From an uncultured Planctomycetia bacterium (GTDB taxonomy: Bacteria; Omnitrophota; Gorgyraeia; Duberdicusellales; 4484-171): 64,000 nucleotides of DNA. The translations under genes and the position numbers were made by a program. The DNA lies in contig CAZVQU010000001.1 in the NCBI GenBank assembly GCA_964629655.1, positions 356,056-420,055 on the forward strand, given 5' to 3'. Below the pieces are notes generated by a model that worked only from the letters and a program-made list of their open reading frames with translations, made no database searches and was not told the origin of the DNA. Positions 1 to 64,000 of the stretch are shown one piece after another; position 1 is the first letter of the stretch, and the number at the start of each line of letters is the position of its first letter.

Positions 1-414
1 TTTGCAAGATGAATCGTTCTTAATAACGCGAAGATTTGTTCGGAAATCCTTTTCTTTAAAAACGCTTCAAATTTATCAGTTGAAAGTTTTTTATTCAGAT
101 AATTTAAGGCTGTCGCGAAACGGTTTACGTTTTTGTCATAAAACTCTTTAGTAAGCCTTATGGTAGACTCATGTATTTGGTACCATAGTCCTTCAAAGCC
201 ACTTATATTTTTATCATATTCTACAAATTTATTTTTAATAATATTTCCCACTAAAGGAAGCTTTTGAAGAAATGAGAGATAAGGCCTGGGTAAACGGTTA
301 TAAAAGAATTTTCCTTTTTTCAGCAAAAATCTAAATATAACAAAACTGCCTTCTATAGGATCTTGAGGCAGTAAAATAAACCAATATTTGTCTTGATTAT
401 TTTTTGACATCATT
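1..414 (-). CDS. Hypothetical protein, N-terminal part only; the ORF runs off the window start
   Basis: Open minus-strand frame from ATG at 412-414 (MMSKNNQDKYWFILLPQDPIEG...) with no stop before position 1. It lies directly downstream of the 632-aa gene. I recognise no family. Confidence 0.35.
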
Positions 415-426
415 TTTGATTCGTTT

Positions 427-2325
427 TTAAACATTAATCTTTAAATTTTCTATAATCTCAAGAAGATCGGGAGTTAAAAAATTATGTTCTACGGGAATAA
501 TGTATTCCTCAGGCTTAGAAGATAAGAATTTATCTATATGCCCTAAAGCCTCCTGGGTAGCCCTAAAAGGAACTAACGTCTTTCCGTAAGCTTCACGCGC
601 GCCGTCCCAAACGTCGATTGAATCATGATAAAGAGAAAGCAACGGTAATCCCATAAGCCTTGCTTCATAGGTAGGAGTTGAGGGAAAATCCGTAATAACT
701 CTATCGGCCTGCCTTAAATACGTCATGAGATTACCATCCTTATAGAAAATATTCGGCGCTTTTAAATCCTTTAAAAAATTTAAAAGGGATTTAGCAATCC
801 ACCTTTCCGTTGGCAGAACTTTAATAATAAAATCATACTGGGGTAATTCGGCAAAATACCTGCATAAATTACACTGAAGATGAAAATACCAGCTCAAAGG
901 ATAGGTGCATCGGAGCCTTTGAACACCTTGCGCGACAGGAAGGTAACACACCTTCTCTCTATGTTTGTTTAAACTCCTGCTAGCGGCGGATTTTAAAAAC
1001 CTACGTGCTGTCTTTTTTGCTTCACCGCTATATTTGCCTATCCAAACTCTCGAGGCGATTACTTCGATCTTGCCCTGGTTATTCTCATTAAAACACTTAT
1101 CATAAAAGACAGCCTCCTCGATTGAGGGAGTAGCATAGACATCGGTCGGCTGTTCGGAGAAATACTGCATGTGGTATTCAGCTTCACCGCCACCATGCTC
1201 AACATGTATAGAAAATACTTGAGGTAACAATTTGGCTATAGTCATAACTCCATATTCAGAAAGAAATATCTTATACGCAGTGGCAACATAGTTTATCTTC
1301 TCTTTCTGAAGAATCTTCTCATACTTTTTCGCGGTTATACTTATAATCGGACATATTTTCTGTAAGAAATACAAAAAACGAGGGTTTAATATCCGGCTCA
1401 GATCAATACCGGATTCACGGCTTATCCATTCGCAAGGATGAAATTCCCGAATACAACTTTCTCCTATTTCCTCCCATAAGGCCGATGTTTTTATATCAAC
1501 ACAAAAATCTTCTACTTTCTCTTCTTTTCTCTTGCGAAAAAAAAGATTTTTTTTAGGACCATGTATTGTATGATATAAAATTTGATGGCCTGCTTTTGTG
1601 GCGTTTTTATACAGATTGCCCAGCCAATCTTCTCTTAAAATAAGGATTTTTTTAAGTTTGCCTTCCTTCGCGAGCTGTTTTCTTTTGAGATAAAATAATA
1701 GATATATTATTTGAATATGTGCTCTTTTTATAACTCTGCCTATAGCTTTAAAGGCTCTGCTGGGGAAACGTCTTAATTTAAGATGAATAAAATTAACTTT
1801 AGAATTTTCTGGATTAACCATAATAACAGAATACGGTATACCCTTCTCCTCGCAAATAATGGGCAATAAATAAGAAGTTAAGTCGCTTTTGTCCGTAAAA
1901 AGCGTTGAATCAAATCCAACTCGTGGATGAGATGCTGTCACTAAACATACCTTTGAGGGTTTTTCTTTATCTAATACTGACAAAATATTTCTGCTGAATA
2001 TTATAAATGAATCAATCATGGTTATGATAGAATAGCCGTATAATTTTACGAAATTAATTTTTTTATCAAGAGGGTCTGTTAATTTAGTTCTTAAATAATT
2101 ATCAAAAGCATTAAACCAAGGGAGCTTTCGTTGATCACATTCTCTAGCATACTTTTCTCTTTCAAACATATCATAGAAATCTTCGTAAATTTGGTAATCT
2201 ATCACTTCTTTATCCAGCTTGCGGCAGACAGCGGGATTCAAAGCGATAATCTTACCCTTTAAACTATGTACTAAAGAATTAAACTCCTCTACAAAATATA
2301 TGCTTTCGGCATTACTATTTATCAT
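427..2325 (-). CDS. Large polysaccharide-biosynthesis enzyme of unknown family; candidate glycosyl- or phosphotransferase
   Basis: 632-aa ORF at the distal end of the glycan locus. C-terminal half has a His/Asp-rich segment (HVEHGGGEAEYH...DVYATPS...VLPTERW) reminiscent of TagF/KpsC-type capsule transferases. No firm motif match. Confidence 0.4.
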   Translation of the reverse strand: MINSNAESIYFVEEFNSLVHSLKGKIIALNPAVCRKLDKEVIDYQIYEDFYDMFEREKYARECDQRKLPWFNAFDNYLRTKLTDPLDKKINFVKLYGYSIITMIDSFIIFSRNILSVLDKEKPSKVCLVTASHPRVGFDSTLFTDKSDLTSYLLPIICEEKGIPYSVIMVNPENSKVNFIHLKLRRFPSRAFKAIGRVIKRAHIQIIYLLFYLKRKQLAKEGKLKKILILREDWLGNLYKNATKAGHQILYHTIHGPKKNLFFRKRKEEKVEDFCVDIKTSALWEEIGESCIREFHPCEWISRESGIDLSRILNPRFLYFLQKICPIISITAKKYEKILQKEKINYVATAYKIFLSEYGVMTIAKLLPQVFSIHVEHGGGEAEYHMQYFSEQPTDVYATPSIEEAVFYDKCFNENNQGKIEVIASRVWIGKYSGEAKKTARRFLKSAASRSLNKHREKVCYLPVAQGVQRLRCTYPLSWYFHLQCNLCRYFAELPQYDFIIKVLPTERWIAKSLLNFLKDLKAPNIFYKDGNLMTYLRQADRVITDFPSTPTYEARLMGLPLLSLYHDSIDVWDGAREAYGKTLVPFRATQEALGHIDKFLSSKPEEYIIPVEHNFLTPDLLEIIENLKINV

Positions 2326-2337
2326 ATCTTCTCCTAA

Positions 2338-3534
2338 TTAGACTCTTACTTGCTCTTTTTGAAAATTTGTCCTAGAAATAACTTCCTCTAGATTAATATT
2401 ACCGGCTGGCTTCTCCTGTTCCCAAATAGGATTTTTTAGTTTCCATTGATTGTTTGCGTCTTTCTTCCACATATCTCCGCGAAAAGAATTAGCAACTTTC
2501 CAAAATTCATCTAGGCTAATACCGATATAATCACAAAAAGCTTTAATGTATCTATCGGCGCATTTGCCATCATACTCTTTTACCAAGGCCATAGCTTCCG
2601 GACGAGTAATCAGCCCAGCATGGATATCATAACAGGCATGGTCAGTGCATTGGCCAAAACCAAATTTTACGTATTTAAGCATCTGGTTTATCTGGACCAG
2701 TTCAGAATCCATCTGAGCATAGCGCACGTAGGTGCCGATATCATGCAGATCTAAATCCTCAGGTTTCATCTTTAATCCGCGCGCGATAGAAAACTTAGCA
2801 TTATTAGAATATAGCCACTCCTTAACATAATATTGAAGCCAGACTCCTCTTGTCCCTTTGGCTCTCAAACTATTATCATTGTAACCAAACAAATAAAGAT
2901 CTCTATGGTCAAACCCGTCTTCTATATACTCGGCAATTCCGCTGGCCAACGTGTTGAGTTTATTAGCTTTTAACGCATCATCATCAGTTCCTACTCCGGT
3001 ATTACTGGCACCCATAGTAAGGCCTGGATTCTCACCCTGAATAATTAAAGGAATATCAAATTTATCAGCTATGATATAGGTCGAAGACCATAAAGAATAT
3101 TCAGTAATCTTAACCGGGTTAAGATTACTGTAAAAATCACGTTTTATAAGCCTGTGCATCACTTTAGGGTTAGGCCGGATAGCAATTACATCAAACCCTA
3201 GCTGTTTTAAATTCTCTATGTTGTGCCGGCCGACTTCGGTAAGTCCTTCCGGCTCGCTGTTTACCAAAACAGGGCGCAAACCTAATTCGTCCCGGGCATA
3301 AAGCGCCTGGAACGTTGAGTCTTTTCCTCCGCTAACACCAATGGCGCAATTATAATTGCCCTTTGCTTTTGCCTTTGCCTTATCAGCTATATCTTGCAAT
3401 TGCCTTCTGCGACCGGACCAATCAATTTCATTCTTCAGCCGGTCTTGATATAAACAAGCTCCGCAGACGCCCTGATTATTAAAATACACTCCCGGCCTTG
3501 TGTCCGGCTGAACACATCGCTTACAATATCGCAT
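2338..3534 (-). CDS. N-acetyl sugar amidotransferase (PP-loop ATP pyrophosphatase, WbuX/PseA family)
   Basis: N-terminal Cys-rich knuckle (CKRCVQPDTRPGVYFNNQGVCGAC) followed by PP-loop motif GVSGGKDST. Architecture matches LPS acetamidino-forming amidotransferases. Confidence 0.7.
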   Translation of the reverse strand: MRYCKRCVQPDTRPGVYFNNQGVCGACLYQDRLKNEIDWSGRRRQLQDIADKAKAKAKGNYNCAIGVSGGKDSTFQALYARDELGLRPVLVNSEPEGLTEVGRHNIENLKQLGFDVIAIRPNPKVMHRLIKRDFYSNLNPVKITEYSLWSSTYIIADKFDIPLIIQGENPGLTMGASNTGVGTDDDALKANKLNTLASGIAEYIEDGFDHRDLYLFGYNDNSLRAKGTRGVWLQYYVKEWLYSNNAKFSIARGLKMKPEDLDLHDIGTYVRYAQMDSELVQINQMLKYVKFGFGQCTDHACYDIHAGLITRPEAMALVKEYDGKCADRYIKAFCDYIGISLDEFWKVANSFRGDMWKKDANNQWKLKNPIWEQEKPAGNINLEEVISRTNFQKEQVRV

Positions 3535-3552
3535 AATTAACCCTATAATCTA

Positions 3553-4935
3553 TTATGAAATTACTAATTTTTTTTCACCTAAATTGCGATTAACAATTCG
3601 CGGAGTTAAAGTTAAATATTCTTTTTCAATTAAATATTTAACAATCCCTAAAATCCGATAATCGCTGTATTTAACCCCTGTTACTTGTAAACCAAACGGC
3701 ATACTGTCCGGCCCTCTAAATACTGGCACATTCAGTGCGGGAGCTCCTAACAATGACCAGATTAAACCAGTATCGTCTACTTCTTTGTAGTTATTTCTCA
3801 AGGGAGCGATATTCGCCGTCGCCGGCGTAAGGATTAAATCATAGCTATCATAGTTATAATCAAACTCTTTTTGCATCCTTTCCTGCTCCTTAAGGGAATT
3901 ATGAAACTCTTGCACTGTAATTTTTCTACCATGCTCAACCATGCTATAGAGAGTTGAGCTAATTACATTTTTATCCGCACTTTCTCGTTTAAAATAATAA
4001 GCTAAACTCTTATCGTATAAAGTCGAATGTATTCTATGGCTGCCATCAAAGAAACCATCATCTTTTATATCTAGCACCTTGATCTCTTCTTTAGTCCTTA
4101 AAAAATCAACTAAACCTTCAAATTGATTTTTGACATAATCCTGATATCCCTGCCAAAGATATTCAGGTCTTAAAATCCCAATTTTTATGCTATTGTAGCC
4201 TACAATGGAACGTTTCTTTAGCATCGTATTGCTTATAGGGTAATTTTCACCGCGTACTCTTAAGATATCAAAAAGTAAAATTATATCGTCAATATTATTG
4301 GCAAAAAACCCAACATGATCTAACGTATTGGTAGTTTTTAAAACTCCCGTTCGGGGCATAGTTCCGTAAGAAGGTTTGCATCCAAAAATACCGGTATAAC
4401 TAGCCGGCCTTACGATGGAAGATCCTGTCTGTGTACCTAACGAGGCTATGGACAACCCCGCCGCGACCGCAACTGCTGAACCCATTGAGGATGTTCCCGG
4501 AGAGTAATCGTTATTGTGCGGGTTTAGGGTTATGCCCGGATGATGTACGGCTAACTCTGCGGTAACTGTCTTACCCGTAACTACTCCATCCTCCCAAATG
4601 GCTTTCTCCACAACTCTTGCATTATTCCCTGCTACATATCCTTTCCAGTAAGGACTTCCTTTCTCAGTCGTAAGTTCAACAGTATTAAAAACATCTTTAA
4701 CGCCAATGGGGACGCCATACAACTCTCCATGCGTTTTCCCTTCTTTAATTCTCTTAATAATCTGCTGCACCCTGTCAAAAACAACACTCTCATCAAACAC
4801 CTGAAAAGCCATTAACTCACTATCCATGGCTTTAATAAAAGATGTTAACTTTTTATAAAACTCCTCAAGATCAATCTCTCTTGTTTTAATTAGTTTTATA
4901 AACTGTTTAATGTTAATTTGGGTTAAATTAATCAC
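3553..4935 (-). CDS. Amidase-signature (GatA-like) amidase
   Basis: AS-family signature GVPIGVKDVF...GTSSMGSAVAVAAGL...GTQTGSSIVRPAS, with the Ser-cisSer-Lys triad context. 460 aa. Confidence 0.7.
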   Translation of the reverse strand: MINLTQINIKQFIKLIKTREIDLEEFYKKLTSFIKAMDSELMAFQVFDESVVFDRVQQIIKRIKEGKTHGELYGVPIGVKDVFNTVELTTEKGSPYWKGYVAGNNARVVEKAIWEDGVVTGKTVTAELAVHHPGITLNPHNNDYSPGTSSMGSAVAVAAGLSIASLGTQTGSSIVRPASYTGIFGCKPSYGTMPRTGVLKTTNTLDHVGFFANNIDDIILLFDILRVRGENYPISNTMLKKRSIVGYNSIKIGILRPEYLWQGYQDYVKNQFEGLVDFLRTKEEIKVLDIKDDGFFDGSHRIHSTLYDKSLAYYFKRESADKNVISSTLYSMVEHGRKITVQEFHNSLKEQERMQKEFDYNYDSYDLILTPATANIAPLRNNYKEVDDTGLIWSLLGAPALNVPVFRGPDSMPFGLQVTGVKYSDYRILGIVKYLIEKEYLTLTPRIVNRNLGEKKLVIS

Positions 4936-6118
4936 TCTTTCTCCCTTTTAAGCAATCCTTGTACTTAGGTAATTTTTTGGCGTTCCCTTCCCGATGAGCC
5001 TCAAGAATTTCGTGGAATTCTTCTTCGCTAAATCCGGTCATCTTAAGATATTTATCTAATTGGTCAGGCCTTTCTCCATCAAGTTTATATATTAGCTCCA
5101 TCGCTTCTTTTCTTGTTAATAACCCTTGCCGGATATCTTCGCTAGCATGGTCAGTGGTTCTACCATACCCTCTTTTAATAAACTTAGCATAATCATGAAC
5201 TCCTACCATTTTACATTCAACGCTTTTATATCTTTTGTATGTACCTTCCATATAATTCTGCCGCCAGTTATATTCTTTTATGAGAAACTCTACCTGCCTC
5301 ATCTCATCCCAATAATAATAATCACCAAGATGTATACCCTTCACGCCAACCTCCTCTATCTCTTTATCAGAAGGCAATTCATAAGCTGCCATATCTTTCT
5401 TAGTCAACCGGCTTCTTTCATTTATCATCTCGCCAGGATACTTCTTCGCGGAAATTTTTGTATAATAATGCTTATCATACGGAATAATATCATCATAAGT
5501 GGCTCGGCCATCCATTTCTGCAACCGACTCACCATAAATCATTAAGGGTATCTTTAGCTTAACCGCGAGCTGCAAGGGAAAAGCTCCGACACCAGCATGG
5601 CAATGCCAACACGCGTCACCTATTTGATATAGTGATTCTTTTGCAATTTTGTTTATTGCTTCTCTATTGGGAGTAAACATCATATGGTCTATGTTCAATC
5701 GCTCCAAAATATTCCAAAGATTGTATTTGCCCGTCTCACTATACCAATTATGGTTAAACGTTACAGCCAGAATATGCATGTTATATATTTTTTTTAACAT
5801 ATGAAGCTGAAAGCAGCTGTCTTTCCCCCCGCTGATAGGCACCATTATGTCGTAGGTTCCTCTTTTCCTTCCTTCCTCCTTCGCTTCTTCCAATATCTGC
5901 CGCAATTGCTCTTCTCTTTGGGCCCAATTAATATGCATTTTAGTCTCTGACGAACGGCACGCTGTACACATTCCCATTTCATCAAAGCCTACACCTTCTT
6001 GCGTATCAGGTAAACAACAACGCACGCAATACCTTATTCCTTTAAATGGCCCTCCACCATAATATTTTGTTTTTTCTTTACCGGTTTCTTTAGAAACTGT
6101 CATCTTTTGCCTCCTCAA
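4928..6118 (-). CDS. N-acetyl sugar amidotransferase paralog (PP-loop)
   Basis: Same architecture as 2338-3534: Cys knuckle (CVRCCLPDT...GMCTAC) plus PP-loop ISGGKDSCFQ. Divergent paralog. Confidence 0.7.
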   Translation of the reverse strand: MRRQKMTVSKETGKEKTKYYGGGPFKGIRYCVRCCLPDTQEGVGFDEMGMCTACRSSETKMHINWAQREEQLRQILEEAKEEGRKRGTYDIMVPISGGKDSCFQLHMLKKIYNMHILAVTFNHNWYSETGKYNLWNILERLNIDHMMFTPNREAINKIAKESLYQIGDACWHCHAGVGAFPLQLAVKLKIPLMIYGESVAEMDGRATYDDIIPYDKHYYTKISAKKYPGEMINERSRLTKKDMAAYELPSDKEIEEVGVKGIHLGDYYYWDEMRQVEFLIKEYNWRQNYMEGTYKRYKSVECKMVGVHDYAKFIKRGYGRTTDHASEDIRQGLLTRKEAMELIYKLDGERPDQLDKYLKMTGFSEEEFHEILEAHREGNAKKLPKYKDCLKGRKSD

Positions 6119-6128
6119 ACATTTATCC

Positions 6129-6671
6129 TTAACTCTTAAATTCCTTTGAAAGAAGCCCCATCATAATGATATTTTTCCATTTGCCGTCTCTTAATAGGCC
6201 TTCCCGCGCTATACCTTCTTGTTTAAATCCTAATTTTTTATAAAGGAAGCGCGCTTTAGCATTACTTTCATTTACGCTAAGATAAACTCGGTGTAAATTT
6301 AGCGTTTTAAAAGTATGCCGCAGGATCAGCTTTGTTGCTTCTGTTCCGTAACCTTTACCGTGGTGCAGGCGATCAATAATTATTTTGAATCCAGCTCTTC
6401 TATGCGTGTAATCAATGCGGGCGATTTCTAAATTGCCGATATGCCTATTGCTCTTTTTTTCGATTATCGCAAGCCAGATACAAGAAGAATCTCTCCACTT
6501 ACTCTGAGCAAATCGCTCCAGTTCATCTAAACTGTGAGGAAATTGGGCATGCTCAGTAAATTCATCATTTGCCACGTCATTAATCCATCTGAAATAATCT
6601 CCCCCTAAATCTTGTCTTTCAACGGGACGCAGGTAAATCTTTTTGCCTTCCAAAAATTTAACTTTTCGCAT
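6129..6671 (-). CDS. GNAT-family N-acetyltransferase
   Basis: GNAT core motifs (HRRAGFKI...HGKGYGTEA...LHRVYLSVNESNAKARFLYKKLGF). 180 aa. Confidence 0.65.
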   Translation of the reverse strand: MRKVKFLEGKKIYLRPVERQDLGGDYFRWINDVANDEFTEHAQFPHSLDELERFAQSKWRDSSCIWLAIIEKKSNRHIGNLEIARIDYTHRRAGFKIIIDRLHHGKGYGTEATKLILRHTFKTLNLHRVYLSVNESNAKARFLYKKLGFKQEGIAREGLLRDGKWKNIIMMGLLSKEFKS

Positions 6672-6704
6672 TCTTTTCCTCCTTAAAAATACTTTATTTA
6701 AACT

Positions 6705-7916
6705 TTAAACATACCTCTGTCCTCTATCTCCGGGAAAAAAATAGATTTTTATACGTACAAGCATAGAATGTATAATTATACTTACAAATTTTATCGGCGC
6801 CGGTAAATATTTCCAGATAGTTTTTGCTATTTTACCATTTAAATTGCGGGAAACTTTTTTGAATTCCTCTAAGTTAGGGTAAGCTTTGAGCCATCTTTTA
6901 AATAATCCCCGATGCGGCAAGATAAATATAAAAAAGCCGCAGATTCGGTAAAAAAGATTATCGCCTGTCAGCCGGACATATCCGAATTCCTTCATTGATT
7001 TTCTAGTAATAAACTCGATCATGACAATTTCTTTAAAAGCTAATTCTTTCATCCAGCGTTTACGTACATTTTCTATTTGAAAAAATACTTCCTCAGGCTG
7101 AGGATATTTATTCTCAGCAGTCACATAAGCACTTTCGCCTTCCCAGTGCCTACCGGAAAAGGTGCATTTAAGAAGCGTCGGAGAAAAATCAATGCCTAAC
7201 CAGTCCGATAGGTTCCGCATTTGGTCCTCTAAGGATTCGTGCAGATCTTCGTTTCGGACTACCTTACATTTAGAATCCGGTTTGGAACTATATTTCTTCC
7301 AATTTTCAAATCCCTGCATCCAGTCTTCAATGTCAAAATTAAAATAATAGTCAGAAAGATAACCAAAGATCTTAGTCATCTGCCGCCAAGAGCCAGCCAT
7401 GCTTGCTCGAGGATCTCTTATTATCTGAAGAACGCCCGCCTTGGGAAAATCGGCTAAAGCTTCTGAAAGCTGGTAAGGCAGGTGTTCATGTACTACTAAA
7501 GCTCGGATATGAGAAATATCAATATTCATCGCAACAGAATATGCTTGGTGCAAAGCATAAAACACATTTATCCGGTTAATTCCCGAAAATTCTAAAGTCT
7601 TCTTAAAGCTAGAGTAAAATCTTTCCATTTCTTCTCGGCTATAAAACAATTTCTTTCTCGGTATCAGCAGTTTAAAGCGTTCCTCTATATAAATCCGCCA
7701 TATTGACAACATCTCTTGCGTATTCTTAACTTTATTGCAACCAGACATATTCCAATACCTATAAAAACTGAGCGTAGGCATAATCAATATCTGCTTATGA
7801 GAATCAAGCAAACTATGTAAATAATCTATCCCGCAATGACCAAAATTAGAAAGAAAATATATCGGTAAATTTCTTAGTTTTGACTCCATTGTCATATTAC
7901 TAGTTTTTAACTGCAT
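6705..7916 (-). CDS. Putative PAPS-dependent sulfotransferase
   Basis: RDPR 3'-phosphate-binding motif (QIIRDPRASMAG). C-terminal VVRNEDLHESLEDQMRNLSDWLGIDF matches the sulfotransferase V.YEDL....lgi pattern. P-loop-like N-terminal segment. Start overlaps the adjacent APS kinase. Confidence 0.55.
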   Translation of the reverse strand: MQLKTSNMTMESKLRNLPIYFLSNFGHCGIDYLHSLLDSHKQILIMPTLSFYRYWNMSGCNKVKNTQEMLSIWRIYIEERFKLLIPRKKLFYSREEMERFYSSFKKTLEFSGINRINVFYALHQAYSVAMNIDISHIRALVVHEHLPYQLSEALADFPKAGVLQIIRDPRASMAGSWRQMTKIFGYLSDYYFNFDIEDWMQGFENWKKYSSKPDSKCKVVRNEDLHESLEDQMRNLSDWLGIDFSPTLLKCTFSGRHWEGESAYVTAENKYPQPEEVFFQIENVRKRWMKELAFKEIVMIEFITRKSMKEFGYVRLTGDNLFYRICGFFIFILPHRGLFKRWLKAYPNLEEFKKVSRNLNGKIAKTIWKYLPAPIKFVSIIIHSMLVRIKIYFFPGDRGQRYV

Positions 7917-8490
7917 CTATCTCCTTCTCTCTGTCAAATACTGCATCTTTGGTCTTCTTGTGGATAAAGTTTAAAGAGGTTTCCAGCAAAGTCTGAAAAC
8001 ACTCATCAACGGTAATAGCGGAAGTATCTAATGCTAGCTCAACATGCTCAGATTCTTCATAAGCCTCAGTTACGCCAACAAAATTATCAAGCTCACCTGT
8101 AAATGCTCTCTTATACTGCCCCTTATAATCCCTTTTAGCGCAAATATCAACAGGGCATTTTAGATAAACCTCCATAAAGTTGCCAATATAATTACGAATT
8201 TTCTGACGAATATCTTTTTTGTGCGAAATGCTGGTGACAATAGCTATGTTTCCCGCTTTATTACTCTTTAAAGCCAATTTAGCCTTATAAAGATTCAAAG
8301 CGTCTCTATCCCTATTAATGTATCCGTAAACTTCTTTTAGCTTATGACGCACGTCTTCTCCGTCAAGAAACTCTACATTCTTAACACCTTCATTTATAAG
8401 GCCATTATAAAGGCTCTGGCCTAAAGTTGTTTTACCGGAAGCTGATAAACCGGTAATCCAAATAGTTACCGGTTTAAAAATAAAATTCAT
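7900..8490 (-). CDS. cysC: Adenylyl-sulfate (APS) kinase
   Basis: Walker A ITGLSASGKTTLG and APS-kinase length and fold signature. 196 aa. Confidence 0.8.
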   Translation of the reverse strand: MNFIFKPVTIWITGLSASGKTTLGQSLYNGLINEGVKNVEFLDGEDVRHKLKEVYGYINRDRDALNLYKAKLALKSNKAGNIAIVTSISHKKDIRQKIRNYIGNFMEVYLKCPVDICAKRDYKGQYKRAFTGELDNFVGVTEAYEESEHVELALDTSAITVDECFQTLLETSLNFIHKKTKDAVFDREKEIDAVKN

Positions 8491-9791
8491 TGGTCTAACT
8501 CCTTTAATTCTTTTAAATTGATAAATATTTTTTCAAACGCCATTACAACATCATCGATATCCTCCTTAGTGTGAGGATGTCTGCAAACCGGTATTAATAA
8601 TAGTTCTTTTTCGTACATTCTTTCAGCAACGGGACAAATACCTTTAGAATAGTTAACCTTTCCCTGATAGAAACTGCAGTTAAACGGACATCCTTGAACG
8701 CCATAGGCTATATTCTTCTGATAAAGAGGCTCAAGATATATAGGCCTCACGTAACCTAATCCGCAAGAAATTCCTTCCGCTTGTAATGCTTTCACAAAGC
8801 TGTTGCGCGATACACCAATTATTTCATCTTTAAACTTTATAGGATAGACAAAATATACATGAGTAAACTCTGCATCTTGTTTGGGTAAAATTAGCCCTTC
8901 AAAAATTGATAATTCCTTAGTCAAATATTCAGCTAATTCAATCCGATGGTTGTTTAAAGCATCGAGTCGCTTAAATTGTTCGATACTTACCGCGGCTTCC
9001 AGTTCAGTCATGCGATAATTGAACCCAACCATATTGCTAATATCATCCACCTTCATATCTTCAGTTATAACTTCTCCATGATTTCTTATAAGCTGCATTC
9101 TTAATGCTAACTCTTGACTATTAGTTATTGCTACGCCACCTTCGCCGGAAGTAATAGTTTTATGTTGATTAAAGCTAAATATACCTATATCCCCTAAGGT
9201 TCCTACAGGCTTACCTTTATATATTGCTCCCGGGGCTTGAGCGCAATCCTCAATTACTTTAAGCTTGTGTTTACGGGCAATTGCTATTATCTCATCCATC
9301 TTGGCTGGACAGCCGAATAAATGCACTATTATTATGGCCTTGGTTTGCGCTGTTATGCGTTCCTCAATTTTCTTAGGATCAATACAAAGCGAACCTTCTT
9401 CAATATCAACAAAAACAGGAATCGCGTTATTCATAATAATTGCTGTGGCCGAAGAACACATAGTATACGGGGTCACAATTACTTCATCGCCAGGGCCAAT
9501 TCCACATGCCCCAACCGCAACATGAAGCGCGGCAGTCGCGGAATTTAAAGCAACTGCGCATTTTACATCAAAATACTCTTTAATCATCGACTCAAGTTCT
9601 CTCAGCTGTTTTCCTCCCAGAAAATATTCTCCTGCCCTAGCAATAAAACCTGAAAGCATTCCCCCATCTAAAACCTCATTGACTCTTTTTTTCTCCTCTT
9701 GGCCAATTATAGCGTAATTGACAAAAGGCTTATTCCTTACCTTCTCTCCTCCTAAGATAGCAAGCTTACTCATTTTTTTCTTTCCTTCCAT
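8487..9791 (-). CDS. DegT/DnrJ/EryC1/StrS-family PLP-dependent sugar aminotransferase
   Basis: Family motifs (FNQHKTITSGEGG, catalytic Lys context). 434 aa. 4-nt overlap with cysC. Confidence 0.8.
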   Translation of the reverse strand: MEGKKKMSKLAILGGEKVRNKPFVNYAIIGQEEKKRVNEVLDGGMLSGFIARAGEYFLGGKQLRELESMIKEYFDVKCAVALNSATAALHVAVGACGIGPGDEVIVTPYTMCSSATAIIMNNAIPVFVDIEEGSLCIDPKKIEERITAQTKAIIIVHLFGCPAKMDEIIAIARKHKLKVIEDCAQAPGAIYKGKPVGTLGDIGIFSFNQHKTITSGEGGVAITNSQELALRMQLIRNHGEVITEDMKVDDISNMVGFNYRMTELEAAVSIEQFKRLDALNNHRIELAEYLTKELSIFEGLILPKQDAEFTHVYFVYPIKFKDEIIGVSRNSFVKALQAEGISCGLGYVRPIYLEPLYQKNIAYGVQGCPFNCSFYQGKVNYSKGICPVAERMYEKELLLIPVCRHPHTKEDIDDVVMAFEKIFINLKELKELDQ

Positions 9792-10750
9792 ATTCCTAAT
9801 TTTTCAAATATTTTCAAAGTCTCAATGGCTTTTTCTTTGTCCTTGACCTCTTTGTCCTTGCTTCGGGATAGCAAACAACTTAATTCATTTTCCATATAGT
9901 TTCTTTTAAAGTCTAAGGGAAGTTTTCGCGGCTTTAAAACTTTGACTTTTGGAAATCTAGAATCCCCGGCTTCATAATAATTGTAATCATATTCATTAAA
10001 GGGAAGACTTTTAATATCTATCCTTCCTTTGCTGCCTAAAATATCTATCTCAAAAATAGCATATCCGCCGGAGAGAAAGCTGCTTTGCTTATTCAACTCA
10101 AAACAATACGCGTTAAAGTTTTCAAAACTTAAAGAAAAGTCACCGTGAAAATCACCATTTGCGCCGGGTTCAATTTTAATCGGTTTAACCTTTTTAGGGG
10201 TGCCAAAATAAAAGAGAAAAAGATTCACTAAATGTGAACCGGCGTTAATGACTCCTCCGGAAAAATATGCCGTACATTTTTGGACATCTCCTACCAGTTC
10301 AGACAAGTGCTCTTTCACATAAAGGTAAAAACCGTCAAACCTTCGCTGATAATTAGTAATAAAGTGAATCTTATGTTGAGAAAAAAGTTCTAATTGCTTA
10401 TTAGCATTTCCCAGATTATCGCTAAAAGGTTTCTCTACCCAAGCCAACTTAACAGAGTTATAACTGGAAATTTTTCTTATAATATCTAAATTATACTTTA
10501 CGCCGGCGCATAGGCTCACGATATCCGGATGAAAATTCTCCATGGCCTCATCAACGGTATCAAAAGCATCCTTCACAGACCAAAAATCAACTGCTTGCTT
10601 TAATGCTTGTTTATTGGTATCACATATCGCAATACTTTTAATTTTTTTACTCTTTTTATACGCCCCAAGATGTGTATTAACCCACTCCTTTTCCTTAACC
10701 TGATCGAAGCTGCTACCGACTCTTCCTGCTCCAATAATAAGTGCTTTCAT
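9770..10750 (-). CDS. Gfo/Idh/MocA-family NAD(P)-dependent oxidoreductase
   Basis: N-terminal Rossmann MKALIIGAGRVGSS. Length and layout typical of sugar oxidoreductases. Confidence 0.55.
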   Translation of the reverse strand: MKALIIGAGRVGSSFDQVKEKEWVNTHLGAYKKSKKIKSIAICDTNKQALKQAVDFWSVKDAFDTVDEAMENFHPDIVSLCAGVKYNLDIIRKISSYNSVKLAWVEKPFSDNLGNANKQLELFSQHKIHFITNYQRRFDGFYLYVKEHLSELVGDVQKCTAYFSGGVINAGSHLVNLFLFYFGTPKKVKPIKIEPGANGDFHGDFSLSFENFNAYCFELNKQSSFLSGGYAIFEIDILGSKGRIDIKSLPFNEYDYNYYEAGDSRFPKVKVLKPRKLPLDFKRNYMENELSCLLSRSKDKEVKDKEKAIETLKIFEKLGIWKERKK

Positions 10751-10763
10751 GCTACAACTCCCC

Positions 10764-11522
10764 TTAATACCTAATTGGTTTCTGGGTTATGTTTTGATTA
10801 ATCACTGGGATATCTGGATTTTCCTTTATCAATTGCATAATATCCCAACTGCAGAAATTATTTCTTTTAGGGTAAAGTGAATCAAAAATTTTTTTTATCA
10901 ATTCAAAATCTTGCTCCGTATCAAGCGTCCATCTATGCTCGGGAAAATTGAGCCATGAGGGAGCTTTCACTGAACCCAACTTGTACCTACCCTCCTCCTC
11001 GTAAAAATATAATGAAACATGCTCACGCACAGCCGGATCACTAATATTCTCCGCTGTCCATTTTAAATCGCTGAATCTAAAAACCTTACAGTCAAGGCCA
11101 CGGGGAAAAGTCATAGGTATGCAATTAGAAACAAAATCATATTCATCTGATAAGAATTTTTCTATTGTCCTATCCACCCAATAAACATCAATTAAGGGGC
11201 AATCTCCAGTAAGCTCAACAATAATGTCAGAACCAGCTTTTTGGTGGCATCTAACAACTCTATCCAGAATATCATCTTCACTGCCTTGAAAACAACCCAC
11301 CCCTTCTTTTGATGCCAATTCACAGATCGCCTTATCTTTAATGCTTGTCGTTGTAGCAATAATAATCTCCCGAATAAAAGATGATTTCTTCAATCGCCGG
11401 ACCATATGGGCCAAAACAGGTATGTCACATACAGATAACAGTACCTTTCCCGGCAAACGGGAAGAAGACATCCTAGCTTCAATTGAAGCAACAATTTTTT
11501 CTTTCATTATATAACACTCCAT
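10764..11522 (-). CDS. CMP-nonulosonic acid synthetase-like cytidylyltransferase (NeuA/PseF/SpsF family)
   Basis: ARMSSSRLPGKVL...IIIATT cytidylyltransferase motifs. 252 aa. Sits next to a NeuB-like synthase. Confidence 0.65.
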   Translation of the reverse strand: MECYIMKEKIVASIEARMSSSRLPGKVLLSVCDIPVLAHMVRRLKKSSFIREIIIATTTSIKDKAICELASKEGVGCFQGSEDDILDRVVRCHQKAGSDIIVELTGDCPLIDVYWVDRTIEKFLSDEYDFVSNCIPMTFPRGLDCKVFRFSDLKWTAENISDPAVREHVSLYFYEEEGRYKLGSVKAPSWLNFPEHRWTLDTEQDFELIKKIFDSLYPKRNNFCSWDIMQLIKENPDIPVINQNITQKPIRY

Positions 11523-12313
11523 CCACCATCAACCATAAGATTATGTCCGGTGACATAAGAAGACGCATTAGAAAGTAGAAATAATAATGGCCCAGTTAAC
11601 TCTTCTTTTTGTGACATCCTTTTCATCGGTGAACGCGCGCTAAAGTTATCATTAAACTGTTTTTGATGATTATTGTATACGCCATGAGGGGTAATTGCGT
11701 TAACTCGAATATTATGCTTAGACCAATACACAGCAAGCTGTTTGGTAAGCATCACCACTCCACCTTTACTCGTCGAATAGGCTACCGGGCATCCTAGATT
11801 AGTTCCGGCATATATCTCGGGGTCAGGGCTTACGACACCATAAGTTGAAGCGAAATTTACGATATTTCCTTTCCTTCTTTTTATCATTTCTTTTCCAAAT
11901 ATTTGTGAACAAAGATAAACCCCTTTGACATTAACCCTCATTATATTATCCCAATCTCGATCTGAATATTTTTCAAAAGATTCAAAAAAATTAGCGGTTT
12001 TATTCTGCGCAGCGTTCACTAAAGCGTCTATTCTTTTATACTTTTTTATAATTTCCTTTTTTGCTCTATAAACTTCCTCCCTGTTTGATATATCAATACC
12101 CAGGCCTAAAGAGTCGCTTCCGAATTTTTTTTTGAGTGTCCGGGAAAATTCTTCACACTTTTTATGATTCACATCAATGATAACAAGCTTTGCCCCCAGC
12201 TCGGCAAGAGCTTCACATAGGGCCTTACCAATCAAACCCGTAGCCCCAGTATAAACAATGACCATATTACGAATATCAAAAAGGTTTTCGTATTTTCTTT
12301 TAAGTTTTTTCAT
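11507..12313 (-). CDS. Short-chain dehydrogenase/reductase (SDR)
   Basis: TGATGLIGKA Rossmann motif and classical SDR YxxxK context. 268 aa. Confidence 0.65.
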   Translation of the reverse strand: MKKLKRKYENLFDIRNMVIVYTGATGLIGKALCEALAELGAKLVIIDVNHKKCEEFSRTLKKKFGSDSLGLGIDISNREEVYRAKKEIIKKYKRIDALVNAAQNKTANFFESFEKYSDRDWDNIMRVNVKGVYLCSQIFGKEMIKRRKGNIVNFASTYGVVSPDPEIYAGTNLGCPVAYSTSKGGVVMLTKQLAVYWSKHNIRVNAITPHGVYNNHQKQFNDNFSARSPMKRMSQKEELTGPLLFLLSNASSYVTGHNLMVDGGWSVI

Positions 12314-12327
12314 ATATATCCCTCCGA

Positions 12328-13284
12328 TTAACTGTTACCTTTAGCATCAAGCGCCATCCTCAATGTCTTAATACCGTCATCAATCGGACATATTGTTTTC
12401 TTTCCTTTTCTTACACACTCAATGAAATGCAGCAACTCACAACAATATGTTTTTTCCATAACATTTTTTCCCACATTTAACAACACCGACCACTTCTTAT
12501 CTCTTTTATTATAAAATTTGAGTCCTCCTCTATAAAAATCGTAAAAAAGGGTACCTTTTTCTCCTACTATCTCAATGTATCTCTTGGAAGGCTCCTGAAC
12601 ATAGCTTAAATTGACCTCAGCCAATATTCCGCTTAGAAATTCGATATGAATAAGGGCCATATCTTCTGCACTAATGCCAAGATATTTTCCTTTGCTTATT
12701 GTAGAATTAATCTTCTTATATTTACCAAATAACCATAAAAGCGTATCCAGTTCATGGCTTGATGTTAAAACAACACCTCCTCCTAAGTCGCTACGTGAAG
12801 CATAGCTTTTTCTGTAATCTTCCCAAGGATGCCATGCCGGCAGATAAGAGGTAAATTGAAACCTGGCAAAATAAATATCTCCTAAAAAACCGGTAAGAAT
12901 AAGGTTCTTTATTCTACATATTACGGGATGAAAACGAAGATTATAAGCGATAAAGGCCGTTAGTTTTCTTTTTTTGATAACTGCCTGCAATTTCTTAATA
13001 TTTGTTAAGGAACAAGAAAGAGGTTTTTCTATAAAAACATGGCATCCCCGGCGGGCCGCTTCCAGCGCTGTGGGAATATGCAAACTCGTCGGATTACATA
13101 TTAATGCAGCATCAGGCTGTTCCCGGTAGGCCTTCACTGGATTTTGAAAGCACCTCACGGGAATATTGAAAGGTTTGGCCCCCTTTCTCGTACGGAGCGC
13201 GATTATATCTTTATATCCTAAATTGAGAAGATTCCTGGCATGCCTCTGTCCGATTGAACCCAAACCTATAATTAAAAATTTCAT
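12328..13284 (-). CDS. Gfo/Idh/MocA-family oxidoreductase
   Basis: MKFLIIGLGSIGQRH Rossmann motif and C-terminal Gfo/Idh/MocA alpha/beta domain. 318 aa. Confidence 0.55.
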   Translation of the reverse strand: MKFLIIGLGSIGQRHARNLLNLGYKDIIALRTRKGAKPFNIPVRCFQNPVKAYREQPDAALICNPTSLHIPTALEAARRGCHVFIEKPLSCSLTNIKKLQAVIKKRKLTAFIAYNLRFHPVICRIKNLILTGFLGDIYFARFQFTSYLPAWHPWEDYRKSYASRSDLGGGVVLTSSHELDTLLWLFGKYKKINSTISKGKYLGISAEDMALIHIEFLSGILAEVNLSYVQEPSKRYIEIVGEKGTLFYDFYRGGLKFYNKRDKKWSVLLNVGKNVMEKTYCCELLHFIECVRKGKKTICPIDDGIKTLRMALDAKGNS

Positions 13285-13994
13285 TATGCTCTGCTTGTTA
13301 ATAGCACGGTTTCCATTTTTCTCGCATAATAAGACAATTCTCTTAAATCTTTTGGATCCATGCTCCCAGCATGATCCGGGCCATGCATTTTTTTATCTAG
13401 TGTAAAATGCTTCTCTATAATACGCGCTCCGTTGCCTACGGCAACAAGCGCCGCTTCTACTCCAACCGTATGATCGCTAAAACCGGAATATTTTTTAAAA
13501 TCTACACGTCCAAAATCCAAATCTTGAGGCAATGTAGGATATTTAGAAACACAATAAAGAAAATCAACCTTCCCTCTTGTCTGAATATTAGGAAAACTTT
13601 CTTCTCGGTACATTCCCAATGACACAATGATATCCTTTCCAGTTTTCGCTATAGCGTCTACTAAACCCTTTTCATAGATACTGCGGCTTGCAATTTTATA
13701 TCTCTTTACGCCTACATCTTCGGCCCATTTGATTCTACCAGTATCAAAGACTGATACGAAAAACTCAATCCCAGCTTCATCACAGATCTGTTTGAGTAAT
13801 TTCAACTGCGCTCTGTTAATCTGAGACCATTTAGCCTCTTTGTACCACTGAAAATCTTTTGGAAAGATTGAGTCCACATCATAAAGCTGAAACTTTGCGA
13901 TATCGGCTCCATTCTCTTTTGCCGCATGGATAAGCTCCTTGGCTGTGTTCATATCCCCGTTATGGTTTTGTCCGATTTCTGCAATTATCAGCAT
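13284..13994 (-). CDS. Nonulosonic acid synthase (NeuB/PseI/LegI/SpsE family) lacking the C-terminal SAF domain
   Basis: MLIIAEIGQNHNGDMNTAKELIHAAKENGADIAKFQ is the canonical NeuB N-terminus. Only 236 aa, so the TIM barrel is present but no SAF/antifreeze-like domain. Confidence 0.7.
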   Translation of the reverse strand: MLIIAEIGQNHNGDMNTAKELIHAAKENGADIAKFQLYDVDSIFPKDFQWYKEAKWSQINRAQLKLLKQICDEAGIEFFVSVFDTGRIKWAEDVGVKRYKIASRSIYEKGLVDAIAKTGKDIIVSLGMYREESFPNIQTRGKVDFLYCVSKYPTLPQDLDFGRVDFKKYSGFSDHTVGVEAALVAVGNGARIIEKHFTLDKKMHGPDHAGSMDPKDLRELSYYARKMETVLLTSRA

Positions 13995-14692
13995 TTTTCT
14001 ATCACACTCTTTGTGTTTTTGTGGCCGTTGATTTGTCTTATAATATGTTTTGAATTATGCTTTACCTGCAATTTTTCCTTATAATATTTAATATTTTTTC
14101 TTTTCTTTGTAATATTACTCTTATGCATATGGTAACGATAAAGCGGCAATGTAATATTGTATATGTTGAACTTATCAAGATACCGCTTGCGTAAATCAAG
14201 GTCCTCAAGCGTTTTAAACTCTTCATCATATAAGCCGATTTTAATAAGACTATCTTTTCTAAACATAATCCCGCAGGCAATTGGTTTTTTTAAAGCACTC
14301 ACTCTTTCTATATGCTCTTCGTCCTCATCAACAAGAAAATAGTCACATGACACGGCATGAAAATGCGTATTTTCTCCCAAAAGAAACTGCTCAATGAAGA
14401 GACAATTCGTATGAAGATAATCGTCAGCGTCTAGATTAAGAATGTATTGCCCCATGGCGTTTTTGATACCTTCATTGCGTGCAGCCGGAAGACCACAATT
14501 ATTTTTTAATGTGATTGATCTTATTCTGTTCCCAAAAGATTTGATTACTGTGGGTGTATTATCGGTTGAACCATCATTAACAACAATAATTTCATATCTA
14601 TCTTTTGGAAAATACTGGTCCAAGGCACTTCGGATAGCTCTTGATAGATATCTTTCGCAATTATAAGTTGGTATTATTACTGAAACTTCCAT
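13988..14692 (-). CDS. Family 2 glycosyltransferase
   Basis: VSVIIPTYNCERYL...NDGSTDNT...DADD GT2 motifs. 234 aa. Confidence 0.7.
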   Translation of the reverse strand: MEVSVIIPTYNCERYLSRAIRSALDQYFPKDRYEIIVVNDGSTDNTPTVIKSFGNRIRSITLKNNCGLPAARNEGIKNAMGQYILNLDADDYLHTNCLFIEQFLLGENTHFHAVSCDYFLVDEDEEHIERVSALKKPIACGIMFRKDSLIKIGLYDEEFKTLEDLDLRKRYLDKFNIYNITLPLYRYHMHKSNITKKRKNIKYYKEKLQVKHNSKHIIRQINGHKNTKSVIEKC

Positions 14693-14751
14693 TTTTTTCT
14701 CCTTGCCGCTACTTAATAATAAAATATACTGAAAGTGTTTATAAAATCAGC

Positions 14752-15414
14752 TTACTTCTTTACTATAAAACAAGGGGTCGCAGAATAAGGAAACTTATTT
14801 ATCGTTATAGATTTATCTTTAAAGAATTCATCAACCGCTTTCGTCTCCCCTTCAAAAACTCCATAATTATCAAGCATAAGGATACCATTTTTCACTAATC
14901 TTGGATAAAGATATTCCAAAACAGTAACTGACGGCTTGTAAAAATCGCAATCTAAATTAAGAAGAGAAATCTTTAACTCCGTATGGGAAGCTATATAATC
15001 CGGCACTATTTCGGTGATATCCCCTTCTATTAGCTCACAACATTTATCAACACCTTTATGCTTTAGAATATCCATCAGCTGTTGCCTGGATATACTTTCT
15101 TCTCCTGCTGAAGCAACAAGTTTCTGCCGATGCTCTGAATCTTTTGAAAGTTCAGTTTCAGGAAATTTACCAAATACATCAAAACCGATGATTTTTTTAG
15201 AACAATGCGTGCTGAATAAATTACGAAACATCGCCAGCCTTGCGAAGGACGCCCCTTTAAAAACTCCGCACTCTACTATCTCACCGGCAAGGTCAACAGC
15301 CATTTTATACAATTCATACTGGGCGATTATTTTGCCTATCCTTGACGTTTCGCACGATAAATAAAAATTATTCTCATATTCATAGGCTCTTTTGAAATCC
15401 GGCAGCTCAATCAT
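14752..15414 (-). CDS. TylF/MycF-family SAM-dependent O-methyltransferase
   Basis: ECGVFKGASF...FDVFG motif set typical of macrocin-O-MT-like sugar O-methyltransferases. 220 aa. Confidence 0.6.
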   Translation of the reverse strand: MIELPDFKRAYEYENNFYLSCETSRIGKIIAQYELYKMAVDLAGEIVECGVFKGASFARLAMFRNLFSTHCSKKIIGFDVFGKFPETELSKDSEHRQKLVASAGEESISRQQLMDILKHKGVDKCCELIEGDITEIVPDYIASHTELKISLLNLDCDFYKPSVTVLEYLYPRLVKNGILMLDNYGVFEGETKAVDEFFKDKSITINKFPYSATPCFIVKK

Positions 15415-15473
15415 ACATAACCTCCCTTAAAACTTAGCTTATTAACAACAAATAAAAACTTTCATCGTCTAAT

Positions 15474-17246
15474 TCATTCAGCTACTCCTAGCAATTGAAG
15501 CTTTACCATCTGAGCAAAACGGCCATCCATCTTAATCAAGTCTGAATATGTTCCTTCCTCTACTACCTTACCGTCCTTGAATACGTATACGTAATCAGCA
15601 TTTACAATTGTAGAGAGACGGTGAGCTATAATAATAATTGTTGTTTGTTTAGCAATATTTTCTATAGCCTGCTGAATCAATCGTTCAGAATGAGTATCTA
15701 AGGAACTGGTAGCCTCGTCTAAAATAAGAAGTTCCGGCTTCCTAAGAATGGCTCTAGCTAATGCTACTCTCTGACGCTGGCCGCCTGATAAGCGTACACC
15801 CCGGTCACCTACTAAGGTATCGTATCCTTTAGGAAATTTTTCTATAAATTCATTGGCATTTGCCTGTATGCACGCCTGCTTAATTTCTTCCATAGTTACA
15901 TCTTTCTTTGACCAAAGCAAATTATCCAAAATGCTCATATTAAAGAGTGCACTATCTTGAGGCACATAACCAATCCTGCGGCGATACGACTCAATATTAA
16001 ATTCCTCCAAACTAATACCATCAAATGCAATGCGGCCAGTGGAAGATTCATTAAAACCCATAATCATATCAATAAATGTAGTCTTACCGGCTCCTGAAGA
16101 GCCCACAATGGCAATCATTTTCCCCTTTGGAATTACAATGTTAACATCCTTTAAGGCTGGGCTGTTCCCCGGATAAGCAAATGAAGCATTTTCAATACTA
16201 ATCTCTTTATTAAATCCGATAAATTTTTTATTACCTGAAATCTGCTTAAATTGCCGAGCTTGGCTGCTAAGATGCTTTATCTGTTCATAACTGGGGAAAA
16301 AATTATCTAAAGAGTTCTTTCGCGCGGCTAAGTCACCAATAGAAATAACAACCTGCAATAGTGCCAATAACAATACGGCTATTTCCGAAAGAGCCACTCC
16401 GAAGTGCCTCGCTGCCACTAAAGCGACTGCCAATACTATTACGCCAAAAGGACGGTATAATATAGGTATTGTAAGGCTTATGGTCTGAGATTTAACTGCT
16501 GCCTTACAATGGCCATCATAGGCCTTCGCAAGATTTTCAACACTTTTATTCTGATTACCAAAGCCCAAAATCTCTTTTGCCAACATAAAACTTTCCTGTA
16601 TTACCGTGCTTACTTGATTACTCGTAGAGGTATTTAACTGGCCCAATCGATAACTAATTCTTCCTAACAATAAGATAGGCCAGGTCAGTAAAAAGGCGGC
16701 AACAAGGCTTATGCAAGTAACCTGCCACGAAATATAAAAAGGTATTATTAAACAAAAAATTAGCCGCAAAGCACTGGCAAAAAAAATAGCTACAGCGCCA
16801 AAGGCATTCCCCACAATGTTAAGCTCACGAGTAAATGTATTCAGAAGCGTTCCCTGCTTACGACTGCTGAAAAAGTACCATCGTGCATTAAAAAAATCCT
16901 TAAACGTATCTACTATAATACTGCGGCATAGTATATATTTAGTCTTTAGAATTGAATGCCTGGCGAAAATACGAAAGCAGCTACTGAAAACAATAAACAG
17001 AACAAAAAAAGACAAGTATGTCTTGAGTGTTACCGGAAAACCTATACGGCTTATAGCCGCTACCATACGCTGAGTAAGCGGGCTCACATTTTGAAAATTA
17101 GGATGAACAAGGAAATCGACTAAGGGCCCAATAGTAAAAAGAGAAAGAGCCTCAATGAGGCTAACTAACGCCTGCAAAACTATATTGCTGATAAACAACA
17201 AAGGAAATTGCTTAAATATACCACGGATAAAATGTATAATTTTCAT
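15474..17246 (-). CDS. ABC exporter, fused permease/ATPase (MsbA/PglK/Wzk-like)
   Basis: Six-TM N-terminal domain plus Walker A GSSGAGKTT, ABC signature LSGGQRQR and Walker B ILDEATS. 590 aa. Confidence 0.8.
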   Translation of the reverse strand: MKIIHFIRGIFKQFPLLFISNIVLQALVSLIEALSLFTIGPLVDFLVHPNFQNVSPLTQRMVAAISRIGFPVTLKTYLSFFVLFIVFSSCFRIFARHSILKTKYILCRSIIVDTFKDFFNARWYFFSSRKQGTLLNTFTRELNIVGNAFGAVAIFFASALRLIFCLIIPFYISWQVTCISLVAAFLLTWPILLLGRISYRLGQLNTSTSNQVSTVIQESFMLAKEILGFGNQNKSVENLAKAYDGHCKAAVKSQTISLTIPILYRPFGVIVLAVALVAARHFGVALSEIAVLLLALLQVVISIGDLAARKNSLDNFFPSYEQIKHLSSQARQFKQISGNKKFIGFNKEISIENASFAYPGNSPALKDVNIVIPKGKMIAIVGSSGAGKTTFIDMIMGFNESSTGRIAFDGISLEEFNIESYRRRIGYVPQDSALFNMSILDNLLWSKKDVTMEEIKQACIQANANEFIEKFPKGYDTLVGDRGVRLSGGQRQRVALARAILRKPELLILDEATSSLDTHSERLIQQAIENIAKQTTIIIIAHRLSTIVNADYVYVFKDGKVVEEGTYSDLIKMDGRFAQMVKLQLLGVAE

Positions 17247-17276
17247 TTTAGCATCCCGCCTTTTCCTAATACACCA

Positions 17277-18368
17277 TCAATTGTTGCGCGCTGGAAGCAA
17301 AGTTTTTAAACAAATCTTCGCTAAATATTTAGGGTTAAATAAAATACTTGGCGACATAGCGCACTCAAATGTACAATAACAGCCATTTTTAACCCTCTTC
17401 CGTACAGTCTCGGCTTTAGCCGATGTCCAAAGTTTGGGTAAATCATAACCAAAATCTCGAATATTACCGAGACAGCAATCTCCAAGCACCTCACAAGGGA
17501 ACACTTTACCATCATCATATAGTATGCCCATTAATGAGCCTGCTTGACAAGGCAAAGTCCCATGACCGTGTTCTAAGACTTCCTTGACGCTTTTGTAAAC
17601 ATAGTAATCTTTTGAAGAAATAAATTTACTCATAAAAAAATTGAAATATTTAAGTTTTTTACTATTTACCACGCTCATCCTTAATTCAGTTAATTGCTTA
17701 TATTTGTTTAATGAAACTTCTTTTACCGTAGGATCTTTAGGATTACCGCGCACAAAAGCTATATTCACATTATCGGTTAGTCCTGATCCTATAAATTCAC
17801 TAAAGGTATCCTGCAAATAATCTTGATTGGTTTTGTTACAAGTCATGGAAATTGAAAGCCCCAAATTCTTAAATTGCTTACGTAATGGCTGTAACATTTC
17901 TAAGGTTTGAAGCGCTTTTGCGTAAGAACCTTTTCCTCTAATTTTATCATTAATTTCTTGAGGCCCGTCAATTGAAAGATAAATAAATAGATTAGTATCC
18001 GGAAAATCTGACAACATTTTGGGTATAAGCGCGTACATTCTTTCTTTGTAAAATCCATTAGTTGATATTGTGATAATATGCGCTCTTGTATTCTTAGCAA
18101 ATAGACTATATATCTCGCCGATATCCTCACGAATAAAAGGTTCTCCGCCAGTTAAAGATAAAGCAAGTAGACGCGGCAGAGATTTAGTAATTTTTTCTAT
18201 TTCATCAAGTGTCAACTCGTAATTATGTTCTGAATCCAGTTCTTTCCAGTAAAAACAGTGGCTACATCTCAGATTGCACCGGGAAGTTACAAAAAAGGTT
18301 AACTGAATTGGCGGGCCGTCTTTTCTAAATATCCGGCTCGCACAAGAAACCTTATCTCGCAGATTCAT
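17277..18368 (-). CDS. Radical SAM enzyme with C-terminal SPASM-like auxiliary cluster domain
   Basis: CNLRCSHCFY CxxxCxxC motif. C-terminal Cys cluster (PCQAG...PCEVLGDCCLGN...CYCTFEC). 363 aa. Confidence 0.7.
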   Translation of the reverse strand: MNLRDKVSCASRIFRKDGPPIQLTFFVTSRCNLRCSHCFYWKELDSEHNYELTLDEIEKITKSLPRLLALSLTGGEPFIREDIGEIYSLFAKNTRAHIITISTNGFYKERMYALIPKMLSDFPDTNLFIYLSIDGPQEINDKIRGKGSYAKALQTLEMLQPLRKQFKNLGLSISMTCNKTNQDYLQDTFSEFIGSGLTDNVNIAFVRGNPKDPTVKEVSLNKYKQLTELRMSVVNSKKLKYFNFFMSKFISSKDYYVYKSVKEVLEHGHGTLPCQAGSLMGILYDDGKVFPCEVLGDCCLGNIRDFGYDLPKLWTSAKAETVRKRVKNGCYCTFECAMSPSILFNPKYLAKICLKTLLPARNN

Positions 18369-19374
18369 ATAATTTACTCTCCATTCTAAAATTAAGATCC
18401 TTTCGCCCTAGGAAAAAAAACCGAATAATAGCCATTCCTATACCGGCTGCGGCAACGCTACTTTCCAATATGCACATGAAAAAAGTAAAAAAAGAAAACT
18501 TTAAGCCGAATCTTTTATAACAATATCTTAAAAAACCAGCCGTTGTGCACAAAAAACCCGCCAAAACAATAGCTGCAAGAAACAAAAAAACCGGGTTAAA
18601 AGTAAAGAACGCAGATAAAAACAAAAAGATAATTATTGGGGATAAAAATATACCTACTATTTGAGGCTTCCCCGCCCAAGCTTCTTTACCCTGTAATGGA
18701 CGGTTTTTTTTCATTTTCAAAAGCAATAAAGCGCTGGCAACCGAATTTTGAAAATGGTGTTTTATTAGCTCCAAAAAAGTAAATTTCTTGTAATGCACTC
18801 CTTTTACCTGCTTGTTCCGAATAATTTTCTTCTTTTTCCTTTCTAATCTTAAACCAATCTCTTTATCTTCTCCAACCAAAGAAGTTGAATTAAACCCCCC
18901 GACTTCTTCGAAAACCCGCCGTTTAATAGAAAAAATTGCTGTACAAACACTATATACACTTTGATCCAAAATCATTTGATTAAAATTCCAGTAAAGATTC
19001 TTGTAATCGCTAAAGAAATTGCTCCGTGGAAAATCAAGAGCATACATTCCCTGTACTGCGTCAACATTAGAATCTTCAAAAATTTGTCTTATTTTGCCAT
19101 AAGCATCTTTAGCCACCACAACATCAGAATCAACAAATAAAATAACATCCCCTTTAGTATGACTTACTCCTAAATTTCTTGCCCCGGCAGGACCAATATT
19201 ATTCTTACTCACTACAAGCTTTGTGTCTTGATCTTCAAGGCAAATTGCAGGATGAGAAAAATCATCAACAACTACAATTTCATAGTCACCATATGCACTT
19301 TCGCGTATCGCCCGAACACACTTATTCAGTAAATCATTTTGTCCATAGGCCGGAATTACTATAGAAATAAGCAT
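18352..19374 (-). CDS. Family 2 glycosyltransferase with C-terminal membrane anchor
   Basis: ISIVIPAYGQ...VVDDFS...DSD GT2 motifs. Hydrophobic C-terminal about 100 aa. 340 aa. Confidence 0.65.
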   Translation of the reverse strand: MLISIVIPAYGQNDLLNKCVRAIRESAYGDYEIVVVDDFSHPAICLEDQDTKLVVSKNNIGPAGARNLGVSHTKGDVILFVDSDVVVAKDAYGKIRQIFEDSNVDAVQGMYALDFPRSNFFSDYKNLYWNFNQMILDQSVYSVCTAIFSIKRRVFEEVGGFNSTSLVGEDKEIGLRLERKKKKIIRNKQVKGVHYKKFTFLELIKHHFQNSVASALLLLKMKKNRPLQGKEAWAGKPQIVGIFLSPIIIFLFLSAFFTFNPVFLFLAAIVLAGFLCTTAGFLRYCYKRFGLKFSFFTFFMCILESSVAAAGIGMAIIRFFFLGRKDLNFRMESKLYESAR

Positions 19375-19375
19375 A

Positions 19376-20251
19376 TTATTTACTTCTCAGAGCCTGCTTA
19401 GAAAAATCATTTATTACTTCCTGGATACCTTCTTCCAAAGCTACTTTAGAGACCCAGTTTAATTCCTTTCCGGCGCGCTGAACATCAGCACATACTGATT
19501 GCTGAGGGTCAACCTGACTCTCAAGTACTTTATATAAAATCGGGCTCTTCAACACCTGGTTGAGAATCTCAATAACATTTCTTACCGTATAAACTCGTCC
19601 TGAACCCACATTAAAAATACTAAATGATGATTTATCTTCTACAACACGCAGTAAGGCATCCACCACATCAGTGACATGGATAAAATCCCTAGCCGAATTT
19701 GGATGTTGTATTTCCGCAGTACGTTCTTCAAGGCCGCATCGAATAAGATAAGGAATGAGAAACTCTGATTTCTGTCTTGAACCATATACATTAAATAACC
19801 TTAATACTGTACACTTTACGCCATAATGATCAGCATAAGAATGACAAAGCATCTCTCCTGCCAATTTACTATAAGTATAAGGATTTTGAGCAGCCAGAAG
19901 GCTATCTTCAGAAAGTGAAGATCCCACCAAAGGCTGATAAACACCACAGGTTGAAGTAAAAATCATATGAGCTTTATTTCGGCGGCAAGCTTCCAACGCC
20001 TGCAATACCCCATCAATATTCACCGAAAAAGCATCAGCAGGAGAATCTTTGAAAATCCTACCTCTGACTGCAGCTAAGTGATAAAGCAAATCAAAATCCT
20101 GCTTCCAAGTATCACGACAGCGTACATCTGCTTCTATAGACAAAACCGATAAGCCCAATGATCTAAGAACATCCAAAAGGTGGCTGCCTATAAACCCTTT
20201 AGCTCCAGTTACTGCTATTTTAAGATTGGATAATTTAGTAAAAGTATTCAT
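19376..20251 (-). CDS. NAD-dependent sugar epimerase/reductase (extended SDR)
   Basis: VTGAKGFIGSHL Rossmann motif and YxxxK. 291 aa. Confidence 0.65.
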   Translation of the reverse strand: MNTFTKLSNLKIAVTGAKGFIGSHLLDVLRSLGLSVLSIEADVRCRDTWKQDFDLLYHLAAVRGRIFKDSPADAFSVNIDGVLQALEACRRNKAHMIFTSTCGVYQPLVGSSLSEDSLLAAQNPYTYSKLAGEMLCHSYADHYGVKCTVLRLFNVYGSRQKSEFLIPYLIRCGLEERTAEIQHPNSARDFIHVTDVVDALLRVVEDKSSFSIFNVGSGRVYTVRNVIEILNQVLKSPILYKVLESQVDPQQSVCADVQRAGKELNWVSKVALEEGIQEVINDFSKQALRSK

Positions 20252-20276
20252 TTTTTTAAAAGTAATCTAAAAAATT

Positions 20277-21272
20277 TTAGCTACCAAGCGTGCTCAAACG
20301 AACTAAAGGAGAATTGGTATCGCCATATTGCGCTAAGAAATTTCTATACCACTCAATAGTCCGCTTTAAGCCATCTGTAAAATCTATTTTGGGTTCCCAT
20401 CCAAGCAAGGATCTAGCCCGCTTATTGTCCGCAAACATCTGCCATATTTCTGTAGGCCTATATTTTAATTCTCCTATGCGCAATTCAGATTTAGAATTCG
20501 TCTCCTTATGTATGAACATAATTAAATCCCGAATAGAAATATCTTCCCCTGAACCAATATTAATTATCTGGCCTAAAGCCTTCTCGCATTGAGCGGCCAA
20601 AATGAAAGCATCAACAAGATTCTCCACATAATTAAATTCTCGTGTCTGTTTGCCTTCAGTGGACAATACCGGCTTTTGGCTTAAACAAGTCAACACCATC
20701 TCGGCAATTACTGCCTTAGGACTCTGATAAGGCCCAAAAGCATTAAACGGACGAAGTATGACTATGGGTTTACCTAAATTTTCCATTTTCATCCGACAAT
20801 ACAACTCTCCGGCATATTTACCTACTGAATAAGGTGAAACTGGTTTTGGACACATATCTTCTGAAAAAGGAACTTTAGCCTGATATCCATAAACTTCTGA
20901 AGAAGAAATATATATAAACTTTTCATAATCATCATAGGCCTCGATTAGATTTGCTGTGCCTTTAACATTACAATCAAGCGCTTCTGATACATGGATAAAG
21001 CTATCGCCAACGTGGTTGTAGGCTGCAAAATGATAAACTATATCCGGTTTAAATAAAGAAACCTGTTTTAAGGAATCTAAATTACGAATATCAGCTTCAA
21101 TTACCTCTATTTTGCTCCATACATCAACTAAACGAATGTTGTCTATAATGCTATTGTATTTGGTAATAATTCCTACTTGAGCGCCTTCAGCCACAAGCCG
21201 CCGTGTCAGATGTGACGCAATAAATCCTGAACCGCCGGTAACTAAAATTCGTTTATCTTTTATTTTATTCAT
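20277..21272 (-). CDS. NAD-dependent sugar nucleotide dehydratase/epimerase (CDP-sugar 4,6-dehydratase-like)
   Basis: VTGGSGFIASHL motif and extended-SDR layout. 331 aa. Immediately downstream of a G1P cytidylyltransferase-like gene. Confidence 0.6.
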   Translation of the reverse strand: MNKIKDKRILVTGGSGFIASHLTRRLVAEGAQVGIITKYNSIIDNIRLVDVWSKIEVIEADIRNLDSLKQVSLFKPDIVYHFAAYNHVGDSFIHVSEALDCNVKGTANLIEAYDDYEKFIYISSSEVYGYQAKVPFSEDMCPKPVSPYSVGKYAGELYCRMKMENLGKPIVILRPFNAFGPYQSPKAVIAEMVLTCLSQKPVLSTEGKQTREFNYVENLVDAFILAAQCEKALGQIINIGSGEDISIRDLIMFIHKETNSKSELRIGELKYRPTEIWQMFADNKRARSLLGWEPKIDFTDGLKRTIEWYRNFLAQYGDTNSPLVRLSTLGS

Positions 21273-21278
21273 ATTTCT

Positions 21279-22022
21279 TTATCCTCCCTCTGAAAAAGTA
21301 TAAAATTGTCCCAGATTTTCCTCAGCAAGCCGCCTTTCAGATTCAGTATTAAATGTGATCTGAGGCCCCTTATGCTCAAAAACAGCTAACTGCTTGCTGT
21401 CAACTAAAGACAAGAAGAAATTCACCAAACCCTGGCCGTCAGGTTCTTTGAGCATCTGCTTTGAAACTTTGCCTAATGCCGAGTGTTCCATCAAAAAAGA
21501 GCCTATATAGTAGGTTAATATAGGTTTCTCAAGAAATGATGTAACTCGCCCCCCTAAATCAGATGTTATCAATCCAAAAGGATTACGTATCTTTGCTGCA
21601 GTAATAGTAACTTGGGTATTAAGCTTTGAGTGAAAATTTATCATACCCTCTATATCCAAATCAATAAGTGTATCTCCATAAGAAACAAAAAATTTATCAT
21701 CTAGCTGTTCACGTAATGCCCAAATCCTTTCTAACATGCTTACCTTTTCTCCAAGATCAGAAAAACTGATTTCGACTTCAGGAAAAAAATCCTGATAGCG
21801 CTCTTTAATCATCTCTGCCTTATAACCTAGGCAAAGAATAATTTTAGAAAAACCTTTAGAACGGTAAAAATCAAGAATATGCTCTAAAATGGGCTTGCCG
21901 CCAAGCTCTACTAAAACCTTAGGTATCTCATCTGTAGCCGGCCTAAGTCGAATCCCTCTGCCGCCACACAAAATAACTACTTGTTTAATATCTTGGCTGA
22001 ACTTTTTTTCTGATTCCTGCAT
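21279..22022 (-). CDS. Sugar-1-phosphate nucleotidyltransferase (glucose-1-phosphate cytidylyltransferase RfbF-like)
   Basis: VVILCGGRGIRLRPATDEIPKVLVELGGKPIL nucleotidyltransferase N-terminus. 247 aa. Confidence 0.65.
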   Translation of the reverse strand: MQESEKKFSQDIKQVVILCGGRGIRLRPATDEIPKVLVELGGKPILEHILDFYRSKGFSKIILCLGYKAEMIKERYQDFFPEVEISFSDLGEKVSMLERIWALREQLDDKFFVSYGDTLIDLDIEGMINFHSKLNTQVTITAAKIRNPFGLITSDLGGRVTSFLEKPILTYYIGSFLMEHSALGKVSKQMLKEPDGQGLVNFFLSLVDSKQLAVFEHKGPQITFNTESERRLAEENLGQFYTFSEGG

Positions 22023-22041
22023 AAATTAATACTTCTATAGA

Positions 22042-23028
22042 TTATTCTTTACTGAATGAATCCTCTCTAATTATATAAAGCGGCCGACGTTTTACTTCAT
22101 CGTATACCCTGCCAAGATACTCACCTAATAATCCAATGCCAATTAGCTGTATTCCACCGAAAAAGAGCATAACAAAAACAAGAGTAACCCATCCTGGAGG
22201 AATCTGTCCATTACCTCCGGCTACAATAATGTATAGCTTTTGCAGTAAAAGATAAACTCCGTACAGGAATGAACCGCTGGATATCAATAAACCGACTACG
22301 GTAAAAATACGCAAAGGGATAATCGAAAAAGAAAATATACCATCAATGGCTAACTCTATTAAATGAATAAGCCGGAATTTTGACTTTCCTGCATGTCTTA
22401 AAGCAAGTTCATACTCAATGCCTGTCTGACGAAAACCAATCCAACTGGTCAATCCACGTAAGAATTTATTCCGTTCAGGCAAACTACAAAGTACATTTAC
22501 TACTTTTCGATCTAAGAGACGGAAATCAGACTGACCGTGTAACTCTATGCCTGATAGCCGCCTCATAATAGAATAGAAAAAGCGGTTAACTATTCTCCGT
22601 AAAACAAATTGTGATTTACGATCATGCTTATTAGTATAAACCACGTCATACCCTTTCTCCCATAACTTCACCATATCAGGAATCAACTCCGGCGGATGCT
22701 GAAGATCTGCATCCATAGAAATAACAACATCCCCTCTTGCATGTTCAAGCCCGGCAAGTAAAGCTCCTTGATGGCCGAAATTTCGGGTAAGGCTCAAATA
22801 ATGAACTCTGCCATCTTTGCGACGAAGCTCCCTAAGAATTTTTATAGAACTATCACTACTACCATTCTCTACAACAACCAACTCAAAATTCTTGCCTATT
22901 GTTTTCATGGCGACACATATCTTCTCATAGAGACAAAAAAGATTCTTTTCCTCGTTATAAGCCGGTGTAACTATTGATATAAGCTCTAAGGTACGCTGTA
23001 ATTGTGGTTGTGAAATGCTATTGTTCAT
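22042..23028 (-). CDS. Polyprenyl-phosphate sugar synthase (GtrB/ArnC/DPM1-like GT2)
   Basis: ISIVTPAYNEE...DADLQHPPELIP GT2 DxD context. Two C-terminal TM helices. 328 aa. Confidence 0.7.
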   Translation of the reverse strand: MNNSISQPQLQRTLELISIVTPAYNEEKNLFCLYEKICVAMKTIGKNFELVVVENGSSDSSIKILRELRRKDGRVHYLSLTRNFGHQGALLAGLEHARGDVVISMDADLQHPPELIPDMVKLWEKGYDVVYTNKHDRKSQFVLRRIVNRFFYSIMRRLSGIELHGQSDFRLLDRKVVNVLCSLPERNKFLRGLTSWIGFRQTGIEYELALRHAGKSKFRLIHLIELAIDGIFSFSIIPLRIFTVVGLLISSGSFLYGVYLLLQKLYIIVAGGNGQIPPGWVTLVFVMLFFGGIQLIGIGLLGEYLGRVYDEVKRRPLYIIREDSFSKE

Positions 23029-23597
23029 TTTGTGTTCCTCCCTACCTCTTCAGAAGAAGAAAAAACAGCCTTAAATTCATTAATCCATGGATGGAAAGCT
23101 TCTAAAAACTCACGAAACTTTCCTATTCTTATTTGTTTGTGGTAATCAGGAGTATTGGTGAATCTCTTAGCTTCTAAAACAATACCTCTGCTAATTTTCT
23201 TAACGACATCCGCACCAGAAATATTGGCTATTTTATTTTTTATTACTACTCCGCTAAATACAAGTGTAGTCCCTCCTAAAAAGCAAATAATTAAAAGCTT
23301 ATAAATAAACATTTTTAACTGATAAAATGTCTTCTTGCTCTGGCCCACTTTACGAGGAAGAACAATTTCATCTTCTGCTTCACAATCTAAAATTCTATTA
23401 AAAAAATCTTGTTTCCGCTTGTATAAATCCTTATAAGCCTGATTTAAATCTTCATCTGCAGCTACCAGAGAAATTTCTGGAATATATAAATAGAACTTAC
23501 CTTTTATTAGTTTTACTACAATATCATAAGGAAGCGAATTAAAGTGGTTTAGTTTACTTTGACGACTTTGCTCCTGAATACGATTTACCTTCATCAT
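23025..23597 (-). CDS. Hypothetical single-pass membrane protein
   Basis: 190 aa with a central hydrophobic helix (LLIICFLGGTTLVFSGVVI). Translationally coupled to neighbours. No recognisable family. Confidence 0.35.
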   Translation of the reverse strand: MMKVNRIQEQSRQSKLNHFNSLPYDIVVKLIKGKFYLYIPEISLVAADEDLNQAYKDLYKRKQDFFNRILDCEAEDEIVLPRKVGQSKKTFYQLKMFIYKLLIICFLGGTTLVFSGVVIKNKIANISGADVVKKISRGIVLEAKRFTNTPDYHKQIRIGKFREFLEAFHPWINEFKAVFSSSEEVGRNTK

Positions 23598-23613
23598 AAT
23601 AAAAAACCTCCTC

Positions 23614-25152
23614 TTACTTTTTGCTATTCAAAATTAATAGAGTGCTCTTTCTACCAGAATAAATTGAAAATCGTTTTATTATATAACAAACCCCACCTGC
23701 AATTAAAAAATAAATAAGTATAGTAAACAATAACGCTGTATCTGCTATCAAATAAAGCTCAGGCATGGCTAAGATAGACGGTAAAAGAGAAAATGCTAAG
23801 CATAAAATAAGCAGATAAAAATATTGAAACCACCTTTTGAGTAAGACTTCGCCTGTTAATAAACTGCCTGCAACTATTATTACGAGCAGTATCGGCCTAA
23901 ATAAATAACGAATTGCGCCAAAAAGGGGATTGAAATAATTTTTAATGAAAAGCGGAAATTTATATAAATAACTTTCTATAACGAATCGAGGATCTTTTTT
24001 AAAAATCTTGAAAAACTCTTTCTTAAGAACAGACTCCATCAATTCGGTGTCATAAGACACTTCTGTCCCATATTGCGCGACTAAATGTTTCTTCACTGCA
24101 TCATGAGCAATATGATCATCAAACTCAATTCCATACTTACTCATACTATCAGGATGGGCGGCTAACCCCAAATATACCGTATACCAAAAATAATGCTTTT
24201 CAGTCGCCGAAGTATAGGGATATTGCAAGTGTATTGCAAGGTACGCTTTTACAAGAAAGAAACCTATAAAAACTATTGCTAAAGGCCAAAAAATAACTCG
24301 CTTGAACACATACTTTCCAATTTTACGGTTATTGGCCCAAAACCAAAAAACAGACAAACTAAGTAGAAAACTTAAAAATATAATTTGATAAACTGCACTT
24401 GAGCGAATATGGATAATAAAAATTAAGATTGCTGCCTGCATTAATGTACAGGCAAATACTCTTTTCGTAAATCGATGCTGACCCAAAATTATTAATCCAA
24501 GGTATATCGCAGGCAAAATTGCAAGAACAGGCAAAAAACGAGCATTATGAACAGTTTGAAGTTCTATGCCAACTATCGGCGCAACCGCTACAATTACGAA
24601 ATGGCCGCACACAAATAGTAACAAAATCTGTAGTAAATCAAACCGCTTGTAAAATGTTATAAAAAAACTAAGGATTGACAACGCCAGCAATAAAAAATAA
24701 AGATGAAAAAAACTCTCTACTTTGTATCCAAATATCTTAAAAGCTGTCTTATAGTAATCAACTAAACCCTTATCCTCTCTGAACAAGTAATAGCGGCCGT
24801 CAGAAGAAACTTCTTCAACATTAGCAGCTTTTCTAATAGCCCTGTTTAATATACCCGCGTCGGCTAAAAGTTCCTCCTTATCTACTTTGTTGTACTTACT
24901 TATAATCTTCTGCACATTGGTAATTCCGTTGCTGGACAAAGTATTTGTAACCTTCCTGTATCCAGAATATTCACCCAAACCATATCGTAAACCAGAAATA
25001 GCGATCCCCAAAGAATTGACATGGCGATTAACGGCTTCGGGCATAACTTGATGCATTCCTCTCTGCACAGAATATACAAATGTATAAACAAAAATTCCCA
25101 GAATTAGGAGGATGAAAATTATAATTTTGTGATTTTTCTTGGCTATTTGCAT
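23614..25152 (-). CDS. Polytopic integral membrane protein (candidate GT-C-type glycosyltransferase or polymerase)
   Basis: 512 aa with at least 10 predicted TM helices and a large loop. Located after the GtrB-like gene. Confidence 0.4.
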   Translation of the reverse strand: MQIAKKNHKIIIFILLILGIFVYTFVYSVQRGMHQVMPEAVNRHVNSLGIAISGLRYGLGEYSGYRKVTNTLSSNGITNVQKIISKYNKVDKEELLADAGILNRAIRKAANVEEVSSDGRYYLFREDKGLVDYYKTAFKIFGYKVESFFHLYFLLLALSILSFFITFYKRFDLLQILLLFVCGHFVIVAVAPIVGIELQTVHNARFLPVLAILPAIYLGLIILGQHRFTKRVFACTLMQAAILIFIIHIRSSAVYQIIFLSFLLSLSVFWFWANNRKIGKYVFKRVIFWPLAIVFIGFFLVKAYLAIHLQYPYTSATEKHYFWYTVYLGLAAHPDSMSKYGIEFDDHIAHDAVKKHLVAQYGTEVSYDTELMESVLKKEFFKIFKKDPRFVIESYLYKFPLFIKNYFNPLFGAIRYLFRPILLVIIVAGSLLTGEVLLKRWFQYFYLLILCLAFSLLPSILAMPELYLIADTALLFTILIYFLIAGGVCYIIKRFSIYSGRKSTLLILNSKK

Positions 25153-25159
25153 ATATTTA

Positions 25160-26446
25160 CTACTCCTGTGCCAGCTTACTTTTCTTAGCTACTGGATAAT
25201 CACAACCACTCAGCAACTGCTGGTTTTGACGCAGGAACTTTGCACCAATACGCGGCAAAAAGATTTGATTCAGCTCACTTGACCTAAAAAATGACCGGGA
25301 ATGCCGTTGCAATTCTTCATCCTCTTCAGTTGCCTGCCATGTTCCTTCAAGCCGCTCATCCATTTCCGCAACCAGATCATTAATTTCTTCGGAAGTATTT
25401 TCAATCACTTCTATCCCCCGCTGTTGATATTGTTCGCCGTGAAGAAAACTTCCTACTCCACAACTAAGGGTTTCTCGAAAAGTTAGGAAACGTTTCTCCT
25501 CTTTTAACCATAACTTTTTAGGAATAACTAAACTATCAACAGCACAAATATCTTTTATCGTCTCGAGAGGAATAAAATTTACATAAACTACTGGTTTACG
25601 AAAAATCACTGCAACTGCATCAACCCCTGAACCGCAACCAATAAAAAATCGGCATTTGGCACTAAGGTATATATCAAGAAAATCACTTCTTGAATTTGTA
25701 GCATAATCAATAATCTTGGTATTGCTGGTATCTAATGCCTCTTTAATAATTTTACCCATTCTAATTGCGGAATACCCTCTACGCGTCAACTCTTCCACAG
25801 CAATAATATAGTTATAAATATTACAATCACGATAATCATGATAATGCCAATTACTATTAGGACGTAGATTATTTAGGTAGGCATCATCGCGCGCGTGGAA
25901 ACAAACAAAAGGATTACCTTTAGATATCCCTATCCTCTCTAGCTCTTTCCTTCCTAAGCGCTCCTCTTCTTCCGTAAAAGAAAGATGCGAAGGTAATCTT
26001 GTAAAAAGGCCGTGAGGATCTCTAACTGACGACAACGGGACCTCATGAACTCCGCCAGCCGGTAAAATACGGTTAACAATATCCATCCACTTAGCAAAAG
26101 AATAAACGCGTAGGGTTCTATCCCACATTTTTTTAAGCTGATAATTGGAAATAGTTGCATTGTAGTAAAAGATGTCAAAATTTCGCGGGCCATGTATTCC
26201 CGCGTCACGTTCATTAAGATATAACTCTACATCAACTGCGAAATGGCCTATCCTGTCACTAGGCAGAACACCAAATCGCACAATTACAAAAGGCCGTAAC
26301 ATGCGCACAAAAAAAACAACGGGAAAGGCTAAAAGAATCATTGGAATCGCGCGTAATTTCTTAAATAGAACACGTAAGCCTCCTCCACGAACCTGACTAA
26401 TTTGATTGATAATGTAGCTTGTAGTTTTCTTATTCATAACTACCAA
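25160..26446 (-). CDS. Hypothetical protein (possible GT-B-like glycosyltransferase); N-terminal TM
   Basis: 428 aa. N-terminal hydrophobic segment. C-terminal CRFFIGCGSG...VNFIP resembles donor-binding halves of GT-B enzymes. No firm family call. Confidence 0.3.
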   Translation of the reverse strand: MVVMNKKTTSYIINQISQVRGGGLRVLFKKLRAIPMILLAFPVVFFVRMLRPFVIVRFGVLPSDRIGHFAVDVELYLNERDAGIHGPRNFDIFYYNATISNYQLKKMWDRTLRVYSFAKWMDIVNRILPAGGVHEVPLSSVRDPHGLFTRLPSHLSFTEEEERLGRKELERIGISKGNPFVCFHARDDAYLNNLRPNSNWHYHDYRDCNIYNYIIAVEELTRRGYSAIRMGKIIKEALDTSNTKIIDYATNSRSDFLDIYLSAKCRFFIGCGSGVDAVAVIFRKPVVYVNFIPLETIKDICAVDSLVIPKKLWLKEEKRFLTFRETLSCGVGSFLHGEQYQQRGIEVIENTSEEINDLVAEMDERLEGTWQATEEDEELQRHSRSFFRSSELNQIFLPRIGAKFLRQNQQLLSGCDYPVAKKSKLAQE

Positions 26447-26555
26447 ATTGTATATCGATCTGAAGGGATATTTTCGCTTTTTAAGCCTGAACGTTTTTTA
26501 CGAGACGAGAATAAACGTCCGATGCTTCTAAAAATAAAAATAATAATTCTCCTTA

Positions 26556-27509
26556 TCATACTTTAACCTCTTGATCAAAGACCGCTACTTCTTGGGCAAT
26601 AGCCTCCGCTAAAGCTTTATTGCCGGAAGGAATAAGATGTTGCCAATCAATAAACTCGCTTGGGTCTAAGGAAACCTTCTCTGATAAATCACTCACCTCT
26701 GGACACCCTTTCGTGATATCTTTATATAGCATTTTTAGATAAGTGTGGCGATTATCAGTGGCTTGCTTCCAAGTATCCCAAAGCACTGGTTGCAAAAGAA
26801 ACTTTGTTTTTATATTCCAACCCTGGGCTAGCTTTCTAATTATCTCTTTTGTCATAATATAATACTGGGCTTGTTCACTAACAAATCTAAATGGATTTCC
26901 TGGTGTTTCGGGTCTTTTTTTCGATTCTTTCATTTTGGAAACAAATTTTTTTATCTTGCTGATAAAACTTTGTTGCTTTTTCCAGTCAAAAGTCATGTGA
27001 GGACGATGTTCTTTGATGAGTGTACTGAAATAGCCATACTGACAAGAAGTTTCTTGATAAGACTTATAGCCATTTAAAGATTGAAACCATCCTTGTTTTT
27101 CGTTAATACCATCAAGAAAAATTATCAAATCAGGAAGATAACCCCAACGAAGTAAATCAATCAGTAGGTACATTGAATATTTCAAGTCACAGCCACCCAA
27201 GCCAAAGTTAAACACTGCGGCGTTTCCAAGTAACTTCTCTAGATGGTGAGGATACGAATCAGCGTAGTCACAAAAAACACCCATCGTGGTTGAACCGCCA
27301 AAACAGAAAATTCGCTGTTGATCTCTAGATCTTTCGTATTTTTCTTTAAATGAACTAAAACCAGTGGGGATACGAATCCCCATTCCATCGCAAGGCATAA
27401 GCTCAGGGTGCGCCCAATAGATATAGATCCGATGTCTAGTAATTCCACAAGGGATATCCCATCGATCATCTACTTCAATATCTTTAGCCCAAGGTCTTTT
27501 GATAATCAT
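26556..27509 (-). CDS. Hypothetical protein, possibly SGNH/GDSL-like hydrolase or acyltransferase accessory
   Basis: FCFGGSTTMG (block I-like) and FLDGINE (block III-like) segments. AAGGAG SD upstream. 317 aa. Confidence 0.3.
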   Translation of the reverse strand: MIIKRPWAKDIEVDDRWDIPCGITRHRIYIYWAHPELMPCDGMGIRIPTGFSSFKEKYERSRDQQRIFCFGGSTTMGVFCDYADSYPHHLEKLLGNAAVFNFGLGGCDLKYSMYLLIDLLRWGYLPDLIIFLDGINEKQGWFQSLNGYKSYQETSCQYGYFSTLIKEHRPHMTFDWKKQQSFISKIKKFVSKMKESKKRPETPGNPFRFVSEQAQYYIMTKEIIRKLAQGWNIKTKFLLQPVLWDTWKQATDNRHTYLKMLYKDITKGCPEVSDLSEKVSLDPSEFIDWQHLIPSGNKALAEAIAQEVAVFDQEVKV

Positions 27510-27512
27510 TTC

Positions 27513-28337
27513 TCAATGCCCTCGTGAAAATTCACAAAATTTACTGCTACTTAATGAAGAGTTTTTAGGCTTTTTTTCCAAAAAATTTAATTCACAAAAC
27601 TTTATTGGCTTTATTAAATCTTTTTTAAAGTTGAATTCACGGGCAATATTTAATGCAAATTCGTAATATGTCATAGGGTTATTTTGAGTAAGATGAAATA
27701 CTCCTTGTGTATCTTTGAGCTTATAGATTCCTTTACATACAAAATTCACATCCGTAAAGTTACAGATCAAATCATCAATCATTCGCACTTCATGTTCGTG
27801 TTTCAAATTCTGATATATTTCTGTAAATATCCCTCCGTCCCCGATATCTCTACTGTATGTTTTGCTTAACCTGATAATTAGGCAATTTTTCGCGAAGTTT
27901 TTCGTTATGAATTTTTCAATTTCAAGCTTCATTTCTCCGTACTTATTCAGCGGATAAGATTTGTCTCCTTCTTCGTAATTCCCTTTTCTTCCGTCAAATA
28001 CTTGGCCGGAAGATAGAAAAATAGGCTTTATCTTTTTATCAATAAGATAAGTTATAAAGTCCTTTGTCTTTTCCACATTTATTCTCCTTGCCTCAGCTTC
28101 ATGCACGCGGCAATATTCCAATTTGCTCTTAGCAGAACATATTGCTACATATTTACAAGGCTCAAAGACATCAAAATGAGCATCCTCCAGATTGAAATAG
28201 ACAAAATCATCATGGCGATCAAGAGACCTACAGTAAGTCCCTCTTACTTTTTGTTTTTCTTCACTAAGGAATTTATAAAAATTCCTTCCGATTAGTCCTG
28301 TTGCCCCTGCTATTCCCCACATTTTGATTGAGTGCAA
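27513..28337 (-). CDS. RmlD-like NAD(P)H-dependent sugar nucleotide reductase/epimerase
   Basis: GIAGATGLIGRN Rossmann motif. 274 aa, the length of dTDP-4-dehydrorhamnose reductase-like enzymes. Confidence 0.5.
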   Translation of the reverse strand: MHSIKMWGIAGATGLIGRNFYKFLSEEKQKVRGTYCRSLDRHDDFVYFNLEDAHFDVFEPCKYVAICSAKSKLEYCRVHEAEARRINVEKTKDFITYLIDKKIKPIFLSSGQVFDGRKGNYEEGDKSYPLNKYGEMKLEIEKFITKNFAKNCLIIRLSKTYSRDIGDGGIFTEIYQNLKHEHEVRMIDDLICNFTDVNFVCKGIYKLKDTQGVFHLTQNNPMTYYEFALNIAREFNFKKDLIKPIKFCELNFLEKKPKNSSLSSSKFCEFSRGH

Positions 28338-28894
28338 GTTAATTTCTCTAATTTTAATAAATCCTTTTTTCTATCTTTTATCCGTCTTGCAGGGATACCT
28401 GCGTAAATACCCCAAGGCTCAAGGCTTTTTTTAACTAAAGATAACGCCCCCACGGAACAACCTTCAGCAATTATACAGTTAGGCATTACTATGCTTCCCG
28501 CTCCAATTATAGCGTATTTTTCTAAAATAACCTTCCCCCTGTCTCCACCTCTTAATTCAGGGGGAACCGCTACTCCGGTGAATTTATCTCCAGAAAAATC
28601 ACTGCTTGAAGAGTAAACTTTAGCTCCACAAGCTAAAGTTGAAAAATCTTTCAAAACTATTCCGAATTTAGAGCCGAGGAAGCAATGATTGTGTATACAA
28701 ATATAATTACCTAACTCAAGCTTCCCTGTGGCGATGATAACAACAAAATCATCAATGCGGACATTATTACCAATACTGATATTCTCCACGCCATATATGC
28801 TAGCACGAGTATGAATTTGAACATTCTTGCCAAGTTTTTGAAATCCAGCATCTTTTAAGTCACCTTCATTAAGATACCTTCCTCCTAACTGCAT
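28310..28894 (-). CDS. Hexapeptide-repeat (left-handed beta-helix) acyl/acetyltransferase
   Basis: Repeated [LIV]G..x..I hexapeptides (IGNNVRIDDFVVI...). 194 aa. Confidence 0.65.
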   Translation of the reverse strand: MQLGGRYLNEGDLKDAGFQKLGKNVQIHTRASIYGVENISIGNNVRIDDFVVIIATGKLELGNYICIHNHCFLGSKFGIVLKDFSTLACGAKVYSSSSDFSGDKFTGVAVPPELRGGDRGKVILEKYAIIGAGSIVMPNCIIAEGCSVGALSLVKKSLEPWGIYAGIPARRIKDRKKDLLKLEKLTCTQSKCGE

Positions 28895-28924
28895 TATTAC
28901 CTCCTGTTTTATAGTTTAAAATTA

Positions 28925-30097
28925 CTATACAAAACTTAGGTGTTCTTTGTCTGCGCTCAAATAATCTAAAATAATTCTATTCTTACCATCAGCCACGCAG
29001 TGATGATTACAGCATATTGATGGATTAATCTTAAAAAAATTATTCTTATCAGAAAACCAGAAATCTTTAAACCGTCTGTTTTTTGTTGAGCCGATAAATC
29101 CTTCTTCAAAATTATAAGCTTTATCTTGGCAAGAGTATATGTTGAGATCTGCTCCAATAATTGGTAATATCTGAAGATATGGGCACCAAGAATAGCTCTT
29201 TTCAAAAGTCTCTAGTTGTTCGTGGTAGGAATCAAATATTTCAAATTCTTCATTGCTAAACTCACTGATTGCTTTAGCAATCTGTTGTTTGACCTGATCA
29301 AATAACACCTTATGATATTCATTATTCTCCTTGCCGCTATTACTCACAATGCAAGGAGCAACCTTAACGCTGCTAACACCTTTGTCTCTTAATTTCTTTA
29401 TCAACTCATAAACATGAAAAGCGTTCTCTTTATCAACGATAATAGATACCCCTAAGTAACACTTTCCTTTATATTTATTGAACTTTTCTATATTCGTCAT
29501 TATCTTAGTAAATTCCCCATGAGGTACGCCTCTATAGGTACAATAGCTCTCATCATCCCAACCATCCATAGAAATCCGCAACCAAGCTCCATGGTGCGCG
29601 AAGAACTCCGCTACTTCACCCGTGACTCCTGCACCATTAGTTAGAGCAGCAAATTTAACTGGGCTCTTAGCAAGTTTCTTAATCGCTTCTAATAAATATG
29701 GGTAACAAAAAGGTTCTCCCCCTCCACTAAAAGTAATGGATTTTACTTTCATTTCTATTGCATCATCCAAAATCTCCATCATTTTATCTTTAGGAATTTG
29801 ATCTTTTATTACCATATCCTTACCTAGCTGCAAATTATCTGCCTTATAAGCACAATACCAACACTTGTGATTACAGACGTTTGTTGGTTTTATTCTTATA
29901 TGAATAGGTGGTGTTATTTTGTCTATGTCTAAAGAAAGTGAGTCTAGCTTCTCTTTAAAATGAAAAATCTTCATCTTTGTATACAGAAGTCTCTTTTTTC
30001 CTAAATTTTTACTCGAAATAGACGAACTCATAATCTCCCTTATAACCGAACTCGTTAAATAACCAAACCCATTCCTTATCGTTAAAGAATGCTTCAC
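28925..30097 (-). CDS. Radical SAM enzyme
   Basis: CNHKCWYCAY CxxxCxxC. Downstream GGGEPF glycine-rich SAM motif. Additional C-terminal Cys residues (CPYLQ...CQDK...CCNHHC). 390 aa. Confidence 0.65.
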   Translation of the reverse strand: MKHSLTIRNGFGYLTSSVIREIMSSSISSKNLGKKRLLYTKMKIFHFKEKLDSLSLDIDKITPPIHIRIKPTNVCNHKCWYCAYKADNLQLGKDMVIKDQIPKDKMMEILDDAIEMKVKSITFSGGGEPFCYPYLLEAIKKLAKSPVKFAALTNGAGVTGEVAEFFAHHGAWLRISMDGWDDESYCTYRGVPHGEFTKIMTNIEKFNKYKGKCYLGVSIIVDKENAFHVYELIKKLRDKGVSSVKVAPCIVSNSGKENNEYHKVLFDQVKQQIAKAISEFSNEEFEIFDSYHEQLETFEKSYSWCPYLQILPIIGADLNIYSCQDKAYNFEEGFIGSTKNRRFKDFWFSDKNNFFKINPSICCNHHCVADGKNRIILDYLSADKEHLSFV

Positions 30098-30668
30098 AGG
30101 TTAATGCCCAACATTGCAGATTAAAAAGTTCCCTCTCATTGCGATAACTTTCAACAGCAATATATTTATTTTTACCTACTCGCTCTATTTCTTGTACTGC
30201 CGCTTTAAGTTCGTTTATATAAAGATTATGCAAAGTTGTTATAGTTATTACCAAATCAAATTCTTTATCTTTAAATGGATAAGGATCTTGGGCTCGGTGG
30301 ATAAATGAACTACTCTTTATCTCATCTTTAGCATCCTCTATCCCGTGCTGCGATATATCAAATCCTTTAACTGTAGCGTTGGGTAAAAGCTTCTTAAGTT
30401 CATAAAGCAAATACCCTTTGCCACAACCTACATCTAATATCTTGGCATCGCTTTTAAGTCCATAATGCTCTATCATCTTTTTAGCAACGATTTCCCATCG
30501 GCCATCATATCTGTAGCCGCCATAGCCGTATCTTCTATCACCATCCCAATAATCTTTGCCGTATTTTCTAGCTACTATTGAGCAGGCTACCTTCTCGTCT
30601 GCCATCCGACCCACATAATCTCTGCTCGTTCTTTTATGTAATGGTGTTATGATATTTAATAATCCCAC
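30009..30668 (-). CDS. Class I SAM-dependent methyltransferase
   Basis: ILDVGCGKGYLL motif I. The listed N-terminus overlaps the upstream gene by about 90 nt, so the true start is probably the internal Met near 30605. Confidence 0.6.
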   Translation of the reverse strand: MGLLNIITPLHKRTSRDYVGRMADEKVACSIVARKYGKDYWDGDRRYGYGGYRYDGRWEIVAKKMIEHYGLKSDAKILDVGCGKGYLLYELKKLLPNATVKGFDISQHGIEDAKDEIKSSSFIHRAQDPYPFKDKEFDLVITITTLHNLYINELKAAVQEIERVGKNKYIAVESYRNERELFNLQCWALTCEAFFNDKEWVWLFNEFGYKGDYEFVYFE

Positions 30669-30670
30669 AT

Positions 30671-31630
30671 TTACCCCTTTATTAAATCTTTTATCTTTCT
30701 TTCCTTTTTGTCTCGATATAAATTTTCTGTCTCCTCTACGATATGTCTAAAAGAAAGACCATTCATCTCCTTCATCTCCTGATAAGAACCATAGCCAGAA
30801 GGGAAAACCCCCCCAAGCCCCATACGTTTAAACATAACCTTATCGCTACTCTCCTCAGATATTACTTCAGCTACTGCACTTCCCAAGCCTCCTATAATAC
30901 TATGCTCTTCTACAGTAAGAATAGCTCCTGTAGATGAGGCTGCTTGAATAATTATCTCTTTATCAATAGGCTTAATCGTAGGCATATTAATAAGAAGTGG
31001 CGAAATTCCTTTTTTTTCTAATTCATCTACTGCTTTAAGTACTTCATGAACAATGCCCCCGGTTGCAATAATAGTAACATCTTTCCCTTCACGCAGAATA
31101 ACTCCTTTACCTACCTGAAAATCATAATCCTGGGTATATACCTCAGGCCCACTGCCCGTAGCTAAACGTATGAATACTGGTCCATCAATAGCTGCGGCAG
31201 CAGAAGTTACTTTTCTTGCCTCAAGACCGTCAGCAGGAGAAAAAATAGTCATATTAGGCAATACTCGCATTACAGCAATATCCTCAGTTGCATGGTGAGT
31301 AGGGCCCAAATTGCTATAGACAAAACCGCCGCCGATTCCAACCAACTTTACATTCATTTTCTGCAAGCAAACATCATTTCTAACCTGCTCAAAAGCTCTC
31401 ATAGTAAGAAAACAAGAAATAGTATAAGTAAAAGGAATCTTACCGCAAGAAGCAAGCCCAGCAGCAACACTAATCATATTCGCTTCAGAAATACCAAAAT
31501 TGATGAAGCGGTCACCAAAATCCTTACGGTATCGATCATAGACAATAGCCCCATTATCTGCTACTAAAGCGAGGATGTTTTTGTCATCCTTAGCTAGATC
31601 ATATAATTGTGCTAGATAATCATTTCGCAT
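30671..31630 (-). CDS. Transketolase, C-terminal (pyrimidine-binding) subunit
   Basis: Split-TK C-terminal subunit signature (FGISEANMISVAAGLA..., C-terminal TK_C domain). 319 aa. Confidence 0.8.
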   Translation of the reverse strand: MRNDYLAQLYDLAKDDKNILALVADNGAIVYDRYRKDFGDRFINFGISEANMISVAAGLASCGKIPFTYTISCFLTMRAFEQVRNDVCLQKMNVKLVGIGGGFVYSNLGPTHHATEDIAVMRVLPNMTIFSPADGLEARKVTSAAAAIDGPVFIRLATGSGPEVYTQDYDFQVGKGVILREGKDVTIIATGGIVHEVLKAVDELEKKGISPLLINMPTIKPIDKEIIIQAASSTGAILTVEEHSIIGGLGSAVAEVISEESSDKVMFKRMGLGGVFPSGYGSYQEMKEMNGLSFRHIVEETENLYRDKKERKIKDLIKG

Positions 31631-32459
31631 TCAACTGCTCCTGAAAATCCTCAATGCCTAACTCTCGACAGGCAATCTTCATCTCCTGATCATTGGGCAG
31701 GCGATAATGCCAGAGGGCAACATCCTCCATAAATGATACACCTTTACCTTTAGTAGTATTTGCCACTATTAAATTCGGCTTACCCTTAGCAAAAGGAATG
31801 CTTTTAAAAGTATCCTGTAATTGAGAAATATTATGACCATCAACCTCTTTTGCCTCCCAACCAAAAGACTTCCATTTATCAACTAAAGGATCTAAAGAAA
31901 CGATCTCATCAAGCTTGTCCATAGCTTGAAATTTATTGTAATCTATTATGGCAACAAGGTTGTCTAACCTATGTTGAGGGGCAAACAAAGCTGCTTCCCA
32001 AATAGAGCCTTCCTGGCATTCACCGTCGCCTAATAAAACAAATACACGATAAACCTTCTTGTCAAACTTAGCAGCTAAAGCCATCCCTACCCCAAAAGGA
32101 AACCCGTGCCCTAAAGCTCCTGTTGAGGCCTCCACTCCGGGAACTTTATACATATCAGGATGCCCGCCCAGAATCGTTCCGCACTTACCAAAGGTATCAA
32201 GGTGTGCTTTTTTAAAAAATCCTCTATCAGCAAGTATAGAATACAAAGCAACACCGGCATGGCCTTTACTTAATATAAATCTATCCCTTGCCGGATCAGT
32301 AGGATTTTTAGGATTAATATTTAAAATTTCATAATAAAGAACAGCTAAAATTTCGGCAGTTGAAAGTGAACCGGTGATATGACCGCCGCCACCTTTACAA
32401 ATAGTCCTAAACATCAACCTTCTTAGCTCTTTAGCTTTTTCTTGTAAATCTATCTTCAT
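31620..32459 (-). CDS. Transketolase, N-terminal (ThDP-binding) subunit
   Basis: GHAGVALYS...GALGHGFPFGVGMA...LGDGECQEG ThDP-binding motifs. 279 aa. Confidence 0.8.
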   Translation of the reverse strand: MKIDLQEKAKELRRLMFRTICKGGGGHITGSLSTAEILAVLYYEILNINPKNPTDPARDRFILSKGHAGVALYSILADRGFFKKAHLDTFGKCGTILGGHPDMYKVPGVEASTGALGHGFPFGVGMALAAKFDKKVYRVFVLLGDGECQEGSIWEAALFAPQHRLDNLVAIIDYNKFQAMDKLDEIVSLDPLVDKWKSFGWEAKEVDGHNISQLQDTFKSIPFAKGKPNLIVANTTKGKGVSFMEDVALWHYRLPNDQEMKIACRELGIEDFQEQLNAK

Positions 32460-32460
32460 G

Positions 32461-33474
32461 CTACTTGAGATTAATTTCTTTCATTGTTTTTATATTGTAA
32501 TAACGACTATCTGTTAAAGAATCTTTCAACTTGCCCTCCCTAAAAGCCTTTATCAAATCGCTCACTCCGTCTTCAATGGTATGTTTAGGAATAAATTGTA
32601 ATTCCCGATTAATCTTCTCTGACGAAATGTGGTAAGACCGCGGATCATCCGAAGGAACTGTAGATATCTTGAGGTTTTTATGCTCAGAGCATTCTTTGCT
32701 TACAACATCACGGGCAACTTCAGCAATGTCAGCAATTGAACGATTCTGATACCCTGCGTTGAAAGTCTTTCCAGCAATTTTCTCACTAGGCAACTCAAGA
32801 AGCATGCAATATAAATCAGTTATATCCTCAATATGAATATTAGGGCGGGTTTGTTTGCCGCCAAAAACAGTAATCTTACCCTTATTGAAAGCGTGGTTAG
32901 TTAAAATATTCACTGTTAAATCAAAACGTTGACGCGGTGAATAACCGCAAACTGTAGCCGGCCGTATTACAACAGTGGTAAAATCCGGTGATTGATATTC
33001 AAGAAGGAGTGGTTCACAAAGGCCTTTATATTTATTATAATCAGTAATAGGCACTAATGGGTGGTCTTCGGTTACTTCCGGAGCATCGCTTAACCCGTAT
33101 ACACTACAAGTTGAAGCGTATATAAACCGTTTAACGCCGCTTTCTTTGCTAATACGGACTAGTGGTTTAAAAGCATCATAATTAATCGAACGGCTCAGTT
33201 CGGGATTAAGTTCAAAACAAGGATCATTAGAAATACAAGCAAGGTGAATAACCGCATCGCACCCCACCAAAAGATTTTTGAGCAATTTCTGGTCACGTAT
33301 ATCACCATTTATTTGTTTTAAGCAAGGGTTGTCCTTAACTGCGTCTAAAACATCTTTACCGTAAATATAAAGATCAAGCACCTTAACCTTGTAACCTTTA
33401 TCTAGTAATTTTGGAACTAAAACTGCTCCAACATACCCTGCCCCACCAGTAACTAAAATAGTCTTCTTACTCAC
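32461..33474 (-). CDS. NAD-dependent epimerase/dehydratase (extended SDR)
   Basis: VTGGAGYVGAVL Rossmann motif. 337 aa. Confidence 0.65.
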   Translation of the reverse strand: MSKKTILVTGGAGYVGAVLVPKLLDKGYKVKVLDLYIYGKDVLDAVKDNPCLKQINGDIRDQKLLKNLLVGCDAVIHLACISNDPCFELNPELSRSINYDAFKPLVRISKESGVKRFIYASTCSVYGLSDAPEVTEDHPLVPITDYNKYKGLCEPLLLEYQSPDFTTVVIRPATVCGYSPRQRFDLTVNILTNHAFNKGKITVFGGKQTRPNIHIEDITDLYCMLLELPSEKIAGKTFNAGYQNRSIADIAEVARDVVSKECSEHKNLKISTVPSDDPRSYHISSEKINRELQFIPKHTIEDGVSDLIKAFREGKLKDSLTDSRYYNIKTMKEINLK

Positions 33475-34072
33475 GACACTCTGCCCTTTCTACTAATTTA
33501 GCTTTATTCTTTATAATAATATCGACTAAACAATGGCAAATTGAATGGTGCGTTATTTCAACAAATCCATATTCTGATATTGGAACATAGAAATTAATAT
33601 CGCCTAACCTTCTTAAGGGATTATCTTGATTAAACCCTGATAGGGTTATAACTTTTAGGCCCCTCTCTTTTGCGGCGGCTGCAGCACATAAGATATTTTC
33701 TGATTGCCCTGAACTACTAATAGCTATCAAGATATCTTGGGGTTCACTAAACATTTCAATTGGTTTCTCAAAAACATGTCTATACCCAAAGTCATTGCTG
33801 ATACAAGTTAGAAGCGAGCTATCATTAAAGCTAAATGCTTTTATGCCGGCATTCTTCCAGAAATCAGTAGCCATATGGCTTGCTATCGAAGCACTTGCAC
33901 CATTACCGATTAAAAAGAGTTTTCTTCCTTGAGTTGCTCGTTCAATAATCAGGTCAATAGACACCTCGGCTGCTTCGTCGAATTCATACCTTTCATTGTT
34001 TGATCCAGTAACAATAGTTTTCTCGAGCAATCCGCCCAAAACTTCAAAATATTCTCTAATATCTTTTTTCAT
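33467..34072 (-). CDS. SIS-domain sedoheptulose-7-phosphate isomerase-like (GmhA-like)
   Basis: SIS phosphosugar-binding motifs (FLIGNGASASIASHMATDF...ISSSGQS). 201 aa. Confidence 0.7.
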   Translation of the reverse strand: MKKDIREYFEVLGGLLEKTIVTGSNNERYEFDEAAEVSIDLIIERATQGRKLFLIGNGASASIASHMATDFWKNAGIKAFSFNDSSLLTCISNDFGYRHVFEKPIEMFSEPQDILIAISSSGQSENILCAAAAAKERGLKVITLSGFNQDNPLRRLGDINFYVPISEYGFVEITHHSICHCLVDIIIKNKAKLVERAECRE

Positions 34073-35601
34073 TTTAATAACCTCGTTATAAATTTGACTA
34101 AATCGACAGATTTTACCGGCTCCCGGTTACATATTATCTGAACCGCTAATGAGCCTACCGCGTTTCCGATAAAAGATGCTAAATCCTGCGACATTCCGTC
34201 TGCAAAACACGGCCCCACAAAGGCAAAAAAAGCATCCCCTGCGCCAATGGCATCAACAACACGATAAGAAAAGGCCGGGGTTGCATGAAAGCCTTCTCTT
34301 TCACAATAACTTAGGGACCCCGTCGGTCCACGAGTAGTAATAATATTCTCACAGTTAAGTTGCTGATATACTTTTTTAATCTGCTTTCGTAAATCACTCG
34401 ATTTATCATGGGTAGCATAACGTAACTCTAGCTCATCAACACAAACACAATCGGCCCGGGGATACTTAGTTACTAAATTAAACCCGATATTGGCACTATT
34501 GGTTTGTACATTTAAAGCAAGATATTTTGCCTTTCGGCAAATAAGATTGATAATCCGTTTTGTCAATAAACCATGGCCAAAATCAGAGATAACAACCAGA
34601 TCATAATTTTTTATTGTCTTATCAAGAGATTCTACGATTCTTGTCTCAAGTTCACGGGAGATATAATCATCTTCCATATAACAGATCTCAAATAATTTTC
34701 TATTTGTCCCCTCGGTCACAAATCTCCGTTTTACAATCGTACCGACATCGCGCCTAGGGAAGAAAACCGGGTTAACATTAGGGCTTAACCGACTCTTGAT
34801 AAAATTCTCAAAAGGATTCTTTTCACCCAAAACAGTTAGTAAATCAACTTCCCCGCAAACACTGGCAACATTATTTGCTGTGGCTAAAGTTCCGCCGGCA
34901 AACGATTCTTCTGACCGATACCGATTAGCCACCAAATGCTCCTTGGAAGACTTTCCCATTGGTAAACAGTAGTGATATTGGTCAATAATTGTATCTCCGA
35001 TTACTAGCGCTTTTAAGCTTTTGAGTGAATGTAATTTCTCGGTTATAAAGTCTATTGAATACCTCTTTGAAATTGCTCTTAAATATTTAACTGTCCTGGG
35101 AGAAAAAGTATCAAGATAATCATTAATCAATTTAGAAGAACTAAAAGTAATGTCATCGGTAAAAACTAAACGCCCTCCTACCGACTTTACCGCCTCTTCT
35201 TCGTCGTGGATCTTACCGGTTACGTCCTTTTCTTTATCCCTATAATCAGAACCTTTTGCGTAAATATTAGGCTTAAGTACCTTAATGCATTCGATAGCAA
35301 CTGATGAATCAATAATCGATATATAATCAGTAACCGCCAAAGACGCCAGAGTTTCGGCTCGCAGATGTTCATTGAAGATCGGCCGGCCTGGACCGCGCTT
35401 CACATGCTTATCTTTGGTAATGGTAACTACAAGAATATCACCTTCTTTCTTGGCCAGATTAAAATGGCGTATATGCCCAAGATGAACGAGATCAAAGACA
35501 CCATGACATTGAACAACTTTCTTACCTTTAGCCTTATGACCTGCTACAATCTTGGCTAAACTGCTTACTGTTTTTATCTTTTTTGTAATCTTTGTGTCCA
35601 T
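34069..35601 (-). CDS. Bifunctional sugar-phosphate nucleotidyltransferase / PfkB-family sugar kinase (HldE/RfaE-like, domain order reversed)
   Basis: N-terminal cytidylyltransferase-like HxGH (CHGVFDLVHLGH). C-terminal PfkB motif DAIGAGDAF. The ORF track start 35712 overlaps the upstream gene by 110 nt. The internal Met (MDTKITKK) at 35601 removes the overlap. Confidence 0.6.
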   Translation of the reverse strand: MDTKITKKIKTVSSLAKIVAGHKAKGKKVVQCHGVFDLVHLGHIRHFNLAKKEGDILVVTITKDKHVKRGPGRPIFNEHLRAETLASLAVTDYISIIDSSVAIECIKVLKPNIYAKGSDYRDKEKDVTGKIHDEEEAVKSVGGRLVFTDDITFSSSKLINDYLDTFSPRTVKYLRAISKRYSIDFITEKLHSLKSLKALVIGDTIIDQYHYCLPMGKSSKEHLVANRYRSEESFAGGTLATANNVASVCGEVDLLTVLGEKNPFENFIKSRLSPNVNPVFFPRRDVGTIVKRRFVTEGTNRKLFEICYMEDDYISRELETRIVESLDKTIKNYDLVVISDFGHGLLTKRIINLICRKAKYLALNVQTNSANIGFNLVTKYPRADCVCVDELELRYATHDKSSDLRKQIKKVYQQLNCENIITTRGPTGSLSYCEREGFHATPAFSYRVVDAIGAGDAFFAFVGPCFADGMSQDLASFIGNAVGSLAVQIICNREPVKSVDLVKFITRLLK

Positions 35602-35602
35602 T

Positions 35603-36592
35603 CTACTCCTTTGCCAAACATTCAAACCATTCCTGGGTTGCCTCTTTAATTGACTCAGGTGTCCATACCGGAGCATCTTTCCAATAATCAATATTCTCAA
35701 TAATTTTTCCAATTCCCTCTTCGAAACTAATCCTTGGTTGCCAACCTAAAGCAGATTTAATCTTGTTTATGTCAGCATGGGTGCAATCCGGTTCGCCCGG
35801 CCTTTTGGGAATATGCACTTTTTCTCCTTTAAGAAGCGATACCAATCTATTTACACTTCGGGGATTGCCTGAACCAACATTAAAAACTTCATTTTTTACA
35901 TCCGAATATGCAGCTTGGATAAAAGCTTCTACTACATCAAAGACATGAATAAAATCCCGCCTCTGTTCTCCATCGCCAACAACTGTAAAGGGTTTACCGG
36001 CCAACTTTTGGGCTAAAAAAACACCAAAAACTGCTCCATATGTACCTGAGGTTCGTGAACGCGAGCCATAAACATTAAACAGCCTTAAAGAGATAACTGG
36101 CAATTTATATACCTGGCCCCAATGTAAAACAATTTCCTCGCCTAAATGCTTAGTGAGCGCATAAGGGTATTGAGGGTGAATTTCAGAAGTCTCCGGTGTA
36201 GGATATTTATCAGGAATACCGTAGCAAGATGAAGATGCAGTATAAACCAGTTTTTTAACCCCTGCTAACCTGGCAGCTTCTATGACAGAAAAAGTTCCGG
36301 TAACATTAGATTTATAATATTGGGCTGGGTTAACTATGGAAGGAACTATATCTGCTAAAGCCGCCATATGTATAACTATATCTATATCCTTAAAATGACC
36401 TTTTATAACCGAAAGTTCTGATATGTCTTTCTGGATAAACTCTAAATTCTTGTTATTTTTGTGATTATCTAGATTTTGTAATCTCCCGGTAGAAAGATTA
36501 TCAATAACTCTCACACTGTGGCTATCACAAAGCAAACGGTCAACCATATGGCTGCCAATAAAACCTGCTCCTCCAGTAACTAAATACCTCAT
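35603..36592 (-). CDS. NAD-dependent sugar nucleotide epimerase/dehydratase (GalE/WbpP-like)
   Basis: VTGGAGFIGSHMVDRL...YxxxK. 329 aa. Confidence 0.7.
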   Translation of the reverse strand: MRYLVTGGAGFIGSHMVDRLLCDSHSVRVIDNLSTGRLQNLDNHKNNKNLEFIQKDISELSVIKGHFKDIDIVIHMAALADIVPSIVNPAQYYKSNVTGTFSVIEAARLAGVKKLVYTASSSCYGIPDKYPTPETSEIHPQYPYALTKHLGEEIVLHWGQVYKLPVISLRLFNVYGSRSRTSGTYGAVFGVFLAQKLAGKPFTVVGDGEQRRDFIHVFDVVEAFIQAAYSDVKNEVFNVGSGNPRSVNRLVSLLKGEKVHIPKRPGEPDCTHADINKIKSALGWQPRISFEEGIGKIIENIDYWKDAPVWTPESIKEATQEWFECLAKE

Positions 36593-36936
36593 CTGCTTCC
36601 TTTCAGTGCCTCTTCGCTACTTCTTAGCTTTTCCCATTCGTCTTTAAGCTTATTGAATTCTGCCTCTTTTCTTTTTAAAAAATGATATGTAAGCTTCACC
36701 TTTTGCCCTAACCCTTTTCCGGTAAGAATGTATTTTACTTTTCCAAGTTTCCCTGGGTTATGGGAAAAGTTCTTCATTTTTACTACGCCCCTTTTGATCA
36801 ATTCCTTTATAAGATAATTAGTCTTGCCTAAAGACATATTAAGATTCTTAGACAGTTCTCTTTGGGTAAGATTTGGAGAATTATGGAGCTCTGAGAGAAG
36901 TCGAAAAGCCTCTTCGTTATGGGAATGTTGGTTCAT
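36589..36936 (-). CDS. Small winged-helix (MarR-like, EPS-locus-associated) transcriptional regulator
   Basis: 115 aa. HTH LTQRELSKNLNMSLGKTNYLIKELIKRGVV. Size and context match the EPS-associated MarR-type regulator family. Confidence 0.5.
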   Translation of the reverse strand: MNQHSHNEEAFRLLSELHNSPNLTQRELSKNLNMSLGKTNYLIKELIKRGVVKMKNFSHNPGKLGKVKYILTGKGLGQKVKLTYHFLKRKEAEFNKLKDEWEKLRSSEEALKGSR

Positions 36937-37077
36937 TGGTTATATAGTTAAAAAAAATTAAAGGTTATGGAAGCAGAAAAGGAGAGAAAAAGTTAGGACA
37001 AAGTTTGCTTTTTCTGAAAGTGTATTAGCCCAATCCTTCCTATCTTCTTAACCCCTCTAGATATCATAGCTATTGCT

Positions 37078-37809
37078 TTACCATTGGCTAACAATATAAT
37101 AAAATCCATTCTTTTTACCACTCACATCTTGCTCGAGAATTGTTTTTATAAACCTACCGCCGCCTTCTTTTATCATTGGTTTAAATATATCAGCGCTAGA
37201 ACCTCCACAACTTTCTAGCAATACAACATAACCATCCTTTTTCATAAACATTTTTATTTTATTGTAGAACCGTCTATGGACTCTCCAATCTTGGTCATAG
37301 ATTTTTATGTTAGTATGTGTTTTTTCGGTTACCAGGCAATGAGGAGGGTTCCCAACTACCAAATCCCACTGCTCACTTCGTGGAATTCCATCTAAGCAAT
37401 CGGATAAATAAATATTAACAAGGTTTTCAATTCCATTGTAAGAAGCAGTAGCTTTGGCTATTTCAACCGCTTTTGGATCTATGTCGGCTAATGTTAACTT
37501 TTCGCAAAAACCATTCGCCAAAAGGGAATATCCTATATACGCTGGCCCAGCACAAAACTCATAAATACTCTCACAGCGTTTTAATCCCAACATAAGCAAA
37601 CACTTTGAATAATCTTGCCCAAACTCACTCCCCCCGCCATCTAAGGAAGGTTTACCAAAAACACTTATTCCGTTGTAGATTACTTTACTGGTTTTATCAT
37701 CAATATAAGCTTTAGGTGAACTTTTCTTTCCCCTAATAACAATTCTTTTACAAACCTCTTTTAAAAGAAAAGAGCTTTTAAAATTAAGAAGCACAGGTGA
37801 TTTTTCCAT
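37078..37809 (-). CDS. SAM-dependent methyltransferase with NPPH (amino-methyltransferase-type motif IV)
   Basis: EFCAGPAYIG motif I-like. DLVVGNPPHC motif IV, the D/N-P-P-[YFH] type of N-directed MTases. AAGGAGG SD 4-5 nt upstream of the ATG. 243 aa. Confidence 0.5.
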   Translation of the reverse strand: MEKSPVLLNFKSSFLLKEVCKRIVIRGKKSSPKAYIDDKTSKVIYNGISVFGKPSLDGGGSEFGQDYSKCLLMLGLKRCESIYEFCAGPAYIGYSLLANGFCEKLTLADIDPKAVEIAKATASYNGIENLVNIYLSDCLDGIPRSEQWDLVVGNPPHCLVTEKTHTNIKIYDQDWRVHRRFYNKIKMFMKKDGYVVLLESCGGSSADIFKPMIKEGGGRFIKTILEQDVSGKKNGFYYIVSQW

Positions 37810-37990
37810 TTTCCCTCCTTATAATTATTTTCTTTTCTCTGTCTCTTAAACCTTTAGATATTGTGGCAAGTCCACCTTCACGCTATTTTTTCTGCCCGAA
37901 CGGACTCCGTCCCGCTCAGTCCCATTCATCTTTCTTCCATCCGAAAAGACGTTCTAACAAAAGGATACGGTATTAATAATTTATCTCTTC

Positions 37991-38539
37991 TTAAGCTACC
38001 TCAGCAAAACATGCATCAGTAACAAATTTAATCGATGATTGAATTGCATCAACTGAAATCACTATGGTAGTACTCTTGTCTCTTTTCTCTACAATATAAC
38101 CCTCTAATCCCTTCAAAGGCCCTGCTTTAATGAAGACTTTATCTCCCACATTTAAATAAGGATGATAATCAACCTCGATATCATTTGTGGCCAGAACTTT
38201 TAAGGAACTTATGACTAACTCCTCAACCGCTATATATTGCTTATTGAAATGCACTAATCCAGCTACGCCGAGTTGAGAAATAATCTTTATCTTATCTTTT
38301 AAATAGAATTTCGCAAAACAGTATCCTTTAAAAAGGGGCTCTTCAATTAATTTTATTCTGTCTGACCAACTTCTCCGTATATTTACCTTAGGAGTAAAAG
38401 CCTCAATCCCTTTCTGCAACAATTGGTTTTCAACAAACTTTTCGTGGCGAGATTTGGTATATAGAACTCTCCACTTCTTAGCATCAACTTCTTCGTTATG
38501 GGATTCGGGGAAATGGTCAAGATCAACATGTTCATTCAT
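37991..38539 (-). CDS. NusG-paralog transcription antiterminator (UpxY/RfaH/LoaP-like)
   Basis: NGN-domain signature KKWRVLYTKSRHEKFV. C-terminal KOW GDKVFIKAGPLKGLEGYIVEK. The ORF track start at 38680 overlaps the sat/cysC gene by 38 nt. The internal ATG at 38537-38539 gives a 183-aa protein typical of NusG paralogs. Confidence 0.6.
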   Translation of the reverse strand: MNEHVDLDHFPESHNEEVDAKKWRVLYTKSRHEKFVENQLLQKGIEAFTPKVNIRRSWSDRIKLIEEPLFKGYCFAKFYLKDKIKIISQLGVAGLVHFNKQYIAVEELVISSLKVLATNDIEVDYHPYLNVGDKVFIKAGPLKGLEGYIVEKRDKSTTIVISVDAIQSSIKFVTDACFAEVA

Positions 38540-38642
38540 TGAACATATTTTACCCCTTACCTTATATATGTCAATATGTTTTATAAACTGTTGGGGTAAA
38601 GACTCAAGGCCTCTAAGTCTTTGTGCAAGAAGAAGTAAGATA

Positions 38643-40532
38643 TCAAGAATATCTTCGCCTCTCAACATATCCTTTCTCAAGCAGATAATTTAAAATGGTT
38701 TGTGCTCCTTCTTCTCTAGTTAGATTTTGGGTATCAATAATTATTTCTGGATTCTCCGGCTCCTCATAAGGGGCTGAAACTCCGGTAAACTCCTTTATTT
38801 CTCCTTGACGGGCTTTTTTGTAAAGTCCCTTAGGGTCTCTTTTTTCACAAGTAGAAATATCTGCCTTGATGAAAACTTCTACAAAGTCGCCCTCGTGCAC
38901 TAGACTTCTTACTTTTGCTCTATCTTCTTTATAGGGAGAAATAAAGGCAGTGGTTATTAAACTCCCTGAGTCACAGAAAAGCTTTGCGACCTCACCTATT
39001 CTCCTTATATTTTCCTCCCTATCTTGGGGGGAAAACCCTAAGTCTTTATTTAAGCCATGTCTGATGTTGTCTCCGTCTAAAACGTAAGTATTGTGTCCTA
39101 GTTCAAATAATAAAGCTTGAAGTTCAACAGCAATTGTCGATTTACCTGAAGAAGGAAGACCGGTAAACCAAATAATAGCGCCTTTATGCCGGTTTCTTTT
39201 TTCCCGGTCTTGCTTTGATATGCCGGATTCATGCCAGGTTATATTCTTACTCTTTATCCCTTTATCTCTATTCTTCTCCTTGTAAAATTCGATCAAAATC
39301 TCTGCAACGGGTTTACGCATAATTCTTTCATCAACTTCTTCTGCATTTTCTAACTTTTTACGTAAACCTTTTCCGGAAATTGACACCTTACGATAACCCT
39401 TTTCCTTAAACTCCTTAACCAATCCTACCCTTCCTATTTCTTCAAAGTAAGCAGCAAAACCGACTTTAACCGGTTTTATAAAAAGTTCACCTGCTAGATC
39501 ATCAAACTTCTTGTGGGCATCAAAATCTCCCCAAACAACCTCCCCAGTATCAAAAGAAGCGTCAGCGTGCTTTCTGCCAATTACTATATCGCTAAACCCG
39601 TAATTCTGCCGATAAATTGCATGCATAACTGCTTCTTTTGGCCCGGCATAAAACATCTTCATATCAAGACCTATAAGTAAAAATTGATCATTTAGGTCGT
39701 AACCTTTACTCTTCCAAAAATCTAAATCTTTATCCCCATAACCTAATACTTTATTATCGATTAAAGCCTCATAAGACCTCATCCTCACTTCTGCAGGTAC
39801 ATCGTCAGACTTAGTAGCTCCTACTAAAGGATTTAACACTACCCCGGTAAAGAATCCTTCCTTTGTCAATTTTTCAACCGCATAAACAAGCGCGTATTCA
39901 TGAGCCCGATGCAAAGCATTCCTCGTCTGAAAAGCAACAATCCTTTCCCACCCTCGCTCCTCAAATAGAATTCTGGTTTCCTCCGGACTAAGCATATATT
40001 TACCATACACCGGATGGTCTAATGCCGGTAAAGCCCAGATCTTTCCCCCCAAAAGATGATTTCTCCCGTCCTCATTAACTATTCGAGGTCCGGGGTGATC
40101 GGCTCTTTCAGTGCCGTAAACGGATTTATTGTATTTAGCCTTATCAAAAAAGTAAGTATCCGAAACCTCTAAAGTCCCGATAATTACTCCATGTTCACTT
40201 TTTACAACAATGGTTTCACCAATTTTAAAATTGTTCGCTTCTTGGCCGGATATTGGAAAAGCTAATGGAATTGTCCATGCATATTTCTTACCATCTCTTT
40301 CTATAACTTCTTCATCCAAAACTCGGTTAAACTCATTGCTATCCATCGGTCCTTCCAGAGGCGACAAAGCTCCATCGGCAATCCGATAGAATATTGACAG
40401 ATCAGCATTACTGATAGTATAGGTTTTTAGCTTTAAAGCTTTTTGGACAAAAGATTCTCTTTCTACTTCTGGAACGACCCTGCTTATAAGCCCACACCCG
40501 CCATGAGCAGAAAGACTAGCCTTAGTTGTCAT
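38643..40532 (-). CDS. Bifunctional sulfate adenylyltransferase (ATP sulfurylase) / APS kinase
   Basis: ATP sulfurylase [13 protein letters not shown] and VIGRKHAD motifs in the N-terminal 400 aa. C-terminal APS kinase Walker [14 protein letters not shown]. 629 aa. Confidence 0.8.
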
Positions 40533-40571
40533 AGCATAACCCTCCTTGTTAAAATTAATTTTGCTTGCTCT

Positions 40572-41300
40572 CTAAATTAAATGCTTATTTCTTTGCAAAT
40601 AGTTTAATATCTTCCTTACGCACTCATCAACAGACATATCCTTAGTATTAATAGTTATTTCCGGAATTTCCGGCGGCTCATAGGGATCATTGATACCTGT
40701 AAAATTGTCTATTAATCCTTTTCTTGCTTTTTTATATAACCCCTTGGGATCTCTTTTTTCACATTCCTCTAATGGCGTGCTTACATATACCTCGATAAAA
40801 TTTCGGCATTTTTCCCTTACAAACTTTCTTGCTTCTTTGTAGGGGGATATAAAGGAAGCAACTACTGTAACTTTATTGCTCTCTAAGATGTTTGCTAACA
40901 AACTAATTCTTCTTATATGCGCATCCCTCTCGGATTTAGAGAATCCTGTTGCTGGCAGCATCATCCTCACCCTTTCCCCATCAAGCCTCTGAACATTACG
41001 AGACATTCTTAACAACTTCGTCCAAACAGCATCTGCCAATGTACTTTTTCCAGAAGCAGGAAGGCCAGTAAACCATAAAACAAAAGGAACTATTTCCTTC
41101 CTCCCGAAACTGATTTTATCCCACAGCCTCTCGTGGGAAAAATACAAAAGCATTTTTACAATAACTTCAAAAAAACCAATAGCCAAGGCTATTTTTATCT
41201 TTCCGGTAAAAATAAGGACTAAAGAGGCTGTTGTTAATGTCGCTAGCGTCCTCCATGAAACCGTCTTTGCTACCGACCTTGCTTTTGTTTCCTTAAACAT
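40572..41300 (-). CDS. cysC: APS kinase with N-terminal membrane-associated extension
   Basis: About 70-aa hydrophobic N-terminus (WRTLATLTTASLVLIFTGKIKIALAIGFFEVIVKMLLYF), then FTGLPASGKSTLA and an APS-kinase core. 242 aa. Confidence 0.7.
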   Translation of the reverse strand: MFKETKARSVAKTVSWRTLATLTTASLVLIFTGKIKIALAIGFFEVIVKMLLYFSHERLWDKISFGRKEIVPFVLWFTGLPASGKSTLADAVWTKLLRMSRNVQRLDGERVRMMLPATGFSKSERDAHIRRISLLANILESNKVTVVASFISPYKEARKFVREKCRNFIEVYVSTPLEECEKRDPKGLYKKARKGLIDNFTGINDPYEPPEIPEITINTKDMSVDECVRKILNYLQRNKHLI

Positions 41301-41321
41301 GGCTTGAAATATGGATTTAGA

Positions 41322-42461
41322 CTAACGCTTATTAAAAAACTGGCAGATATTTTTGATTATATATTGTGTTTCATTACTGGTTAAAAAAGGATGCATTGGC
41401 AGACTTAATACTTCCGACAAAACCTTCTCTGCCCTTCTCAAACTTCCTCTGCATTTTGCCTTCCTAAATGCCCTCATCTTATGAAGCAAAATGGGATAAT
41501 AGATGCGTGCTCCTATTCCCTTGGAATTTAAATACTTTAGAAGAGCATTTCTACCAGAGGAAACTTTTATAGTGTATTGGTGGTAAATGTGAACGGTATT
41601 GAGTTGAGGAGGTTGGATTTGGGGAATATTTTCAAAGGCTTGAGTGTATTTTTTGGCGACTTTCATCCGGACATTATTAAATTTATCAATATGCTTTAAC
41701 TTTGCCAGAAGAACTGCGGCTTGGATTGAATCAAGGCGAGAGTTGTAACCAATATAATCTGCTTTATATTGCCTAGTCTGGCCATGTTTTCTTAAAGCTT
41801 TTACCAGCTCTGCGATAGTTTTATTATTAGTAACAATAAGACCTCCATCACCAAAACCACCTAGATTCTTAGAAGGAAAAAAACTAAAAGCACCACAATC
41901 TGAAAATGAGCCGACTTTCTTCTTTCCAAGAGAAGCTCCAAAGCTCTGAGCACAATCTTCCACGGTAAATAAATTGTATTTTTTGGCAATTTTAGAAATC
42001 TTAATCAAATCGCAGGGAAAACCATATAGATGAACCGGTAGAATTCCGACAGTATTTTTAGTTATGGCTTTCTCTATACAGGAAGGGCTGATATTAAAAG
42101 TATCCGGGTCTATATCCACAAATACCGGAGTTGCCCCGCTTCTTACTATTGCCTCAGCCGTAGCAATAAAAGTAAAAGGAGTAGTAATAATTTCATTTTT
42201 TTTATCGAAATTTTCTTTGCCTTTTGACTTAAGGATTAAAGCTTTTAAGGACAGCAGCAAAGCATCAGTTCCTGAAGCAACACCTACCGCATATTTTATT
42301 CCTAAATACTTGGCTACTTTTTCTTCAAACTCGCTAACTTTCGGGCCTAAAATCCACTGTTGGCTACCAAAACAATCCTTAAGGTGTCTATTGATATCCT
42401 TTTTTAGGAAGTCAAATTCTCTCTTTAAGTCTAATATAGGAATATCCATTGTTTTCCGCAC
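41322..42461 (-). CDS. DegT/DnrJ/EryC1/StrS-family sugar aminotransferase
   Basis: PLP-aminotransferase motifs (GVASGTDALLLSL...FSFFPSKNLG). 379 aa. Confidence 0.8.
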   Translation of the reverse strand: MRKTMDIPILDLKREFDFLKKDINRHLKDCFGSQQWILGPKVSEFEEKVAKYLGIKYAVGVASGTDALLLSLKALILKSKGKENFDKKNEIITTPFTFIATAEAIVRSGATPVFVDIDPDTFNISPSCIEKAITKNTVGILPVHLYGFPCDLIKISKIAKKYNLFTVEDCAQSFGASLGKKKVGSFSDCGAFSFFPSKNLGGFGDGGLIVTNNKTIAELVKALRKHGQTRQYKADYIGYNSRLDSIQAAVLLAKLKHIDKFNNVRMKVAKKYTQAFENIPQIQPPQLNTVHIYHQYTIKVSSGRNALLKYLNSKGIGARIYYPILLHKMRAFRKAKCRGSLRRAEKVLSEVLSLPMHPFLTSNETQYIIKNICQFFNKR

Positions 42462-42462
42462 T

Positions 42463-43404
42463 TCAATCCTTATCCTTTATCCTTTCTCTGAAATACTCTA
42501 TTGTCTTCTTTAATCCTTCTTCAAGGGAAATTTTAGGCTGCCAACCGATCATTTTTTTAACCTTACTTATATCAGGCTGCCTCTGCTTAGGGTCATCTTC
42601 AGGCAAAGATAAGTATTCTATCTTTAATTCCGGATTAGTCAATTTTAAAACTAAATTGGCCAGTTCAATAACTGTAAACTCTACGGAATTGCCTAAATTC
42701 AAAGGCCATTTGTAATCAATATTCATCATATTTATAATCCCCTCCGCTAAATCGTCAATATAGCAAAAAGAACGGCTCTGTTGACCCTGGCCATAAACAG
42801 TTAAATTTTCCCCTTTTAAAGCCTGCACAATGAAATTTGAGACAACTCGTCCATCATCAGGATGCATATTCGGCCCATAAGTATTGAATATTCGTACCAC
42901 TCTTACATCAAGATTATGTTGACGCATATAAGCATAAGCTAAAGCTTCTGCCCCTCGCTTACTCTCGTCATAGCAGCTTCTTACTCCAATAGAATTTACA
43001 TTTCCCCAATACTCTTCCGGCTGAGGATGTACAAGAGGATCTCCGTAAACTTCAGAAGTAGAAGCTAAGAAAAATTTTGTTTTTTTCTCCTTAGCTATGC
43101 CTAAACAATTATGAGTACCCAGGAGTCCTGACTTTAAAGTTTTTATCGGATAATTTAAATAATGCTTAGGGGAAGCTAAAGAAGCAAAATGTAAAACCCA
43201 GTCCAAATCTTCCTCTATGTGCAAAGAGTTTGAAATATCCTGTTCTATTAACTTGAACTTTGGATTGTCTTCTAGTTCCTCAATATTCTTTCTAAAGCCG
43301 GTTATAAAATTGTCCACACAGATTACTCTATTCCCACCTTCAAGTAGCTTCCTACATAAATGCGAGCCAATGAAACCTGCTCCACCAGTTATTAAAATAT
43401 TCAC
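42463..43404 (-). CDS. UDP-glucuronate decarboxylase (UDP-xylose synthase)-like SDR
   Basis: ITGGAGFIGSHLCRKL...VDNFITGFRKNI is characteristic of the UXS/ArnA-decarboxylase subgroup. 313 aa. Confidence 0.6.
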   Translation of the reverse strand: MNILITGGAGFIGSHLCRKLLEGGNRVICVDNFITGFRKNIEELEDNPKFKLIEQDISNSLHIEEDLDWVLHFASLASPKHYLNYPIKTLKSGLLGTHNCLGIAKEKKTKFFLASTSEVYGDPLVHPQPEEYWGNVNSIGVRSCYDESKRGAEALAYAYMRQHNLDVRVVRIFNTYGPNMHPDDGRVVSNFIVQALKGENLTVYGQGQQSRSFCYIDDLAEGIINMMNIDYKWPLNLGNSVEFTVIELANLVLKLTNPELKIEYLSLPEDDPKQRQPDISKVKKMIGWQPKISLEEGLKKTIEYFRERIKDKD

Positions 43405-44357
43405 TTATCACCTCTCCTGAACCATTTCACTGCCTTTTCCAGCCCTTGAGAAAAGTCAACTTTAGGATGCCAGTTGAGAAGTTTCTTTGCTTTTCCAATA
43501 TCAGCATGGGTCTTTTTTACATCTCCAAGCCGAGGGGGGCAATAGTTAGGTTCGATATTGCTCTCGATAATCTTCTTTAAGCTATTAAACAAATTATTTA
43601 CAGAATTAGGTATTCCTAAGCCAACATTAAATACCTCTGGACCAATATTGTCCTTTTCAAGACACCGGATGTTTACATCAACTATATCCTCAACATAAAC
43701 CAAATCTCTTTCTTGTTTTCCATCCCCATACACAGGAGGAGCTTCCCCGTTTAATAGGCAATTTATGAATTTCGGAACAACAACCGCATATTCATCATCT
43801 AAAGATTGACGCGGACCATATACATTAAAATACCTTAAATTTACAACTTCCATATTATAAAGTTTGCTAAAAACATAGGAATATTGTTCAACGATCAGCT
43901 TTGTGGCCGCATAAGGTGAAATTGGCTTCGCAATCTCACTTTCCTTCTCTGGGAAACTATCTCTTTCTCCGTATACAGAACTTGAAGAAGCACAAACTAT
44001 CCTTCTTATACCCTTGGCCTTAGCCCGTAAAAAAAGTTTTAGTGTGCCTTCGACATTTACTTCATTATATTCCCAAGGCTTATCCACAGATTTAGGAATA
44101 CTTCTCCTTGCTGCCTGATGAGAAACAGCATCAATCCCATCTAAGGCTTCCTCTAAATCTTTTTCATCTCTAATATCACCCTTTATAAACTTTATTTTAT
44201 CTTGGCTCTGGCTTAAATTTTCTAATTTACCGCTTGATAAGTCATCTAGGACAATTATATCTGCTCCCAAACCCACCAATCTATCAACGATATGAGAGCC
44301 AATAAACCCCGCTCCTCCAGTAACCAATATTTTTTTGCCTTTAAGCCTGTCTTCCAT
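43401..44357 (-). CDS. NAD-dependent UDP-sugar 4-epimerase-like (extended SDR)
   Basis: VTGGAGFIGSHIVDRL...LDDLSSG. 318 aa. Confidence 0.65.
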   Translation of the reverse strand: MEDRLKGKKILVTGGAGFIGSHIVDRLVGLGADIIVLDDLSSGKLENLSQSQDKIKFIKGDIRDEKDLEEALDGIDAVSHQAARRSIPKSVDKPWEYNEVNVEGTLKLFLRAKAKGIRRIVCASSSSVYGERDSFPEKESEIAKPISPYAATKLIVEQYSYVFSKLYNMEVVNLRYFNVYGPRQSLDDEYAVVVPKFINCLLNGEAPPVYGDGKQERDLVYVEDIVDVNIRCLEKDNIGPEVFNVGLGIPNSVNNLFNSLKKIIESNIEPNYCPPRLGDVKKTHADIGKAKKLLNWHPKVDFSQGLEKAVKWFRRGDK

Positions 44358-44372
44358 TTAACTTTGTTTAAT

Positions 44373-45677
44373 TTAAAGTCTTACGATGTTACTATAGTCT
44401 TTCTTATAAACATTGCGAGTATCAAAGATTAACTTAGTATTTTTTCTCAAAAACTCATAATCAACCTTTGAATGGTTAGTGATAACTACTAAACAATCAT
44501 ATTTTTTTAATTTATCGCGACTCAAAAATACGCTTTTTAGATTAATACCATTAATCTTTAAGTAAGGTATGAGTGAATCAGAATAATCAACCTTAGCTTT
44601 TCTTTTCCTTAACCCTTCAATAATATCTAAAGCCGGTGATTCTCTTAAATCTTTTACATCCTTCTTGTAAGTAACCCCTAATATCAAGACCCTGGCTTTA
44701 CTTATAGGTATACCTTTAGTTTTGAGAAGTTTAACTACCCTGCTTACAGTATACTTAGGCATGAAATGATCCATATAGGCTGCTAGATCAATCATCTTTG
44801 TCTTAAAACCCAGTTTTTTTGACTTCCAGGACAAGTATAAAGGATCAGCCGGGATACAATGACCACCTATGCCGGGGCCGGGATAAAAAGGCATAAACCC
44901 AAAAGGTTTTGTCTTCGCTGCCCCTACTACTTCCCACATATTTATCCCTAATTTTTCAGCTACCATAGCAAACTCGTTAACTAAAGCAATGTTGACCAAT
45001 CTAAAGGTATTCTCAAGAAGCTTAGAACTTTCAGCGACTTCGGGACTTGATACCGTAAATACATCTTTAATAATCTTTGAATAGAAACTCTTTGCTAACT
45101 TATTTGACTTATTAGATAAGCCACCGACAATTTTAGGTATTTTTGTTAAAGGAAATTTCTTATCACCAGGGTTAACTCTCTCCGGGGAAAAACAAAGAAA
45201 GAAATCCTTCTCTTCCTTTAACCCTGTTTTCTTTAAAATCGGCAAGACTACTTCCCGGGTAGTGGTAGGATAAGAGGTGCTCTCTAAAATAACTAGCTGC
45301 CCCCTTCTTAAATACTTTCCTACTGTTTTGCTTGCTGCTACTACATAGGAAATATCAGGTATCTTTACCTTCCTTAAAGGTGTGGGTACGCAGATTATTA
45401 TAATGTCTGAGGTTTTGAGAACCTTTTGGTTTGTGGTAGGGAAAAACTTATTCTTCTTAATCAAAGAAAGAACCCCTTTAAAATCAACATCTACGATGTA
45501 TTGGTCCCCCTTCTTTAATCTAGCAATGCGCGATTTACCACTATCTAGGCCGATAACCGGATAGCCTTTGCGCCCAAAGGCAACTGCTAGCGGAAGACCC
45601 ACATATCCTAAGCCAATAATGCAGATTTTGGCCTTCTTTTTGTTAATCTTTTCCTCTAATCTTCGGTAATTATTCAT
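44373..45677 (-). CDS. UDP-N-acetyl-D-mannosamine/glucosamine 6-dehydrogenase (WecC/Cap5O/WbpA-like nucleotide sugar dehydrogenase)
   Basis: ICIIGLGYVGLPLAV N-terminal Rossmann and catalytic Cys region GGHCIPAD. 434 aa. Confidence 0.7.
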   Translation of the reverse strand: MNNYRRLEEKINKKKAKICIIGLGYVGLPLAVAFGRKGYPVIGLDSGKSRIARLKKGDQYIVDVDFKGVLSLIKKNKFFPTTNQKVLKTSDIIIICVPTPLRKVKIPDISYVVAASKTVGKYLRRGQLVILESTSYPTTTREVVLPILKKTGLKEEKDFFLCFSPERVNPGDKKFPLTKIPKIVGGLSNKSNKLAKSFYSKIIKDVFTVSSPEVAESSKLLENTFRLVNIALVNEFAMVAEKLGINMWEVVGAAKTKPFGFMPFYPGPGIGGHCIPADPLYLSWKSKKLGFKTKMIDLAAYMDHFMPKYTVSRVVKLLKTKGIPISKARVLILGVTYKKDVKDLRESPALDIIEGLRKRKAKVDYSDSLIPYLKINGINLKSVFLSRDKLKKYDCLVVITNHSKVDYEFLRKNTKLIFDTRNVYKKDYSNIVRL

Positions 45678-45771
45678 TTCTATATTCTACTTCAAAAGTC
45701 AAAGAATTAAAGAAATTTATTCCTAATGGCTTAGGCCTCTAGTATATGCATTAAATGGATGAACTGGCAGG

Positions 45772-47118
45772 CTATTTTCCCATCCCGATATAACCAAATC
45801 CCATCCGACGCAATTTATCCCGGTCAAACATATTCCTTCCATCGGCAATAAGCGGATAGTGCATTAGTTTTTTGACTCTTTTTAGGCCCAATTCCTTGAA
45901 TTCTTCCCACTCAGTTAATAAACAAAGACAATCACAACCCTTAACTGCTTGATAAGGATCTTTAGTAAACTTCACCTTTGCAGAAGATTTGAAGATTTTC
46001 TTTGCTTCTTCCAAACTTTGAGGATCACAAAGGCAAAGGTGAGAGCCCTCTTGAATAAAAGCCTTTACAATATCAACTGAGGGTGCAAATCGCATATCAT
46101 CTGTATCAGGCTTAAAGGAAAGTCCTAAGATGGCAATCTTTTTTTCCTTAAGAATCCATAGGTGCTCTTTTACCTTTTCTACAAAGCTAAGACGTTGTTG
46201 TTTGTTAATAGCCTTAACTTCTTTAAGCAAACCAAAATCATACCCTAGCTTCTTTGAAATATAGCTAAAGGCCTCAACATCTTTAGGAAAACAAAACCCA
46301 CCATAACCTATACCGGCCTGCAAGAACTCTTTACCGATTCTTCGATCTAACCCCATAGCTAAAGCTATCTTTTCGACATCAGCACCGGCCAAATCACACA
46401 CTTGCGAAACTGCATTAATAAAAGAAATCTTTGTAGCGAGAAAGGAGTTTGAAGCATGCTTAATAAGCTCAGATGTATTTATATCAGTAACTATTATCGG
46501 GGCTTTTACTGCTGCATATATATCTTTTAGTATCTCCTCAGCCCGTTTTGATTCTACACCAATAACAATTCTATCCGGGCAAAAGAAATCATAAATTGCC
46601 TTCCCTTCCCTTAAAAATTCAGGATTTGAAGCTACATCAAAATCATTGCCGTTCTTTTTGTAACGATGAATGGTCTCTTTTATCTTTCTGCCTGTCCATA
46701 CCGGAACAGTTGATTTACCTACTATTAACTTATAAGAATTAAGATTCTTGGCAATTGTATGGGCAACATTTCCTACTGAGGTCAAATCAGCAGAACCATC
46801 TGCTTGGGGAGGCGTACCAACAGCGATAAAAATAACCTGGGATTTCTTAATAGCCTCTGGCAAGGATGATGAAAAAACTAACCCCTTAGACTTAAGGCCT
46901 TTCTTAACTAGAGGATTTAGATCCGGCTCATAAAAGGGTATATATTTTTTCTTTAAAGACGCTACTCTCTTTTTATCTTTATCCACGCAGTATACCTTAT
47001 GCCCCAGCTCAGCAAAACAAGCCGCAGCAACAAGCCCCACATGCCCGGCGCCAATAACACAAATTTTATACCTTTTAGTATACTTTTTCTTAGCTATTCC
47101 CTTTCCTTTTTTCTTCAT
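45772..47118 (-). CDS. ugd: UDP-glucose 6-dehydrogenase
   Basis: ICVIGAGHVGLV...GGFCFPKD catalytic motif. 448 aa. Confidence 0.75.
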   Translation of the reverse strand: MKKKGKGIAKKKYTKRYKICVIGAGHVGLVAAACFAELGHKVYCVDKDKKRVASLKKKYIPFYEPDLNPLVKKGLKSKGLVFSSSLPEAIKKSQVIFIAVGTPPQADGSADLTSVGNVAHTIAKNLNSYKLIVGKSTVPVWTGRKIKETIHRYKKNGNDFDVASNPEFLREGKAIYDFFCPDRIVIGVESKRAEEILKDIYAAVKAPIIVTDINTSELIKHASNSFLATKISFINAVSQVCDLAGADVEKIALAMGLDRRIGKEFLQAGIGYGGFCFPKDVEAFSYISKKLGYDFGLLKEVKAINKQQRLSFVEKVKEHLWILKEKKIAILGLSFKPDTDDMRFAPSVDIVKAFIQEGSHLCLCDPQSLEEAKKIFKSSAKVKFTKDPYQAVKGCDCLCLLTEWEEFKELGLKRVKKLMHYPLIADGRNMFDRDKLRRMGFGYIGMGK

Positions 47119-47132
47119 CTCTACCCTTTTTT

Positions 47133-49277
47133 TTAGTATTCTGCCTTCGCTCCTTTATAAGTCTGATCAAAACCAGCACTTATATCCGGAAAGTCCTTTA
47201 AGGTAAATACAAACCAAAAACCAAAGTCCTTTCCTCCGCTCTGATGCCTATTCACATCTACACCGAAATCGAACCACCAGCAATGTAAATCCGATCTTAT
47301 TGAATATTGCTGGGTCTGAAAATCTCCGGTATTATACTCACATAGAGCATATCCTCTAAATTTCAGCTTAGGGGTAAGTTGGTAATTAAAATCAAATGTG
47401 CCTTGAGTGCTGCTTTGACGAGTGTATCGATTACCATAAGAAAAAGAATACTTCTGCTTCTCAACCTCTTCGCCCAATTCTATAACTTTCTCTCTTCCTG
47501 TAATCGTAAAATCAACATTAAATGAGGAAAATCTTCTGGTCTGAACATCAAAAGAAGTATCGGATGTCAGAGAGAACCCTTCCTTAGGATAAATTTCAAA
47601 ACTTCCGGTTATAGCATTAAAACGGCTAAAACTCCCCTCGGGATTAATAGTGTAGCTAACTGCCGGGCTAAAATATATAAAATCCCAGGTTCTCTCTTTG
47701 TTTCTAGCTTGTAATTTATTATTTAAGGTAAAAGTAACCAATTCGGCTCGAGTAAGACTATCATCGCCATCAAATTGGACAAGATTGTTATTAGAAACTG
47801 TAGGATCATGGACATAACTATAACTTATCTCCGGATTTAATATGTGACGCATTTGGTCTATTTCTTCGCCCAAAACATTCCAACCAGCATTATTAAAGTA
47901 TCTATAGAGTTTTGTACTCATAGTCATTCCAGCCTCAGGAGCTTCACGCCAAACATCATACTCATAGAAGCTATTTCGGGAATAAAAGGCCGAATAGGAA
48001 CCAACATAAGGATTTATGCTTAACCACTTTATCTTATCAATATAGCTTAAAACATTATGTGAATAAGCCCTAAAAGCCTTGCTGTAGACTTGAGTATTAG
48101 TTGTTCTGCTCTTTAAGAGTCCTGTTTTGCTATCCGACTCAAGATAAAAGTTAGTGGAGCCTAAGTTCTGTTTGAAGAAATTGTATTCTAATTGTGGTAA
48201 ATACTCCGTCTCGGAATCGAAGCGGTTTGCTCTTCTTTGCGTACGTAAAGATAAGGAAGAAGCAGGCAAGGTATATTGTATAAGATTATAGCTCTTAGTA
48301 TTCGGTGAAACCTCATACTCCTTCTCAAAAAAATCTTGCATAAAATATTGATCAGAAAACTTATTGAACTCACTGGTTATGGATAACTTATCATTAGGCT
48401 CCCACTGATGGGCAAGCTGTATTTTGTAACGGTCATCTTCCAAGCGTTTGGGTTCTTCACCACTTCTACCATACATATCTCCGAGCCTTTTTCTGCTATC
48501 CAATTTATAAAGATCATCAGCAATAGTGTAACAATTAATTAATGCATCCCCAAACTTTTCACTCTCTACCATATGGGTTACGCCAAACCCATAGCCTCTC
48601 TCTTCGTAGGTATCAATATGAATTTTACCTCTATTTTCATCATTTAAGTTATAACGCCAACGGCTCAAAAGAAACATCCCCCACTCGTTTTCCTTACCAG
48701 GAATTAGCTCTACCTTAAAAGCATTATCTTTTAAAGATTGAACAAAACGGGGGAAGTAAAAAATAGGAGTTGTTCCCACTCTCAAAACCATATTTCTGGC
48801 TATAATCTTATCTTCGGGATAAACAGTGACAGTTTTCGCTGTCAGCCGATAGTGCGGCACTTCTAAGTCACAAGTGGTCATATATGCTTTCTTCAGCACA
48901 TATTTTTCTTTCCCTACCTTAGCTCCTTCTTCGGCCTCTCCGTAAACCGGAGGGTCCTTAAGCCTTGCATTGACCATCTCGGCATTGTGGGTATTGAAGT
49001 TATAAACTACATCTCGACCATAAAGAATACTATCGCCCTTATTTATCCGCACATCCCCTTTTATGTGAGCAATACTGCTATTGGCATCATATAGAGCCTC
49101 CTGGCAGAAGAGCTCAGAACCTTCAGACTTTACCTCTACATTACCCTTGGCAAGAATCTTGCCCTTTTCCTTAAGATAGGTTATCTCATCACCATCAATA
49201 ACTACCGGCATTTTATCAGTCTCAGAAAAAGCACCCAGCGGTGCGAGAAGAAGGGAAAGCAGGATAATAAATCTCAT
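47133..49277 (-). CDS. lptD: LPS-assembly outer membrane protein LptD (OstA family)
   Basis: Signal peptide ([18 protein letters not shown]). OstA N-terminal domain (DGDEITY...KGNVEV...GDVRINKGD) and a large beta-barrel. Start set at the internal Met to avoid overlap with fsa. Confidence 0.7.
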
Positions 49278-49930
49278 TTCTTTAAGTTCGCTTTTAATTT
49301 TGCCCAATCATCTAAGAATCTATTCATACCCAAATCAGTTAAAGGATGTTTCATCAGCTTTTCAATCACAGCAAAAGGAACAGTTGCTATATCTGCCCCC
49401 AGACGGGCTGACTCTAGGAAATGAATTGGGTGACGAATTGAAGCAACAATTATCTGGGCAGAAATTCCGTAATTATCATAAATTTGCTTTATATCTGCTA
49501 TTAAGTTCATCCCTTCGGTAGAGATATCATCTAATCTACCGACAAAAGGAGAAACATAAGTTGCTCCGGCTTTAGCTACTAAGAGAGCTTGAGAGGAAGA
49601 AAAGCAGAGAGTAAGATTTGTCTTTATGCTTAAGGCACTGAGTTCTTTAGTTGCTCTTAGACCTTCAACAGTACAAGGAACCTTTATGACAATGTTTGAG
49701 GATATTTTCGCTAATTCCTTTGCCTCTGCCACCATCCCTTCACTATCTAAACTAGTAATCTCAGCACTAATCGGTCCCTTGACTACTTCACATATCTTCT
49801 TAAGCTGAGAACTAGGCTCAACTCCTTCCCTTGAAAGAAGAGTGGGATTTGTGGTTACCCCGTCTAAGACTCCATAAGAGTGGGCTTTTTTAATATCCTC
49901 TAAGTTAGCCGTATCGATGAACAATTTCAT
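49274..49930 (-). CDS. Fructose-6-phosphate aldolase / transaldolase (TalC/Fsa family)
   Basis: [15 protein letters not shown]...GVTTNPTL signature. 218 aa. Confidence 0.8.
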
Positions 49931-49958
49931 GCTTCCTCCTGACTAGATAAATATAATG

Positions 49959-50858
49959 TTATAGATTTTCTTTGACTAAAAGGGATGCTCCAATTATACC
50001 AGCATTTGAGAGCTTTGCCCTTACTAATTTTACGCCTAAATTTTGGGGCCACATTACTTGCTTTTTTATTTCTTTGGCAACTAATGGTTTAAATAATTTG
50101 AATGCTCCTGATACTCCTCCGCCAAATATAATAACTTGGGGATTAAATACATTTATCATTCCTGCCAAAAATTTTCCTAGATTATGGGAAAACTCATTCC
50201 AAACGATCAACGCCTCGGCCTCTTTGGCTAAACCTCTTTGGAAGAGTTGTTTTACTTCTTTTACTCTTGTTTTATTCTTCTTCAAACGCGTATAATGCGA
50301 AAGCAGATAGCGGTTGCCAACATAAGTTTCGATACAGCCCCGGCCTCCGCAACCGCAAAGCTTGCCCTTTAGATTTATCGGCACATGTCCTAACTCGGTA
50401 GCACTGGTCTTACCTTCAAGAAGCTTACCACCGCAGATCACTGCGCCTCCTAAGCCTGTACCTAGAGTTAAGAATATAGCTCTTCTTTTACCCTTGGCTG
50501 CACCAAAACGGGCTTCAGCCAAAGCAAAAGCATTCGCATCATTGTCGATGGACACCGGAAGTTTTAAGTTCTTTTTAAGTACACTCTGTAAGGGATACTT
50601 TTCCCATCCGGGAATATTCGGCAGATAGTAGATAAAACCTTTTTCTACGTCAACTATTCCTGGTACTCCGATGCCTACGCCTCTTATAGTAAAGGAAGAA
50701 AAACCTTTGAGAAGTGTCTTGAGATTCTTTATGAAGACTTGCTTTTGCCTAAGTTGGCTTGAACAGTAAACTTTCTTCTTTACTATCCTTCCCCGGCTAT
50801 CAACTAAACCTGCTTTTAAGTAAGTTCCTCCCCAATCAATACCTAAGAATACCTGCAT
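49959..50858 (-). CDS. ROK-family sugar kinase (glucokinase-like)
   Basis: LGIDWGGTYLKAG...DNDANAFALAE...C-x-CGxxGC zinc motif (CGCGGRGCIE). 299 aa. Confidence 0.7.
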   Translation of the reverse strand: MQVFLGIDWGGTYLKAGLVDSRGRIVKKKVYCSSQLRQKQVFIKNLKTLLKGFSSFTIRGVGIGVPGIVDVEKGFIYYLPNIPGWEKYPLQSVLKKNLKLPVSIDNDANAFALAEARFGAAKGKRRAIFLTLGTGLGGAVICGGKLLEGKTSATELGHVPINLKGKLCGCGGRGCIETYVGNRYLLSHYTRLKKNKTRVKEVKQLFQRGLAKEAEALIVWNEFSHNLGKFLAGMINVFNPQVIIFGGGVSGAFKLFKPLVAKEIKKQVMWPQNLGVKLVRAKLSNAGIIGASLLVKENL

Positions 50859-50900
50859 AATCCTATTGTAGCGAATAATCCTTATTTTTCAACTCAAAAA

Positions 50901-50978
50901 TGGTCGGGAGGGCGGGACTTGAACCCGCGGCCTCTTCGTCCCGAACGAAGCGCGCTAGCCAAACTGCGCTACCCCCCG
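50901..50978 (-). tRNA. tRNA-Pro (anticodon CGG), CCA encoded
   Basis: Hand-folded cloverleaf: acceptor CGGGGGG/CCTCCCG with one G-U, D-arm, anticodon stem CTTCG/CGAAG with loop TTCGGGA, T-arm GCGGG-TTCAAGT-CCCGC, 3' ACCA. Confidence 0.8.
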
Positions 50979-51547
50979 TTCTTCTGCTTAAGAAGATAAT
51001 CAAACTCTATATTTAAGAAGTCGCCTATTCTTTTATACCTTATAGTAGTATTCTCGTAAGTGAAAGGAACGATATCAACAGTAAATGTCCGGGGGAGAAG
51101 TTTTTTTATGGTAAGAGAGATTCCCTCTATTGCGATTGATCCATTAGCCAACACATTTTTTCTAAACATAGAAGGTAAATCTATCTCTAATTGCCAATGG
51201 CCGGATTTTTTAATCAGTCTTCTTAATTTCAACTCGGTATCAATATGGCCTAAGACAAAATGTCCTCCTACTTTTTCTCCTAAACTTAAAGCCGGTTCTA
51301 GATTTACATAGTCGCCTTTTTTGAGTCGTTTAAGATTAGTATTCTTTAGGGTAGAACTTATTGCATCAAAGAAAAAAGAATTCTTGTCCTTTGAGGATAA
51401 AGTAAGGCAGACTCCGTTTACCGAAATGCTATCTGAGAGATTAGCTGCGCCTAAAACAACACTAGACTCTACTCCTAAGTTTATAGAAGAGCTTCCCTTA
51501 GTAATCTTTTTAACCTTACCGATTTCTCTTACTATTCCTGTAAACAT
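50969..51547 (-). CDS. ribE: Riboflavin synthase alpha chain
   Basis: MFTGIV N-terminus and two lumazine-binding repeats. 192 aa. The 3' end overlaps the tRNA-Pro 5' end by 10 nt. Confidence 0.8.
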   Translation of the reverse strand: MFTGIVREIGKVKKITKGSSSINLGVESSVVLGAANLSDSISVNGVCLTLSSKDKNSFFFDAISSTLKNTNLKRLKKGDYVNLEPALSLGEKVGGHFVLGHIDTELKLRRLIKKSGHWQLEIDLPSMFRKNVLANGSIAIEGISLTIKKLLPRTFTVDIVPFTYENTTIRYKRIGDFLNIEFDYLLKQKNGG

Positions 51548-51696
51548 AAGGGGATTATATCATAGAGAGGATAAAAATCTATAAAGAAATAGCTCTTACG
51601 AATACGATAAATATTGAATATTGTAGCAGCATAAAACCCTCTGCTCCAAGCCCTTGTATCTTTTAGCTAAAGTAACTAGCTCCTTAAATGAAGACA

Positions 51697-51727
51697 CCCC
51701 GCGCTTTTCGGCGCGGGGTTTATATTC
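51697..51727 (+). terminator. GC-rich hairpin plus T-tract, oriented for the plus strand
   Basis: CCCCGCGC-ttttcg-GCGCGGGG perfect 8-bp stem followed by TTTATATT. On the minus strand the hairpin is followed by no U-tract. Confidence 0.45.
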
Positions 51728-51759
51728 TCAAGGTGTTTTCTTTTACCTTCGTAAAACTC

Positions 51760-51825
51760 TTATTTCTTTTTCTTCTTTGCTACTTTCTTCTTTGCTGCTT
51801 TTTTCTTTGCTTTCTTCTTTGCCAT
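51760..51825 (-). CDS. Lys-rich 21-codon micro-ORF (MAKKKAKKKAAKKKVAKKKKK)
   Basis: ATG preceded by AGGAGG at 7-nt spacing and a near-consensus promoter 55 nt upstream. TAA stop. Too short for the ORF track. Confidence 0.35.
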   Translation of the reverse strand: MAKKKAKKKAAKKKVAKKKKK

Positions 51826-51875
51826 CTGTACACCTCCTATTATTTTTGCTCCCAACCCAATGCTGGGATACCCTC

Positions 51876-51910
51876 TATATCTAATTTACCAAAATTATCA
51901 GACTTGTCAA
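51876..51910 (-). promoter_or_regulatory. Sigma70-type promoter: TTGACA, 16-nt spacer, TGgTAAATT
   Basis: Perfect -35 hexamer (minus 51910-51905) and extended -10 (TG plus TAAATT, minus 51888-51883). Drives the micro-ORF and possibly ribE. Confidence 0.5.
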
Positions 51911-52022
51911 TACTTTTTCACATTTTTTTTGAAATTTTTTCAATGAGACTTATGTTTTTAAAAATAAATTAAAAACATTTAGTCGAATTGGTCTCGAGCG
52001 TAGGCGAGGGATCTAAAGTGGC

Positions 52023-52304
52023 TTATTTGGCTTTAAGGCTAGAAGGTACTCTTACTTTCTTGGCTTTGCTCCATAGATGTTCGAGGTTATAAAATTCTCG
52101 TGCCTCTTCAATGAATATGTGAAGAATGACATCGAAAAGGTCAACAAGCATCCAGCGTGAAGATTCATCGTATTGATGAGAACGAACTCCTATCTTTTCT
52201 TTCCTGCACAGCTTTACCGTCTCTTGGGCAATTGCATCTACTTGCCTTGATGACTCGGCGGAACAAATGACAAAATAATCACACAAACCGCTCTGGCTCC
52301 CCAC
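52023..52304 (-). CDS. rsfS: Ribosomal silencing factor RsfS (Iojap family)
   Basis: DYFVICSAESSRQVDAIA...LVDLFDVILHIFIEEAREFYNLEHLW Iojap motifs. The in-frame open sequence extends to about 52415 with no ATG, so the true N-terminus may use a non-ATG start upstream of the listed GTG. Confidence 0.7.
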   Translation of the reverse strand: MGSQSGLCDYFVICSAESSRQVDAIAQETVKLCRKEKIGVRSHQYDESSRWMLVDLFDVILHIFIEEAREFYNLEHLWSKAKKVRVPSSLKAK

Positions 52305-52389
52305 ATCTAAGACAACTACATCTCTGGCTTTTCTGGCTAAGATAAACTCTACTACCTTTAAGGCTTTTACCTTACTGGCTATAGGCTTT

Positions 52390-53667
52390 TTAGGAATGAG
52401 AAACCCCCTTCTTTGCTATTTTTCTTATTAGCTCCTCAGACCCATCCTTAATGTTACCGACATAAGAAATACGCATATTCTTAAATTTGAATATATCTTT
52501 AGCTAGGCTCTTGATATCTCTTGGGTTGATAGTCTCGACTTTTTCTTTAATCTGATTAAAGCTATAGATCTTATCCAGAGTTAAAAAACTCTCAGCAAGA
52601 TAAAACATTCGGCCCTGAGGACGCTCTAAACTCATCGCCACTTGCCCAAGAAAATAATCTTTCGCTCGGGATAACTCGCGGCTGGAAACTTCTTTTCTCT
52701 TTATCTTATCTAGCTCTCTAAGAAGGGTACCTAGAGCTACGGTTAACTTACTCTTATCCAACCCCAGGTGTATTGAGAAGGCGCCGCTATCTCTATACTT
52801 TCTAATCTCAGTAGAAATATCATAGCATAAAGATCTTTTCTCCCTTAGCTCTTCAAATAAACGGCTACTCATATTGGCGCCTAAAATCACATTTAGCAGT
52901 TGCGCAGTTACCCTCTTCTGGCTTTGATAGGAGATACTTTGAAAACCTAAACAAAGATGTGACTGCTCAAGACTCTTTTTTTCACACTTAACTTCCAGGC
53001 CCTGGCAAAGAGAAGGGCTAGAGCACCTAAGGTTAACTTTCTGTTTAGCTTTTCTTATCTTCTTAGTCAATAAATCGACTATTCTGTCTTTATCGTATGC
53101 TCCGCTAAAAGAAATAACTATATTAGAAGGTGTATAGTATTGTTTCCGAAAATTGTCTAGGTCCCTGCGGCCTATTCCTTTAACTGTAGCTACCTGCCCT
53201 ATAATCTCCTCACCCAAAGGGTGATTCTTCCAAAGTAAGTGGTCTAAGAGCGTGCCGGCCCGCGAAGAAGGAAGATCATTATACATCTTTATCTCTTCTA
53301 AAATTACATTCCTTTCTTTGTTAACCTCTGCCTCCTTTAGCAAGGGATTAAATACCATATCAAGAAGGATATCTAAAGCTCGGGGAAGATTTTTATTTAG
53401 AAAGTGTGCATAATAAGCAGTTATCTCCTGGGCAGTGAAAGCATTTAGAGAACCTCCTCTACCCTCAATCTCTCTTTTTATCTGCCGATGCGAATAGCTT
53501 CGACTCCCTTTAAAAAGCATATGCTCCAAGAAATGAGCAATACCTTTTACCTTTCTGTCCTCAAAACGAGCTCCGCCCCGCAAAAATACTCCTAAAGATG
53601 CAGTCTCTATATTTTGAAATGGTGAGAATATGAAATCTGCACCATTAATATTTATTACTTCATGCAT
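52390..53667 (-). CDS. M16-family zinc peptidase (insulinase/pitrilysin-like)
   Basis: Inverted zincin HFLEHMLFKGS plus downstream Glu. 425 aa. Confidence 0.75.
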   Translation of the reverse strand: MHEVININGADFIFSPFQNIETASLGVFLRGGARFEDRKVKGIAHFLEHMLFKGSRSYSHRQIKREIEGRGGSLNAFTAQEITAYYAHFLNKNLPRALDILLDMVFNPLLKEAEVNKERNVILEEIKMYNDLPSSRAGTLLDHLLWKNHPLGEEIIGQVATVKGIGRRDLDNFRKQYYTPSNIVISFSGAYDKDRIVDLLTKKIRKAKQKVNLRCSSPSLCQGLEVKCEKKSLEQSHLCLGFQSISYQSQKRVTAQLLNVILGANMSSRLFEELREKRSLCYDISTEIRKYRDSGAFSIHLGLDKSKLTVALGTLLRELDKIKRKEVSSRELSRAKDYFLGQVAMSLERPQGRMFYLAESFLTLDKIYSFNQIKEKVETINPRDIKSLAKDIFKFKNMRISYVGNIKDGSEELIRKIAKKGVSHS

Positions 53668-53707
53668 GGTTTTATTGAATATGGATTAGCAAAAGGAGTG
53701 ACCCCTA

Positions 53708-54496
53708 TCATCTACCCTTTAATGATCTTACGTAATCTTTAAGTTTTCCTAAGAAATCTTTTTCTCGATGGTGTGCTTCTATAAACTTTACCACACTGCT
53801 GCCAACAATTACTCCATCACTAAAGGTATTGATTTTGGCAACCTGCTTCTTACTGTGAATACCAAAGCCTACGCATACAGGCACCTCGGTTATTCGTTTT
53901 ATACTCTTAACATGGGATGCTAGCGAGGCATATTTCAAATCTTTAGGGCCGGTTATACCAGTTACCGATATATAATAAATAAACCCTCGAGATTTCTTTG
54001 CTATTTTCTTAATCCGTTTAGCTGAAGTAACCGGCGTAACAAAAAAAATAGTATCTATATTGAATTTCCTGGCTTCTTTTATATATTCAACACCTTCTTC
54101 TATCGGCAAGTCGACGTTTATCAAAGCACTCGCACCTAGTTGTTTCGTTTTTTTAAGAAATTTTTCCAAACCAAACTTAAAGATAGGGTTGTAGTAAGAC
54201 ATGACTGCTACAGGAATTTTTAAAGATTGTTTTAGCCTTGATAGTTCTTTAAAAAAATTATCTAGATTTGCTCCTTTTGACAATGCAGCAGTAGTTGCTT
54301 TTTGGATAATCGGGCCATCAGCCAAAGGGTCTGAGAAAGGAATACCTAACTCAATTACATCTACTCCGGCTTCCTGTAGACTCAAGCAAATACCTTTGGT
54401 AGCTTTGATGCTGGGAAAACCAAAAGGAACATAAACGATAAAAGCCTTTTTTTTCTTTTTCCTTAGCTCTTTGAATTTATCTACTAGCCTAATCAT
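53708..54496 (-). CDS. trpA: Tryptophan synthase alpha chain
   Basis: TrpA TIM-barrel motifs (ELGIPFSDPLADGP...GFGI). 262 aa. Confidence 0.8.
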   Translation of the reverse strand: MIRLVDKFKELRKKKKKAFIVYVPFGFPSIKATKGICLSLQEAGVDVIELGIPFSDPLADGPIIQKATTAALSKGANLDNFFKELSRLKQSLKIPVAVMSYYNPIFKFGLEKFLKKTKQLGASALINVDLPIEEGVEYIKEARKFNIDTIFFVTPVTSAKRIKKIAKKSRGFIYYISVTGITGPKDLKYASLASHVKSIKRITEVPVCVGFGIHSKKQVAKINTFSDGVIVGSSVVKFIEAHHREKDFLGKLKDYVRSLKGR

Positions 54497-54497
54497 C

Positions 54498-55676
54498 TTA
54501 TTTTATTGCCTTATGCTTATTAATGATCTCTAGATCCTTATCGCCTCTTCCCGAGAGACAAACTAAAGCTGTCTTGCCCTTCCCTCTTTTAGCCAGTTTC
54601 TTTAAGTAATAGATAGCATGGGAAGTCTCAAGAGCCGGGATTATTCCCTCAAGCTCTGAAAGCATCTTAAATCCTTCTATCGCCTCTTTATCACTTACCG
54701 CTACGTACTCAGCCCTCTTGGTTACCTTATAAAAAGAGTGCTCAGGCCCTACCCCGGGATAATCTAAACCCGGCGCTATAGAATGGGCATTCTTTATCTG
54801 GCCAAATTTATCCTGTAAAACATAGGATTTTGAACCTTGGAATACTCCCGGTTGGCCTTTAAGCAAAGAGGCTGCATTATAGGAACCCAGCCCGAACCCA
54901 GCAGCTTCAACACCAATAAATTTAACCTTTTTATCTCTATAAAAAGGGGAAAAAAGCCCCATGGAATTACTTCCTCCGCCAACACAAGCAACCAAATAAT
55001 CAGGAAGTTTTCCTCCCTTATTTAAGATTTGTGTTCTTGATTCTCCTCCGATAACAGCCTGAAAATCCCTAACAATCATCGGGTAAGGATGAGGGCCGAC
55101 AACTGAACCAAGAAGATAATATGTGCCGCGTACATTTGTTACCCAATCTCTAAAAGCTTCGTTGCAAGCGTCTTTCAAAGTCTTAGAACCACTTTTAACC
55201 GGGACTACTCTTGCCCCTAAAATCTTCATCCGGAATACATTCATGCTCTGCCTAGCTACGTCTTCTTGACCCATATAGATATCACACTCTAAACCCAGAA
55301 GACTAGCAATAGTAGCTACGGCAACTCCATGTTGGCCAGCTCCAGTCTCAGCGATTATTCTCTTCTTGCCCATAAACTCTGCCAAGAAACCTTGGCCTAA
55401 AGAATTATTTATCTTATGGGCACCGGTATGAAGAAGGTCTTCTCTTTTAAGGTAAACTTTAATCCCCAAATATTTACTTAAATTCTCGGCAAAATAAAGA
55501 GAGGAAGGTCTGCCGGCGTATTCACGAAGATAAAAATCTAACCTTTTTTTAAACTTCTTATCCTTTTTAGCCTTACTATATGCTTTCTCCAGTTCCTCTA
55601 AACACAGAGAAATAGTCTCAGGGATAAACTTTCCACCGAAGGCTCCAAAATATCCTCTTCTGTCAGGCAGTTTCAT
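54498..55676 (-). CDS. trpB: Tryptophan synthase beta chain
   Basis: PLP-fold motifs (HTGAHKINN...GGGSN). 392 aa. Confidence 0.85.
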
Positions 55677-56293
55677 ATTTTTACCTTGTTTATGAATGTC
55701 TTTATTAACTGGCTGTCTTTTTTGCCGACCATGCTTTCTAGGCCACTAGCCACATCTAAAGCATAAGGCTTTAGTTTCTTAGCATTACCTACATTGTTTA
55801 TGCTAAGGCCACCGGATATGATAACTCTTTTGCCATTTTTTATAAGGCCGGTTACCTCTCTCAAGGCTTCAGCTGGCAACATTTTTTTACCTTTTGTCTT
55901 TTGCTCATAGTTCATATCAAACATAAAAGCGTCGATTTTGTAGCGTGAGATTTTTCCCTCATAAGGACTATCCTCAGGAAAAAATACCTTTATAACTTTA
56001 AACCTTGGTTTAAAGAAGTGACAATATGCCGGAGCTTCTCTTCCGTGAAATTGCAAAATATCGAGGTGGAGAGAAGAGGCAATATCTAGAACCTCTTGTT
56101 TTTCTTGGTCGAGGAAAACACCTACTTTAGCCAAAAAAGGGTCTAAGTGCTGAATGATTTCCCCAGCTTTCCTTTTATTAATGTAACGCGGGCTTTTCTT
56201 TGAAAAGATAAATCCTAAGGCGTCAGCGCCAGCAGAAGAAGCTAGGAGAGCGTCTTCTAAATTAGTGATGCCACAAATCTTTACTTTCATCAT
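55673..56293 (-). CDS. trpF: Phosphoribosylanthranilate isomerase
   Basis: KICGIT...ADALGFIF...TrpF barrel. 206 aa. Confidence 0.75.
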
Positions 56294-56311
56294 TCTCCAA
56301 TACAGGATTAA

Positions 56312-57097
56312 TTACTTGCCGGCGTCAATATTCAGTTCTTTTATTTTTTCCTCAAGATTATTTGCCTTCATCAGGGCTTCTCCGATAAGCACTGCATTTG
56401 CTCCTAAACCTTTTAGAAGCAAAACATCTTTTAAGGTTCCTATCCCGCTTTCGCTAACTTTGACTATATCTTCGGGAATAAACGGAAGAAGTTTTTTTGT
56501 CCGTTGGAGATTAACTTGAAACGTATGCAGGTTACGGCTATTTATTCCAATAATATCTACGCCTATCTTAAGAACTTTTTTCAATTCCTTCTCGGTGTGC
56601 ACTTCAACCAAAACATCCATACCCAAATCCTTGGCTACCTTGTAAAGGTTTTTTATTTTCTCCTCATCTAAAACACCCATTATAAGTAAGATCGCATCAG
56701 CCCCTGCTGCTCTTGACTCTAGAACCTGAACTTCATCGAGTATGAAATCCTTACGCAATATGGGTAAATTGACCCGTTTCTTAATTTCTCCAATATAATT
56801 AATCTTTCCTAAAAAGAAATCTTCCTCGGTAACTACTGATATAGCACTAGCCTTTAATCTCTTAAATGTTTTGGCTAGATCTAGGTGAGAAAAGCCCTTA
56901 CGCAATACTCCTGCCGAAGGCGAAGCTTGTTTTACCTCCGCAATAAGGGAGATTTTTCCTTCTCTATTTATGGCATTTTTAAAAGATACCGGGGCCGGAG
57001 CTTTTTTTATTAAAGAGAGAAAAGCTTGACGGTTCTTTTTTAAAACTTTAACCCGTTTTTTCTTAGCATCTAGAATAAGTGAGAGTACTTCATGCAT
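56312..57097 (-). CDS. trpC: Indole-3-glycerol phosphate synthase
   Basis: IAEVKQASPSAG...ILRKDFI motifs. 261 aa. Confidence 0.8.
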   Translation of the reverse strand: MHEVLSLILDAKKKRVKVLKKNRQAFLSLIKKAPAPVSFKNAINREGKISLIAEVKQASPSAGVLRKGFSHLDLAKTFKRLKASAISVVTEEDFFLGKINYIGEIKKRVNLPILRKDFILDEVQVLESRAAGADAILLIMGVLDEEKIKNLYKVAKDLGMDVLVEVHTEKELKKVLKIGVDIIGINSRNLHTFQVNLQRTKKLLPFIPEDIVKVSESGIGTLKDVLLLKGLGANAVLIGEALMKANNLEEKIKELNIDAGK

Positions 57098-58133
57098 TTT
57101 CTTCTAAAAACTCCTTGAGCTCTGAAAGCTTATGCTTTGCTCTTTGGGTATCTATTAACTCAGCTGCCATCTTAACGCCCTGCTTAAAATTGCTTACCTT
57201 ACCTAGAATGTAAAAGCAAACACTAGCGTTAGCCAAGACAATATCCCGAGCAGCTCCTCCTTTACCGGCAAATATATCTTTTATGAGACTGGCACTTGCC
57301 TTTGCGTCCTTAACCAATATATCTTTTAACTTAATCCTCTTCAAACCAAAGGCAGAAGGACTTAGAGTCAAAGTGCTGATTTTTTTATTATTCAAAAAAG
57401 CTGCTGCAGTTGTTCCGGTAAGAGAAACCTCATCACAAACATCCTTACCATAAACAACAAAAGCTTTTCTTACCCCTAATCTCCTTAAAACTCTGGCCAG
57501 AGGAAGAATTAAGCCAGAATCGTAGACTCCAAGAAGCTGATAATTAGCCAGGGCCGGATTACAAAGAGGACCTAAGATGTTAAAAATCGTCCTTATGCCC
57601 ATCTCTCTTCTTATCTTGGCCACCTTGCCTAAAGATGGGTGGTATAAAGGAGCGAACAGAAAACCTATACCGATTCTTTTTATTGCCTCTTCCATAACCA
57701 AAGCTGGAAGGCCGACATTTATTCCTAAAGCCTCTAAAACATCAGCGCTTCCGCAGCTTGAAGACATTGCCCTATTGCCATGTTTAGCCAGTTTTATACC
57801 CGCAGCACTGACAATAAAGGCTGTAGCCGTAGAAACATTGAATTTGTTAAGTCCTGAACCACCGGTACCGCAAGTATCCATAATCGGCTCATTGTCATCG
57901 CTTATCATTAGAAATCCCTCTCTGACATTTATCTTTTTAGCCTTTGCTCTGACTACGGTAGCTGCAGCTAGAATCTCTTCTTCACTCTCACCTTTCATCT
58001 TTAAAGAAGTTAAGAAAGAAGCGATTTGAACCGGTGTAACATCAGAGTCAAAGATCTCCTCAAAAGCCTCTTTCATCTGGACAAAAGGGATATCCTTACC
58101 CTTAGTAAATTTATCAATGGCTTCTCTAATCAT
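57090..58133 (-). CDS. trpD: Anthranilate phosphoribosyltransferase
   Basis: DTCGTGGSGLNKFNVSTA...HGNRA motifs. 347 aa. Confidence 0.8.
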   Translation of the reverse strand: MIREAIDKFTKGKDIPFVQMKEAFEEIFDSDVTPVQIASFLTSLKMKGESEEEILAAATVVRAKAKKINVREGFLMISDDNEPIMDTCGTGGSGLNKFNVSTATAFIVSAAGIKLAKHGNRAMSSSCGSADVLEALGINVGLPALVMEEAIKRIGIGFLFAPLYHPSLGKVAKIRREMGIRTIFNILGPLCNPALANYQLLGVYDSGLILPLARVLRRLGVRKAFVVYGKDVCDEVSLTGTTAAAFLNNKKISTLTLSPSAFGLKRIKLKDILVKDAKASASLIKDIFAGKGGAARDIVLANASVCFYILGKVSNFKQGVKMAAELIDTQRAKHKLSELKEFLEENA

Positions 58134-58708
58134 AATTCTAAAAAATTCTTCAATATCTTCTTGCCTTCAGTAGTCAAGATAGATTCTGGATGAAATTGCA
58201 CCCCATATAAAGGAAAATTTTTATCTCTTATCCCCATTATTATACCATTTTTAGTATCAGCGGTAATAGCTAAATTTTTGGGCAAACTTTTTCTTTCAAT
58301 AATCAAAGAGTGATACCTTGTGGCTGGAAAAGGATTCTTAACTCCTTTAAATAGATCACGCCGGTTATGATGGATAAGAGAAATCTTGCCATGCATAATT
58401 TCCCCAGCATTTATAATTCTTCCGCCGAATAAAGAACCAATGCATTGATGTCCCAGACAAACTCCCAAAATTGGTACTTTTTTATAGAATTTACCTATTA
58501 AAGAACGACTTATGCCGGCATCCTTTGGCCTTCCTGGGCCCGGAGAAATAACAATCTTGTTAAATCGTAATCCGGCAAGTTTCTTTAAGCTAATTTTGTC
58601 ATTACGAAAAACAATAGTATCAGCTCCTAATTCCTCTAGATATTGAACAAGATTGTAGGTAAATGAATCGTAATTATCTATAACTAATACTCTCACTTTT
58701 CTCTTCAT
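58130..58708 (-). CDS. trpG: Anthranilate synthase component II / aminodeoxychorismate synthase glutamine amidotransferase subunit
   Basis: Class I GATase (GVCLGHQ...HPES triad). 192 aa. No trpE adjacent. Confidence 0.75.
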   Translation of the reverse strand: MKRKVRVLVIDNYDSFTYNLVQYLEELGADTIVFRNDKISLKKLAGLRFNKIVISPGPGRPKDAGISRSLIGKFYKKVPILGVCLGHQCIGSLFGGRIINAGEIMHGKISLIHHNRRDLFKGVKNPFPATRYHSLIIERKSLPKNLAITADTKNGIIMGIRDKNFPLYGVQFHPESILTTEGKKILKNFLEL

Positions 58709-59971
58709 CTACTGCTTTTCCCTTCTTATCTTTGCTCCTAATTTCCCGAATTTACTCCTTATTTTCTCATAACCGCGATCAATATGGTAAACTCTTAGGA
58801 TCTGACTCTTACCCTTAGCAGCTAAACCAGCAATCACTAGAGCTGCTGATGCCCGCAAGTCAGAAGCCATAATCTCTGCTCCGTATAATCTCTCTTTTCC
58901 TTCAATTATAGCATAAGGGCCATTTCTTTGGATAGATGCGCCCATGCGATTAAGTTCAGCTACATGCATAAACCGATCAGGATAAATCTTCTCAGTTATT
59001 AGAGAAATACCCTTGGCTAAACAGAGACAGGCCATAAATTGGGCCTGCAAATCTGTAGGAAAACCCGGAAAGGGAAGGGTCGTTATATTAACTGGCTTTA
59101 ATTTCTTTGCTGGTTTTACAAAAATAGTAGAATCTTTATCTATCTTAATTACAGCACCAATCCTTCTTGCCGTCTCTATTACTGAGGTAAGATGAAGAGG
59201 ATTTGCACCCTTTATAGTAATAGGAGACTTAGTGGCTAAGCTGGCTGCGATAAAAGTTCCGGCTTCAATCCTATCAGGAATAATTTTAAATTCACAACCT
59301 GATAATTCTTTTACGCCTTTTATTCTTAATATCGGAGTTCCTTCTCCCTCTATCTTTGCCCCGATCTTCTTTAGAAATAAAGCTAAGCACTCTATCTCTG
59401 GCTCACAGGCTGCATGCTCAATAACGCTCTCACCCTCTGCTAAAACAGCAGCCATTAAAATATTGGCAGTAGCAAGAACTGACGAGCCAAAAGCCCCACC
59501 TAAATAAATATGGGCTCCTTTTAACTTCCTTGTCTTAGCCTGACAATAACCTTTTTCAACAGTAATCTCTGCGCCTAAATCACGTAATCCTTTTATGTGC
59601 AAATCTACCGGCCTTGGCCCGATAACGCAGCCACCGGGTAAAGCAACCTTAGCTTTTTTTAGTTTTGCTAAAAGGGGCCCTAGACAACAGAAAGATGCCC
59701 GCATTGTTCTGACCAACCGATAAGGAGCGACAAAGCTCTTATTCTTTTTACTCTTTATAGTAAGAGTATTCCGGATAAACTTAATTTTCTTACCTAAGCC
59801 TTCGAGTATCCCGATCATTGTCTTTATATCTCTTAAATCGGGAACATTACCTATTACACAAGTATGTTCAGTTAGCAAGGTTGCAGCCATAATCGGAAGG
59901 GCAGTATTTTTAGAACCGCTTACTTTAACCTGACCGGATAACCGAGATTGATAAACAACGAATTTATCCAT
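58709..59971 (-). CDS. murA: UDP-N-acetylglucosamine 1-carboxyvinyltransferase
   Basis: VSGSKNTALPIMAA...catalytic Cys loop (LPGGCVIGPRPVD). 420 aa. Confidence 0.85.
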   Translation of the reverse strand: MDKFVVYQSRLSGQVKVSGSKNTALPIMAATLLTEHTCVIGNVPDLRDIKTMIGILEGLGKKIKFIRNTLTIKSKKNKSFVAPYRLVRTMRASFCCLGPLLAKLKKAKVALPGGCVIGPRPVDLHIKGLRDLGAEITVEKGYCQAKTRKLKGAHIYLGGAFGSSVLATANILMAAVLAEGESVIEHAACEPEIECLALFLKKIGAKIEGEGTPILRIKGVKELSGCEFKIIPDRIEAGTFIAASLATKSPITIKGANPLHLTSVIETARRIGAVIKIDKDSTIFVKPAKKLKPVNITTLPFPGFPTDLQAQFMACLCLAKGISLITEKIYPDRFMHVAELNRMGASIQRNGPYAIIEGKERLYGAEIMASDLRASAALVIAGLAAKGKSQILRVYHIDRGYEKIRSKFGKLGAKIRREKQ

Positions 59972-59981
59972 TTTATCTTCC

Positions 59982-60842
59982 TTAAACCTTTTTTAGGATG
60001 AACCCTCTAAAAATTTCTGAATAATCTTTAATCCACTCTTCTAATTTATAAAAAAAAGCTTCTCTTTCAAGGAGTCTATCTACTGCCTGCTTATGCTGAT
60101 AGCCTACCTCGACAACAAGATACCCTTGATCCTTAATGTAATGATGAGCTTCTTTTAATATCTTGTTTATAAGGTCTAAGCCATCTCCTCCCCCGTCTAA
60201 GGCTACTTTTGGCTCAAACAAAAGAGAACCTTTAATATGTTCACTCTCTACGTAAGGAGGATTAGAAATTATTAAATCAAAACTCTTCGGCCCAAATGCA
60301 TCTAGCAAATCTGTATTGATTATCGAGATATCAACCTGATTAAGCTCGGCATTATCTCTGGTAACTTCTGCAGCCTGGGGACTAATGTCTGAGGCAAAGA
60401 TAGATACATCGCAAGCTACTCCTTTTTTAACACTTATCGCAATATTACCTGAACCACACCCTAAATCTAAGACTGATTTTAGATTATTTTTATTGATAAT
60501 CTCTATTGCTCTCTCAACGATCAATTCAGTCTCGGGCCGAGGAATCAAAGTATTCCTGTCAACTCTAAACTCATACCCGAAGAATTCTTCTCTACCGAAA
60601 ATATAAGCAAGAGGCATGCCGCTAATGCAAAGTTCTTTTATCTCATCTAAGTATTGCAAATTCTGCAAATCTATATAGATATCACTACCCAAAGCTTCCA
60701 AATGCTCAAGGTTAAATACATTCTTAATAAGAAAACGTAAATCGCTATCACCGAAAAAGGACCGATTAGTCTTAAGCCAATCCTTTAGCTTCATAAATCT
60801 TTTTTCTCTCCTCACGTATGAGTGCACTTGTGACCTCATCAA
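59982..60842 (-). CDS. prmC: Release factor glutamine N5-methyltransferase
   Basis: [12 protein letters not shown] motif I and ISNPPY motif IV. The listed start overlaps prfA by 71 nt, so the true start is probably an internal Met. Confidence 0.75.
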
Positions 60843-61842
60843 GATCTCCCTCTAGCACTTCTTCCAAACGGTAAATAGTAAAATTTATCCTGTGATCAGT
60901 TACCCTTCTTTCGGAATAATTATATGTTCTTATCTTCTCGCTTCTATCTCCGGTTCCCACCTGAATACGGCGACTCTGGCTAACCTTACTAGCCTCCTCT
61001 TCAATCATCTTCTCCATAATCCGGGCCTTGATAACTCTTAAAGCTTTGGCTCTGTTTTTAATCTGAGAACGCTCATCTTGACAAGTGACCACAGCGCCGG
61101 TAGGTAAATGAGTCATTCTTACTGCTGAATCAGTAACATTGACATGCTGACCGCCAGCTCCTGAAGCCCGAAAGGTATCAATTTTGAGATCTTCGGGATT
61201 AATCTTTAGCTCTACCTCTTTAGGTTCAATTAATACTGCCACAGTAACTGTTGAAGTATGCACCCGCCCACCAGACTCAGTAACCGGAACTCTTTGAACG
61301 CGATGTACACCACTCTCAAACTTCAAGCGCCCATAAGAGCCTCTGCCTCTTACAGAGAATACTATCTCCTTAAAACCACCTATTCCTGTAAGGGAAGAAC
61401 TTAAAACTTCCACCTTCCAACCATTGTTCTCAGCATACTTAGAATACATCTTAAACAAAGATGCAGCAAAAAGGGCTGATTCTTCTCCTCCGGCAGCCGA
61501 ACGTATTTCAATGATAAGATCATGGTCGAGAGTCTCGGCGGCGAAAATTTTATCTTCTACCTGCCGATCGATCTTCTCGATCTTAACTACTAGGCTGTCT
61601 AGTTCTTCTTGAGCTAGATTTCTCATCTCTTGGTCTTCTCCAGTATCAGAAATAACACTGGTTAAATGTTCCTTTTCCTTAAGGTAGCTATCTCTTTTAT
61701 CGAGAAGCTTAATAATCTTCTCTAAATAAGAGAACCTTTTGGCAAGCTGAGCGTATTTCTCTCTGTCTTTAAGGACACCCTCGGAAGATAGCTGCTGAGA
61801 AATCTCGGCGTACTCTTCTTTAAGTTTTTCAGAATTAATCAT
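60772..61842 (-). CDS. prfA: Peptide chain release factor 1
   Basis: GGQHVN motif and PxT-type decoding region. 356 aa. Confidence 0.85.
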
Positions 61843-61848
61843 CTGAAC

Positions 61849-62052
61849 TTATTTTTTCTTGCCGTATTTCTTAATAAACTTATCAACCCTTCCTTCGGAA
61901 TCAACAAACTTCTGTTTTCCAGTAAAAAAAGGATGACATTTAGAGCAAATTTCCACATTAATAGTCTTTCTTGTGGAACGAGTATGTACTACATTTCCAC
62001 AAGCACACATAACTGTGGCTGCTTCATATTTAGGATGAATCTTTTCCTTCAT
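61849..62052 (-). CDS. rpmE: 50S ribosomal protein L31
   Basis: MKEKIHPKY...CxC...CxxCHPFF zinc-ribbon L31 signature. 67 aa. Confidence 0.8.
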
Positions 62053-62143
62053 GTTAAACCTCCTTAATTTCCTTCAATTCTCTTAACCTTCTGGACCTTG
62101 ACAACTCCAACCATCCTCCCCAAGGCCTTAAAAACGAGGTGTT

Positions 62144-62190
62144 ATTATATCACTATTTATTTAGAGTAAGGAGAAATTCTACATTGTTCT
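62144..62190 (-). promoter_or_regulatory. Candidate rpmE promoter embedded in the 3' end of rho (extended -10 TGaTATAAT)
   Basis: On the minus strand, TGATATAAT follows the rho TAG stop directly (62152-62144). A 90-nt leader with an imperfect GGCCTTGG/CCAAGGTCC hairpin precedes the AGGAGG SD of rpmE. The -35 is weak (TTACTC). Confidence 0.35.
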
Positions 62191-63454
62191 TGGTCTTAGA
62201 CAATTTCTCCATTAGAAGCTCTAAAGCCTCAACGGAACTAAGCTCATTTAGGGCTTTTCTCAATACCCATATTCTCTTAAGCTCATCAGGATGGATAAGC
62301 AACTCTTCTCTTCGGGTGTTAGAGCGTTTTATATCGATAGAAGGGTAAATCCTCTTCTGGAAGATACTTCGATCTAAGGTAATCTCCATATTGCCGGTTC
62401 CTTTAAACTCCTCAAAGATTACATCATCCATGCGCGAACCAGTATCAACTAAACCAGTAGCGATTATGGTTAAAGAACCACCCTCTTCCTGAGCCCTGGC
62501 TGCACCAAAGAATCTTTTAGGTTTATGCAAAGCATTAGAATCAATTCCTCCTGAAAGAATTCTTCCCGAGTGAGGCTCAACAAGATTATAGGCTCGAGCT
62601 AGACGAGTAATACTATCTAGGAGTATAACCACATCCTTCTTATGTTCTACAAGTTTTTTGGCTTTCTCTAAAACCATCTCGGCTACCTGTACATGCCGTT
62701 GGGCCGGCTCATCAAAGGTAGAGCTAATTACCTCTCCTTTTACCGTATTTTTCATCTCAGTAACCTCTTCAGGCCGCTCATCAATGAGCAACACCATAAA
62801 AATAACATCGGGATAGTTCGTTGTTATGGCGTTAGCTATTTTTTGCAAAAGTACTGTCTTGCCGCTATAAGGAGGAGCAACTATTAAACCTCGTTGCCCC
62901 TTGCCGATAGGACAAAGAAGATCGAGTATGCGCGTAGATAGCTCATCAGGGATAGTTTCTAAGATAAACCTCTCCTTAGGATAAATAGGAGTTAAGTTAT
63001 CGAAAAGAATCCTGTTTCTTGACTCCTCAGGATTCTCAAGATTAACTGCCTCAACCTTAAGAAGGGCAAAATACTTCTCATTATCCTTAGGTGGTCTTAT
63101 TTGACCACTAACAGTATCTCCTGTACGCAGAGAAAACTTCCTAATCTGCGAAGGTGAAACGTAAATGTCATCGGGAGAAGGCAAATAATTATAATTACTT
63201 GCTCTCAAAAATCCGAAACCTTCGGACAAAACCTCCAAGACCCCATCACCAAACATAAGCCCCTTCTTTTCTGCTTGAGCTTGTAAAATCTTAAAGATAA
63301 GGTCTTGCTTCTTTAATCCGCTTACCCCATTAACTTTAAGGTCCTTAGATATCCTGTTTAGCTCTGATATCTTCATCCCTTTAAGGGTTCCGATATCACC
63401 GCTATCGTCCACTGTTACTGACTTACTTTTTAATTTTGCTTTATCTTTTTCCAC
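62153..63454 (-). CDS. rho: Transcription termination factor Rho
   Basis: N-terminal RNA-binding CSD-like domain. Walker A APPYSGKT and RecA-like core. 433 aa. Confidence 0.85.
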
Positions 63455-64000
63455 AGCAAATCAACCTCCTTTTTTAACCGGCTAAAATTCAAACCATTAT
63501 TTACAACAAAATCTGACCCTTTTATTTTTTCTCTAACAGGTCTATACAAAGATAATCTATTTAGGGCCTTACTTTTGCTAAGGCCATACTTTTTAATAAT
63601 CCTATTAATTAAAACCTCCTTTTTTACTACAATTAAAATTATTCTATCAAAATACCGAGTGAGCCTTTTCTCAAAAAGAAGAGGAACCTCAGCAATATAG
63701 ATTTTATTCTTATTACTCTTACCCTGCTTTAGCCACTTTGATAAGTCCTCGGTAACTATTGGGTGAACTATTTTTTCAAGCTTCTTTAACTTACCATTAT
63801 TAGAAAAAACAATACTGCCAAGTTTTTTCCGTGAAACCAAGCCTCCCCTTAAGCATTCCGGAAATACAGCTCTGATCTTCTCATAAACAGGGCCTCTTTT
63901 ATTCCTGTAATAACTGTGGATCTTCTCATCAGCATCGAAAACTTTGGCTCCCTTTCTTTTTAGAAGTTTAAGAACCGTGCTTTTACCTGTAGCTAAATTT
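63430..64000 (-). CDS. coaE: Dephospho-CoA kinase, 5' part runs off the window end
   Basis: The frame stays open to position 64000. Its last codons read [12 protein letters not shown], a P-loop fragment, followed by a CoaE core. The ORF track lists only the 136-aa segment from an internal start. Confidence 0.7.

Follow-up and report, generated by a model that had tools for sequence, protein, structure and literature searches.

Layout of the rsfS–ribE spacer

Within the 64,000-nt stretch of Omnitrophota DNA analysed here (the window), ribE, whose product is riboflavin synthase (Pfam Lum_binding), starts at position 51547 and rsfS, which codes for the ribosome silencing factor, stops at 52023. 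These borders give the 475-bp gap (51548-52022) that the preliminary description had singled out; other minus-strand spacers nearby measure 1-85 bp, or the genes overlap. The gap holds, directly downstream of rsfS, a micro-ORF unit (X) whose elements are listed in Table 1, and the unit sits in the long conserved gene order trpB-trpA-M16-rsfS-X-ribE-ROK-tal-lptD.

Table 1. Elements of the micro-ORF unit and its boundary with ribE
Feature	Positions	Strand	Basis
A-tract-rich, UP-element-like region upstream of -35 (…AAAAAATTTCAAAAAAAATGTGAAAAAGTA)	51911..51945	-	sequence
Sigma-70-type promoter: -35 TTGACA (51910-51905), 16-nt spacer ending TGG, -10 TAAATT (51888-51883)	51883..51910	-	
5'-UTR stem-loop UCCCAGC-AUUGG-GUUGGGA, 7 bp	51850..51868	-	RNAalifold consensus
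Shine-Dalgarno (SD) sequence AGGAGGTG, 5 nt upstream of ATG, after an A-rich unpaired tract	51831..51838	-	
Micro-ORF, 21 codons + TAA, MAKKKAKKKAAKKKVAKKKKK, net charge +14	51760..51825	-	ORF list and orthologues
Post-stop hairpin AAGGU-(10-nt loop)-ACCUU	51730..51749	-	covariation
Conserved GAGAAUAUAA directly after the post-stop hairpin	51729-51720	-	
Intrinsic terminator ACCCCGCGC-CGAAAA-GCGCGGGGT, then GTCTTCATTTA	51685..51719	-	terminator scan and covariation
Extended -10 promoter of ribE, TGATATAAT, 6 nt before the ribE ATG (51547); unit boundary, outside the unit	51545..51562	-	

The promoter matches 10 of 12 consensus positions, carries the TG of an extended -10 element and is the best site of the region. 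Its TTGACA, 16-nt spacer and extended -10 TGgTAAATT had already been described correctly. TTGAC[A/T] and TG-TAAATT are kept in every relative whose sequence includes the promoter region, with the hexamers at the 16-18 nt spacing of a sigma-70-type promoter and at conserved orthologous positions. Upstream of the -35 hexamer, 15 relatives share phased A-tracts and a GTGAAAAAG/GCGAAAAAG motif, and the region 51911..51945 may act as an UP element. Transcription of the unit is predicted to start near 51876.

The 5' stem-loop begins some 8 nt into the predicted transcript and may act as an mRNA stabiliser. In segments cut by hand, 98.4% of its cells are paired and 4 of its 7 pairs show changes on both sides (compensatory), L006 being left out of this count because its hairpin lies in a shifted register; slid-register controls gave 22-64% paired, and L099 and L102 have only weak 5' hairpins. 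The leader hairpin had first been drawn as CCCA/TGGG, which was right as to its existence and too short as to its extent. Downstream, AGGAGG stands 7 nt before the ATG as reported, and all relatives have an SD sequence GGAGGT (GGGGGG in L103) 3-9 nt from the ATG. The 21-codon poly-lysine ORF and its stop were also found where previously placed, over a tandem repeat detected at 51758-51822. Of the ORFs in the 64-kb window that follow an SD sequence, this one alone has a K+R fraction of 0.6 or more, and nothing comparable was found within 280 kb of unrelated loci.

Two further hairpins follow the stop codon. The first has 89% of cells paired and 4 of 9 pairs changed on both sides (for example AAGAU/AUCUU in L102), as counted on arms cut by hand with an artificial loop between them, and its stem reaches 8-9 bp in distant members. 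A long-range pairing of the SD (GAGGUGU) with the 3'UTR (ACACCUU), seen in the minimum free energy (MFE) fold, was not adopted because the local post-stop hairpin covaries better; the compensatory change in L102 favours the local hairpin as well. The second, a GC hairpin (51719-51696), was known from the preliminary description, which gave it a T-tract on the plus strand only; the hairpin is present, but it scans as terminator-like on both strands, with 9 pairs, 8 of them GC, on the minus strand. Three of the 9 pairs carry compensatory changes, the hairpin energy is -15 to -19 kcal/mol, and by its sequence it combines a GC-rich hairpin with a T-rich tail on the transcribed strand, as an intrinsic terminator does. 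The minus-strand tail of the window is an interrupted U-tract, GTCTTCATTT. On the ORF strand every relative has 6-9 T among the 10 tail positions, the cleanest tails (T7-T9) being those of distant members. With distance the opposite-strand T-tract fades to 3-5 in 10 and the ORF-strand tail rises to 7-9.

Beyond the unit, the extended -10 element of ribE is conserved in relatives. No SD sequence precedes ribE, and its translation would be leaderless.

Conservation and coding signature of the micro-ORF

As judged from the aligned loci, the rsfS–ribE gap holds a real, conserved and previously unannotated coding gene with its own promoter and terminator. At 24 Omnitrophota loci with RibE identity of 100-61%, which comprise 17 distinct versions, rsfS and ribE are separated by this unit in the same orientation. 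A metagenome scan with the pattern TGGGTTGGGA…GGAGGT…ATGGC returned 49 stretches, of which 8 fell in the family and the remainder were unrelated genes. No complete distinct version (16, or 17 counting the truncated L097) has lost the start codon, the SD sequence or the stop codon. The ORF length takes nine different values between 18 and 38 residues, all in frame.

The peptides are written in a very restricted alphabet of eight residues (M, A, K, R, V, T, I, P), with a K+R content of 53-72%. Each repeat unit, a tetra- or pentamer, opens with small residues, one or two of A, V, T or P, and continues with three or four Lys. Across the 17 versions nothing stays constant but MA at the N-terminus and a lysine run at the C-terminus; the closely related L076 (30 aa) and L077 (35 aa) differ by one whole repeat unit, while the window and L063 have identical ORFs and different UTRs. 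The 180 Lys codons of the family are 97 AAA and 83 AAG, with zero AAT or AAC; no Asn, Glu or Gln codon occurs among these positions, and third-position changes are synonymous. Third-position T or C is found only in GCN, GTN, ACN and one CCA codon. Besides Lys, the family has 5 Arg codons and no acidic residue, and the two alternative reading frames contain 17 stops and 1 stop. The longest A-run is 6 in the window ORF and at most 8 across the family. This codon-level signature shows that the peptide itself is under selection.

Gene callers miss the micro-ORF. An exact look-up of 10-11 peptide versions in a collection of ~15 billion proteins found none of them; the L098 and L102 forms are called by a gene caller on their own contigs, yet are absent from that collection. 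The annotation of the complete genome CP070684.1 has a 66-aa hypothetical protein at this locus, in the wrong frame. Trypsin cuts the peptide into very small pieces, so that standard tryptic proteomics would miss it.

Searches for relatives of the peptide gave no lead. Pfam scans of the peptides matched no family, including HC1 and HC2, and NCBIfam at E values up to 10 gave no relevant match, the sole one, to a valine-tRNA ligase tail (E = 7.5), being noise. The 21-aa and 38-aa versions matched no PDB sequence, ribosomal chains included, at E values up to 10, and phmmer with the TTG-extended 31-aa window ORF returned 0 matches among 1.84 billion representatives, probably owing to composition filters. 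Homology to a DNA-binding or ribosomal family was thus not detected in the Pfam, NCBIfam, PDB and phmmer searches, a negative that low-complexity filtering weakens in both directions. Nothing relevant was found in the literature on poly-K motifs and on small or lysine-rich proteins of Omnitrophota.

Candidate roles of the unit

The reading we favour, with moderate confidence, is that the unit is a free-standing monocistronic and probably highly expressed gene for a polycationic micro-protein, likely a non-specific polyanion binder. According to this model, the near-consensus sigma-70 promoter and its A-tract upstream sequence would drive an mRNA of ~190 nt running from ~51876 to ~51690 on the minus strand, in which the 7-bp 5' stem-loop, the unpaired A-rich tract and the full SD sequence would favour mRNA stability and efficient initiation. 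Translation would yield a lysine-repeat peptide of 18-38 residues (21 in the window), and the short post-stop hairpin followed by the GC-rich intrinsic terminator would end the transcript before ribE, which would be transcribed separately from its own extended -10 promoter. The peptide would then bind DNA or RNA electrostatically and non-specifically, and compact or neutralise it in the manner of the lysine-rich repeats of Hc2 and BpH1. The peptide is most likely a bulk polycation that binds nucleic acids, rather than a ribE regulator. We infer both the expression level of the micro-ORF and the binding target of the peptide; what the loci themselves show are the sequence elements, their conservation, the coding signature, and compensatory changes in both hairpins as well as in the terminator.

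If abundant, the peptide would represent a new minimal class of bacterial nucleic-acid-binding or ribosome-associated proteins in a phylum without a cultured model. As a natural conserved poly-lysine ORF, it would offer a system in which to study how lysine runs are translated without stalling or sliding, and the compact cassette of promoter, 5' stem-loop, SD sequence and terminator may serve as a strong expression module in Omnitrophota-like systems.

More tentatively, the peptide could be a 'bacterial protamine', a genetically encoded oligolysine made in bulk, on which ultra-small Omnitrophota cells would chiefly rely to compact their DNA or RNA or to balance its charge, which presumes that the unit is one of the strongest expression cassettes of the genome. 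In that event these proteins of 18-38 residues would be among the shortest and most lysine-dense in nature, and sequences of ~65% lysine would have to be translated efficiently, with the AAG/AAA alternation and the A-runs of at most 8 tuned against sliding.

We regard as unlikely a stoichiometric ribosome-bound micro-protein, an analogue of bS22, bL37, Thx or eL41 seated in an rRNA pocket or inter-subunit site. The peptide is indeed very small and very basic, has strong expression signals and is encoded directly downstream of rsfS, and tiny basic ribosomal proteins exist, such as bS22, which occupies the eL41 position close to the decoding centre, and bL37, close to the peptidyl transferase centre (PTC), in mycobacteria (PMC6133939). 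The position beside rsfS would fit a ribosome-related role equally well, but since rsfS and the unit are neighbours within an extended, conserved gene order, their linkage is not specific evidence for it. Moreover, the length varies from 18 to 38 aa in whole-unit steps even between near-identical loci, which is atypical for a fixed rRNA site, and no non-lysine position is conserved besides the initial MA, so that the 17 versions show neither a near-constant length nor family-specific residues. Neither the curated NCBIfam and Pfam models nor the solved ribosomal chains were matched, although filters weaken this negative. Of the tiny basic protein proposed in the preliminary description, the conserved coding gene is supported, and membership in the bS22/THX type is not.

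It is also improbable that the RNA is the functional product, as an sRNA or dual-function mRNA that binds a protein or pairs with targets, the peptide being secondary. The conserved 5' stem-loop, purine-rich (ARN)n tract and 3'UTR motifs could serve as binding parts, both hairpins covary, and the whole-transcript fold is unusually stable relative to shuffled sequences (z = -4.7). In L003, L004, L005 and L096 the 3'UTR and terminator are 94-98% identical to the window where ribE DNA is 75-88% identical; the ribE values of L091 and L100 were left out of this comparison. A 3'UTR more conserved than the adjoining coding DNA suggests that the RNA itself may carry a function beyond our preferred model. 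Against a purely RNA role stand the codon signature at the 180 Lys positions and the SD sequence and ATG kept in all relatives; no Rfam family was matched, and the SD:3'UTR pairing of the MFE fold, which would speak for this role, is not clearly kept. The transcript may nevertheless have a dual function.

We give still less credit to the proposal that the micro-ORF is a regulatory leader, in which stalling or sliding on lysine codons sets transcription past the hairpin into ribE. A promoter, a short ORF rich in one residue, a hairpin and a same-strand gene follow one another in classical attenuator-like order, ribE follows the unit in 24 of 24 loci, and the interrupted U-tract of the window makes some read-through conceivable. 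However, in folds of 8 members from which the terminator's 3' arm was removed, pairing engages just 0-5 of the 8 bases in its 5' arm, so there is no antiterminator, and distant members have clean T7-T9 terminator tails. The stop-to-terminator distance varies from 28 to 75 nt, and the filler between terminator and ribE is not conserved (~15 to 340 nt). Ribosome sliding was reportedly seen by Koutmou and colleagues in 2015 at roughly 11 or more consecutive A, a threshold that the A-runs of this family stay below, and we know of no link between riboflavin synthase and lysine supply. Nor did the suggested search for an FMN riboswitch or other leader turn one up: Rfam gave only tRNA and sub-threshold noise in the window between 50500 and 52600 at E values up to 1, and tRNA only in 7 related loci at gathering score. 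STnc180 and BSnc120 appeared in the window scan as sub-threshold chance matches. That ribE has a conserved promoter, and that no antiterminator or riboswitch was found, argues for an independent, probably highly expressed micro-protein gene; it speaks against both a leader of ribE and an antisense target.

The latter, in which a plus-strand antisense sRNA ending at the hairpin would target the ORF region, is barely conceivable. On the plus strand TTATATTCTC comes after the hairpin, which is terminator-like there too, but all plus-strand promoter-like sites (51819, 51929, 52250) lie downstream of it and none upstream, an RNA stopping at the hairpin would never reach the ORF beyond, and distant relatives have their T-tract on the ORF strand.

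Comparison with known systems

Like the hisL, trpL, thrL and pheL attenuators, the unit combines a short ORF dominated by one residue with a terminator hairpin and a same-strand gene next to it. Unlike them, it has no antiterminator and a variable spacer, and the gene downstream, ribE, has no connection with lysine and carries a promoter of its own.

The tiny ribosomal proteins bS22, bL37, Thx (Thermus) and eL41 form an extremely basic class of 20-35 aa. The bS22 and bL37 proteins of Actinobacteria resemble the Omnitrophota peptide in being tiny, extremely basic, encoded by free-standing genes and long overlooked in annotation (PMC6133939). All four have defined lengths, family motifs and curated models, whereas the peptide is a low-complexity repeat of variable length.

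ScvA of Coxiella burnetii, an Arg/Gln-rich protein, is restricted to one developmental stage and has no sequence relationship to the peptide. It nevertheless resembles the peptide in being very small and basic and in having a gene to itself, and a role in condensing chromatin is ascribed to it (PMC13568565). The PAKKA-type tails of mycobacterial HU/Hlp and Ku are Lys/Ala/Pro low-complexity repeats that modulate DNA binding (PMC3553676). Those tails are appended to folded DNA-binding domains, whereas the Omnitrophota repeat is the entire protein.

In composition and in length variation by repeat number, the peptide most resembles the histone-H1-like Hc2 repeats, a set that comprises chlamydial Hc2/HctB, Bordetella BpH1 and the Hc2-like proteins of Burkholderia and Ralstonia. 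Hc2 pentamers combine Lys/Arg with Ala, Val, Thr and Pro, and Hc2 varies in length by repeat number and binds both DNA and RNA (PMC2848022). Hc2 is 165-237 aa long, conserved non-repeat sequence flanks its repeats, and each pentamer has just two basic residues, whereas the peptide, at 18-38 aa, is all repeat with three or four Lys per unit; it has neither the Pfam homology nor the non-repeat flanking domains and length above 100 aa of that class. What Hc2/HctB, BpH1 and the peptide share is a succession of short lysine-rich units in which Ala predominates among the remaining residues, accompanied by Val, Thr and Pro, and a length polymorphism that arises by gain or loss of repeat units with the frame intact. 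Chlamydiae and Omnitrophota, moreover, both belong to the PVC group.

Architecture of the poly-lysine unit

The rsfS-ribE spacer measures 475 bp; the other minus-strand neighbours lie 1-85 bp apart or overlap. The promoter, Shine-Dalgarno sequence (SD) and 21-codon ORF that the preliminary description had recognized here are present as minus-strand elements, and that observation was largely right. The promoter is top-ranked in the region (10/12 with TG in a promoter scan). All relatives covering this region conserve TTGAC[A/T], TG and TAAATT, as well as A-tracts further upstream and the motif G(T/C)GAAAAAG. Apart from the micro-ORF, no ORF in the 64 kb window combines a preceding SD with a K+R fraction of 0.6 or more, and no comparable ORF was found in 280 kb of unrelated loci.

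Features of the rsfS-ribE region in the window and of related loci (L numbers, loci from relatives or metagenome contigs)
Feature	Position	Strand	Detail
rsfS	52023-52304	-	window annotation
AT-rich hairpin	~51950-52000	-	ATGTTTTTAA…TTAAAAACAT, 3' of rsfS stop
A-tract-rich stretch	51945-51911	-	
-35	51910-51905	-	TTGACA
Promoter spacer	between -35 and -10	-	16 nt, TGG at end
-10	51888-51883	-	TAAATT
Purine-rich motif	51869-51882	-	(A)UAGAGGGU / UAGAAGGU
Leader stem-loop	51868-51850	-	UCCCAGC-AUUGG-GUUGGGA, then A-rich tract
SD	51838-51831	-	AGGAGGTG
Micro-ORF	ATG 51825, TAA at 51760	-	21 codons, MAKKKAKKKAAKKKVAKKKKK
Tandem repeat beneath ORF	51758-51822		Tandem Repeats Finder
Post-stop hairpin	51749-51730	-	AAGGU…ACCUU, then GAGAAUAUAA
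GC hairpin	51719-51696	-	ACCCCGCGC-CGAAAA-GCGCGGGGT, then GTCTTCATTTA
ribE extended -10	51562-51554	-	TGATATAAT; site span 51545-51562
ribE	50969-51547	-	window annotation
tRNA-Pro(CGG)	50901-50978	-	
UCG34806.1	L100 3552-3752		66-aa hypothetical protein
Poly-K ORF	L100 3574-3642		22 codons
HypA-like gene	L101 3740-3997		one JGI sample, as the next two
HypA-like gene	L104 2241-2498		
HypA-like gene	L105 2241-2498		

RNAalifold predicted the 5' stem-loop. Across nine sequences of this 19-nt element, 98.4% of cells were paired and four of the seven pairs had changed on both sides, against 22-64% pairing in slid controls, the segments having been cut by hand with the folds as a guide, which biases the count towards structure. 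Variants include UCCUGAC/GUUAGGA (L096), ACCGAU/AUCGGU (L100) and UCUUAAC/GUUGAGA (L103); the hairpin is weak in L099 and L102, and its register is shifted in L006. Directly before the stem-loop, at the predicted transcript 5' end and at orthologous positions in relatives, lies a conserved, SD-like purine-rich motif that could stabilise the 5' end or belong to the initially transcribed sequence.

On the rsfS side, AATTCGACTAA and TAAGTCTCATT motifs, also present in L099 and L103, flank the AT-rich hairpin, which probably either terminates rsfS or provides a binding site immediately 5' of the promoter of the micro-ORF. RsfS itself has 93 aa and a GTG start in the window and 109-133 aa in relatives, where rsfS overlaps the end of an M16 peptidase gene; in the window lineage its N-terminus may be shortened or its start codon unusual.

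Selection on a lysine-rich peptide

In all complete versions, the ATG lies 3-9 nt past GGAGGT (GGGGGG in L103) and a TAA stop follows immediately behind the lysine run. The peptides are 18, 20, 21, 22, 23, 30, 34, 35 or 38 aa long, among them MAKKRKAAKKAKKKVAKKKKK (L003), MAKRRKAKKRKTAKKKKK (L006), MAAKRKKATKKKATKKKATKKKATKKKATKKKKK (L007), MAKKAAKKKVVKKKVAKKVAKKPVAKKKVAKKKKK (L091), MAKKKKKPAKKKKAAKKKKK (L099) and MAVKKKAAAKKKAAPKKKVVAKKRAAPKKKVAAKKKKK (L102). Codon statistics, which cover 11 of the distinct ORFs, gave 97 AAA and 83 AAG lysine codons with no AAT or AAC; third-position T or C is confined to four-fold-degenerate Ala, Val, Thr and Pro codons, the only other charged changes are five Arg codons, and Glu, Gln, Asn, Ser and Gly codons are absent. 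The alternative frames of these ORFs contain 17 stops and one stop. Such a pattern points to selection on a lysine-rich peptide and would not arise from a merely purine-rich repeat. The refuting condition set in the preliminary description, a repeat kept at the expense of the frame or start codon, is therefore not what the relatives display. The ORF is identical in the window and L063, the UTRs of which differ, and L009 and L077 are distinguished by a single synonymous GTA/GTT difference. The small basic protein proposed earlier is thus borne out as a real, conserved and unannotated gene, with its ATG, SD and stop kept.

Ribosome sliding is reported to require about 11 or more consecutive A, and A-runs in the family ORFs reach 8 at most; the AAG/AAA alternation may therefore reflect avoidance of sliding.

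Searches of Pfam, NCBIfam, PDB and 1.84 billion representative proteins returned no relatives of the peptide, a null weakened by composition filters, and ten peptide versions are missing from a 15-billion-protein collection. In the complete genome CP070684.1 (L100), the locus is annotated as UCG34806.1, a wrong-frame call (KEEKSKEKS…) that overlaps the actual poly-K ORF and runs through its terminator.

The 3' end and the relation to ribE

The post-stop hairpin ACGAAGGU…ACCUUUGU has 5 bp in the window and 8-9 bp in distant members; with hand-cut arms, it is 89% paired and four of its nine pairs are compensatory (e.g., AAGAU/AUCUU in L102). The 192-nt window transcript (-44.5 kcal/mol, z = -4.7) is predicted to pair the SD with ACACCUU in the 3'UTR; the local hairpin accounts for the covariation better than this pairing. 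The 3'UTR and terminator are 94-98% identical among close relatives, versus 75-88% for ribE DNA.

The GC hairpin had been assigned to a plus-strand transcript on account of a T-tract on that strand alone, but the window scan scores it terminator-like on both strands. Its stem shows three compensatory pairs and folds at -15 to -19 kcal/mol. The ORF-strand tail keeps 6-9 T per 10 in every member, as in TTTTTTAATA (L007), CTGTTTTTTTT (L098) and TTTTTGTTTTT (L100), whereas the opposite tract falls to 3-5 per 10 in distant members, which makes the GC hairpin the predicted terminator of the micro-ORF gene itself.

A regulatory leader of ribE, also suggested earlier, is poorly supported. The filler between terminator and ribE is not conserved (~15 to 340 nt), and no antiterminator was found, the terminator 5' arm pairing at 0-5 of 8 positions when the 3' arm is withheld. 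The spacer matches neither the FMN riboswitch nor any other Rfam family. A conserved extended -10, shared with L003-L006 and L096-L099, ends 6 nt before the ribE ATG, and no SD precedes ribE in these loci or the window, so ribE looks leaderless and independently transcribed; L007, L100, L102 and L103 have SD-less leaders of 35-45 nt instead. The suggested antisense-sRNA target is likewise poorly supported, since the promoter scan found no plus-strand promoter-like site upstream of the hairpin.

In L003 (~3540-3590), L009, L076 and L091, the filler before the ribE promoter carries a shared GGGGATAG…GAACCGTCCCC hairpin without Rfam match. Downstream, tRNA-Pro(CGG) overlaps the last ribE codons by 10 nt, an arrangement also seen in L003, L005, L006, L063 and L076 that suggests co-transcription.

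Distribution and possible role of the peptide

The window RibE protein matches two Logan contigs exactly. A genome scan found RibE relatives at 92, 87, 77, 63 and 60% identity and a partial match labelled Candidatus Susulua stagnicola, whose genus belongs to Candidatus Omnitrophota (PVC group); some relative MAGs bear other labels in their records. Only 8 of the 49 stretches from a leader-pattern metagenome scan were true unit members, and contig look-ups of RibE homologues at 74-61% identity added more. The unit is present in 24 loci (17 distinct versions), with ribE 3' of it in all 24. Every locus whose sequence extends far enough 5' has rsfS on the other side, with unit, rsfS and ribE sharing one strand, and the surrounding gene order trpB-trpA-M16 peptidase-rsfS-[unit]-ribE-ROK kinase-transaldolase-lptD is conserved. 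In three sister Omnitrophota lineages, with RibE at 58-60% identity, an 85-aa HypA-like gene occupies the slot and no poly-K ORF lies nearby; the slot is empty in one Omnitrophota MAG (RibE 45% identity). The poly-lysine gene has so far been found in a single Omnitrophota clade only.

One Logan contig (L002, SRR31802794) is identical to the window between the stop codon of the micro-ORF and the far end of ribE but resembles L096, not the window, in promoter, 5'UTR and ORF. Either recombination broke within the ORF or the assembly is chimeric.

Composition and length variation lead us to favour a bulk nucleic-acid-binding polycation, by analogy, the main rival being a ribosome-bound peptide like bS22 or bL37. 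The latter are proteins of a fixed rRNA pocket (PMC6133939); close versions of our peptide are set apart by whole units (L076 has 30 aa and L077 has 35 aa), which fits such a pocket less well than a non-specific electrostatic binder. For the favoured polycation, the closest described proteins by composition and behaviour are the histone-H1-like Hc2/BpH1, built of consecutive Lys/Arg-containing pentamers with Ala, Val, Thr and Pro as remaining residues, varying in length with repeat number and binding both DNA and RNA (PMC2848022). The micro-ORF peptides draw on these residues too, but their charge density is about twice as high and, unlike Hc2/BpH1, they lack any non-repeat domain. What is new is how extreme the peptide is: it stands alone, has about 20 residues, about 65% of them lysine, and comes with a dedicated, putative high-expression cassette.
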